Shown in pieces: positions 1 through 64,000 of a DNA stretch of 64,000 nucleotides (within the stretch, counting starts at the first letter, position 1; every line of letters starts with the position of its first letter). The notes below the pieces were generated by a model that did no database searches, was not told the origin of the DNA, and worked only from the letters and a program-made list of their open reading frames with translations. The stretch is from Zancudomyces culisetae HAW-14-8 (taxonomy: Eukaryota > Fungi > Kickxellomycota), in contig JBNJNM010000010.1 of assembly GCA_052426225.1 (NCBI GenBank), positions 434,001 through 498,000 on the forward strand, given 5' to 3'. The position numbers and the translations under genes are program-made.

Positions 1-79
1 AACACATTTACTTTATTTAGGTTTCATTTTTATTTTCTTTTTGGTTGTGATATATTAGAGCCTTATGAATACTACTTAC

Positions 80-734
80 TATTCTTGACACTATCAGTGT
101 TTTATATGGATCCTCTGTAGCTTTGTCGTTCTCCATTGGACTCCCTATTTTTCCAAACATTGTTATCTCGTTTTAAACAATCTCAATACTAATTATATCA
201 CTCGATTCTCATATTAATACAAGTGATGAAGAAATTACCAAGTAAATGTACTTACATTCCTGTAACTGTCTTTCGAAGTTTTGCTTTACTTTTTCCTGCC
301 TTTCGTTATTCTAATATAGTCATCATCATAATGTTATTAGTTCTACCGCTGATGTTGTCATTACAAGAAAAAAAAAGTTTCACCCTGTATTATATTAATA
401 ATTCCAAACTCCAACTCCAACCCCAATCTAAACTCCTCGCTCATGCTAATCCTCATCCTCATCTGAATCGTTATTTTCACTTATTACAGGATCATTATAA
501 ACAAGCGGTAGGAAAATAAAATAAACTTACAATCCGCTCCTTTTTCTGTACGGGAACTTCGGTAGTTGGTAGTTCAGCTATTTCATTTTGTTTCAGAATC
601 GATAAATACTCGCTTATTCCCGAAACCTGTGGACCTTTCCGCTCGTTAAATGCTCGATCTATCGGTTCGATATGTGGCAATGGCGGTCTTGGTGCAAACA
701 AACTCTGCAAATCTGGTGGTAATTTTACCGACAT
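80..734 (-). CDS. SNP1: U1 snRNP 70 kDa protein (U1-70K), 5' part; continues past window start
   Basis: Exons 734-531, 310-256 and 144-80 with GTAAGT donors and TAG acceptors splice to MSVKLPPDLQSLFAPRPPL...ERQLQEWSPMENDKATEDPYKTLIVSRI. This matches the U1-70K N-terminus (LFAPRPPL) and the start of its RRM (DPYKTL). Confidence 0.93.
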
Positions 735-1229
735 TTATTCAATCTATTATTTGTTTTTTTTACTTTATATCTTTTTCAAAAAAAAAATAAAACAGAACAA
801 AAACCTAGAATTAAAGCGAAATGTGTATTATCAATTCGTTTTTTCATACACCCTTTTGCTTTGAAAATACAAAGTAGACTGTTATTGTTTTATTTTCTTT
901 ATTTTCTTTTGCTGATTCACAAAGTGCTGACTATTTCCTCATTTTTTTCGTATACACCAAAATCTAAATAATAATAAAATAAAAAAATTTTAAATAAATA
1001 TCAACCAACAGAATCATTAACCTCACAGGATTTACCTTGGTTTTTATTTAAAACTAAACTTTGTAAGGAAAAAGAAAAAGACTTATGTGGCAAAGCGCTA
1101 AGCTTTTTAATTTATAACTAATATATACATCTGGCGTACTAACAGGTTCATACTAATAACCTACTCACAGCTAGTTGAGGAGGAGAGTGAGGATAAGAAA
1201 ATTAAAAAAAACACCTTTCATAAACCCGC

Positions 1230-3422
1230 TTACTCAAAGGGCAGCCGCGATATGTAACGCTTGGAGGCTTTACCCATCCATCCTTTATGGTCATTAATCA
1301 ATCTATTCGTGTTTTCCGAACTCCTATGCTGTTGAATTCCAACCCTAGATGTACGTGTGGGTGTATCGGGTAAGGAATACTCTTTTGGATAAACATACCA
1401 ACCTGTGCCACCACCAACACCATTGTACTCCATGTGATTATCCCTATTGGTACTCCTCAAATCTTGAGGTGCAAAGATTATGCTTTGTTCTGGATAGCTT
1501 TCCATATCGTACATACCAGTGCTATATCTGGGAGCCATATCAACCATCTGGCTGCGATAATTTCTTTCTCTAGGCTTATATGCAGATTGAGCCAGAATGT
1601 GTTTGTAAAAGTTTAGTGTTGGGTCGCTTGTGCGATCAACGAACGCACTGTTGCTCCCAAGCGAGCCTACACGTGTTACTCGTGGTGTAGCATAACGTTC
1701 GTCATGAGTATGAGTATGACTATGGAACATACTGCCAGAATTGCTATTCTTACTATATCGATAATGAGCTGCTGGTACATCTGCTAGCAGTAATCTTGGT
1801 TCATTATTGTGCGGAGGTGAAAATCTCAACTCTCTTTGCTCTTTTTTGTGATCTGTTTCTCGTAATTTCCTTTTTTTGTACGCAAGATACGTCTCCTCAT
1901 TAGTATTTTTTCCGTGGCTCAACGATCTATAACTTTGTCCACTGTTTTTTGCTGTTTTAGCGCAAAATTCCAAGGTTTGCTTTTTCTTGCTGTTTTCATC
2001 ATGTAACAAAAGTTGCTCGTCTTTTCTTTTTATTCCCCTCCGATGATAAACTTCGCTCCTATCTTTGACTTTAGTCAAAGGTAAAGAGTGTCTGTATTTA
2101 GCCATACCATTGTCAATATCAAAAAACCTGTTACTTGATGAACTAGGGATTGAATTCTTATTCATAACGTATGGCAACCCACGCTTGAAATCTGTCTTTA
2201 AAACGGATACATCGACATTATTATTCTCTTGCGGTGTATATGGAGTCAATCCGCGTACTATTTCCAGTTCATTTGCGTGACATTTTGAGGGTAGATAATC
2301 TAATCTGTCGACACTATGTGTGCTCTCACCTACTTGTCTGTATCTATCGCTGGCTTTCAACGGATATGACGTTGTACTTTTCCGCCGCTTTTCATAAGAT
2401 TTATCAGCTGGCTTTGATGAGGGAAATTCCAATAATCTACCTCTAACAGGCATTGATTCGGTTTTACTGAGTAGATTTATACCAGAACCAGAACCAGAAC
2501 CAAACCCACAATCATACTGGTCTTCATTATACTTGTGATCGTTCAAACCCTGCACGCTGTTTAGTGGCTTTAATGTCGTGTTTCCTGAATATTCCAAATG
2601 TCTTTCAAAATCCTCTCTGCTTCCCTTTCCATTGGTTTTTGCCAAAGGATTGTTACCAAAATTAGAATGTATAACATTTGACAACTGTAAATAGTTTTTA
2701 TGGTTGTTCACAAAATAATTTTTAACTTGTGATAAAATAAAGTACAAATCCTCCTTAGTAACAGTATCACCCCCTTTGCTATTTCTAAACATGTTTTCTC
2801 TACTCATATCTTTATTTACTTTATGTTGGTCCAAGCTTCCTGATGGTGTATCCGAATCAGTTAAAATTATATATTTTTTGTCTTTGTTCTTGAGTTGATC
2901 ATTATTTTCATTTTGGTCTTCCTCTTGGTAATTCTGTTGTATTCCAGCAACAGTATTTTCTGCTTCAACTCTGTTGGATATGTCCAATTCATCAGTAACA
3001 TCATCACTTATTGTTTTATCAACCTGTACCCCAGTTATTTGATTATTGTTTTTTTCTTCATCGCTCAAATCGCCCAAATCTATTTCCTCGTCGTCAGTAA
3101 AATCCCGATCAAATTTGACATATATTTCTTGTAAATTATTGTTTAGCCTACAAAGGCTCTTGTATCTGAGGACATTCAGATCAAAATCTTCATTTCCGTC
3201 CTCATTCTCATTCCTATTCTTGTCGCTTTTTCCATCTTCTTTTTCGTCAAATTCTTTTTCGGCTACCTGTGCTGTAAATTCGCTTCTACCGCTTTGCTCC
3301 TTCCGTTGATGGTTATCTTTACTTTTATTAATGTCAGTATGGTTGTCCTCGAGAACAAAACAGAAATCCAATGAATCCTCCGTTTCGTTCCCTGTAATAT
3401 AACCGCTACGTTCCTGTTTCAT
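1230..3422 (-). CDS. 730-aa mostly disordered protein with an N-terminal Scm3/HJURP-like (CENP-A chaperone) motif
   Basis: Single long ORF. The segment LNVLRYKSLCRLNNNLQEIYVKFDRDFTDDEEIDL resembles the Scm3 domain (R..S..RL...f..I..Ky..df...deiDL); the rest is low complexity. Confidence 0.6.
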   Translation of the reverse strand: MKQERSGYITGNETEDSLDFCFVLEDNHTDINKSKDNHQRKEQSGRSEFTAQVAEKEFDEKEDGKSDKNRNENEDGNEDFDLNVLRYKSLCRLNNNLQEIYVKFDRDFTDDEEIDLGDLSDEEKNNNQITGVQVDKTISDDVTDELDISNRVEAENTVAGIQQNYQEEDQNENNDQLKNKDKKYIILTDSDTPSGSLDQHKVNKDMSRENMFRNSKGGDTVTKEDLYFILSQVKNYFVNNHKNYLQLSNVIHSNFGNNPLAKTNGKGSREDFERHLEYSGNTTLKPLNSVQGLNDHKYNEDQYDCGFGSGSGSGINLLSKTESMPVRGRLLEFPSSKPADKSYEKRRKSTTSYPLKASDRYRQVGESTHSVDRLDYLPSKCHANELEIVRGLTPYTPQENNNVDVSVLKTDFKRGLPYVMNKNSIPSSSSNRFFDIDNGMAKYRHSLPLTKVKDRSEVYHRRGIKRKDEQLLLHDENSKKKQTLEFCAKTAKNSGQSYRSLSHGKNTNEETYLAYKKRKLRETDHKKEQRELRFSPPHNNEPRLLLADVPAAHYRYSKNSNSGSMFHSHTHTHDERYATPRVTRVGSLGSNSAFVDRTSDPTLNFYKHILAQSAYKPRERNYRSQMVDMAPRYSTGMYDMESYPEQSIIFAPQDLRSTNRDNHMEYNGVGGGTGWYVYPKEYSLPDTPTRTSRVGIQQHRSSENTNRLINDHKGWMGKASKRYISRLPFE

Positions 3423-3815
3423 TTTTTTCTGTGCTATACTATTTATTTTTTTACTTTATGGGTCTTATTGGCTTACAAACATTTCCATTTAGTCGAAGGC
3501 ATAATATGCTCTTGCTAAATTCAAATCCTGATTCTTGAAGTCCCTTTGATAAATTAGCCAAAAATACAACCTCTCTCAACATGCAGCTACAAATGTGATG
3601 TGACACTGTTTTTTTGTCAAACTTTTCATTCTCAACCTTGTTATTCCTCCCTCTCTCCACTTCCTATTTCAGCTCTTTCAACACTTTTTTTTTGCGACTC
3701 CAAATCGCTTAATCATGACAGTCATTGGCTGTTTTTCAACACCAAAGTTGCTTTTTTGTTGTTTATTTTTTTTCAGTGGGCAAATGGTGTTTATTTTTTG
3801 TGAAATGTAAACAAA

Positions 3816-3853
3816 TTCGCGAAACTAATACTCACCCAATTAATATTTTCGCG
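3816..3853. promoter_or_regulatory. Two CGCGAAA (SCB/E2F-like) sites upstream of the Scm3-like gene
   Basis: TTCGCGAAA at 3816-3824 and TTTCGCG at 3847-3853, about 400 bp upstream of the ATG at 3422. CGCG is uncommon in this AT-rich DNA. Confidence 0.35.
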
Positions 3854-6800
3854 TCACATTCGTTTTTCTTTACTAAAAATATGTATCAAGCCGATCATCC
3901 ATCCCAACTGTCTCCTTATACCCGAAATGGAGAAAATTATACAGTTTTTACTTTACTAAATCTAAAACTCTATAAAAGGCGAGCCCAATATCAATATATA
4001 CTGAACCAGTGTTTGTAGGTCAACAACAACGGGACTTGGACTATTAAACTACCTGCTGACAGTGTCTTAACACTGCTCGGTCATTCTTTCCTAACCTATA
4101 CTCTTTCAGTCCCCTTTTTTAGATACGCTCTCCCTTTTAGAGGTTGAATTTAGCTTTGCACTGATTTCTCCATTGAAAACATACACTGAGATTCTGCTTT
4201 TTTGTCATTATACTTACACAACTCACACTCGACCGCACAGATTTATTTCCAAATGTGTGCCACTAAGTTTGTTTTTCACTTCTATTCTTCAAAAAAAAAG
4301 TTGTGATAATATCTAGTGATTTGAAAAACAAAGTTTGGGGTTGCCATAGTTAGTCTGTCCTTGCAACTGTACAATGCTGTTAACACAAATATTAGCAACA
4401 TTGCCCCACAGATGTACATGTATCAAAATAGTTCAATCTGTAGCACCGTACAATTTTTGATATTTTCCCAGTTCGTTTTTGTCTAAGTAGTACATATTAC
4501 TGGACACATAGTGTCGACTCTACCTGTTCCTAGATAATAAGCTGGGGCTTCTGTGTTCAGTGTTCTTGAAAAAATGTGTTTTAGCTTCAATCACTAGATG
4601 TTGAGCCCGTTCACTCGTTACACGGTTAATAATCATGGTAACATCTAAAAGTATGTAACATTGAATTAAATATTACAACCATTATTAAAACCCGAGTACT
4701 ATCATTGTGGCAGCTTTGATTTACTTGCATCCTTTTTATTTGGGAAAAGCTTGTCGCAAGAGAATTAACATAAATAAATGAAATATCAAGAAAAAACATA
4801 GCTATTGAGTCTAGAAAAATAGCTGACTCCTGGTTAGAGAATTTCAGTTTATACCATCATCTTTCAAAATGTGTTGCGGAAAACTACACAGAATCTTGCA
4901 ATAGCCTTTCCACAAGTACTCCAGTTGATCAGTAATGTTGATTGCAAATAGTCATGCTGCATTGATATATCCAATAGGGTACGCTTATGTGAAAAGTGCA
5001 CTCTTTCTGCTTTGCTACGGAGATTAGTCCACCATTGATCTGCTTTGCCAAAACCCACGAGCTTTGTAACTACACTGAGGTGCAGCGACACAAATTATAA
5101 CATTAACTATTTTGTTTAAATTGAACAAAGTAAGTGGTAAAAAGTTGTTTCCATGGTTACATTCATTCTTTTACGTTAATTGCAAACCCTGTATTACTCT
5201 ATCTTTGTTGCATTCTATCCCTCTATCCCTCTATCCCCTTTCCTATCAATGGTATAATTTACAAAGTCTGATTGTTTAGAATCAAAACCAACTCAACATA
5301 CTTTGTGCACTAGATAAAGCCTGCAAAATAATCCTCTCAAATAAAGATAAACTAGATTGCCTTGATGCCTCGAGTTTTGGTTGGGCTGATATTAGCTGTT
5401 ATTTTTCTTTTATCCAATTTGAGATTTCATGCTTATACCAATGACCTTTTTATGGTTTTTTTGGGGGGAGAGACTTTTTTGGGTTTTTCTTTACAAATGG
5501 CACTAATCATAGTTTTTTTTTTTGATATCATAACGTAACAGACTGTTTTTCTTTATTTATTATAAAATGGGTAAGTTTAAATTTCTCAGTGGAAAACAAA
5601 ACTGGACTTAAAAGGTGCTATTCAAATCCGTAAGTTCTTTGGGGGAAAAAATCACCTGTCCTAACCTTCTTTGCTTTCTTTTGAGCAAGCTATACGAATT
5701 AGCAAATACATGATTTTCAAGTAAAAAAACAAAAGGCAATATTTACGATCACACACTGACATATTAGATCTAAATGTAACTATTTTTACAAATCGAAAAT
5801 ATTTTATTATAGTTTCCATTTGCTGCGTTGTAAACAGCCTGTTCCTTTACGATTCTCATCACCCATTAGTTTATCATTGTAGAAAATTTAATATATTGAA
5901 CTATGATAAATAAACTAACCCGATTCGGCAAGTTTCATAAATTGACTTTAAACAACCACATCAAGTTGAAAATAAATGAAGATACATTAACACAGTTTAC
6001 AAAAATCTTCCCAGAGGAAAAAACGCTATTTGGTAGACGTATAGCTATGGTGTAAAGAAAATGACATGATTTTGCATTGTTGCACTTTTGAAAACCTCCG
6101 CGATTTATGCAGCTTACACACATTCAAGAGCGATCATGGTGGACTGTACATACTGTCTGCACTAGCAAAAACTGCTGTGTGTTACACTCTGCTCAATATC
6201 ACTATTTTTTGCTATATTAGTTTCAATTTATTTGCTAAGTGTTGGCTATAAACCTGTAAAAGCTTAATGCACCCTATCATAATACGGACAGTAAAAATGC
6301 TGGGACCTTGGAAGAATACCAGAATAAAGTTGAATGTAACAAAATTCAATTTCGTTATTTGATACCCAAATAAATGAAGTCACTCGGTGTTATCATAGTG
6401 TGATGATAACAAATTGGTGTTCATTCTTGCGAATGTCGTGTTTAGACACACCATGCTGTAAACATCCTCACATTTATGTGAAAGGTTAGTTAGGCCTGTT
6501 TAATTTTATTATTTTGTTTTGTGCTTGCTTTATTATAGCTTCTCAAAGCTTTTTTTAGCCAATATCAACATTGGGTGTGAATCGGATATTAGCATACACT
6601 TGTGATCCGTACCAACACCTTGCAAAATTTCTACACATGATTTGTATGCACAAATAGTTTCTAGTGGGTACATGCATGGTAGACTATTTTTATATACATC
6701 GGTTCTTTATGTATGGCATATGTGGAAACCCGGAAGCAAGCTTTTACAGATTCCGAGATATGTGCTTACAAATCAAAATATACACCTCTTTCTATTTTTA

Positions 6801-9409
6801 GTGGCTTTTTCAAACTGCATTCTCGAAGGAAAAATATTTGCTAACTAGTTAATTTATAGTTTGTCTGTGTGGGCTAAGACTATACATAGCCTGAAGCCAT
6901 AGCCATTCTAACATTGAACTTTAGGGATATATTCATGTAAATGCTGTTTCTGATTATATCAAAAATTCAACTTTGCTAAATCGAACACTGCTTTTTTCTG
7001 ATTAATTTATAAATAGATACTATTACACTGTAATTTATCATTATTTTTAACACTGATGACTAACAATAATTTAGATATACAATTTTCTACATGAGTCAAT
7101 AGCTAAATTGCAGTATATGAAAATCAAAATAGAGCCATCGTTCACCTGAAAGCTACTTTTGGAGGTCCAATGTATCAATCCCTAGGATGACACCTAATCA
7201 ACAGGGTAGTAAAAAAATATATTCTAGAACATAAGGGTATAATGTATAGAAAACTAATATTCTAAACCAACCTATAATATCACTTTTTTGCTAACTCTAC
7301 AATACTTGGGCAAGAATGGATAAGCGTCAATATAAACATTATTATCTGAATCGCCAAAGTGTATGGCTCCTGTGCAAGTAAGGGATGACAGAACCTCATT
7401 ATTGTTTTCAGGCTTTCTTCTCATATACTCCGTCTAGATATCAGGCTTTACACCTGTATCAGTGCCAAAAACAACTTTTCTTCTAAAAATAAAATAAAAT
7501 AATCATTCTTTTTTCGTTCTATGTTTCAAAGCTCATTAAGCAACATTTTCCTTTTTGAAAAAAAGCATTTAAATAATTTATTTGAAATATTTGCGCAAAG
7601 GCAGGCAATTGGTTCCACGCTGATTATCATTAAAGAGAATACACCGATTCATTTTTGCATATTTTTCCGATACAGCCATTTAATACTTTTTTTTTGATGA
7701 TTAAACAAAGGTAATTCCGATAATACCAATTGCCAGTTAAAATAGGAACTCTTGAAAAGCGTTAGAATAGCAAATGAAGCCATAAGGATAATGGATTTAG
7801 CCAACTTCTCTACCGTCTTTTTGAGTTGTTTAAGTATTGCTCTATACAGCTTGTAATTCCTATAAATAAAATATTCTTTATATTTGGAAACAACGCGCTA
7901 ATAACAGAACGACTTTATATAGTTTGCTAGCTTGAAAAAATATATGTGGAAATGTAATGGTTTATAGGAAAATGTATTATGATTATAACGTACACTAGTA
8001 CCAAGCACGCATCTTATTTTTTAGTAATAGAAAAAGATTTTGTAGCCTTTCAAGCGAAAAATTGTAATATTATGTTGGTAAAAGTTTAGCGATTTATTTA
8101 ATAAAGTTAAAGTGCAAAAATAAGTTGCATATGGCATAAGGAAATAAACAAAAAGCTCGCACTGGTAATCTTTTGCCTCGACCATGCTACGCTAAGCGGA
8201 TTTGTATTTATTAAGATATGTATCTGAATAGGCATGGTGACGTATCACCATTGATACTTATAGGATTATCGAGTCTAGATATGTGAAAATCTGAGAAGCC
8301 ATAGTTTTTTTTTTGAGTAGAATTCGAACTTTTTGAACAATTATGTTTTTGTTTATACTTTTACTTATCTTTTGCTGATAAATAGCATGAGCATTGCCTA
8401 CAAGACAACAATTTAAATAGTTCAATCTTGAACAAGTGATCACCCAATAATTCCATCCAATAGGTGTCTGCTGCCTTACCAAAAAGTCAACAAATGACCC
8501 TGATTATAAAAAGAATCAATATGTTTTCCGAGTATATGACGTTTGAGTTTTAAAACTTTTGCAACAAAATTATAGTAAAATTTTCATTTTGCACACTAAA
8601 GAGTTTTTGGCCAATAATCAAAAGGCATGTAACGATAGTAACAAAATGACTGTAATTGCCACGCATTTTCAATAAATTTGCACGATCATTTCTGTAAAAC
8701 TAATCGAGCAGAAAAAAACACAAAATAGTTAGATAATAAGATACATTATTCTCAATATCTGTTGGATAAGCCAATTTAATTTATAAATCGCGTTGATTTA
8801 AAAAAAGCGATGTTTTATAAACGGAACAAAGTTTGATAAAAAGGAGCTGCTTCTCGCTTTTCTTCCCAGTTGGCTAATTGTACGCAGTAACTCACTATTG
8901 CTGCCGGATTACGTAAAAATGCTTTTTATGGTTTAATTATAAAAATATTGATAAAAATACAAAGATTGTGCTTTATTGAAACAAGGGCTACCACACGATG
9001 AACGATTATGACTAAACTCAAGCGGGCTATTTATGGATTATTAAGAGTATGATGTAAATTTTTTTCTTTATAAGCACTCCATTGACCGGTATTATTTTTT
9101 TTTTCGTCGAAAAGTATATATGCAAGAAAATACAACCAAGCCTGCAGTTATTAATAAAAATAGTTTTATTCTAACTATATAATAGTTCAAGGGATTCTAC
9201 GTGCATATAATTCTTTTAAGGTAAAATTCGCGATTATGCAAATTTGTACAAATGGGTATTCATTTTCTAACTCTGGTTTATGTTTTTACAAATAGAAAGT
9301 GGTAGCGATTAAGAATGATTAACAGAAGTCTCCTGTAAAAATATAAACAAAAAAAATTCTTTCTCAACCTAAATGACAAACCAAATATTAAAACAAACTA
9401 TTAAATGTC

Positions 9410-10498
9410 ATGTCCTCGATTACTCTCAAAGCAAGAACATTTGAAAACAGTTCGAATGGAAAAACTGCGGATTTAAAAATGCAGAAACAACTAACACAAT
9501 CTAACATTAATGGAAATTATATCGATGCAACTAGAAAAATAAAAGTATTTTTGGATGCAGGTGCAAATATTAACCATATAAAAAATACAGATCGAATACT
9601 GGCTAACGACACAATAGCAATTCTAGATTCGTCAATATGTTTAGCGCACTTTTTTCTATCGCTTATATACGATTATAGCCCCGAATCTCTGCTATTTTAT
9701 TTGGAGGCCAAATCATATAGCTCTAGAACCGATATGTCAAACAAAACTCTTAAATCATATGCACGCTTAATTTGGTCTGCATTTGTCTGCAGAGCGGCTG
9801 TACTGGAGATAAACATCACTTCAACAATGAGAAGCAAGATATTTGAAGATTTAAGCAGAGAAACTGTTTCCCCTGGTATCTTTCAGAAGGCACAATCACA
9901 TTCATACAGACTTTTAGAGTCTGCACTTATAAATTTTATTCAGAAGCCGGTTTACCAACATATGCTTGAAGACGTTGTTGAGCTGGCCAAATATCCTGGA
10001 AGACGGGAGCAGCTCCTAATTAACATTACTGCAAAGATTACAATAGCTTTATGGAAAACTTATGGCGTTCGAGTATTATCAAAATCAAGAAAGCTGGATG
10101 TTGAAACTATCATGGGAAATGAGCGAGATTTTACATCATCCGATCTGCGTACCTCACTTGAAGCTTGGGCCCAGCGCTTTGCATTTACACACCTACAGAT
10201 GCCACTTCCTACATACGATTCTGCGGCAGTTACTCTCGGATTTTCAATGCTGGATACCCACAAACAGAAAACCTCTCCTGCATCGTTAAATCTTAGAGGA
10301 AGTGAACCCTATTTGGGCTCTTCCGTTTTTGCCACTACAGAAACACTTACTATTCCTACGCATAAAATAGATGGAAGCACTGAGCAGTGCGAAAAAAATG
10401 AAAAAAAGAATACGGATGAAAGTGGCGGAAAATGGTTTAAAAAGGCTTCTATTCCATTTGGAAGTAGGTGGCTAAACAGATTCAGCAAAAAATCTTGA
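9410..10498 (+). CDS. RGS (regulator of G-protein signalling) domain protein
   Basis: RGS-fold motifs F...L..dyS.EsLlFyl, IWSAFV....lEINI...R, and iF..AQ...y.Ll...F.....Y. The true start may be the ATG at 9479. Confidence 0.85.
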   Translation: MSSITLKARTFENSSNGKTADLKMQKQLTQSNINGNYIDATRKIKVFLDAGANINHIKNTDRILANDTIAILDSSICLAHFFLSLIYDYSPESLLFYLEAKSYSSRTDMSNKTLKSYARLIWSAFVCRAAVLEINITSTMRSKIFEDLSRETVSPGIFQKAQSHSYRLLESALINFIQKPVYQHMLEDVVELAKYPGRREQLLINITAKITIALWKTYGVRVLSKSRKLDVETIMGNERDFTSSDLRTSLEAWAQRFAFTHLQMPLPTYDSAAVTLGFSMLDTHKQKTSPASLNLRGSEPYLGSSVFATTETLTIPTHKIDGSTEQCEKNEKKNTDESGGKWFKKASIPFGSRWLNRFSKKS

Positions 10499-13207
10499 TA
10501 TTCATTCTGCATTTTCTTTTTAAATTTTACATACTAAACTAACTTGCATTACAACATATTTTATAGTTTATATTTTGATATTCATGTATAGATATATATT
10601 TTCATTTACCCTATTTTTTTTATAGATCCTTTAACTAGCGCTTAGACTTTCATTTTCTTTATTCACTATCGTAATCTATTCAACTTGTTCTCACACAATA
10701 ATCTAAACTGTATACCACCTAGCGATAATAAAAAAATGATTCATACAACCATTACGACTCTTTTCTTTTTACCCTTCGTTTGGGTGTTGAATTGTTGAAC
10801 CGTAAATCGCCTGTTTGCGGGAAGTACGTATTTGATGCTACTAAATCAAATATTTGGCCTTCTCCTCCAACTATGTCTGGTTTTAAATAATGAACGTAGC
10901 TTCTAAACCAAAAATAAAAGAGTTACCCTAAAATAAAAAACCCCCCGAGTTTATTGATTGAGGGGACAACGAGAAAGGTTGTGAGTTGAATTCACTAGCA
11001 TGAATTGTATCCAAACGCACACAGCAAGTGCCGCATCCACATTACCAAACAGGTCTTTTCAATCAAATGCTAGCTGTTAGTATTTTTGCGAATTATAAAA
11101 CTAAATAAATAATACAAGCCATTTGTTATAATTGTACTAACTCGTGTTTGCCACTCACAGGTATCTAAAGGGTATAGATTAAGGAGTTAAAGTTCGAAAG
11201 CAAAGTAGTACAAACATTCCGGCGATAGACGTAAAGTTAAAGATCAGTACCAGAGTAACCCTGTACTTTAACTACCAATATTCCATTACGAGAAGTCATT
11301 TACCAAATCTGCGCTCCATCACATCTTTGTTAACGTTTGTATATAAAAAAGTATGGAACATAATGCTTCGTAACTTAAAACCTGCATTTGTTTAGAAAAC
11401 TCGATAAAAGTTGATAGTTAGTAAAATGTACTACGTTACTTTAACACTAAATCTTAAACGATAGCATTCTTTTTTTTTGTTTAACAAAAAAAGTAGATGG
11501 TGTGAAGTGAAACATAAGTTTAAAAACTCTTGAATAGATGTTCCAACTAGGCATTTGCTCGCGCACTTTTTTTTATTGCGAGTTTATTATAATATAGTTA
11601 ATGTCTGCATTCCATTTGGGCTGATCCAATTGAAAATATGAGCATATTTTATCAAAAGTGTAGAACGTGTCAAAGAACAAGAGTTGGTGGTATTATGGAG
11701 ATATATTTGGTTTTTAAGTATCTAAAAAAAATAAACCAGGCAAAAAAACGCTTTTCTTATCTAAGCAATAGTTATATTCTCAAAAACTTCTTTTTTTTTG
11801 TTTAAAAGGTGTATTCATGCAAATACAAAAGCTGGCTTAAAATAATTAACAAAAATAAAAGTAAAGGTTCGGTATATTATAATGTTCATGGTATTAGAGT
11901 AAACCCTATTTTGTGTTTCAAGTTAAAAACTAGTTTTGTTGCACTTGGTATTACTAGCATTTTTTTTTTGAGGGAGGGGATGATAGGCTGGGTTTTACAA
12001 ACCAAACATCTAAAACACCTGTACCTTAATTTAAAAGTTAAGGATAGGCGGTTGTAGATTTGAACCCAGTTGGGATCGTGGGCCAGATGCTATTATCTGC
12101 AAATATTACGCCTGATAGTTTCGTTATTTTAAGAACGAACGAATGAGAATTAATCAGATTTAGTGGGAAAAGCACCTGATGCAATTAGCTGGTAAGTAAT
12201 ATACCTTATCTACCTGTAATCAGGATAATTACCTCATCTAAATATCTCGTTACTTAAGTACCAATAACTTGTAAATGTGGTAATTATATTTCAATAATTT
12301 CTAGAACGCTCCTCGATTTTGGCATTATGCTTCAATAAAGCCTAGATTGGTTTAATTTGGATTCTTATAATAAAAAGGGCACCACTGAGCTGAGAAAAAC
12401 TACTTTGGTTCTTTTATAATTGCAAGGTTATCGGGATAAAGGATGACATGAAATGTCATTTCATTTCATGCAGGCAAACATACATAGAATGGTGTAGAGA
12501 CAAGAATGGTCTATCTGGAGACCTCTGTAACTATGTGTATATGTTTATTGGCATGTACTGTTCTTTAATACCATAAGGTCTTTGCACTATTTCAGCTCAA
12601 GTCCTAATAAGCGATGATAAAATATGTGATTTAAGAATTTTTCTTGTGAGCATTTACAAAGGTAATGTTCACAATCAGCCCATAGAGTTATATTGAGAGC
12701 TTTTAGAAAAAGGCATTTCCCAAAAATAATTGATGTGCCAATCACTATCCAATTACATGTCGTAAATTTTGAATATGAAAATATAATGAAGAAATTTTAG
12801 TCATAAAGGAGAGAAACACAGATAATAGGACCTTCATAAAGCTCAGCAAAATGCAATTCACACAACAATTCACAAGACCTTAAAAGCCACATGCAAACAA
12901 CAAAAAAGCCAAGTCAAATTGTTTTTTTTTTCCATACGCAGCGATTTTGTAAAAAAAACCCTACAACACATTTTTTTTTGGTCGAGACTACAAGAAAGCA
13001 GAACATATATACTATGAACATTCAGGCGCAAGCAATTCATAAGCAATTCCACTGATAAAATAGCCGAAGAAAGTACATATTCCACTTGGTTTATCAATAT
13101 ACACATATTTTATATATCCAAGCTAGAACATTCTTTCATTAGAACCGCGCCCATAAAATAAAATAAGAATCAATAACTTGCAACATAACAAGACGTTCGA
13201 TTTCTAA

Positions 13208-14860
13208 ATGAGTACAGAGATTGGAATCCAAGCAATATTAAGGGGGATCAGGTCGATTCTCTCCTTGGTATACATGGCAGCTGCCGTAGTGTATATAGGC
13301 ACATTGCTAGTTGCAGTATCACCGCCGCTTTATAAATTTTCAAAAGATTTAAACAAAAAGTTTACAACCAAGGTTCAAGAATGGTTTATTGCAATGCTGA
13401 TCTTTTGCAGTATGGTCAGTGCACCATTCGATTTTATACTCACAGGAAATAAGAGTGTATTTGTAGACGAAGATAATAAAGATACAGATCCGAACAGTGT
13501 TAATATATTCTCAGAATCCGAATCCGCGATAATAATGGCTAACCATCAGGTTTACACCGATTGGATATACGTCTGGTAAGTACCATTTGCTTCTTTAATT
13601 TTATTTCTACTCATTTATATCTATAGAGTCAATGTAAATATATATATATATATACTGGAGGCTTGATAATATGTCGTTTAGGGCGGTTTCAAAGCTTCAG
13701 GGTTTAGATGGGAGAGTCAAAGTCTTTAGCAAGCACAGTGTTAAAAAAATTCCTTTTATAGGATGGTAAGTGATGGGGTTTCTATTTGTCTTGCTGTTTT
13801 TTCCCACTACTTTGAGTAAAAAACAGTTAGTGTGTGTATGGATGTACAAAAGCAATATTATACCATATGCTACTTTGTTCTAACACAAAAATATTCTGTA
13901 TATATTGATCACGAAAATGATAAAATAGGGTAAGTATACACTTTTTTTCTAACTATATTCATTGTGCTTCATTATCAGATTGATACATATTGAATTTCGA
14001 TAGCTATTACTCTCATTCTCTTAAAAATGTTGCATTATTTATTAACAAGTCGTCGGTTAAACCTGGTGTATTTTTAGGGAATGATCGTTCTTGAATTTAT
14101 ATTTTTAAAAAGAGACTGGGTGCAGGATCAACTTACAATCAAGCGGTACATGCAGAAGGTCAAAGAAGAGGGACATCCATTACTATTGCTTTTGTTTCCT
14201 GAAGGAACTACATTTGTAAAGGATAGACAGGTTAAATCGACTGCTATTGCGATCAAAGAAAATTTGGTAATGCACACGTTTCTAGATACATTCCACACTA
14301 ATCAACATTTACAAGCAATTTGCGGAGAGTAGTAAGACATTTAATATACTCAACTTATGCAAAATGTACTTGAATAGCCTGTACCGAAGCACCTTCTAGT
14401 TCCAAGAAGTAAAGGGTTATGGTTCATGCTACAAAACTCCAGAGGTATCGTAAAGTATGTGTATGACTTTACCATAGCGTACTCTGGCGTAAAAGAACAC
14501 GAATACGCGGAGCAAGTATATTCACTAAAGGACATATACCTTATGGGCAAGTATCCACATCAAATCCACATCCACATACGTAAGTTTGCCGTGGAAGATA
14601 TTCCTGAGGACGAAGGTGATTTTACCAGCTGGATCAGAGATAGATTTTACGAAAAGGACGAAATTTTGGATCATTTTTACAAAAACGGAAAACTTGTAGA
14701 CAACGAAAAGGATCCAGAGCTGCATTCTTGCATCAATCCATTTAAACTATCTACTCTTGCCCGCGAGCTTGTATTTTTAAACCTCACTGGCGTTATCTTT
14801 TTTTACCTGTTAAAAAAAGTAGTGCTTTTAATATTCAGATGCCTATTCACACTTTTTTAG
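13208..14860 (+). CDS. PlsC-family lysophospholipid acyltransferase (CST26/LCLAT1-like), 5 exons including a 1-nt exon
   Basis: Exons 13208-13575, 13682-13765, 13929, 14078-14266 and 14378-14860. Motifs NHQVYTDW (NHx4D), KKIPFIGWGMIVLEFIFLKRDW, LFPEGT, HLLVPRSKGL, YDFTIAY and F.EKD. Confidence 0.92.
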
Positions 14861-15032
14861 TGAGACATTTTAATCTTTTAAGCTGATACAACAATTCTAC
14901 ACCTATTTCTATACTGCTCGAGATCCCAGTATTTTTCTATGAAAAACCAACAACGTACATATAATTTTTATTGAGCATAGAGTACTAAATAATAGATGCT
15001 AAAGTAGCTATTTTTAACTATTAAAGCAATAA

Positions 15033-15584
15033 TCAGTGCCCAAGTTTATCGAAAACATGATAGATACTGTTTGTTTTGAATTCTTTTGGAGCTATCGCTT
15101 CGTCCTATGAGTTATGGTTATTATAGGGTTATAACTGCTGACAGTGTTTGAATATTAAACCAAGCAGGTTTATTTCTAGTAAACCGATTGATGCTTTAAA
15201 AATGTGTCTTTAAGAGTGGAAGGAAGTTCAAAAGTATAGACTTACAGATTGCTCCCGAAACACGCCAGTGAGTCTGAGATCCCTCTCCATCAACACTTTT
15301 TCCCAAGTATCTAGATTGTATCTCGGTGGCTATTTTTCATATTGTCGAGTTATCATTATTGTATTTTAATGACTAGTATTTTAAAAGGCACACGATTCAA
15401 AATATAGTGCATGAAGAAAACCCACCAAAAAAGATCTAGAATGTATATTTAAAGCCAAATAAAACAATGTACTTACCTTTCCGTTGTTTCTACGATGATG
15501 GACGAAATGGAAGCCGACGTTTGTAGCTGTGAACATTGCCACCATTAATCCCATAGGGATGATTGCTTCAAATGGAAGTGGCAT
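15033..15584 (-). CDS. NDUFA1: NADH:ubiquinone oxidoreductase subunit NDUFA1 (MWFE)
   Basis: Exons 15584-15477, 15329-15246 and 15104-15033 give MPLPFEAIIPMGLM...NNGKPPRYNLDTWEKVLMERDLRLTGVFREQSDEAIAPKEFKTNS..., the typical fungal MWFE sequence. Confidence 0.93.
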
Positions 15585-17587
15585 TTTTCTGTTTTTTTCC
15601 TTTAACAATTTAATTTGCAGAAATCATAGTATTAAAATAATTGCATATTTTGATAAGAGTACAATCAACAGAATTTGAAATGATAGTGCACTACAGTGTT
15701 TGTATAGGGTGAAAAATATTCTAACTACTTACTAGTTAAATCTTCGTGTGGATTAGTTTATTTCTTGTCCCTTGCAGCAAAAGAGTATTTCAAATTCTTG
15801 ACTTGCCTTAATTGCTGCTTCAGAATATCTTTCTGCTCGCTTGTATTATCTAAATAAAAAAATAGGTCGAGTTTTTTCTGTTTTTAATTAGTGGTTTCAA
15901 ATTTGAACTTTTAGAAAATATTTTTCTAGTGCAATTGTGCCTAATTTGCCACCAACTCTCTGCAATCTGGGTTCACAATATTTTCTTTTTTAATTTTTCT
16001 GCTTTGTTTATTTATATTTATTATTTATTTATTTTATTTTTTTTTGCAGATAATAACACACTTGCAATTCCACCAATTTCTAGGTCTAATTGAGATAATC
16101 GAAACAGTTGGCTCTAAACAAAAAGGAAAATAGTGCCTTAAAAATTTCATGCGCAAACTATCTGAAAAGATACTCTGGAATGCAGGAAGCACATGTATTA
16201 TAAGATGTGATGTAGATATATGTCCGTGTATCAAGAACCGTATCGTTCTTATGAACACAGTTTAGTTTTAGAAGGTTAATCAAATATCTCGGTGTGAAAA
16301 CACAAAAGCAGCACTGTTATAAATTCAGCTTTCTTTTGTAAGGGAGGAGGGAGGAGGGAGAGAACACATGTTTATTGTACGTTGCCTCTTTCTCTACAGA
16401 AAACATGAAAAAAAAGCATTATTGATACTCTAAATCTTTCTTTGTGTGTTTATATATATATAGTTGCAGGTATCAAAAGCAAAGATGCTATTAAAAAAGT
16501 GTTTATTCATTGCTTTCAACTTGAGTGCACTTTGTAAACCAATACCAAAGCTTTGAGCAAGTATAAAAAAGTTGTAAGATCCTTCACGTTTCAAAAAAGT
16601 CATCCAAGACGAAGTGCATTGAGGTGTAAACCAATTTTCTTCACGTTTTTTCAAAAACGCATTCTTAAATAGTCATATAAGATTAGATGTACAAAAAAAA
16701 AGAAAATGAGTTTTGTATACATTCAAATATCCTCTAACACTTTGGAGTTTCTTGGGTATGAGTAGTAGAGATGAAAAAAAAGGACACACTTCTCTTTGGT
16801 TTCAGAGTGTCATATCTTTTTTTTAATACATCATTTGTCCTTTACATTTTTTTCTTTCTGGTTTTCAAGATGATTAATGACAAACTAGGAAAAGGTACTT
16901 GGGATTATTCAATTTGCGTTGTAGCTTTTTGCGTTGAGCAATACAGCAATTGAATGATGTGCAAAAACTTATTGTTGTGGGGAGGTAACATTATTGGCAA
17001 GTAAAATGTAATTCAAACTGTGCGTATAAATTAGTCATCAACTCTAAGATATTTGTGGATTATAAGATCTTATTCAAATTTGGCTAGAGTGCAAAACAGC
17101 CTATTTCACATTTGGCAATTAAGCGTGCAAAAAAAAAAAAGTGCCTTTTGAAAAGGAGGAAGATGGAGATGAAAAGCTAACATTTTGATGGCATAGTTGG
17201 GGGAAATGTGGTGTTTTTTACGGAGCCGAGTTTTTATTTTCTTGCCAACGTGTTCAGTTTCTCGTAACCAGATTTATTTCTTTAAGCCAAAATTAAAAAA
17301 AATCTACAAAATGCGAGTGCTAATGAATCAATAAAAATTTTTTTTTTCCTGAGCAGTAAACAAAGAATAATTGGTAATCCAAAAAAACAATAGGTGAGTA
17401 TGGAGTGCAAAGGGATATTGTAATGCTGATATAAATAGCGCTTTTAAACTCATACTCGACCTTAGCAATTTCTGACCGTTTTTCCCTTTATCAATAGCAA
17501 AATTCATATCTTACAAATCAATTACGAAGGGATATAGTAAGAAAAAAACTCGTGATCGAAATAAACAGAACCAGAAAAGGAAGCAAA

Positions 17588-19312
17588 ATGACATTTGTAA
17601 GTAAATAAAACAATTCTACAAGGATAATGCGTAGATTTCGAGCCTAAGGTGTTGAAACAAGGGTAATAATGTAAAACTTTTTTTATACATCTAGTTAGAG
17701 CCAAGTCTGACACTAGAGAAAGCCAAGGAAGCAGTTAAAAACGGAGATGGAAACACGTTGCCGATATTTGTATCTATACCCTCAGATATGCTGACACCAG
17801 TTACAGCATATCTCAAGGTTTCAGAGAACTCGAAATACTCTTTCCTACTGGAATCTGTAACAGGAACAGGGGATGTATCCAGGTATTCTATGATAGGAAC
17901 AAGTAAGTTGCTTTGCTATTGTTTTTTTATTTTATATATTTTTTTTCAAATGACCTATATTTACTTTGTTGGACTTTGGAGAATTAAAGATTAATGAATT
18001 GGTATAAATAGATCCTCGAAAAATACTAAAGACAGGACCCGATCAGGAGGCTAAAGGCGATCCACTTTTGCACATAGAGAATGAATTGAAAAAAACAAAG
18101 TATATTAATGTCCAAGACTATAAGCTGTCCAGCATCACAGGTGGAGCATTTGGGTATATCGGTTATGATTGTGTACAGTATTTCGAACCCAAAACCGCGT
18201 GTGATTTGGAGGATAGTATGAATATTCCAGAAAGTATATTTATGTTCTGTGACGAGATCGTCCTGTTTGATAACCGCTATAAAATCGTGAAAGTTTATGG
18301 ACATTTAAGAATCCCAGAGGGATATAACAAAGATACAGACGAAAGTTTGTTGGAGCAACTATATAATGAATGTGTTGGCAGAATCTACAAGATAACTGCA
18401 ACATTGAATTCGGACAGAATTCCAACTCCACGTCAAGACAAAATACAACTAGGTGGAGAATATAAATCAAACACAGGAAGGGAGGGGTATAAATCCATGG
18501 TACAGAAGCTGAAGGAACATATAGTTAAGGGTGATATATACCAAAGTGTTCCATCACAGCGGATCACAAGAGCATCCAATCTACATCCATTCAACATTTA
18601 CAGGTACTTGAGAACGGTAAATCCATCACCATACATGTTTTATTACGACTTTGAGGATTTCCAGGTGGTTGGAGCATCACCAGAGCTTCTCGCACGAGTT
18701 AATCGTCGTAGGGTGGATAACCACCCGATAGCAGGAACCCGAAAGAGGGGCAGCGACGCGGAAGAGGACGAAAAGCTGGCTGCAGAGCTAATATCCGACG
18801 AAAAGGAGAGGGCAGAACACGTGATGCTAGTTGATCTGTCTCGCAACGATTTGAACAGAGTATGCAAACCAAACTCTATGAGTATAGACAAGGAGATGGA
18901 GGTTGAGTACTTTTCACACGTGATGCATATAGTGAGCAATGTTTCAGGTGAATTGAGAGATGACAAGACCTGTTTTGATGCCATAAGGTCTGTTTTGCCA
19001 GCAGGAACCCTGTCGGGATCACCAAAAGTCAGGGCTGTCCAGCTTATATACGAGTGCGAAAAGGAGAAGCGAGGAATATATGGGGGTGCTGTTGGGCATT
19101 TCCAGTATAATGGAAATATGGATACATGTATAGCTATTAGAACAATGGTGGTTAAGAACAACATGGTTTATTTGCAATCAGGAGCAGGTGTGGTGTATGA
19201 TTCTGATCCTGAGGCTGAATGGCAGGAGACATTAAATAAAGCCATGTCCAATTTGTATACTTTATCGAGTGCTGAGGAATACTACAAGAAACTTGAGGGA
19301 CAGCGTCAATAG
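17588..19312 (+). CDS. TRP2: Anthranilate synthase component I
   Basis: Exons 17588-17596, 17695-17902 and 18012-19312. Motifs LTPVTAYLK, SFLLES, NPSPYMFY, GASPE, PIAGT, KERAEHVMLVDL, PAGTLSGSPK and RGIYGG. Probable 5'-UTR intron 17394-17497. Confidence 0.97.
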
Positions 19313-19741
19313 GAGTGGTGTTTTTCTATTTCATTTTATTTCGTTATATTTCATTTCATTGATTTATTTTATTTTACTTTATTTTATTCTATATATCAGT
19401 TTGAATTGTTCTTTTATGAGGTGATAAACTTTTTCTTTTTTTTCAAGTGCAGATGATTTAAAAGTCAATAAATGCGTAAAAAGGTTGTTTAAAAATATAT
19501 GGTAAATTGGACTGTTGAAATTGATTGGGTTTAGGCTTTTAGCAAACTAGAGTTATTCTATATTTATATTTGAAATACATTATATTTTTGCTTCTTACAC
19601 AAAAAGTACAAACAATTTTCAGGTCTAGGGAAATAAACGAATATATAAAGGTGTGAGGAGCAAGAAAAAATGAGTCTATTTTAAAAATCGAAAATTCAAG
19701 CAAGCAGATAAGGATACAGCGCAGAAGAATAGAATTGAGAA

Positions 19742-22562
19742 ATGCAACAAACTTCAATCAAGGACAAGAAAAAGGTGGCGAAGAGCTGGACAGACCCGCT
19801 GGATGACCCGAATTTTGATGCAGGGCAGTATATCGATGGGTTTTTTCCAACTGAGCCAACTTCAGAGAGTGTCAGTGTAGTAAGAGAAAGTTTAAAGCAG
19901 AAGCAGAAGCAGGTGGAGCGCGATATAGAGGTGTTATTGCTAGATAAAGAGGGTAGGGATATTCAAGAGGTGAAAAGACTGGAGCAAATGGGAACGGAAA
20001 TTACTGTAAGTGTGTTTTGCTCTTTTTTAATTTGTGAATTGTAGAATATAGGCCTTTACATAAATACAGCTGTGATAATAATAATAATAATTTTAATAAC
20101 TATGACTTTTAGGAATTGTATAAGCGGATAACCACAGTGAGTGAAAAAGTTAGAGATGCTGAAGAGGCGGTCAAGGTAATTACAGCAGATATAAAAACGT
20201 TAGATTTGGGTAAAAAGAATTTGATTCAAACAATGATTGTCTTTCGCAGATTGGATATGTTGGGTATGTAAATAATCAGCTAAATATAAAAGTGCATATT
20301 TGTAGTATGTTTGTTTGTTTAGTTTGTATATATTGATAATTTGTACCGGTAAGAAAACAGAAAATAACATGTATTTCAATGTGTTTAGTGGGGGCAGTAG
20401 ATAATTTGGTAACGGCAGTAAATACAAAAAAGTATAAGGAGTCTGCAGGGTTATTCGAGGTAAGATGCTTTTGTAGAATTGAAGTGATAGGTATAGATTG
20501 CAGCTTCAATTGTTGAGGAAACATGGACAGAGTTTCTGCTTAATATTGTATAGTTATTTTTTACTTGGGTTGTAGCTAATAGAAAATGTGGGATTTTGGA
20601 ACAAAAAAATAGGCGGTAAAGCAAATATTGGAGAGTTTCAAGGGGTATAGCAAAACAAATAAAAAGTTGGCAAGAGTAAGGGATAAGTACAATCGGATAG
20701 AATTTGAGGCGGGGCAGATGGTTATAACAGAGATAGAGCAAGGGTTCAATAACCTTGGTAATTTGGTGGGCGATCGAATTGTAATGAAAGAGGCCAGTGT
20801 GTTGGCGGACGGATTAGGGTGCAAGGACAGGATAATAGATGTATATTTAGAGAGGCAGATCAAAGGGTATAGAGATATTTTTCAGGACGGAGACGATATC
20901 TCGCAGTTGGAAAATGTGGCAAGACGGTATGCGTGGCTTGTAAGAATATTAAGAGTAATTACAGAGGAGCATGACAGGAGAATATTTCCAAAGGATTGGC
21001 AAATGGGTCGTAGGTTTTGCATCAAGTTCTGTGAAGTAACAAAAAGAATGATAGTGGAACAGTTGAGGAATACAGAGCCACTAAATGTAGAAGTGATGTT
21101 GGCAGCACTTAAAGAGACAATGGGATTTGAGGCACAGCTAGACAGGCGATTCGAATCGAAGGTGGCATCCGACAAGAAACCAGGGAGTGACGAAATGCCG
21201 GGGTTTTCGGGGCAGATAACGGGGGCATTCGAGCCGTATCTGATGCATTATGTACGATATGAAGACAAGTCATTAGAAGGGCAGATAGCCAAGTATAGGA
21301 CAGAGCGGGATAAGCTGAACGAGGCAAACAGGATTTTAGAATCTAGCATCAACCTAATCAACCAGTTTAAAGAGACACTGGATAAGTGTGTGGCGTTGAC
21401 AAGAGGGAAAATTCTTGTGGAGTTGGCAAAGGTGTTTGACGAAAAGATGTGTAAATACGCCAAAACAGTACTGGCAACTGATGGACGACCGAATGCTTTG
21501 AGTAGCTACGAGCACAAGTGTGTTATAGTCAACACAGCGGATTATTGTAGCACTACGGTGAAGCAAATGGAGCAAGTGATCAAAAGCAAAGTCGAGACTC
21601 CAGAAGAGTATGCGGAGAAAATCAACTTTGAGGGTAGCTACTCAGAGTTGTTACGAGCAGCTAGTAGTGCAGTTGGTGCTTTGGTATCACAGAGCATGGC
21701 GGCAGTCGAAACTGGGTTTGAACGGAAAATCAAGATTGCATGGTCGACGCTGCGTAGTGTAGGCGACCAGTCTGGATATGTGTTGACTATTCGTGAAAAG
21801 TTTGCAGAGGCAGTTAGTGTGATCCGACCACAAATTAACAACATTAAATATTACAAAGTGTTTTGTGATAGAATTCTCAGAGAGTTTGGGATTAGGTATA
21901 CTAACGTAATTAAAAGCATAAGGTTAATAAACGAAGTGGGAGCCGAACAAATGTTGTTGAATCACCAGCATATCCAGCAAACTATTTTGGGATTACCATT
22001 TCTAGCGTTTGACAACAACAACAATATTGTTATTCTCCCCAGCTATAATTCAAACAGCAATATTGTTATACTCAATACTGGAACAAATGTAACAGGGATG
22101 GATGGTGGTTCGGATAGAGAGGGCAAAAATGAATTTGGGCTTTATAAAAAGCTGGCCACTAAAAAAATGAATGAGGTTTATAATCTGATCAAGGTATTAA
22201 TGGCGCCAAAACTGCCACAGGAAAATCTGGTATATCAGTTTTTGTTGCTGTTTCCCAATGGACCTACCAGTTTGCTGACCACAGTGCTGGAGATGAAAGG
22301 TGTTCGGTCCAGAGTTGAGCAAAAGGTTTATATGGATATTCTGAATGATAATGTCAAGTTTGAGAACAAGAACCATTTTGTGGTTTCCAATGGGATGTTT
22401 GCAAGTAAAAATGATAAGGGAGCCAGAAATGTTACTAGCAATACTGTTAGCAACACCGAAAATGTTGACAGTGGTGATGTTGGTGGTGGTGGCAATACTG
22501 AGAGTAATGATTCACCACAGATTGGTGCTGCAGTTAAAAAGTCTAATAATCCCTTTATTTAG
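19742..22562 (+). CDS. VPS53: GARP complex subunit Vps53
   Basis: Exons 19742-20005, 20113-20263, 20389-20459 and 20613-22562. Motifs DPLDDPNFDA..YI..FFP, ITADIKTLDLGKKNL, RRYAWL, IFPKDW, IVNTADYC, VGDQSGYV and GAEQMLL. Confidence 0.93.
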
Positions 22563-22771
22563 TCGTATAATTTATTAACATTGATTATTTATAGGGGTGA
22601 AAAATCTTTAAACAATAAGAATTGGTTGTTGATAATGATAGATATCAACAACAAAATAAAACAAAAAACAGAAAGAAAGAAAGAAAGAAAAAGAAAGAAA
22701 AAAAGACATCAAGTTAAAAAGTGGGAGATTTGGAAAAAACCCTTATTATACTCTTTGTGATCTAAAAGTTT

Positions 22772-24250
22772 TTAGCTTGTGTCCATACTCACATCGATTT
22801 GGTTATTAGAAGCGTAGTTGGATTCAAAATTAGTATTCACACTGGTTAATTCACGTCGAACTTCTTCACTGATCAAGTGATGGTAGTGTACTTTAACTAG
22901 ATCCAAAATAGCATTTCGCTGATCAGGACTCAAGTCTCGTTTGTAACGCTGAGAAAAGACCAATAAACTCTGGTGCCATAATACTGGCAGTTTCATATCT
23001 GATGCTATTCCTCCATTGAAGTTCTTGTTGCTATTGTTAATGTTTTGGAAACTTATAAAGTAGTATACCAACGAGTCTATTACTTTGTATGGCAGAGCAT
23101 ATTTCTTGTCCAACAGAATTCTAATAAATATCGCCTTTGCGCCGTTATACGTGCTATCGGTGTCGCCATTGTCGGATCCAGAGAGTTGCAATAATGCTGC
23201 CGCACTGTGCAGTACTGGGATTGATACCTTTGCCAATACACTACCGACAATCACACATTCTTTCAGAGTTGTTGTATAGTACTGGTCTTCGCAAATAGGA
23301 AATAAAATCCCCTTAAAGAACGCTGCTGGCTTATATAGCGCCTTTTTCAGAGCCATGTACAAGTGGTAGTTGAGCTTTTTGTTTTGCTTGATATCTTCAC
23401 GAACATGTTCCAACACTATGGTATTTAAAAATATTTGTGCTTGTTTTGGCTTCATGTTACTAATAAATATCCTGGTTGCCATAAATACTGCATTGGCTGT
23501 CCAGTTCATAGGCTCGGTAATATCCAAAATATCCTGCCACATTCCAGTGTTACTCTTGGTCGACAATGTTGGGATTATCTTGAATGCCTTTGGTAGTGGT
23601 CCTGATTTATACCGACTCAAAATCTCCCCTATTTTCTTGTATACCTGGGCAATCTTTGGATTGATTTCTATACTTTCTCTTTTTTTACCTCGTTTGCCGT
23701 TTTCTTGTCCGCCCTCTCTACCCTCACCCATCTCTTGGTCACCAATACTACTGTTCTTGTTATTTCGGCTTTGCTCCTCAAGCTTTGCTGAAATTATATC
23801 TGCTATTGTTTGCTGCGCAGGCTCGCTGTTTGGAAGAAACCGTTTGAATGCCTCAAACTCCTTGTCGTCAATATCAAATTCTAGCTCCTCTCCGTCATCC
23901 TGGTCCTCCTCCAAATCGTCATACTGATCCTCACTGTAATACTCGAGATCTTGTGCCTCCCCAAATTGTTCTAGACTCTCAATACTTACTCCTCCTCCTT
24001 CTCCTCCCTGTTTTTGTTGCGCTTCTTGCTGTTCTTCAAGCTGTTGGATTCTAGCATTTTTCAAAATCTTACTAGTCATTTTTTCATCAACAACCGATGT
24101 GGTTCTCTCATTTCTCTTGTCTTCTCTCTTTGCATACTTTTTCTTTCTTTCTTTTACTCCATTGCTACCTGCCAAATTATTCGCATTTACGTATTCATAT
24201 TCCAGTGGAACATGTTTCTGTCTATCCTTGTCTTTTTTTATCCTAGGCAT
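22772..24250 (-). CDS. ENP1: Bystin / 40S biogenesis factor Enp1
   Basis: YKSGPLPKAFKIIP, KKLNYHLYMALKKALYKPAAFFKG, LLDKKYALPYKVID and LPVLWHQSLLVFSQRYK. Confidence 0.97.
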   Translation of the reverse strand: MPRIKKDKDRQKHVPLEYEYVNANNLAGSNGVKERKKKYAKREDKRNERTTSVVDEKMTSKILKNARIQQLEEQQEAQQKQGGEGGGVSIESLEQFGEAQDLEYYSEDQYDDLEEDQDDGEELEFDIDDKEFEAFKRFLPNSEPAQQTIADIISAKLEEQSRNNKNSSIGDQEMGEGREGGQENGKRGKKRESIEINPKIAQVYKKIGEILSRYKSGPLPKAFKIIPTLSTKSNTGMWQDILDITEPMNWTANAVFMATRIFISNMKPKQAQIFLNTIVLEHVREDIKQNKKLNYHLYMALKKALYKPAAFFKGILFPICEDQYYTTTLKECVIVGSVLAKVSIPVLHSAAALLQLSGSDNGDTDSTYNGAKAIFIRILLDKKYALPYKVIDSLVYYFISFQNINNSNKNFNGGIASDMKLPVLWHQSLLVFSQRYKRDLSPDQRNAILDLVKVHYHHLISEEVRRELTSVNTNFESNYASNNQIDVSMDTS

Positions 24251-24685
24251 TCTTTCTTTCCTTTTCCTTTTCCCTTTACTTTTCCTTTATCCTTTATTCT
24301 TTTTCCTTTATCCTTTCTTTTTGCTAGCCGTACCTAATATGAAATTTTTTTAAAAAAAAAAAAAAACGAGGCAAATAATAAAATTTTTTTTCTCGTATTA
24401 CAAGGTTGATCAGTAATTTTGGTGTATTTTTTCTTATTTTCTATTTTCTTAATTGCCATTACTATTTTGCATCTCCCACTATAACATAAAAAAAATTTTT
24501 TTTCCTCCCAATTACAAAGACTTTTAGAACAAACTAAAACACTAAAAAAAAAGAAAAAAAACAAATCAATAATTTATTTCACATGACTTTGATCTTCTCT
24601 TTAACAAACCCAATAATAAACAATATTTATCCCATTCTATTCCATATAACACTAACAAATTAACAAAATGTAATTGGGAACCGGG

Positions 24686-26465
24686 CTACCAATCATCAAC
24701 AGATCCGCCCTCGTTGCCACTATTGTTCAACATAATTGACCTCTTGACAAATGTTTCAAAATAGTTTGTGTATTTTTTCAGTTGGTCTCTGGCCTGATCG
24801 CCACCATCAGCGGTTGAATCCAGCAGCTGGTGTATTGTTGGAACATTGTCTGGTTTAAACCTGTCGAGCTCTCCTACTGGGATTGGAACACATACTTTCC
24901 CTGTCTTTGGATGTATACAGAACGGACTCTTCAGTAGATGGTTTATGTGTGTTGTTACGTTTTCATCCAATCTAGGATATACGTGCTGCAGCTTAATTTC
25001 GTCTATCAAGGACTCGGGCACGGCTCTGATGTTTTTGTTTTTTTTGTTTTCTTCATTGTATGTCTTTATTTCTTGTAAAATCTCTTCCCACCTCCCTACA
25101 GATATATTGGAGTCACCACCTTCCTGTTCCACTCCGTCCATAAGCAATTCGCTCTCTTCCTCCCATTTTTTATCCAGCTTTTGTGCTATCGCTTGTGGAA
25201 GTATCTCTAGTAGATTTTTCCATGTCTTTGGATGCTTTAGCAACTCTTGATCTTCCAGAATCAGCTTTTTAAACACTTTATCGACCTCTTTGATTGCCCT
25301 CAATACCAATGGATGATCCTTATCATCACCCAATGTTACTTTTTTACTTTGTTGCGACCCTCCCTATTTCCATTATCGCTAGTCACATCAATACCAATAT
25401 CTTTTTTATATTATATTACTCCATCTTGTATTCTACTCAATAGTGAAACCTACCTTTATTAGTGTTAAATATCCAACTACCGCTCTGCGCGCATTGTTGT
25501 CCATTTTTCTTGCCCGCTTGTCACATACCCAACAATGAATTCCTCTTCTTCCACTATACACAAACATAATGGACTGGAATCCGAAATCCTCTATTTACAA
25601 TAAAAACAATTACCATTCATAAATTATTATTCAAAATATATTAGTTATCGATCCAATATTTTAGGTTCAACTGCTGAACATGAGATGGCGTGGGGTCGTA
25701 GCCAGACTCCACAAATAAATGCATCAGTTCACTTATTACCTCTCAATGTCTTTTCTAATATTTTCATTGCTACTGTCATCCATCCCCAACACTTATTACA
25801 TATATCTCCTCCCGTACAACATGTTCGAATATCATCGTAGTCAGTCATATCTATATCAAATACCAGCTCCTTTTCTAGCGGCTTAAAGACCTCAGCATGT
25901 ACTGTCTTTGCTAGTTTTGGCTATTTTGTTTTGTTTTATGATACATTATCTCCATTAGTATTCGTACGTGTAAAATATTCTACTAAAATGCTGCGTTTGC
26001 TTTTCATAAAAACATTTAACCAGTTTTGTGTGTATTCAGCTACAAAAATCAAATTCTTACCGCAATGTTATATACTGCACCAATATCTATTTTGTTTGGA
26101 TACTTGTCCACCAGGTCCTTTTTAAACTCCTCGATTCCGTTGTAGGACTGGTATCTCAGGTATATATCGCTTTTTATGGTAAAACTAAACTCTCTGTTTC
26201 TGATATTTTGCGTGACAGTATCTATGTTTTAATACGTATTCCAAAAACATTAGTATACTCATAATTTATATTAAAAAAAACATGTACTGGTACCTTCTCC
26301 ATTATAATTTAACCATTTGTAATATGGTTGATGTGGAAATACTGTCATGTAAAACTGCTTCATTTCCATTGCTGATATTTGCCGCATTTCGTCTTTTATC
26401 ACAGGCTTTGTATTTGTTGCCTTCAAGTTTTCTTGGGTTACATCGTCCATTTCTAGCTCTATCAT
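24686..26465 (-). CDS. PRI1: DNA primase small (catalytic) subunit
   Basis: Exons 26465-26294, 26221-26061, 25920-25740, 25590-25454 and 25363-24686. Motifs [39 protein letters not shown] and YPRLD..VT...[15 protein letters not shown]. Confidence 0.96.
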
Positions 26466-26971
26466 TTTCTCTTTTACTTCTTCCCGCTTGCTTTTTTTTG
26501 TTTTTGTAGTCGTAGTTGTTGTACTAAAATTTATACAGTTGCAATTACCTGCCCTTGAACTAGTATTGCTTTTTTTGTTTTCTTTTCTTCTCTTTTCTGT
26601 TTAGTTTCTGTTTGTTATTATTTCTGTTCTCCGTACCCTATTTGCTGATTTTATTGATCATTAATCACTGAACATTTCTTTCAATCCCTTCACTCAAGTA
26701 AACCAACTAAAATTCACGTTACTGATTGGCCCAATTATATCAAGTAGCTATTGGCTAGGCTTCGAGTTGAATCAAAAAAAAATTTGTGGGTTATGAAAAC
26801 ATCATCAAAAAAAAATTAAAAAAATTCCTGTATTTGAATGGCCTGAAAAGAAAAAAAAATTTTTTTTTTCAGTAGTTTACATGTAAATATCCAAACTATT
26901 ACTCTTTCAGTTTTTTCTTAATAGCTCATACTTACCTTGCTACCGAAAATCTTTGGAAATTTTGATCGAAA

Positions 26972-27705
26972 ATGAGATTAGAAAAGTGCTACTTTTGCTC
27001 TTCGACCGTCTACCCAGGTCACGGAACAATGTTTGTTCGAAATGATGGAAAGGTATTTATTTTTATTTGATTGTTGATTCTAGATTTTATATCTTTTATT
27101 CAGTATTTATCAAATTCATATACTATTTTATATTTTGTGTGTTTTCGTTCATGCTAAACATCGGCCTAACTCTTCCAATGTTTTTTAATATCATAGCTAT
27201 TTAGATTTTGTAGATCCAAGTGCCACAAGAACTACAAAATGAAGAGAAACCCACGTAAACTCAGGTGGACAAAGGCCTTCAGAAAGGCTGCTGGAAAAGA
27301 AATGGCTATTGTAAGTATTGCTAAAATACCAATTATATTGCTACATATATAATACTCAAAATTTAAAATTCCATATCTAATTTCCTGTGTCTTCTATATT
27401 TTCCCGCCTTCTAAAAACAATAGGATTCGACCTTTGAATTCGAGAAGAGAAGAAACGTTCCAGTACGATACGATCGTGATCTCATGCAGACAACTATTAA
27501 GGCTATGAAGAGAATACAAGAAATCAAGGCACGTCGTGAACATGCCTTCTATAAACAACGCATGGCTGGCAAGAAGGAGATCGAGTATCTTCAGAACGTC
27601 AGAGAAGTCGAGAAGAATGTCCACATTGTCAACACTCCTAAAATCACTAAACTTGAGATCCAAAAAGTTACCGAAAAAACCACAAAGATGGATGTTGATA
27701 AATAA
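26972..27705 (+). CDS. RLP24: Ribosome biogenesis protein Rlp24 (RSL24D1)
   Basis: Exons 26972-27052, 27197-27310 and 27424-27705: [18 protein letters not shown]...[29 protein letters not shown]...[18 protein letters not shown]. Confidence 0.97.
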
Positions 27706-28229
27706 AAAAGCCTTTTTTTACATCCACTTCCACACAAAAAGTGTAAAAAAATAATTAATGACTGGTCCGTTCGATAGTATACTGTCATTCTGATTTTTTT
27801 TTGATTTTCGAGCCTCCACTGACCGGCTAAACTGCGAATATGTGTGTATTCGTACAAATTTTGGATCCTCTCTACCTTGGAGTCATCATTGTATAAAGCT
27901 CACAAAGATTTACTTGTATATTCACTTCATTTTTGCTATGTACCTTTTTTTTCTATTGCACCATTGATTTTCATATAGATCCCCCCCCTCCCGTAGCTTT
28001 TTGTTTTTGGTCATTAGAACATGTTAATAAATCTGATTAACTTTTGTACCACTTTGAGGCTGTAGTGTCCTCTCTATTTCCTCTCTCCTCGCGCCCACTA
28101 AAATTAAAAATACCTTTTATACTAGTATTATAAAGATATGCATTATAGGCAGTATTGGAAAAATAGTTTATTTAGCATCTGTTCTAATCTACATTAGAGT
28201 AATGAAAAATGACAAGTTAAATACAAGAG

Positions 28230-31200
28230 TTAGAAAATTTCAAATTTTCTCAATCTTATGAGGCTGTTTAAAGCCGACTCAGGGTTTGCTATCAGCGTAT
28301 TCTTGTCACCATATTCGACTACATTTCCTTGGTCTATTACGATAATTTTGTCACAGCTGAGGATGGTTTTGACTCTGTGTGCTATCTTAATCACAGTACA
28401 ATCTGAAAACTCACTTTTAATGATATCATTAAATAGCTGTTCAAATTGTGGATCCAACGCGGTGGTAGTCTCGTCAATTATCAGAATACTTGATTTGTGC
28501 AAGATGGTTCTAGCCAAACAAATTGAGAGTCTGTGGTTTATTGAGATATTTGCTCCTTTTTTAGATATTTTCAGCGCCAGCCCGTCCTGATATAAATCTT
28601 CGTAGCTTTCGCCTTTTTGACTAGTTTTCATGAGCTTTGCCCTACGCATGCGTTCTTCCGAGATCCCAAGCACCCACTCTTTAAGTTTTGTAATTTCCAA
28701 CACTCGCCAAATATTTTCATCGGTGTGGATATTAAATGGGTCCAAATTCTCTCTGAGAGTGCCAGTGAATAATACTGGTTGATCAAGGATCAATTGTATC
28801 CGTGATCGTAGCTGGACTAGGCAAATGTTTTTAATGTCGACTCCATCTACTTCTACTATTCCAGACGTTACATCGAATAGTCTAAACAGTGACAACACGA
28901 AACTAGACTTTCCTGAGCCTGTTCTCCCAATAACTCCTACTTTTACTCCTGGAGGGATAACCAGGTTGACATCCTTTAGTACCCAGTCAAGTTCCTCTCT
29001 ATATTTTGCGCTGTAGTTTTTAAATTCTATCTTTCCTGCACCCGGCCATCCGCTAATAAAACGCAGTGTAGCGTCATCATCAGGCTCTTCTGGTTTTAGC
29101 TGCGCATATGTTCTGTTGTTTTCTACGGCACTTATCTTGAATTCCATTTCCACAGCTTGCAGAATACTCAAAGTTAGCCACATTGTAACATTAATACTAA
29201 ATGTAACCGCCAAGGATATTTTTGACGATCCAAAGTGGAAGACCCCAAACACACTTGGATACTGAATTTCAAATACGCAAATCAGTGTCGAAAGCAGGAT
29301 TACATACGATCCCAACAACTCAACACGCATTACCAACCAGTTGTTTATTGACAGTACATAGTATTTCATGTTGATGTTTTTTTTTACCGACTCGAGACAA
29401 ATAGAGTAAAACCGATCTACCTGGTTCGAAAGCCTAATGGTTAATATACCATTCAATGTCTCTTGAAGCTGCTGGTTTATCGGTTTCTGTGTTTTGGATT
29501 CCAGAATTTTTAATTTTCGACAAGGGCTGGAGTATACTTGCAGAAGTACAAAGTAGGCAATAATAATCGGAATCGTTGCAAAGGCAAACACTTTTATGTT
29601 GATGATAATAATGACAAACAGCGCGATGGTAGACACTGTGCTTGTTGCCCACGCATCAAACGCAGCTGGGATTTCCTTGTCAATTACTTCCTGGTCGTTA
29701 TTAAATACATCCATTATTTCATCATTCGGTCTGTTTTCGAAAAACGAGATGGGCGCTCTTAAAAGACCCAGTAGCAGCCCAGAATGTGTTTTGGCTGCTG
29801 ATTTTCTAGCACACGGTACCCACATCACCAAGTGTTGAATCGAATGCGTAAGCGCCTGGATAAATCCAATTAGCAACAGCACAAAGAGAAAGCTAAAGTC
29901 AGAAAAGTTCTTGTACGTAGTTGCACTCTTACTCGACCACACTGACAGCCAAAAACCATTTCCTATGATTAGAGATTGACTAACAGCTAGAAAAAAGGCA
30001 TAGTACAAAATTCCAATCAGGTTCGTTGTATTCAAATACACCCAAAACATGTTCCACCTGAAACTCTTCTTTCCAATGGTAATTTTTTTTTTTACATGAC
30101 TGATATTTGAGTCGTATTCTGTTTCTACAGATTTCGCTAGATACTCATCTTTTATCAACGGGTATAACTCTTTAATTTTTTTTGCCATTAGCTGGAGTTT
30201 TTTCTTTTTTTCTTGTTTCTTAACCAGTATTTCAACGTCCAATGCGTTGCTGAAATCAACGATCCCCTCAGTAAAATAACTTTCGATCTCCTCAATGTTT
30301 TTCGTTGACAAGAAATTGTTATCATAAATCAGTTTGACCATCGAACCATCATCCACCAGCTCCACTCCACTATAGTATTTACTTTTAAGTAAAGCGTGGA
30401 GCAGCCCATTTCTATTGGTAACTAGTGTATCAAACGAACCACTTTCTACAACCTGACCTTTGTCCATTACATATATCCGGCTCATCAATGGAAGGTATGG
30501 AGCAAGACTAACAATAGCAACACGTGCCTTGTTTTTTAAAATACCGTTTGGCCCCAGTATCTTTTTCATAATATAATAGCCTATGTAGGGATCTAAGTTT
30601 GCTAAAAAATCCTCAAACAGGTAAATATCCGAGTCGGCGTATACAGCCCTTGCCAGACATATCAAGAGCTTTTGTTTCTCCGACAACTGAACACCACCTC
30701 TACCAACCTCTGTGTTGTCCTTGTTTTTAAAATTCGAGATATCTTTTTCCAATAAGCATACTTCTATAACTTTTTGATACCGCTTTGGGTTCATCTGATT
30801 TCCAAGAAGAATATTTTCTCGAATCGACCCAAAGAATACCCATGGCTTTTGGGAGACATATGAGATCTTACCACGAAGTTCAAACTTGCCCTGAATTTTA
30901 TCCATCTCTCCTAGTATGGAGGATATCAGTGATGCCTTTCCAGTATGTTTTTTCCCCACTATGGCTACAATATCGCCGCCTCTGCAACAAAAATTAATGT
31001 TTGATAATGGAACCCTGTACTCTGAATATTCCGAAAAGTAGAAATCATCATCCAATATTGGCTTATATAATGGATTAGTTTGCTCTTCCTTCTTTACGCT
31101 TGGTTCATACAAAAAACCTTCATCATGTTTATTTATCAAAAGCTGCGATTTTCTGGGAGTATCGACTATGTTTTTTGACATAAAGAGTCCGTTTTCAATT

Positions 31201-33245
31201 TTAATCATAGGCTCTTCAACAAAATCATGTACTTTTTCTTGGCTGGTATCGCCAGTTCCATCGTATCCATCGATCAACCTATCTTCACTGCAGGGCAATT
31301 CTTCAAGCATTAGAAAGTTAAAAATCTCGTTTATTTGCGTCCTTGCATCACATATTTTGAAAAACGTTGGGATAAAGCTGTTTAAGGGTTGTTTCAAGTT
31401 ATTGAAGACGGAAATGGTTACAAACATCATTTTAGGGATAATCGGACCCTTTGGTAGGTTTCTTAGAACATAGTAGAAAAATGTTGCAAACGGGATCATA
31501 AAGTAGAGAAAGGTCAAGGTAAAATCTTGAATCAGCGAGATGTATCCTATTCTCTTGAATTCGCTAATTTCTTTGGATTTTCTGGCATTATTGACCTTGT
31601 TGTAGAATTCGATTTCCCACGCATTGAGTTTTATGGACTTAAAAATCTCCAACATTTCTTCGACAATACTCAGTCTTTCTTTTTTTTTAAGCGCAACGTT
31701 GGCCTTGATACTTTGATTAAACTTGTTTATTTTGAAGGTTAGAATTGAGCCCAGTATGATTGCCACTAGCCCAAAAAAAAACCCAAAACCAACAATTGTA
31801 TAAAGAAAATATCCCGAAAGAATCACCTGAAGCGGAGTTCCCCATAGTTCATGTAGTAATTCGGTGCCATCGGCGACTGCTTGAACGCCAGTAGAATAGA
31901 TCTGGCTTATTTTTTTAGTGTTGTATTTTTGTCGGCTAACGGCTGACAGAACCAGACTTTTTTTAATAACACGTGAGGTCAGCGAAATTCTCACCTTGAA
32001 CTTTGATAGTGCTGCCTCACGCTTGTAGTGCGCAGACGAGATTGCCTGCGTAACGGATGCTAGACACATGGATACTGACAACAGGATACCTATTGAAAGA
32101 TTGGTGACTTTTTGCGTTTCGTACTTGTAAACATAGCTTAGGAGTTCTGCAAACGCCACCATCAAGAGAAATTTTGCAAGTTCGTTGATTAATTTCAGAA
32201 CAAATGAAACTACCAACGTGTATCTACAGATATTAAACAGCACCTTTTTCAAATTAGGATTTTTTGGGTTTTTATTTGTCTCCTCTTTCCATAAACTGTT
32301 AAACAATCCGGTTATCCTTGAAGAGTCCAAGCATTCTGGTAGTGGCCATATATCATGCAGTTTCAACTTTTTCTTGTCACATCGTTTGAGTACTTTTAGA
32401 GCCCAATGAAAAGAAAGTCGTGAATATATCACCGATACCATTTCTGGTGCAATATTATGTTCTAGTTGACCAGTAAGCACCATGTGTTTTCTTATCTCCG
32501 TCTTTTTCCATAATTCAAGTATCCATGTAGAAAGCTCGAAAACCAGCTCTATAATCAATACAACTATTATTTTAGTGAAATAGGAGTTGTCTTTGAGCAC
32601 TTTTACTTCCCAGATCATTAGAGTGACATGTATAAAGGTAAAGTTCCAATATAGCAAGAGAATATCTGATTGACTTGAGCTCCTAGTCTGCTCATAATGA
32701 TGTAGTACGAGCGCTACTATTCCAACAAAAACACTTAGTATATATGCCACTACTGATGCATTAATTTTTGGAGCAATTGGTATATTCGAGAAAAAGATAC
32801 TTTGGATAATTCTTAAAACCAACGAGCAAAGAATAAGAGACATTTGTGCATAGTATTTTAATCCTTTAGTAAGGTTGCTTGGTAGTTTTCTCTTTCTTGA
32901 TAAGTACAGGATTTTTCTTATTCCAAAAATCAAGAAAATTAAATTTACAGATTGATAGTACGCTATGTTGAGTACACACACAGGAATATATAGACTGGTT
33001 CCCTGTGAGAGTTTATTCTAATTTATATATAAATAGATGAGTGAATGAATGAATTGATGGACGGGTAGATAGGTAGATAAATGGATGAATCGATCGGTTA
33101 GATGTGTCAAAGTAAATTATTACAAAAAAATTGTGTACCTCGATCAATATAAATTTCTTATGAATATATATGTAATAAATGTAGGTATATTTGTACTTAC
33201 AAAGCCTAATCCATCATAACAAAATTGCCCTGTTGTGTGTGTCAT
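28230..33245 (-). CDS. ABCC/MRP-family (Ycf1-like) transporter with TMD0 and degenerate nucleotide-binding motifs
   Basis: TMD0-TMD1-NBD1-TMD2-NBD2 layout with SRLSFHW, WP..GKIEF.NYS.KYR and GRTGSGKSS. Probable first exon 33245-33201 (MTHTTGQFCYDGLGF) joins in frame to 33017. Confidence 0.93.
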
Positions 33246-33593
33246 ATTCAGTTTCGTTAATACTTGTCGTTTATACAAAAACAATCGAGTTTGTTATCTG
33301 GATTCAAAGTTACTGCGAGTTGTTGATCGTTATAGTATGTTTTTTTTTTCCACTAGTGTTTGCATCTTGTATATCTCATAGCAATTCCAATACCGCTATA
33401 TCCGTTTGTTTTACACAGTGAAAAAAACTCGCTTACTATTCTTGCTTTAACTGAACTTATATTTCTACGTACTCTTTTATCGTTTTTTATTATTTTTACT
33501 TTTATTTTTGTGAATAGTAAAAAGAGAATAGTAATTGATATAACACTGTACAATTTCTATTATTGCTGAAACCGAAAAAAATAAAAAATAAAA

Positions 33594-33630
33594 CACTACC
33601 ACTAACCACTAACAACTAACCACTAACCAT
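33594..33630 (+). repeat. Short heptamer tandem repeat (CACTAAC-like, about 5 copies)
   Basis: cactac cactaac cactaac aactaac cactaac cat. Confidence 0.7.
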
Positions 33631-34614
33631 GACTACCAATATCTTGTATATACAAATCATGTTGTTTCTATAGAGCAGCGATAATGATAATAAAACCTAT
33701 CATTGCGGATGCTTCAAACTAAAGTACTTGTTCTTGTGATTTGGCGGGTTTCCCTCTTTTTGCTGGATTTGTTTTGAGCAAAAGAAAAAAAAAAGAAAAA
33801 AAGGAATTAAACCCAAAAACTCAAAAATCCAAGCAAATACAATATGTATCCTGAACACATCCAAGTAGCTTGCTTTGTGCGTTGCAAATATTTGCATGTT
33901 TAACCACCTTTTAAAAGGATAAAATGTATACTTTTATTTATTTGATCTTTTACTAGCTTGTTGGCAAATGATTTTGATTTGCAGATCACAAAAGGAATAA
34001 TGATTGTAATAATAATTTTTAGGAGGTTTTATGGTTTCACACTAGTGGAAATACATACAAAAAGTATCACCAAATATTTATGAAAAGGTTTACAATGCGG
34101 GCAATGAATAAATATGGGATAAGCAAGAGAGAAACAAAAAAAAAAAGAAAACGAAACAAAAAGGGAAGGGAAGGGAAGGAAAAAGAGAAAGCGGAACAAT
34201 ACTTATTTCACAAACCAACGCTTGTGTGTATAGCTTGCAAATTTTCCACCTATGTATTATTTGGTTGAGTTTATGGGGCCAGCTTTGTTAGCTTTATTTA
34301 CTAATTCTATTTTTGTTGTTTTGCTGCTATATTTTTTCTGGGTTGAAATTAGTCCCAAAAAAAAAAGAAAATATTTTGAAATTGTCACTGCCTTCCTCTT
34401 CCCTCCCCCTACCCCCCCCCTAACCATAAAATGACCTGAAAGACTTGGAATTTCAGGACAAAAATGAAAAAAAGAACAATAAAAGTTTAAAACCATAACA
34501 ATTTCAGTAATAACAGCAAACTGGATTACCTGAAACAAAAAAAAGATAAAAAGCAAAATTAAAAGCAAAAGCAAAAGTTCATATTCACAACCATAACCAC
34601 AACATAGTCTTAGG

Positions 34615-36854
34615 ATGAGAAATAGAAAACAAAATGCACAAAATGAAATTCCAGAGCACAAACCAGTGGACCAAGGTGAAGAAAAGGTAGACATAATTCA
34701 GGGTGCTATAAAAAGCTCCAAATACCTGGTAGGGTTGCAGTTTGCAATTAAATTGGTAACATTTATGATCAATCTAATAATTATTCGATTTACAATACGA
34801 GCATACGGGATAATTAACATCAAACTGGAATTTGTATACCTGACCATACTTTTTTTAAGCAGAGAGGGTTTGCGAATAGCAAGTTTAAAAACCAAAAGTA
34901 CAAAGAATATTGTTGAATCTGCGAAACAACCCTTGGTGGATAAAAAAGAAACAAACAAAAAGGGAAACACCGCTAATAAAAATGGTACAAAAAAACAAGT
35001 CAGTTGGGTTACATTTACTCCACTAACTATCGGAATACTTTTGAGTGGAATGTTTATAGCATTTTATAGCGAGAACAATAGTGGAAGTACTAAAAGCCGC
35101 GAGCAACAGGGGATAGTGGTTGGTGTGTGGATGTACTGCATAGCAGCATTGTTTGAACTGGCATCCGAACCGCTATTTTTATATTGCAGGGATAGTATGG
35201 TAATAGAAACCCGGGTAATAAGTGAAATGTTGGCGACGATTGTAAAGGGGATAGTGACTGTTTTCTTGTTGGGTATGGCGGTGTATATAGATATGAGCGA
35301 TGGAGTAGACGAACGAACAATAATAGTGATTTATGGAATTGCACAAATACTGTATTCAGCTACGGTGTTGGTGGGTTATATATACTACAGTGGAAATAAT
35401 TTGGAAATTGATTGGACACCAATAAGTGTTGAACAGATCAAGAGTATAGTGATGTTTAATATCCAAAGTCTTCTCAAACATGTTTTGACGGAAGGAGATA
35501 GAATAATGATAGAAATGTTTGTTACTACAGGAACAGGTGGGAATGTGGGCGGAAGTGGAGAGAAAGAGAGAACGAGTTTGATGAACCAAACAGATAGTGG
35601 TGTTTATGCACTGACGACGAATTATGGGTCATTACCAGCACGGTTACTTTTTCAACCAATTGAGGAAAGTAGTAGAGTAATGTTTAGTAAGTTGGTTGGG
35701 CAAAGAAAGAATAATGATAGTGATGATAGTGGTGGAAATAAAGAGATAGAAAAAGAGAAGGGGAAGGGGAAAGTTGAACATTATAAGGAACGGAATCAAG
35801 TTATGGAATATTTAGGAGTAATGATAAAGTGTTATATAATATTCGGGATATTGGCCATTATGTATATTCCATTATATATTCCAAGGGTATTGCAACTATT
35901 GATGAATAAAGGAGGAGGAGGAGGAGCAGGAGGAGGGAATGAAACTATTGAACTGATGATAGAATCATTGGTGCTATACTTGGGATATTATTTACCGATT
36001 ATGGGGGTCAATGGGATTATCGAGTCGTTTACAATAGTGATTACAGATTTTACCCGAACAACTATTAAAGGGGATAAGAAGCACAAGAAGGAGAGGTTTG
36101 GGGAAGGGAATCGAATGTTGGTGATGATGGTGATATTTTCGGTGTTGTATTGTGGGTTTACATACATTTTATTCAATTATGAGGATAAATTCTATATAAT
36201 TAAGAGTAAGTATATTATAGTATAGTGTGTATAGCGTGTATATGTATATGAATATGTATTTATAACCAAGTGATTTAAGAGTAGTAAAAAAAGTATATTT
36301 GTATAATATTAATGATTATGATTATGATTACGATTATGATTATGATTATGATTATAGAAATTACAGGAGGAAAAAGTAATGGGACAACTAAATTGATAAT
36401 TGCAAACATGTTTAATATGGCAATACGGATAATATATGGTAGTTATGTAATATACCGGTACTTTAGCAAGAGAACTAATGGGACGATGGTGAATCAAAAC
36501 GATAGGATAATTCCAGTCATGATAAAAATGGTTTTACCGAATATCAAAACACTTGTATTATTGTTGGGAAATTATGTAGGATTGATGTATATACTGAGTT
36601 TGAATGGGATGGAGAATGGGCTTAGGAAGGTGCTTGTTGATTTCATGGTTGGGGTTGGAAGTGGGCTGCTCAGTCTTTTGATAATGTAAGAAGATCAAGA
36701 AACTCAATTATATAAACAAATTAGTATATTTATGTATGTATGTATGTATGTATGTATGTATTGATTGATTGTTTGAGTAATTGAAATTTATGAAATGTGC
36801 AAATATAGATATAGGAATGAATGGGAATCAATAAAACAGAGATCCATAGTATAA
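34615..36854 (+). CDS. RFT1: Rft1 Man5GlcNAc2-PP-dolichol translocation protein
   Basis: Exons 34615-36205, 36358-36685 and 36809-36854. Motifs LFLSREGLR, QSLLKHVLTEGD, YALTTNYGSLPARLLFQPIEESSR, MGVNGIIESF and IIANMFNMAIRI. Confidence 0.93.
36311..36355 (+). repeat. (ATGATT)n microsatellite in RFT1 intron 1; (TATG)n at about 36731-36760 in intron 2
   Basis: Direct tandem repeats visible in the sequence. Confidence 0.85.
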
Positions 36855-37181
36855 ATAGAAAACATCTATATATTACCTAGTTTATTCAAAGGATATAGAA
36901 ACAAACGAGAAAGGTTAATTATATTTATTAACATTTGCAATAATATTAAACAATAAACAGTAAAGAAAAATGTACAAGTCAAATATGATAATCTAATAAA
37001 CAATAAACAAAAGGATATAATTAAAAGAAAAGAAAAGGAAAGAAAAAGAAAGAAAAGGAAAGTGTTAATGGTGAAGGGAGGAACTATAACAATGTTATAG
37101 TATGAAGAAAGAAAAAAGAAAAAAAAAAACAAAAATACAATAATAATTATGTAGATGAAAAGATATATAAAAAATAAAGAA

Positions 37182-37975
37182 TTAATTGAGTTTATTTTGT
37201 AAAATTTTCTTTTTGGGATTATTGAGTTTAAAATTGATTAGATTTTGTTTTTTAGGGTTGGAATTGGAATTGGAGTTGGAATTGGAGTTGGAGTTGGAGT
37301 TTGGATTGGGGTGGATTTTGGGTTTGGATTTGAGTTTGGGAGAATCGGAAATAACAGGTGGTGATGTATCACAAGTAACAGGCTTTGGTATAGAAGAAGA
37401 GATCAGTTTAATGGATTTGATTATGGGATGAGGGGGTGATGAGCCCTCTTCATTGTTTGTAAGGATATTTGAAGAGGAAGAGGTAGAGCTGTTATTTTTG
37501 GTAGATACATTGGAATTAGTAGTAGTGGTAGCAATAGCAATAGCAGTAGTAGTAGTGGTGGTAGTGGTAGTGATAGCAGAACGATGTTTAGATATAGCAT
37601 CTTGTAAATCATCTTGGTCATCTAGAGTTTTACGTTTATTGGTTGAAATTAATACAAATGGTTGTTGTTGTTGTTGTTGGCTTTGTTGTTGTTGGTTTTG
37701 TTGATGGTGGTCGTGGTCAATGTTAGTATGAAGAGATGAAGAATCTACAGGGTCCACAGAATCAAAAGAATTTTCATAAACATTTTCAGAAACTGTAGAA
37801 GATTCCAAGTTGGAATCTGTAAAAGGTAATTCAGGATTAATAACAGGGATAACTTTATCATCATCAGAATCAAAATACGCTTCTTCATGATCATTAATTA
37901 CAGAAGAATTCCAAGCACGAGGACCAGCAGAAGTAGCCTTTGATAAAAGCAAGGTGGGATTGGAAGAAGCAGTGT

Positions 37976-38009
<34 letters not shown>

Positions 38010-40118
38010 AGAAGTGGAATTGTTGTTGTCAGTATTATTGTTATTGTCTGGGTTGGCCAATACATTATTATGCAGTTTTAATGCTTCGGCAGCACAAAGT
38101 AGACTGGATTGGTTTTGGTTGTATTTGAGTAAAATGTTTTCAAAGACATGAGTATAGGAGCTAAAAAGATCAAGATCAACACAAGAGGTGGAGATATGAT
38201 TAATGAGGGACTTTATGTTTTCGCTCGAGATATAATCAAAGAACTCCAAACAAGCCGAGTTCAACAAGTTGTAGCGATTGTTTGTGGATTTAAGCAAATT
38301 GTAAATGTCGAGAATAACGTTGTTTTTGACAAGGTATTTGATAAGAAATTCATCACGTAAAGCGACACAGGCACGAATCAAACGTAACGCAGCGAGTTGC
38401 AGTTGTTTGTTGCGAGCATTGAAGATAAGAGCAGAGCGTTTGAGAACATCGGAAGAAAAGATGAAGTGGCGAGTTCGAAAAGTGTGGGATTTGATTGCAA
38501 GAGTGATGAAATCAAGTAGGAACAGATAGACTTGAAATTGAGAATGAGAAATTGAAGTAGAAATGGAGGTGGAGATAGATAAAAGAGGATCCAATAGTTT
38601 AAGAGCATAGTGGTCATAAAACAGATCCAGAAAATCATCCAGATCAGAAGAATCAGAAGCATCACGAGAATCGTCAACAAAGACACTAAGCTCAGAAGGA
38701 GTAGAATCGAATAACAGACGTAAACAGTCAATGCTCAACTGAGGCAGAGGAGAATCAAGCATAGTTATTAAATGGTCGAGTAATGTAAGAGAAGAAGATT
38801 GAGATTGAGATTGAGATTGAGATTGAGCTTGAGATTGAGCTTGAGAATCATTACTATCACTATTACCATCACTATTACCATTACTATCACTATTACTATT
38901 AGCTACTTGATGCAGAATATGAGAACGAACCATCGAGCGTTCACTTTCAAGTACAACCCGAAGAATATCGGCAGCAATAGTGCGAATTTCAGCTGACGAA
39001 TGAGGTAAAGCATAGTCGAATAGATTCATCAAACCATTATTTCCAAAAGTACGAAATACACCACGACGATATGATTCGGGAATGGTCCGCATTACGCTAC
39101 AGAAATTCTTCATAAAATAAACAACCTGCTGTCTCCGCATGTCATTATCGGTCGAATCGTCTGGTTCGGTTAAAATCGCAAACAACTTGCGCTGGAACTC
39201 TGTATTTTGCTCCAAATACCCAACTATCTCTGTATTATAAAACACTATCAAACTGCCAAGAATCGAGCCGCCAGTCTCATCCAATAACGGCGCAAGCACT
39301 GTCTCTCGAAGAAATTGTAGTCGCACAACTTGGTGAATCTTGGCCTTGATCGTTGGCTCTTCTATTGGAATGATTTCCTTAAATTGCATCTGGCTCTCTA
39401 AAAGCTGTGTATACTTCCCTCGCATATTCTCGTTATGATACTCCATCAGCTCAACAAACCCTCGGTACACCTCTTGTTTTACTATGTATTCGAAAAACGC
39501 TGAATCATTCATCGCCACTATCCGCTTCATAATTCGATATATAATCTGTACACTTTCAGAATCGTCCAACGATTCGCTCATCTCTTTTACCTCCAACATC
39601 TTTTCAATATATTTCTGATCCAGAATAAACGTAACCACCTCATCCCGTCGTCCTATATCTGCATCTCTACTCTCAAGCGCCCTTTCTAGTTCTGGAAGGT
39701 TTCCTATTGTAACTTCGGGTAGCCCAATCGGCTCCTCTTCTCTTTCATGCTCTTCCCCATCCCCTTCCATATACTCCTCATCTTTATCCTCTTCACTTCG
39801 ATATCCATGCTCATATTGTACCTCCCGTATCCTCATCCATACTTCTTGGCACCGATGTGCATCCTGAAAACTTATCGCCATATCTCTATCTCCTGGATCT
39901 GTCCACACTATTAACGATGCCTGTTCTTTTTGATATTTTTCATCCAGCTGAAGTGCGCTATCTAGTATCAACACTGTCTCATCTTCCTCTGAAATCACCT
40001 TTAACTTGTGCTCGTTCTCCTCCTTTATAAAATTACAAAATCCTGTGCCCAAATCCTTCCACTCATTACTGTCTGTTAACTCGTATACTTTTACTCGTGC
40101 TCTTGTTGTCTCTTCCAT
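37182..40118 (-). CDS. PSY2: Protein phosphatase 4 regulatory subunit 3 (Psy2/SMEK/PP4R3)
   Basis: N-terminal EVH1-like RVKVYEL...W.DLGTG and LIVWT....D.AISFQ...C..VW; KIHQV.RLQFL; RYNLLNSACLEFFDYI. Long low-complexity tail. Confidence 0.93.
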
Positions 40119-42037
40119 TCCCTCTCTATCTATTTATCTTTCTTTTTTTTTACTTTTTGCCTTTGCCTTTGACTTTGTCTATTAGTTTATCTCCAATTTG
40201 AATGTTTTATTAAAAAAAAACCTTTTACTATTCTTCAAACTCGTTTCTTTTTTTTTTCTTCTTCCTTTTTTCACAAACTTTGTAAATCAACCAAAAATCG
40301 AATTGAAAACTGATACTATACTCGTCTTCAAGGTAATTTATTTATTTCCATTTAACCCAAGTTTATTTTCCCTATCTCTTTTGTCTTATCACTTATTATT
40401 CTATTTCTAATTTGCGTTATTGTTGTTTATTTATTTAGCTACTGACTACAAGATGATAATTCCAAATATACCAACCGTGTTTTCAATCTTGCTAAATGGT
40501 TGATATTTTGAATATATTTTCGCTACTTATTTATCCACGAGAGTAAAGAGAACGAGGAGGGGGATAGAGAGTGTGTGTAGATGGGGTACTCTTTCTTACT
40601 TGAATCCTTTTTGTTTGTTTTTTTTTTCGTCTGTATATTTCTATTATTAGGATAAACTAATCTCCTCTCTATTATATTTGCCTTTCAAGTTGTTTGCTTG
40701 TTAGTTTAAAAAATAAAGTTAAATGTGAGTCGAGTACAATCGCGTTGTTTTGTTTCTCCCCTTTTTTTTTCCTTTTCTTTGACACAACTATATTAATTGA
40801 ACATGCTTGAAACGTATAATAATAAAATAATAAACTCTATAAATTTAGTTACAAGGTGTAAAATATATTATTAAGCTTGTATTTGTCCCTATATAGTAGT
40901 TTTATATTATTTCCTGACTATAACACTAGTAATAATATATATTTTTTATAAACCAAAAAAATAAAATGTTTCATTGTGTTCTTTTTATTTTATGCAATGC
41001 AGTCGAAATTATCAAATTCATTTTTTCTTTAAAAAAAAAAATAAAATAATAATAATAATAACACAAAAAATGGGTCGCCTCTTTTTTAAAAACACCCTAT
41101 TTTTTTAAAAGTATAAAAAAAAATTGATTGATTTTTATTCCACCTATTTCTATTATACTTTTTTTAATTTATTTGTTTATTTTAATTTTTCAATTACTAG
41201 TTTTATAATGCGTGAAATTCAACATTTATTTATTGGAAAAAAAAATGCAACTATATTCGTGATTATATTTAATCAAGCTTATTTTCCTGCTAATATTTTT
41301 ACCTTTTCGATTATACAGTATTAATAAAATTAATCATAATTATTTTTTTTACTTATATAAATTTAAAATTTTTTTATTTTATTGACGTCAAAACATTCGC
41401 GAATCTCATAAATTACAATCGTCATACAAATAAAAGAATAATAAAAAATCACCACTCATCCAACCAAATCCACCACTTTTCCTGTTAACAATTCACCATT
41501 CATCATTCACAATTCACCATTCACCATTCCCTCTTCCGCACACTTTCATCAATTTGCTTTTCATCACTTTTTTCTCTGTATCCAAAGCAAATTAAATTAA
41601 ATTAAATTAAATAAAACAAACCTCGTACAAAATATTCGATTAGTAATAACCCTCTCCTTCTACCAACTTTTTTTTTATTATTATCTTTTTTTATTTTATT
41701 TTCTAATCATAATTATCACTTTTGGATTTCTCTTATAAAAATGATTCATCATTATTTAATCGAAAAAATAAAGGAACCTTATTACCTAAAAAAATAATAT
41801 ACGAATTTTGATTGAAATAAATCACTTGTAGAAAAATAGAAGGTGAGAATCTTTTTTATACCATACTTTCTTCATTAACTACTACCAAGTCTAAGTAAAA
41901 AATAAAAATAAAAATAAGCATAAAATGTATATAACTAGCTCTTTCTATCTAATGTGGCAATTCTAAAACTGAGTTGAATTATATTGTATTGTATTATACT
42001 GTACTGTATCATAGTAATCAAACCAAATCAAATCAAA

Positions 42038-45000
42038 TCAAATCAAACCAAGATAAAACTGTCTAGTAACTTTGGCATCAATATTCGTCACATTCACAAC
42101 TACTTTACCATTATTTCCCTCATAGAATCGGTGATTACTCGTTAACAGCTTGTAGATCCCATACACTGAACATACGCCTATCCCATGACCCTTTCCTGTT
42201 GAATATGACTGATTTCCAGTTATTATATACCCAATAGTTGCTGCTTGACCAGGGAATGAACATTTTTGAGATCTGGGATTGGAGTTGGAATTGGGGTTGG
42301 GATTGGAGTTGAAATCCACAGATGCAGGGTGTTTTTTAACAAATGTTGCCTTTTCATCAGAGCCAGAATCAGAGTCAGCATCAGACTCAGCATCAGACTC
42401 ACTATCAGAGTTAGAATCAACTATTTCTGTTGGATAAGAAAAAGAAATTGCAGCATTAGGTTTTGGAACACCCTTTTGTTTAGATTCCAAAGTTACCAAT
42501 ACCAAACAACGCTTCATCAACTCTACGATCAAATCATCGTTGGGTTGGTTAATATTTGTATTATTGATAGTGCTTTGCAATTTAAATTGATCAAGTTTAT
42601 CATTTAACCTCAAAACTAATGGTGCAATCCAGCTTTTGAAATTCGGAACTGGCACATTTTTCGAATTTGCACTCAATTGTAAAGTGGTTGTAATTATAGA
42701 TTCCAAATACCGGATTTCGGATTGCAACACGAGTAACCAGGGACCGTCATCCAAACCTACCGATTTTAAATCTTTTACATCTTGACTTGGTTGATGGCTG
42801 TCATCACTATTAGGCTTTTCAAGTGTGGATTTTTCTGTTTGGATCACTCTTATTACCTCATTAGATTCAATAGTATTTGATTTGTTTTTTCGAGTCTTGG
42901 TAATAAGTTCAGTCAATGAAAATGCACTCAGTTCTGGTGGCTCCTTACAACCAACCAGCGAGTTAATTGGTGGGTAGAATGGATATTCCACCCCATTTTT
43001 GACATAGTTTTCTCGTTTACCCTTTGGCTTTCGGGACCAAATCTCAAACTTGTTTCGAGCAGACATGTTGTATTCCTTAATTAGCTTTAGAAATTTTTTA
43101 TCCTTGATCAATTTGCCATTCCCTTTCTTATTGTTATTTCCAGCATCACTATTTACAAAAGTCGTGTTGATAGTGTTGATATATTCCGAATTTGTAAATC
43201 CACCCGTTTGTAGATATTCATTATAAGCACCAGTGGTTGCCCACTCACTAGGGAATGTGGGTAACCCACTTTCAAACAACAAGAGAGATTGCTCCTTTAG
43301 CCCAATAGCTCTTCCTCCCCCAAATACTAGTGACTTCCAAAAATCCAGCACAAACCCACTTGGACATATCAATGTCCATCCAGATACACAATCCCGATTT
43401 GCTCTTTTTCGTGCTGAAACACCCAAATCACAACTATCACTGTCACTATCATTATTACCATTACCATTACCATCACCATCACCATCATCATTCTTACTAT
43501 CTACATCTACATTTGTAGTCGCGGTTGTGGTTGCTACTGTCGTTAAATTCGAAACTTGTGAACCCACAAAACTCGATGGTCCTCTTCGAATTAATATAAT
43601 AGGAATGTTGATATCATTGGGTCCTGGCTGTAACTTGGTTCCTGGAACAAGTTGTTTGGATCTTCTCTGGTTTAACTGTGCTTCGGTTTGCTTATTTTCT
43701 ACAAGTTTGTTTATATACTCAACCGACCAAATTCCATTATTTTCAATACTCTTCTCAGGATCATTAGAATATCCTTGTATAGCATTGTATACGTCTTCGA
43801 TATTTGTTTGATCTGTATCTTTATCCATATCTGCATTGTTGTTATTGTTATTGTTATTGTTATTGTTATTGTTATTGTTATTGTTATTATGTACCGGATC
43901 AACTAACTTTTGTGGAAACTTTAATCTAGGATCAATCGTTTCAAGATTTATTACAAGACCTTCAGGGATAGATTCATGATCAAACACATTTCCCAGCAAT
44001 TTCCACACCCTTGAACCATCAACATTCTCTTCTATACGATTCGAGTCATTTATGTTCTCTTGACTACCATCACCAACAGGCATTTCAATAATAGATTGTA
44101 ATAATGTGGTTGAATATTTTCCATATACATCAATTGACATTACATCTAGAGACTTATCAATAACCGACACCCGCATTCCAAGCTCAGTACTGGAAAAAAG
44201 GCAAAACATTTCATACACCTTTTGTGTTATTGATGGATGTAGTCGAACCCACACTACGGATTTTTGTTCATCATTTTCTATTATTTCTTGGCTTTGCTCT
44301 GATTTATTGGTATTAGAAACCGTTCTTTTAGGTCCCCATATTACTACACATGGCCCAATACATTTTGTTGGATCGTTCCGTTCATATAACACTAGCGGTA
44401 ATTCCTTGGATCCGTTGGTATACATTTTCGCAGAAAGCTCACTTTTTTGAAATGTAAACTTTCCAAGTAATTCAATAATCTCATTACTAGCTCCAACTAA
44501 CTCTAGAGTACTCATAAATGAAACATCATGAATCATCGATTTGTATAATGAAAGATACGTAGCTCTATGACTCTTTGAATTTGGTGTTTCGGCAACCATA
44601 ATTCCCCACTTTTCTATCATTCTCATCCGCTTTGTATGCCAAACATGTGTTTCCAACCATCGTTTTTTCCCCTCTTGTCTTGCCATATACTTTTCTCTGG
44701 CTTTAATATTTAGCCCTTGTTTTTGTTTTAAAAGTTTTCGTTTATGTACCCGATTTTTATCTTTACTCTCACCACCACCACCACCACCACCACCACCACT
44801 ACCACCACTACCACCATTGGCTTGTGTTTGATTCTTTGTAGAAAGTGGCAGGTTTTCATATTCTGACTTTGCTCTATTTCGTAGTCTTTTTGGCACTCTT
44901 TTGATATTATGACTAGCTGCCCGCCTTCGTAAATGTCGCGGTAATGTTTGAAATACTCGAGCATTACTTGCCAATCTATAAAAATTGTTTGTTTGTTTTT

Positions 45001-45168
45001 TTTCAATTAAAATATGTTTTATTATTATTATTATTATTATTATGATTAGTTTATTAAAATCTATTTAAATAACACCTACTTTGACTGTTCCATTGCCCTT
45101 TTCATGGCAGTTATTTCAAACGCTCTACTTTCCACAAAGTTTTCTACTTGAACTAATCTTGGAAGCAT
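42038..45168 (-). CDS. POP1: RNase P/MRP subunit Pop1
   Basis: Exon 45168-45080 (FVESRAFEITAM) plus 44975-42038. Motifs FQTLPRHLRRRAASHN.KRVP.RLR, WLETHVWHTKRM, GWTLICP.G....FW and IGYIITG..S...G.G. Confidence 0.95.
43835..43890 (-). repeat. (AAT/AAC)n repeat encoding poly-Asn in POP1
   Basis: (ttgtta)n on the + strand; long Asn run in the translation. Confidence 0.9.
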
Positions 45169-45309
45169 ATCTATATTTTTCAATACCAAGATTTTTAAGT
45201 TTATAATTTTGTTTTTGGAAGCTGGGAAGAAAAAAAATGTATAACCAAAAAAAATTAAACTTGCCTGGATTCTGAACTTGAACAGAATGATACTGTTGTC
45301 TTTTTGCTG

Positions 45310-45348
45310 TTATATTATATTATATTATATTATATTATATTATATTAT
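45310..45348. repeat. (ATATT)n microsatellite upstream of POP1
   Basis: About 8 tandem copies. Confidence 0.85.
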
Positions 45349-45896
45349 AGTTTCATTAGGGTCCATTTTTCTTTATATATTATTCCAAAATCTTTATACA
45401 AAAACGAAATTTTCAGAAAGGTAAAAAAATTAAAATAAGCTATAATTCTAACTTGCCTTTTTTCTTTTCTCGTCCTTTGAGCTGAGAGAAATCATTATTT
45501 CGTTTACTCATTTTTGTTGAGTGTTATCGTTATTACTTCTATTATAGTTTTCAAGATTTAAAACAAATCAATTGTATATTCATTAAGTTCCAAACAAGAA
45601 AAATACAATAAATCAAATTGCGCTTTTTTAAAAAATCGCAGTTCTGGAACTTTTAATGAATTTTTAAAATTTTTTTTATTTTCATAATTAATTTTAGGGT
45701 TTAGCAACATAAAGATCCAACATCATATACCACAAATATTGATTTATAGTCTTGATCAGAAAAAACATGATTGCAATAAATAAATAAAATAATGCAAATA
45801 GTAAAATATAAAGTTAGTACAAAAAAAAATAATACTACATTATAATGGGGCGAAATCAAAAACTAAAAGAAGAGGGGGGAGTTCATGTGATCGAGA

Positions 45897-48800
45897 TTAA
45901 ATGGTTTTTTTTGGCCTTCGAGATCGGGTGTTTTTGTTTGTAGGATTAGCACTGTTCATTGAAATTTTGGTAGATTCCATCATTTCACGTAAAACATGGT
46001 TATTCTTTTCTGTTAATGAAGTCTCCAATTGATGAACAGCTGAAGAAATAGAACCGTTAGGTTTTTCACAAAGATATTCAGATAGCTGTTGCTCGAGAAT
46101 ATTGGGAGGACGGGAATCAAGTTCAATTTGACGCACCTTTTGAGCATTAATAATGGCATCCATACGAGATTCAGAATCAATAGCGACAGACTTGATCTCG
46201 TCCAATAAATGGCGCTTGATGTCGTGGACTATATCATCGTGGTCATGGCCGAGACCAGTGACAACACAATCAGAATTGAAGCCAATTTTCAATAGGATTT
46301 CTTCACTTTTGGATAGCGACTTGCCAGATTTTTGGCGTTCATTACGTAGGTTAATTACCGATTCAAGATTAAAAACGATTTGTTCAAAAGATTGGGAATC
46401 TTGAACAAGCTCTTTCAAACCCCTTTCGACCTTGCTTACAAATGTCTGTTCGGCAACAACATTCTTTAGTTCGCTTTCCCAAATATTTTTCCATTCCTTA
46501 TTGGATTGTGCTGTTTTTTGTGATAAGAATTCGGAATGGGTCTTAGTAAACGAGATGTAGCTCTTGATTGTTTTTATCATTTGAGGCGTTGGAATGGATC
46601 CTCTTTTAACTACATCCTTTTGCATTTCACATAGTAAAGCTTCTGTGTCTTCCATTTTTTTACATAGCTCGTTATACTCGTTTTTGAGGGTTATCATTTC
46701 AGCTTCAATCTCTGCTCGAGGATTCGATTGAATTTGTTGAGTATTTTCCAACTTTTGAGCACTGATGCTAGCCTGTAGCTTGTCTACTTGGGCTTGTTTC
46801 TCAGCAACCAATTTGTTGGAAGTTTCCAGTTGTTTTCTCAAACGCACAATTTCGTTCTCTTTGGATGACTCAACTTCAGTCATTTTTTTACGAAGCTCAG
46901 CAATTGTGTTTTCTCGATCTTCTAATTGGCTTTGAACTGCTTCAAGCTTTTCATTCAACAACCTTTGTGTATTGATTTCAGGCTGGATTCTTTTGATAGC
47001 ATTTTCAGCGTTGATTTCTCTTTTCAGGTCGTCAATAGTAATAATACTGGATAATTTTTCATCCAAAAGACAAGCTACAGAATTAGTAAGAGATGAATTT
47101 AGGTTGGATAGCTGATCAGAAATTTGGTCAAAAGTCTTTTCTAGCTCTACAACATGTGAGCCTCGTTGTTCCTTTGAGATTGCTACACTTTCTTTTATGG
47201 GCCATTTGACAATACTGTTTTCGCGTAATTCAGAATAATCTTCTAGCTCATAATAAATTCCAGCGCTTTCGCTCTTCAGTAAAAATGTGGGAACAGATTC
47301 GTTGGTAATGCTGATATTTTTAAGTTCGTTGATATATTTATCCCTAAACAAATTGGCTATGCCTATTCTGGATGGATATCCAATAAATGTTGCTTTTTTG
47401 ACACGGTTGTTATATACTAAAAACAGATTATTGATTACAGTTGAATTGCCTGAAGCTTCCAACGATATACTTTTTCTGTCCTTTCTTTTCTTTTGTGCCG
47501 CAAGAACAACGTTTGCTTTGACTTTGGGGTTCTCTGTATCTGCTAAACTCATGACTGAAATGCCTCTGCTAAGCCCCTTCACTGACTCGGATGAAATTCT
47601 GGTTATGCTTTCTCTAGAATTTGTCATTGAGTTCGCACTACTAATATCGACCTCATCTCTTCTATTCATCTTTTCATCACTCCCACTTTTACTTTCTTCG
47701 CTACTCTCCTCTTTTTCTCTTTCTTTTTCTCCTTCCCCTTCCTCACCTTCACCTTCTCCCTCTTCCTCTGCTACTACTTGCTCATATCCTATTTTCACGT
47801 CAGCCTTTTTTTCTACATTATGTAGCTGACTTCTCCTTCTCAATGGCTTGAGCTTGGGTGTTCCTACTACCAATCGTGCTTTCAACAATCCACACTCCTC
47901 TTCTGGCACTGCTTCCTTTTTCACACACTCGGCTTTGTGCATTTCATTCCCTTCGTGTTCATTTTTCGTCACAGAACTTTGTGTGAGTGAAAACCCGTCC
48001 AGCTCAAAGATGTTTACATTATCAGTATTATCTACCTTTTCTTTTGCCATTGGAATTTCCTCCTCATTTGACAAAACATCTTTTTCCTTTTCTTCTTTTT
48101 CTTCTTTTTCTTTTTCCTTTTCTTTTTCTTCTTTTTCTTGCTCCTGTACCAACTGTTCCTTTTCTTGTACGTTTTTTAGATCTTCGTAAATTTCGAGCCC
48201 TTTAAATGTACAAGAAAATGGTGTCATTTTCTTATCTGTAATCATAAATTCTGTACCACCCATTTGCTCTTCCTCTTCTTTTTTTTCTTTCTCTTGGTTC
48301 TCACTATAAATATCGCTTTGTTGCTTATCTTCATCAAAAGTAAATGCCGTCTCTTCACTTCTACGCTCTTCTACCTCCTCAATTTTTTCACTCAACTCTG
48401 TCACCTTTTCATTTTTCTCCTTCTCTTCGTTTCTCAGTACTGACTTTTCTTCTTCTGTCCCTTCATCAATAACTTTCTCGCTACTCAATCTCGACCTTCG
48501 TTGATTTTCAACTTTATTTCTGTTTAGTTGACTTGGAATATCAATTGCCTTCACTATAAGGACCTCACCCAAGCTATTAGGTAAGTCAACCAAGCTCCCT
48601 TCTGTATCACACTCATTAACGCTACCACCACTTGGTGACTTTTGAACTATATTGTTTCCAAACAATATTCCTCGATAGTCCTTAATTCCAGATATCACAT
48701 TTGATCCATAATCATACGAATCTGCACTTCCTGTTGGCGTGATCGTAAATGTTCCAGATTCTGGTGTGCTACCACTTCTATACAATGCTTTTTGAGTTTC

Positions 48801-49763
48801 CTGGTCTCCCTTATCCTTACTTCTATTAACGTACTTTTCACTGCTCCCTCTTTCCCTGATAACTAGCCCATTCTCATTAGTGGGAAACTCCTGTCTCCGC
48901 CCCTTGGTGAGATATGCTTCCATATTGCCTCCTATTGAATTTCTGTGTGCTTTTTTTGTACTGATGTTGTTCTGAATGCCAGTACCCATCCCCTGATACT
49001 CTCTACACATCCCCCGTTGGTACTGCATATTTTCGTTAAAATTGCCGTTCAGTTGAACCATATCACTTTTTATAGTGCTTACTCTTCTGTTGCTATTACC
49101 ACTGCTAGTACTACTATTACTACTATTATTACTGATATTTCCAATGTTAACTAGTGTACTACTGTCGCTTCTTATTCGATTTTCACAGTATTTTTTATAT
49201 TCGCTATAATTATTATTGCTAAAAGTATTTTTCAAATGTACCATGCCCGGTAGTCCTAGAGTATATTTCGTTCCATAAGGTGTTCCTTCAAACCATTTAT
49301 ATTTTTCGTTTTCTAGTCCACCCTCAGTCATTTCAGTCGTTCTCATTCGTATTCGCGACTTCTCCTGACTAACAATATCATGAAATATTCTTTTGACTTG
49401 TTCCTTTTCGTCCTCGCTCTCTATTCTGTGTTCCTTTTCCGAATCCTTATTTCTTACTAGTGACTCGTTATTTTTAATTGTCTTTTTACTTTTCAAAAGT
49501 CTTTGGTTTTCAATCGATTGCACCACCTCCCTTTGTTTTTCTTTTTCTTTTTCTTCCTTCTCTTCTTCCTCTTGGTATGGTGAATATTCTTTAGGCTCAC
49601 CTCCTGTTTTTAGATTTTTCACTTTCTTGTAACTTTTTTTAAGTTTTTGTTCTCGTCGAGAAGTATCAACATTCAAAAACTTAGAAGTATTGGAAAGTAT
49701 ACTACCAGGGTTATTAAACCCCAGGTTTCTGCTATTGTATTCGTGCGCTGGATATGTATTCAT
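45897..49763 (-). CDS. BUD6: Bud6/Aip3 actin- and formin-interacting polarity protein
   Basis: AIP3 domain: LFLVYNNRVKK...LF.DKY...GIYYELEDYSELRENSIV, coiled coils, ..QKDVVKRG, WKNIWESELKNVVAEQ.F and EIKSV.IDSESRMDAI. Confidence 0.88.
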   Translation of the reverse strand: MNTYPAHEYNSRNLGFNNPGSILSNTSKFLNVDTSRREQKLKKSYKKVKNLKTGGEPKEYSPYQEEEEKEEKEKEKQREVVQSIENQRLLKSKKTIKNNESLVRNKDSEKEHRIESEDEKEQVKRIFHDIVSQEKSRIRMRTTEMTEGGLENEKYKWFEGTPYGTKYTLGLPGMVHLKNTFSNNNYSEYKKYCENRIRSDSSTLVNIGNISNNSSNSSTSSGNSNRRVSTIKSDMVQLNGNFNENMQYQRGMCREYQGMGTGIQNNISTKKAHRNSIGGNMEAYLTKGRRQEFPTNENGLVIRERGSSEKYVNRSKDKGDQETQKALYRSGSTPESGTFTITPTGSADSYDYGSNVISGIKDYRGILFGNNIVQKSPSGGSVNECDTEGSLVDLPNSLGEVLIVKAIDIPSQLNRNKVENQRRSRLSSEKVIDEGTEEEKSVLRNEEKEKNEKVTELSEKIEEVEERRSEETAFTFDEDKQQSDIYSENQEKEKKEEEEQMGGTEFMITDKKMTPFSCTFKGLEIYEDLKNVQEKEQLVQEQEKEEKEKEKEKEEKEEKEKDVLSNEEEIPMAKEKVDNTDNVNIFELDGFSLTQSSVTKNEHEGNEMHKAECVKKEAVPEEECGLLKARLVVGTPKLKPLRRRSQLHNVEKKADVKIGYEQVVAEEEGEGEGEEGEGEKEREKEESSEESKSGSDEKMNRRDEVDISSANSMTNSRESITRISSESVKGLSRGISVMSLADTENPKVKANVVLAAQKKRKDRKSISLEASGNSTVINNLFLVYNNRVKKATFIGYPSRIGIANLFRDKYINELKNISITNESVPTFLLKSESAGIYYELEDYSELRENSIVKWPIKESVAISKEQRGSHVVELEKTFDQISDQLSNLNSSLTNSVACLLDEKLSSIITIDDLKREINAENAIKRIQPEINTQRLLNEKLEAVQSQLEDRENTIAELRKKMTEVESSKENEIVRLRKQLETSNKLVAEKQAQVDKLQASISAQKLENTQQIQSNPRAEIEAEMITLKNEYNELCKKMEDTEALLCEMQKDVVKRGSIPTPQMIKTIKSYISFTKTHSEFLSQKTAQSNKEWKNIWESELKNVVAEQTFVSKVERGLKELVQDSQSFEQIVFNLESVINLRNERQKSGKSLSKSEEILLKIGFNSDCVVTGLGHDHDDIVHDIKRHLLDEIKSVAIDSESRMDAIINAQKVRQIELDSRPPNILEQQLSEYLCEKPNGSISSAVHQLETSLTEKNNHVLREMMESTKISMNSANPTNKNTRSRRPKKTI

Positions 49764-51919
49764 TATTGTCTCATATTTATTAGTTGGCGTGCTTATCTCT
49801 TGTGTTGTATATACGCTTTTGTTTGGATACAGCTATATTAGAAACAAACAACCTCTTTTATTCACCCCTATTGTTTTTTTTTTCGTCTACTAGTTTGGTC
49901 TAGTTTAGTTTAGCTTAGTTCAATTTTGTTATCGCTTTTTACACCCCAATGTATGTCTTGGAAAATCAAAATAGAATGGTGAAAATAAACCTCTTTGTTT
50001 TTTTTTCTCCTTTAACCATTCCTTTGCTCTTTCCACCATACCAACCCATTAACAACTGTCTCTTATTTGCTCTTTCCGCTTTATGAAATAATTTATTGCT
50101 GATGATTTTTCTTTTTGAACATCCCTTTTTCCTTTTTTTTTCTTTATTTTATTTTTTTGTAATCTGTGATTTGTTTTTTTGGATATTATTTTTTTATTTA
50201 GCTCTTTTTTAATTTGGTAATTCCATTTATTTAATTGGATTTAACACCTGTTTTACTTTTGATTTGCTTTGCTCTTGTTTCTTAGCGATCTTTTATTGTT
50301 CATTTTCGTCGTTTTTTTTCGCTTTATCCACAAATGCGCCCTAATAATTTTGTCATTCGTTTTATAAAGTCTAGATTTTGGTGGATACACCAGAAAAAAA
50401 TCTTTGCACATTACTGGATTACAATAAATTATATCTCATGTCGCAATATACTTTATCAAATATTAATCAACTCTCGCCCATTCTGCCGCTTCCAAGTACC
50501 ACAAGGTTTTAAAAAAATTTCACAGCCATTTGTTTGGCCCAATTTAAATATTGTTTTAGATTAATTTACAGCACATTGCATTTTAATTTACTGCAGTTTT
50601 CATCTTTGAGAATAGCTTTTTATTGTGTGGAGAAAAGAATACTATGTTATGTGGGTGTTTGTATGTGTGTAGCCGGAATATGATTTACAAAAAAAAAATC
50701 CGATTATCAAAAAATGCTACTCTCTATGCAATAAGAAATTCGGTGCGTCTTGAACATGAACATTGACACTGGTGGCCTTCTATATCATCAATACTGCCAT
50801 CATTACCGACTCTAGAAGTTGAGAATGATATACGAGTTTGGTATCAAATCACTTTGGTTGTATTTTTAGCTTTTTTTTTTATGTTGATAGCGCCAAAATT
50901 AAACCTTTGAGTGTGAATTATATTAGGTAATCGGGCTTTTTGATATTCTTCTACAAACCCGTATTAGTAATGTCTAATTGCCATACCCAAAAGCAAGGTG
51001 AGAATAAACTCTTTTGCTTTGTGTATGGTATGCGCTAGAAATAGAAAATACCAAGTTCTGATGTGCACAGATATTCAGCCATGTTAGTTAATCTTTCTTG
51101 GGTTTTGAATTAATATTACCTTGTTGGGTATAGTCAAGAACTTCTATTTATAGACTACTGCAAAAGCAAAGTATATATTTAGCACATTTAAGCTAAAAAT
51201 ACCGGTATACCTAGTGTTAACGCTTTTCAGTTAGTTATTTTTATATTTGGGATAAAAAAAGACTCGAAATAATTAGGGCTATCCGCTTTATAATCAAAAG
51301 AGCAAGTGGTATAAAAACTAAGAACTCGTGGATCCCGTCGTTTGAATACTCGAGGTATCGAAATGAATTACTAATTAAAACAAAATCCGAGTATTTTGTC
51401 CTCAAGCATTTCATACCTTTAAAATAATAGCAGCATTTCGGTCCCTGGGAAGGCATTGTACCACACACCGGCTATTGTTATAAACTTTTTTAAGGCTTAA
51501 AGTTGTTTCAAGTTAATTAATTTTAGTACCCACATCTATGGGTTAATAGCTGCACCACATGGCGGTTTACATAAAAGTTGTAAATACTAGATAATGAAAG
51601 ATAGAAGAAAATCTACTGCTGAATTAATAGATCATTTTACAATGTAAAAGCTATGCTCATTTTTTATCTGCTCCTGATTTTATCAACTACTAATATTCTC
51701 GTGAGATGTTGTTCAAAAAAATGAACCCAATAAACATTCAAAAATTGCATTACAAGCTCTTCAGTGATAAAATATCAAAAAAAAAGTTTTTGCTGCTTGA
51801 TTGATAGGACATCACAGTATACCAAACGGAAGCTAAAAAATACGTGTAAATTCTACTCCTAGAAATCAAATAAAAAGATCAAAAGATTTCGAGAGAAAAA
51901 AGCAACGGATCATCGAAAA

Positions 51920-52512
51920 ATGTTTGGTAAGTGAAATGATATACATCATAGCTATGCTGCTAACTCAACATTTAATATCGAAAGCGATTGACAACAAAAA
52001 TTGCGAAATCAACACCGACTCACAATCGAGAATATCATTTTGATATGCAAATTGTTTTGAATCTTTGTATCCGCCAACCGATTTTATATTAACAAATGAA
52101 TCAAACGCGAACATATTGATAAAATAGGCCTTTTGAAAACTTTGATCCCAAGAGTCAATCAAAATATTGTCACTTCGAATAGTGGCAGCAGCAATGCTCT
52201 CAAACTAGTTAATGTCCAAATCAGAGAAAAATCAAAATTAAAAACACACAAGGGTGCTAGTAAAAGGTATTTCTTGCCCCTTTAAAACATATTTTCCAAG
52301 TAATAATAATAATAATAATAAAGATTAACATGATGGGAATATGTCATAATAGGTGGAGAGCAGTTGCAAATGGGCTTTACAAACGGGGACATTGTGGTAA
52401 AAGACATTTAAACTCACCAATGCCACCTTCAAAACGGAGAGGGCTAAGCGGGACCGTGCTTTCAGATCATGTACAAACCAAAGTATTAGATCGCTTGATG
52501 CCATACAAATAA
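51920..52512 (+). CDS. MRPL35: Mitochondrial ribosomal protein bL35m (101 aa)
   Basis: Exons 51920-51926, 52128-52266 and 52353-52512 splice in frame: a basic, Ser-rich presequence, then KLKTHKGASKRWRAVANGLYKRGHCGKRHLN...RLMPYK, the L35 signature. Confidence 0.9.
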
Positions 52513-52791
52513 TCTCTCAAAACTTTTTTTCATTCCGTTTTTCTTTAATCACCATTTACTTAATGCTCCCCTTTTTTTTAAGGCAGTTGTATTATGGTTT
52601 GCTCAAGCTGGATAGATAAATAAACACATTTATTAATAATACCTAATCGTATAAACATTTGGATTTAATACTGTATGAAAAAAAAAGGTACAGAGTGAAA
52701 ATAATAACATTGTAAACGAGAAAAGGGTAAAAAAAAAACAACGGTAACAATAACAATAACAGCATAAGGTAAAAAAAGGAAAAGCATGCTC

Positions 52792-54366
52792 TTAACTAGA
52801 AGTGGAAACTACTATTGCTGAGTGCTGGCCACCAGCAGAAATCTTAAGAATTTCAAGGCCGTCGATCTTTTGGCCCTCAACCAAGGTGGGTGTAGATACA
52901 TCCTCCTCCTCACCATTTCCACACTGCAGCATCTCACCATATCCCCATGAATACAGTTTTTTGTCCTCGGTAATTGCCAAGTTGTGGTTTGATCCACATG
53001 AAAAATCAATGACCTTGGGAATATTTGGAATCTTTGTAGGTAGTTTAACTGACTTTTTGTGAACACTTAATTCCTCACCATCCTTGTTTTCAGAAGAGTC
53101 TTCGTTTGATTGTGCATTTTGTTCTGAGGGTGGAAGGCCGGTCTGTGACGAATCAGATCGTCCAAACGCAAATAGCTCGCCTTGATCGTTCATTACCAAC
53201 GAATGGTGCTCACCCCCTGCCATTTTGACAAGCTTTTGCCCCTTCAATGAAGCAACCTCTGTGGGCTCAACAATCACCTCGTTATTTCCTCCATCTGCTG
53301 TGCGTAAACCACACTGATTAAAGTTGTTGAGACCCCAGGAATACAACACACCATCACTGCTGTATGCAAAGCTGTGATATGCACCCGTTCCTATTTTCAC
53401 TATGTCTTTCAACTTGAGGCGCTCAGGTACCAGACCAGCTTTCTTTCTGCGCTCTAACACTCGTCTTCCTAGCTGGAATTGTTGCCCATTGCCCCAGCAG
53501 TACACCTCACCATATGCAGATAATGCCACTACGTGATCTACTCCTGCTGAAATATCCACTATTTTCTCGTTGGTTAGTTCTGGAATTTGCAACGGAACTG
53601 ACTGTATTTTGGTATTCTCTGAATATCCCATGATCCCTTCTGCACTCCTAAATGTACCCCATGCGTACACTTTCCCATCAACTGTCAGTCCGACTGTTAC
53701 TGAATCTCCACATGCTACTTTTACAAACTCCACATCCTCAACCCCCTCAACTTTGCCTGGCAAATACTCCTCACCTCCTCTTCCTAGCGCTCGTTGATCA
53801 TTACATCCCCAAGACCATAACTTTCCTTCGTTTGTAATGGCTATTGTGTGAAGACCTCCCGACGCAATGTCTACTATAACCTCTTTTCCAAATCCGTCTT
53901 CATCGCCCTTACCCACCATAAACGGTTTTTTACGTTCAATCATATCCGTGCCAAGTCCGAGCTGTCCACAGTCTCCATTCCCAAACACAAAAGCCTTCCC
54001 ACTAGCTTTCGATCTCTCAAATACCTCACGCTCTTCTCCTTTATGTACTCGTTTTGGAATCCAGTGTATTGCTTTACCAGCCCCTTCAATAGACTTGCGT
54101 TTAGTACCTTTAGCACTTTTATTCGCTTTTACGTTCCCTTTCTTTTTGGTTTCTGTCTTTACTTTTGCCTCTTTTTTAGCCTGTGTCTCTTTGGCTGCAC
54201 TTTTCGATACCTTTGAAACCGCTAAAGCATCTGCCTCAACCTTTTGTCTCTTGTTTGATATACCCTGTGGCTCTTTTGCGCTTTTCTCTGGCGCGTCAGT
54301 CGAAAGGTGGCTATTTGTACGCTTCATGTTCTTTGCCGCGGCTCTTGTTTTCTTTGAGACTACCAT
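52792..54366 (-). CDS. RCC1: RCC1 / Ran guanine-nucleotide exchange factor (Srm1/Prp20/Pim1)
   Basis: Basic N-terminal tail plus RCC1 repeats: FGNGDCGQLGLG, WGCNDQRALGR, VYAWGTFR, WGNGQQFQLGRR, WGLNNFNQCG and SAGGQHS. Confidence 0.95.
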   Translation of the reverse strand: MVVSKKTRAAAKNMKRTNSHLSTDAPEKSAKEPQGISNKRQKVEADALAVSKVSKSAAKETQAKKEAKVKTETKKKGNVKANKSAKGTKRKSIEGAGKAIHWIPKRVHKGEEREVFERSKASGKAFVFGNGDCGQLGLGTDMIERKKPFMVGKGDEDGFGKEVIVDIASGGLHTIAITNEGKLWSWGCNDQRALGRGGEEYLPGKVEGVEDVEFVKVACGDSVTVGLTVDGKVYAWGTFRSAEGIMGYSENTKIQSVPLQIPELTNEKIVDISAGVDHVVALSAYGEVYCWGNGQQFQLGRRVLERRKKAGLVPERLKLKDIVKIGTGAYHSFAYSSDGVLYSWGLNNFNQCGLRTADGGNNEVIVEPTEVASLKGQKLVKMAGGEHHSLVMNDQGELFAFGRSDSSQTGLPPSEQNAQSNEDSSENKDGEELSVHKKSVKLPTKIPNIPKVIDFSCGSNHNLAITEDKKLYSWGYGEMLQCGNGEEEDVSTPTLVEGQKIDGLEILKISAGGQHSAIVVSTSS

Positions 54367-55751
54367 TGTTTATTTCTATCGTTATCAGTTCTAATATTTG
54401 TTCCGTTATAAGTATGTGGTTTCCCGTTTATTTATGGCGTTAGTTTAATGTGGTTTTTATCTTTGTTTTTGGCTTTATATTCGTTTTCCTCTTTTCGACT
54501 AACGTGAATATAAACAATCAGCTTATTAAGAATTTGATAATAAATATATAATGTTTTAGTACTCCACAAAATGTGATGAAAAAATAGTTAAAAATTTTTT
54601 TAAAAAAAAAATGGTGCAGGAACGCTAATTTACCGATGAAATTGATTGCAAAAGTAACGTCATTTCGCGGTTTCTGGGTTTATAATTTTTATTTTTTCTT
54701 TGGGCTGGATTGGATTTTTGGTGAATGCAAAAGTAAGAGTACAGAAATTAAAGCCCTGGCACAGGCTGAAAGTCATAAAAGCATTCACCAGAACTTGAAT
54801 AAAAGTGTATATATTATCATTACCACCTGCATATATCACCTACCCAACTCGTAGAACAGACAGTGATGGATGGAATTACTAGAATAGCACTAATTATTGG
54901 TCCGTTCATTTGATGTAAAAAATAGTGTTGTTTTATTCTCTGCAAGTGTTTTTATTGCTTCAAGGGTTTTTTTTTAAAAATCTGGCTATGATACTCCAAG
55001 CTTCAGTTGGCTGCAGGTGAGATTAAATCATTTTAAACCAAGTCTAGTGCAAAAGACGTGATAAATTCTGGTACAACGGCAAATGCGTATATTTTCAATG
55101 CATTCCCATGGATGGCACGTACCCAACGGTTTACAAAACAAAAATGCACAAAAAATTGGATGATCTTATTCAAAGCAGCATCAGTCCTGCAGGTATCACA
55201 ACCGTATATACATTCAGACACGTTATAGCCTTGTTTGTCCCTCTTCCAAAACTTAACCGTTGCGAAAGATCAGGCCGCTACATTGAAAGCATTCAAAATT
55301 TTCTTGTCATTACCAAGCAATAACCAGCCTCTTTACAATTAACTACAGTGTTGTATTGCAGCAAAAAGTATACAAATCTATTTTTTCCTTTTTACGCTTC
55401 AAAGCACAACATATATGTGTTATCCAATTTATACCATATTTTATGATACTTTTAGGAGTTGATTTGGTGTAGTCAGCTGTATTAAAAATATACATATTAA
55501 ACACAAAGCACTAAACCCAAGAAGGCTTGCTGGTGAATAAATATGTGGTAATGTAATAACACATCTTGCCATTATATCATGTACTATTTTTTTCAGGGTT
55601 GGCCCAGTTGATCCTCTTACAACTTTTTATTTAATATAACAAAAATAAAAAATAAAATTAACAACACAAATAAAGTGATGTAGAAATGATAAAAGACCAA
55701 AAGGCTCAGATGACTACCACAGCAGCATCCTAAACTGTGCTATCAACTCGT

Positions 55752-56201
55752 CTATTCTTCTTTGGCCGATACTTCTTTGGCCTTTTCTGAAAGGAATTTG
55801 TCGCTGGTGCTGTTTATTAGTTTCCAGCCCTTCAACCTGTTTTGAATGCGTTTTTGATACAATTTGGTCTCCCAGAATCCAAATTCTTCCAAGTTTGGTA
55901 GTGGTGGATATTCGAAATCCTTATCTAGCGTTACAACAGCCTTCTTCACACGCTTTGTCAGCGTCTTTTGACCTGTCTTTTTGTCAATAATAGTTCGTCC
56001 CGGTAAAACCAATGTTCTTACGTCTGTCACTTTGACATTATACAAATGTGTTAGGTAATCTCTAATATCGAATTTGTTTACGTTCAATGGCACTTTAAAT
56101 GCAGCTTGATTAGGTGCCAATTTATTGTCCCTGATTATTGTAAAAATCAAATTTGGAAAATGCACTTTTTTGGTTCCGAAGAGTTGCTTGATTGCGGACA
56201 T
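55752..56201 (-). CDS. MRP20: Mitochondrial ribosomal protein uL23m
   Basis: FG.KKVHFPN, AAFKVPLNVNKFDIRDYLTHLYNVKV..VRT and KKAVVTL...F.YP. Confidence 0.9.
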   Translation of the reverse strand: MSAIKQLFGTKKVHFPNLIFTIIRDNKLAPNQAAFKVPLNVNKFDIRDYLTHLYNVKVTDVRTLVLPGRTIIDKKTGQKTLTKRVKKAVVTLDKDFEYPPLPNLEEFGFWETKLYQKRIQNRLKGWKLINSTSDKFLSEKAKEVSAKEE

Positions 56202-57044
56202 TCTTGTTTATCTATTTATCTATTCTTTTCTTTTTTTTACAGCCTTGTTTTCACTCTGAATCTGTTCTAAAATCGTCTATACCTACGCCTTTTCCCCTTT
56301 TGATTATTACTTTTTTTCGTTTTTATCGGTTATTCAACACTTGTTTGATATTATTCAAAAATTACTCGGGGTTCGTTCAAAGATTCAAATCGAATACAAA
56401 AAAAGACGTATATTATCAACACTGGTTTATTTATGCTTTTTTTATGAAAAACGTAGTTAGTATATCTTTGATTAAATGTATTTATTTTAGGTTTTCCCCT
56501 CATTTGCCTCCTACCCACTCGCCTAATCTATTCTGAGTGCATGAATGTTTCCCACATCTGATTTTTCCGCAATCAGTTGATAAAACATGCATAGAAAAAA
56601 ATTTTTTTTTTTTGGTTGATTGCAATTTTCGATTCTAAGCAGAAATTTCCTCGTTTATCATTTGCTGATTTGGAGTTTGTCATTCATGGTTTAGCTTGGG
56701 TAAATTTTGAGTAAACATTAACAGTGCTAATACTTCCTTGATGTTTTGTGAAGTGGTAAATCAATATGGTTATGCAAATGTCACCGCAGCTACTGCTAAA
56801 TAGTCAACTCCCAAAGTAGGCCAGGAGCACGTTTGCTACATCTGGATTATCACAAACTAGCTCTTTTTATAAACATTTATTGTTCAAAAATCGAAAATAA
56901 AGACCAACAAATCTAATAATAATCATGGATTAATGCCACATGAATGGATGGGGGTTATAAAAACAAATAAAAGAACCAAACGCCAAAAATAAAAATAAAA
57001 ACATCAACAAGTGTTGTTGCATCAAAAAATTCTTAAAAGACAAA

Positions 57045-58524
57045 CTACTTGACCTCAACCTCATACTTTTTGCCGCGGAAGCTGTAGATACCATGGTTAG
57101 CCATAGCCCACATTCTAAGGTCATAAATACTAAAGTCAGTCTTCATGCTCAAGAATGGATTTTTTCGAGGAGCTACCAGCCAGTCCATCTTGTCAGAGAA
57201 CATGTTATTCAGCGTTTCAACATCCTTATTCATATCTTCACTGTTAAACCCGGTACCAAAGATCGCGCATTTAGTCTCCAGTAACTTTTCGATTGTTGGG
57301 GCCCAAGATTCAGTTCCAGCAGGGTGTGCTACTCCAGGACTAAACATAAAGAAGACGTCGGTATATGGGTCGAACGGTGCAAAACTCCACACCAGATCAT
57401 GGAAATACCCCTTGTAAAACTTCATGGACAACATGGGCGAAACGGAAATTGAGTTTCTCGTTTCATCTGAAGACGGAATGCACTCTGGGCCAACAAAGTA
57501 TAGTATAACTGGGCTGTGTGGAAGAAGGTAGTGTAGCTGAAGATACACATATGGTGGCAGCATCGCCTCACTTCGGGCGCCCAAAATGAATACTCTTATT
57601 GGATTTAGTTGAGAAAACAAATCCTTGTCGAATCTCGCAGCCTCGTGCTCTCTAATTGTTGCCCTTAACGCTATTTCGAAGATTTAACGTAACATTATTA
57701 CCTATCATCAGCGTATCTGAATGATTGAACGAATGTTGCAAATAAAAGTAAAAGCGGAAAAATAAATTTAACAAAAAAAAAATACCTGATAATGATTTGG
57801 AACCCTCGGGTGTCAGTCCGGTTCTCAAAGTAAGATACGAGTATGGATGCAGAACCGATCCAATCGTGACGGGATAAGTGAGCAGCTTGCTAGCATGTCG
57901 AATTGCGCGCTCATTGTTTAGGGTCAAGAACCCTCTGGTATATAAAAACGTGTCCCAATTGCTGAAATTGATGGCCATTTCTGGCGATTGTTTAGAGGGG
58001 AACTCAAATTCTACCAGTTTTCTTCCTGATCTCAAATCGTGTTCGTCTTCATTGGCCTGTCGTAGATACCCACATACATGTTCTTTGTGGTGCGTATCTT
58101 TTTTCCAGTGCTCTTCACTGCAGTGTGTGGGATATCCACAGTCTGGACACTCAAATTTAGGTCTCTCACAACCCTCGCATCGGTATCCCAATTCTCCGTT
58201 TTTCTTTGCTTTACCCTCTTCTGCACAGATCGGACACACTCCATACTCTGAAACCATTTTCCCCTTTTCGACCATTCCCTTTATGGGAGACTTAGAAAGT
58301 GGATAAAAATATTGTCCTGGCTTCAACAGATACTCGTCATTTCTTGCCTCGTTTTCTAGCTCTTTTTTCTTGCTGGAAAATATGTTTTTAAAAGAAAAAA
58401 GGTTTCGTGTCTGGATTTCTGCTTTGCGAACGGATTTCAGGTTTCGGGTGGCTGGGGTTAGTGTCACAAGCAATCTACACCCTCTTTTGGCGATGATTCG
58501 CGTACATGGGGTTAATAGTACCAT
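57045..58524 (-). CDS. MSS51: Mss51 mitochondrial COX1 translational activator (zf-MYND-like)
   Basis: Exons 58524-57786 and 57670-57045. Motifs CPDCGYPTHCSEEHW, EHDLRSGR...EFEFP, NWDTFLYTRGF, LTYPVTIGSVLH, FILGARSEAMLP and FDPYTDVF. Confidence 0.95.
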
Positions 58525-59031
58525 TTCGATCTCGAATATTTTTTGTGGTTCGAAAGTAGAATAAAACCGCTTCTAATATTTCAAGTCGAATATAAAGAAT
58601 GCAATTAAAATTAAGTGTGCCAAACTGGGTATCTATACAAACCCACAAATTTGATTTTGGGTTGGATTTCTTTATCGCTTATTAATTCATTTTTTTTCAT
58701 TTGATTAAAACCGCTTTTAAAATCAATGCATTATAAATGAAAGGAGAAAGTTAACGAAATAACCACGCAATCTTTTAACTGTAGCAAACAAAGACTGAAC
58801 TAATACCAACTGAGCTATGTAAATGCTTGCCTTGCACAAACAAGATAAATATTATATTTACAAGTTTTATATTACTACAACCACCTCATTGAAATATCAT
58901 TTATACATATGCGTATATCTTTATTTATTACTGTTCATAACACAAAGTTTTTTTTTTCTATCTAAAAACGTACTACAAGTAGGGATATTGATAGTATTTA
59001 TACATTGGAAGGGATGATCGTATTTGTTTGT

Positions 59032-59520
59032 CTACTTGCCTTTTTTATCCGCAGAAAAAACGGTGTTTGACAAGAGATTCATTATAAATTCAGCTTTCGG
59101 TTGATTTTCCTTCAAAAACTCTGTGTATTTTGCATACATATACTTTATTTTGCCACTCAGGATAAGCGTATTACCATGTCTATAATACACAACGCAAGAT
59201 ATCGCTGCGGCCAACGCCAAAATGAACAACATGATGTCCAAAACATATTTGATAAGTTGAACCACTATCCTCCCAACCAGAACAACACCGAAAAGTATTA
59301 AAAGTTTTTTATAATACTGTGTTAATTCCACTTCGGAAACACTTTCACTTTCACTTTCACTTTTATTTACATTTTTGCTTATATTTTCACTTTGAATTTC
59401 GTTTTCTGGTTTGTAGTTTTCTTTGTACATACCAACTCCATATTCAAATGATAGTTCTTTACTTTTAATGGTTTCCAAATTAAACCCAAGGGAGGGTCTT
59501 TGGGTATCATGAATATTCAT
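59032..59520 (-). CDS. Hypothetical 162-aa protein with a probable two-helix membrane hairpin
   Basis: Uninterrupted ORF with AAAATG start context and hydrophobic segments LLILFGVVLVGRIVVQLI and IMLFILALAAAISCVVYY. No family recognised. Confidence 0.6.
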   Translation of the reverse strand: MNIHDTQRPSLGFNLETIKSKELSFEYGVGMYKENYKPENEIQSENISKNVNKSESESESVSEVELTQYYKKLLILFGVVLVGRIVVQLIKYVLDIMLFILALAAAISCVVYYRHGNTLILSGKIKYMYAKYTEFLKENQPKAEFIMNLLSNTVFSADKKGK

Positions 59521-61638
59521 TTTGTTTATTGTATATCGTGTAATTGGTGACTAGTATATTATTCCGTTGTACCTTGATTTAATCGATGATATAGATTGAC
59601 ATACATTTAGTAGCAGATGCTATGATATTTTATAAACTTAGTCTTATTCAAAATTCAATGTTGATGTGTAGAACGGTGAATCTCCTTCCGGAAATTTATG
59701 GCAAGTGTGTTAAGCGTATTATATATGTATTCCCTTCCTTATGCACTTTTTTTTTGTAAAGCATTAATATTAATATATGATGCTTTATCAGGGTTAAAAA
59801 TTGTGTGATGAACATAAAAAGCCATGCTGAAGGGCATTAATATGACCAAGACTATTTGGTACTTTGTATGCAACACTACATGTTTATTTATGTTTAAGCG
59901 CACCTCACAATTTGCTGGTCTTCAAATCCAAGGCTCTCCATGTTTAATGCATCTGTTAATCGGTACTTTTTATTTTCTAAAACATGGGCTAGAATATGAA
60001 AAAAAAATAGCAGCAAATCCACCAATGTTAACCCGCAAAAAAAAGGAAAATATATCCTAGTTTCAAGAAAACTAGGCTCAGCCTGCTCACCAATCCGGTG
60101 TATATTCTCGCTCGTTTACACGGCTTATCCTTCTTTGCTCACCAACAATTAGGCAGAGACCATAAACAAGTTTGACAACCTTACATTATGGCAATGAAAA
60201 TCAAAAGGGTAAACACAAATCGACAGCGCTAAAGGACCTGCCATACTGAATTTTTTGTTTCTAGCCTTCATGATCTCCGCTTTATTTAATAATTAAACAG
60301 GGATTCACTTGAAGAATACTATCCTACCCACAACACTCTCCCTCCTCCCTCCTCCCTTCTCCCCCGGGGGACCTACACAGCCGCAGACCTAACTGCTGTT
60401 ATTTATTTATTTATTTATTGTACATGACTCAATGTAAATAATATTTAGTAAATTGAGGGCGGTTTGCTATTTTCTCGCACAGGATCTTGCTTTGTGATTT
60501 CTGAACTAAGAGGTAAAGTTTTTGGTAATTTTCCACACTGCCCTTTGCTAGTATCAAGTACCATGATATTATATATGGTATTTAATATCTGAACCCCTCC
60601 TCCGACCCTATCCTTCTCTCCAGAAAACATTACAGAGTGAAGTGTTATTGAAACAGCAATCAGTGTATGCCATATTTTGACTGCTGCTTGTCCCCAGAGG
60701 CATCATAATTTCATTTTGTTTTATCACACATAGAGATCATATCTGCCTTTTTCTTTATACGACGAGAAAACCTGAACGCCTTAATTGCTTGATATTATAG
60801 CACCATTTTCCAGAGCTATAGTGCATATGTGTATGAAAATACATATATCAAGAGATGGCAGTTAACAGCTGGGCTGATGTGTAGCAGTAAAATGTTATAT
60901 TTGAGTCTAGTTGAACGGGATCAATTTCTGGGTGAAAGGTGATAAGAACTACTATACATTACTCTTCATTTGGGTTATCTTGCACATACGCTAATACCAC
61001 AGTGTTGTGCTTGGTGATATACCTGAATTCATTGCTTAAAAATAATCATTAATTGATGCCGCTCTTTTGGATAATCCAAAAGTGCGCAAGAAATGACAGA
61101 AATGCTGAAGTTAGATGACCCACGTAACATACAACCAAAAAGTATCTTTTTTTTTCACCGAAAAGTAAAACAAGGCCAAGTGCACTCAGAATGCTTGGGT
61201 GATGTTCACACCTTATGACAGGCTTTTCACACAATATTTTCGGCATTTTACTATTATAATAAATATTATTAGTATTAGTAATTTTTTTTTTTTTGGCAAT
61301 TATGTATTCAAACCCAATTTGTGAAAAAGTAAAAACAAGCAAAAAATGTAAATGGTAAAAAAAAACGTACATAATATTAGCAAAAACACGCAAGTCTATT
61401 GGATTGTAGTTCGGGAAAGCAACTTTTTGGAGAATTGTAATGAAACGAAAACAATGATAACTGGAATTAATTTGTAATTAGTAGTAAAAATATCTAGAGC
61501 TTTTGAAAACAGAGTGCTTCCTAGCTGAGTTGCTTTTAAGAGCTTAGGTGTTTATATATGAGTGTATATAAATGTAGATATTTGCTGAAAGAATTTATTA
61601 GCTAGTAGAAAAAAGGAGAAACAGGCGGATAAAAAAGA

Positions 61639-64000
61639 ATGAATTTTAGGTCCGACAACAATCAGGTGGTCAACCAGCTGCAAAACAGCTTGGCGAAGCT
61701 GAAATTTATCAGCAACAAATTCATAAACACACTAAGAAAAGGTAAGGATGAACACAAATTTAAAAGGAGTGTATAGGTTATGCTTAAAGCCGATCCTTAA
61801 ATCAATGATGAAAAATAAGTTTTGCTAAACAATTGGAAATTGAAAAATAAAATATAGGAGAAAACTATGAATTGAGAACGGAATTGAATAGCGAATATAG
61901 AGAGAGAAGAAAAGAGGCAGTGAGACGGGTGATAGCCAACATGACAATTGGGAAGGATGTTTCGGGGTTGTTTACGGATGTGTTAAAAAATATGCAAACA
62001 GATGATTTGGAAATCAAGAAGCTAATATATTTGTATTTGATTAACTACGCAAAAGTGCAACCAGAATTAGTAATCTTGGCAATAAACACATTTGTAAAGG
62101 TAAGGAAAAAAAATAATAGAACAATAGAGTGGTACTGATAAAGGATTAGCATCGCCAACATGTGTGTGTGTTTATTAGAAATGGTTTTGGGTAATAGGAA
62201 AATTAATAGAGAAACTTCTAAAGAAGGGGAACGTGTTGTGAATGGATATAATATATAGGATTCGGAGGATAAAAACCCATTATTGAGGGCACTGTCCATA
62301 AGAACAATGGGATGTCTCCAGGTTCCAGAAATTTTGGATTACATAATAGATCCGCTGAAGAGATGCTTGAGAGATAAAGACGCGTATGTGAGGAAGACAG
62401 CAGTGGTGTGTGTGGCAAAGATATACGAATTGAGTAGCGAGGCAGCAATTGAGTATGGCTTGGTATCTACGGTGAAGGGAATGGTAACTGATCCAAATGC
62501 CATAGTAGTTGCTAATGTGATATCGAGCTTACGAGAGATGAATCTAAGCAGCAGAAAGAGATACGGAGAAAGTATATGGACACTGAATAAAGATTTGATG
62601 GAGAAGCTGCTAAAAGTACTGAACGACACCACGGAATGGGGACAGGTCTCGATCCTGGAAGCGCTTGCAGAGTATGAGCCAGTAAATAGCAAGGAAGCGG
62701 AGCGGGTGTGTGACGGTGTTTTACCAAGACTGCAACACGCAAATGGAAGTGTGGTTCTGACAGCTATTCGGGTGTTATTGCAGTACGAAAAACATGTCAA
62801 CGATGAGGCAGCACTGGCCAAATACAGCAAAAAGATGGTTCCACCATTGGTATCCCTGATGAGTGCAGCACCAGAAATGCAGTATGTAGCACTCAGAAGT
62901 ATTGGGTTGGTGATTCGACAACGACCAAAGCTGCTGAGGAACGAGCTTCGTGTGTTCTACTGCAAATACAACGATCCAGATTATATAAAGTTTGAAAAGA
63001 TGGAGTTGCTAGTAGCCCTTTGCGAGGAAAAGAACATCGAGATATTGTTGGCAGAATTGGGAGAGTATGCCCGAGAGGTAGATTCTGAAGTCAGCAAGCG
63101 GGCAATTATAGCCATAGAAAAAGTGGCACTGCAGCATCAAAGCGGCGCACTGAACTGTGCACAGCTGCTTATCGAGTTGTTGAATAACAAGGGCGCAGAA
63201 GGTAAACAGCATTGCTGTATCGCTTTAAGCAGCATTGCAAGAACGTATAATGATCTGGCTACGGGTATAATATCCCAGCAGGCAATTCCTACACTCATTG
63301 AGCAATACGAGGAGCTCAATAGTGATGCGGCTGCCAAGGCAAGTCTGATAGATATGGTGGGCGAGTATGAGCTTGATGAGAGCATGATGGCTTACGACTT
63401 TTTGGAGACACTCAGTGCTGAGTTTTTGACAGAAGAGGAAAAGGTGCAGCTAGCGATTGTTCACAGCACCGTCAAGTATTTCCTGAAAAACCCTTCACGA
63501 GCACAGGAGCTGTTGCTTAATATGCTTAAAATGGGTACTGAATCTAGCCAGAGTATGGACGTGCGTGATGTTTCCTACATGTACTGGCGAATGCTGAGCG
63601 AATCCAGCCCAGCCTTTGCAAAAAGAATTATTTTGGTTGATGGACGATCACCAGGTTCTACCCGCCCCACTCCAATTAATCCTTATGAATTGGAAGCCAG
63701 AATCAACATTCCTCCGCACTTGCTAGATACCTTTTTGAGGGAGTTGGGAAGTATCAGTTCGGTATTGCGTGTTGACAAGCAAAATAAACAATCTGCTTTG
63801 TTATTGTCTTCGCTTTCTCAACGAACTGCAGTCGGTGCAATAGCAAATACAAATGCGACCAACAGATATGTACTGTTTGGTGAGGACCACAGCCCTACTG
63901 GCGCTACATCTTCTTACAGAACTGCTGGTGTTGATTCTGATGGTATGATGTCACAATCAGCAAAAGAAAACGAGCCAGATGACCAAGATGAACCTGAATT
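61639..64000 (+). CDS. APL2: Clathrin adaptor beta subunit (most likely AP-1 beta), 3'-truncated by window
   Basis: Exons 61639-61741, 61858-62099 and 62259 to past 64000. [15 protein letters not shown]...[51 protein letters not shown] and [12 protein letters not shown]. Confidence 0.92.

Follow-up and report, generated by a model that had tools for sequence, protein, structure and literature searches.

A one-nucleotide coding exon predicted in a lysophospholipid acyltransferase gene of Zancudomyces culisetae and recurring in other fungi

We describe a single guanine, at position 13929 of a 64,000-nucleotide stretch of the Zancudomyces culisetae HAW-14-8 genome (contig JBNJNM010000010.1, positions 434,001 to 498,000; hereafter the window, in which positions are given unless another contig is named), that is very probably a real and constitutive one-nucleotide coding exon of a lysophospholipid acyltransferase of the Psi1/Cst26/LCLAT1 type. 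We infer its splicing in Z. culisetae from comparison of genomic sequences. A one-base exon is found at the same codon in six genes, which belong to five genera and two phyla (Zoopagomycota and Mucoromycota). The proposal made earlier from the window alone (the sequence-only reading), namely that the reading frame makes this exon obligatory, holds: it is the only solution with a consensus donor, and it recurs in five other genes.

The acyltransferase gene occupies positions 13208-14860 of the plus strand and has 374 codons and a stop, or 1125 nt when spliced. Exon 1 (13208-13575, 368 nt, coding) carries N-terminal hydrophobic segments and AGPAT motif 1 (NHQVYTD). It is followed by intron 1 (13576-13681, 106 nt), which lies in phase 2 inside a Trp codon after motif 1, and by exon 2 (13682-13765, 84 nt), which ends in IPFIG and TG, the first two bases of a Trp codon. 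Intron A (13766-13928, 163 nt, phase 2, GTAAGT...TAG) leads to the single G at 13929, the third base of this Trp codon in the sequence PxxGWGM, shortly before motif 2, and intron B (13930-14077, 148 nt, phase 0, GTAAGT...TAG) leads on to exon 4 (14078-14266, 189 nt), which contains motifs 2 (EFIFLKR) and 3 (FPEGT). Intron 4 (14267-14377, 111 nt, phase 0) precedes exon 5 (14378-14860, 483 nt including the stop), which contains motif 4 (LLVPRS) and the Acyltransf_C domain PF16076. The open frame of exon 4 runs on to 14332, and its tail, 14267-14332, is intron; the splice sites of intron 4, a GTAATG donor at 14267 and an acceptor at 14377, are those indicated by homology. An intron at or adjoining the position of intron 4 is present in both paralogues described below and in Neoconidiobolus, Gigaspora, Rhizophagus and Blyttiomyces, and the position of intron 1 is common to Basidiobolus, Neoconidiobolus, Gigaspora and Rhizophagus.

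The protein searches were run exon by exon, each exon forming a separate row in the alignments, and not with the joined protein. On exon 5, PF16076 is matched with an E value of 2e-16; PF01553 is weak on the separate exon pieces (E 0.01-0.03), and reaches 1e-19 on full-length homologues. All four AGPAT motifs, as defined in PMC8753187, are intact in the predicted protein (HxxxxD, FxxR, EG and P), and exon 5 shows 46% identity to a protein from Trichomonascus with the name 2-acyl-1-lysophosphatidylinositol acyltransferase. Because of the motifs, the PF16076 domain and this match, we assign the gene to the Psi1/Cst26/LCLAT1 branch of lysophospholipid acyltransferases, for which sn-1 acylation of lysophosphatidylinositol would be the expected activity. 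Yeast Psi1 and Cst26 and animal LCLAT1 (LPLAT6) likewise combine PF01553 with PF16076 and carry the four motifs; the Z. culisetae genome, however, contains three divergent paralogues, and the tree leaves orthology to yeast Psi1 undecided. The best named database matches are Smittium and Linderina proteins. Downstream, on the minus strand from window position 15584 onward, the gene for the complex I MWFE (NDUFA1) subunit lies tail to tail with the acyltransferase gene. The same neighbour is found in two Smittium species and in Furculomyces, which supports the orthology of the acyltransferase genes. Further ordinary neighbours are an open reading frame with an RGS domain (PF00615) at 9410-10498 and an anthranilate synthase component I gene (PF00425, PF04715) at 17758-19312, both on the plus strand.

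The splice signals given by the sequence-only reading are exact in their coordinates: donor GTAAGT at 13766, AG at 13927-13928, the G at 13929, a second donor GTAAGT at 13930, and the next exon starting with GGA ATG ATC at 14078. As it had also pointed out, joining 13765 directly to 14078 shifts the frame and gives Trp, Glu and an immediate stop; one extra base is needed between the phase 2 end (TG) and the phase 0 start. In TAG/G/GTAAGT at 13926-13935 (slashes mark predicted splice boundaries), a single base stands between a canonical YAG acceptor and a GTRAG donor, and removal of the two introns in either order yields TG+G+GGA, that is, Trp-Gly. Both flanking introns are complete, with their own donors, acceptors and branch candidates. 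For intron A, the proposed branch site TTCTAAC lies at 13878-13884, with the branch A at 13883, 45 nt from the acceptor, and the AG at 13928 is the first AG after it. Intron B does contain the branch-like site and the acceptor that had been claimed for it (TATTAAC, 14040-14046), but this is a weaker candidate, since a closer AG is present at 14049.

To see what other solutions the sequence allows, we enumerated exhaustively all GT/GC-AG paths between the frames of exons 2 and 4. Every in-frame join by a single intron loses the KKIPFIGW motif and relies on a poor donor, and the in-frame acceptors upstream of 14077 all read into the TAG at 14075-14077. There are 13 two-intron joins between 13766 and 14077, among which the exon at 13929 alone combines a consensus donor with the spacing of the family: in the alignment, IPFIG and GMIVLEF of the homologues are separated by exactly one column (W). 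The frame enumeration and this spacing thus bear out the earlier statement that the G restores the PxxGWGM...FIFLxR motif.

Note that the splice motif is not rare in itself. About one match to a motif of the type TAG/G/GTAAGT is expected per 64-kb window, so that its presence is only modestly beyond chance, and a looser version has a probability of about 0.04 of occurring inside the 312-nt interval. A genome-wide search for a branch site followed by AG-N-GTAAGT gave 5 matches, against 6 in the control, and thus no enrichment of this pattern. Therefore, the case for a one-nucleotide exon rests on the comparison between genes. One of the genome-wide matches (branch site and TAG/G/GTAAGT at C23:396506-396544, minus strand) lies next to an open reading frame of the other strand and looks like chance. 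We take this open reading frame to be ribosomal protein S21-like.

The Z. culisetae genome contains three members of the family: the window gene and two paralogues, which we call L002 and L003. In L002 (C13:687289, minus strand), the series GC/GTAAGT, 107 nt, TAG/G/GTAAGA, 93 nt, TAG/ATC places a one-base exon at the same codon, and this is its only two-intron solution with consensus-like donors. The split codon is Ala (GCG) in this gene, with the G in the wobble position; that G is kept where any third base fits hints, in this one case, at constraint by the splice signals. At this junction, L003 (C10:1026042-1025951, minus strand) contains only intron A, in phase 2, and then continues with G-GGA. 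The 14 residues from the split codon to the Trp of the RxW (RDW) motif are kept in all three paralogues. Two smaller differences are that motif 3 of L002 reads YPEGY instead of FPEGT, and that L003, like L002 and other fungi, has a 26-nt exon (the IYTDWANLW segment), which is fused into exon 1 in the window gene.

For other fungi, score and taxon guided the choice of loci, which was made with no knowledge of their introns, and deposited proteins were mapped exactly onto the DNA. The sequence-only reading had suggested a search of related fungi for two introns one base apart, and such orthologues were found in four other genera, all with the junction pattern GGA-TG/GTA...TAG/G/GT(A/G)A...TAG/GG at the same codon. 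The lengths of introns A and B are 60 and 59 nt in Basidiobolus meristosporus, 62 and 63 nt in Neoconidiobolus thromboides, 98 and 276 nt in Gigaspora rosea, and 74 and 138 nt in Rhizophagus irregularis, in which three assemblies agree. Counting the window gene and L002, branch-like sites are present in 9 of the 12 intron halves, at 13-23 nt from the acceptor in the other fungi versus 45 nt for intron A of the window gene. The interiors of the six intervals have in common only short AT-rich matches of 11-19 nt. Genes of the other fungi with the one-nucleotide exon have as many as three further intron positions in common with the Z. culisetae paralogues, which indicates that they retain an old gene structure.

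In the Smittium, Furculomyces, Linderina and Entomophthora orthologues, there is no intron at this site and the junction is uninterrupted, so that these genes act as length markers; for Entomophthora muscae, the genome, compared with its Logan contig, has no intron at the junction. Intron A is the more widespread of the two introns, being present alone in L003 and in L006, a metagenomic locus of an unplaced eukaryote (2479-2541). L006 also has two other common intron positions, and possibly represents the outgroup state. The chytrid Blyttiomyces, the one chytrid examined, has no intron at either site and is uninformative on age. All 80 of 80 metagenomic loci were uninterrupted at the junction; both peptide patterns used span the intron positions, so that this sample is biased and silent on frequency. 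A tree built on the last exon alone leaves the backbone unresolved; it joins the window gene to Furculomyces and S. mucronatum at 93/89 (not starred), and does not place L002, L003 and L006.

Three other explanations of the junction have to be weighed. One is that the whole 312-nt interval is a single intron spliced with a one-base offset at non-canonical ends, the internal AG-G-GT being incidental. Donor A starts with G, acceptor B ends in G and the exon base is also G, so mature mRNA alone cannot separate this from a one-nucleotide exon, and in the window the internal motif by itself could be fortuitous, as calculated above. What separates the two readings is the conserved internal motif: TAG/G/GT(A/G)A is kept in six diverged intervals (multiplied over the five intervals other than that of the window, the chances come to about 8e-11), and neither of the single-intron controls, L003 and L006, contains it; an offset intron leaves this unexplained. 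Such an intron would also need TA-AG or GT-TA ends in six genes, in all of which both halves are equipped with a donor and an acceptor of their own, and most halves with a branch-like site. We consider it very unlikely. A different microexon is less likely still, although 12 other in-frame two-intron solutions exist on paper: a one-nucleotide T at 13831 (TAG/T/GTGTGT) or candidates of 13-67 nt. In each of these, either the donors are poor or residues are inserted at a place where the family lacks them. The T at 13831 has the donor GTGTGT and no branch site before it, and would put Cys in place of a Trp that is invariant in alignment A3; moreover, L002 offers a single two-intron solution, the G. 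Least credible of all, and in our judgement close to excluded, is the reading that the assembly has lost a G at 13765 or 14078, or that the gene is a frameshifted pseudogene. Runs of G are typical sites of indels, but the same one-base deficit with the same motif occurs in the paralogue on another contig, in four other genera and in seven other assemblies or loci; in addition, none of the four AGPAT motifs is damaged and, with its stop, the frame closes after 375 codons. There is also no need to invoke RNA editing or ribosomal frameshifting, since a canonical splice solution exists in six genes.

A sequence that resembles a transcript is available for a relative of Rhizophagus. Contig L016, from a metagenome collection, has 87-89% nucleotide identity to R. 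irregularis over the long exons. Introns 2-6 are missing from it, most of intron 1 is retained, and at the junction TG and GGT are separated by exactly one base. From this structure, L016 looks like partly spliced RNA.

The sequence-only reading had remarked that gene predictors usually miss such exons, and public gene models do indeed often break at this junction. In R. irregularis, the gene is split into two genes of 171 and 227 aa (XP_065993036.1 and XP_065993035.1), and several annotations of this species continue past the exon G into intron B (PIFGW-VRILT), with pieces of 171-192 and 218-239 aa. The model of Basidiobolus ranarum likewise reads into intron B (PIFGW-VNIY), and this W-V signature of read-through suggests that B. 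ranarum also has the exon. In the models of Gigaspora, Diversispora and Acaulospora, NHQ is followed directly by GMQ or GMR, the Bifiguratus model reads PIFG-LVC-GMQ, and the Mycoemilia model is possibly broken or mis-spliced at or near the junction. Other models contain the correct protein, for example, ORY05523.1, RIB20980.1 and PKY48579.1. A lipid acyltransferase is thus misrepresented in models of arbuscular mycorrhizal fungi, a group in which lipid metabolism is under close study.

As for the mechanism, the earlier suggestion that two short introns are removed one after the other is the most plausible, judging from the overlap of the splice sites. At a spacing of one base, the binding footprints of acceptor A and donor B would overlap, so that exon definition would not be possible: U1 pairing at the donor at 13930 (about -3 to +8) would cover the AG-G needed by the 3' splice-site factors of intron A, and the two sites could not be engaged simultaneously. 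Instead, two ordinary short GT-AG introns would each be recognized across the intron and taken out in turn. By analogy with the 9-nt exon of potato invertase (cited in PMC4674806), we lean slightly towards intron B being removed first. The genes of Basidiobolus (60+1+59 nt) and Neoconidiobolus (62+1+63 nt) offer compact test substrates for the order of events at overlapping 3' and 5' splice sites.

As for the history, parsimony would place both introns in the ancestor shared by Zoopagomycota and Mucoromycota; the crown age of Zoopagomycota has been estimated at 1,252-796 Ma (PMC12592215). A parallel gain of intron B at a G/G site is less economical. Origin by tandem duplication of intron A was rejected: this would leave an additional base, and introns A and B have no sequence in common. 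The exon would then be a leftover base between two neighbouring introns, for which a function of its own is not needed. It would persist for as long as the two introns are both present, being then required by the reading frame, and would vanish without trace once one or both are lost. If the arrangement was inherited, its conservation across two fungal phyla, over about 800 Myr or more, is deeper than in the published cases that we found, which are confined to land plants or to one genus. An exon of minimal size can thus last as an ancestral trait rather than being a passing stage, and the genes with both introns, with intron A only and with neither form a natural series for splicing studies.

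The sequence-only reading went further and took skipping of the exon to be a possible on/off switch for lipid remodelling through nonsense-mediated decay (NMD). This reading accepts the exon as real and makes its skipping, or the retention of intron B, a regulated switch; skipping and retention of intron A or of intron B each give a premature stop in all six genes, UPF1 is encoded in the Z. culisetae genome, and the arrangement has lasted hundreds of millions of years. However, such stops are expected after any frameshift or retention of an AT-rich intron. The six intervals contain no conserved intronic element beyond the splice signals, although this is a weak test in very distant species. 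Furthermore, both introns were lost in at least three lineages (Smittium/Furculomyces, Linderina and Entomophthora), L003 lacks intron B, and no skipped isoform was seen among the sequences compared; repeated clean losses argue against an essential switch. The claim is thus unsupported, the stop being a generic result of a frameshift, and we regard a regulated NMD switch as improbable. It is equally doubtful that the exon, at least about 800 Myr old, has been kept by selection because its two-step splicing serves as a regulated NMD checkpoint on an enzyme of membrane-lipid remodelling. If that were true, the exon, together with the candidate one of APC11 in the same genome (see below), would point to a set of ancient one-nucleotide exons in early-diverging fungi.

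The sequence-only reading called one-nucleotide exons extremely rare, citing Arabidopsis APC11. They are a known kind of exon, as it said, but the statement on rarity is somewhat dated. Thirteen are annotated in 13 gene models of Coprinopsis cinerea supported by long reads (PMC12230235); in the text of that report, these microexons are not described one by one and come without conservation analysis, unlike the exon here. Fungal spliceosomes thus handle one-nucleotide exons routinely. The closest precedent is CYP621A of Fusarium (PMC12940212, published in 2026), which is also fungal, internal and coding, with a G in AG/G/GT inside a conserved motif, and which was also argued from a phase mismatch with an intronless homologue as length marker. 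It differs in being a different gene, limited to one genus, whereas the exon here spans Zoopagomycota and Mucoromycota; in that its G is the middle base of a Gly codon rather than the third base of a Trp (or Ala) codon; and in that it is supported by reads from the species themselves, whereas the acyltransferase exon is known from genomic sequence.

In plants, one-nucleotide exons have been described in Arabidopsis APC11 (PMC4674806) and in VPS55 (PMC8831610). Like the acyltransferase exon, these are constitutive, restore the frame, are missed by annotation, and are lost in some lineages through intronless copies; sequential intron definition was proposed for APC11 with the same argument as here (PMC4674806), and its branch point lies 44 nt upstream, compared with 45 nt in the window gene. 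They concern other genes and another kingdom, were proven by mutagenesis or RT-PCR, and are conserved across land plants. In addition, VPS55 has regulated isoforms with and without the exon, of which the acyltransferase gene gives no sign. In a literature search of incomplete coverage, we found no earlier report of a one-nucleotide exon in the acyltransferase. What is new here is the gene, the depth across phyla and the broken public models; we do not call the exon the oldest.

The APC11 gene of Z. culisetae itself (C11:3987254; L101:1837-1622, minus strand) appears to need a one-nucleotide exon. At codon 7 it reads A/GTAATG...TAG/G/GTAAAC...TAG/C, with predicted introns of 77 and 138 nt; the G is the middle base of the codon, and the product is MKVTVK-S-WITVAAW. 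If this exon is homologous to the plant one, it would be older than the acyltransferase exon. A weaker in-frame alternative, an A in CAG/A/GTAAAA, is present 34 nt further on, at 3987220.
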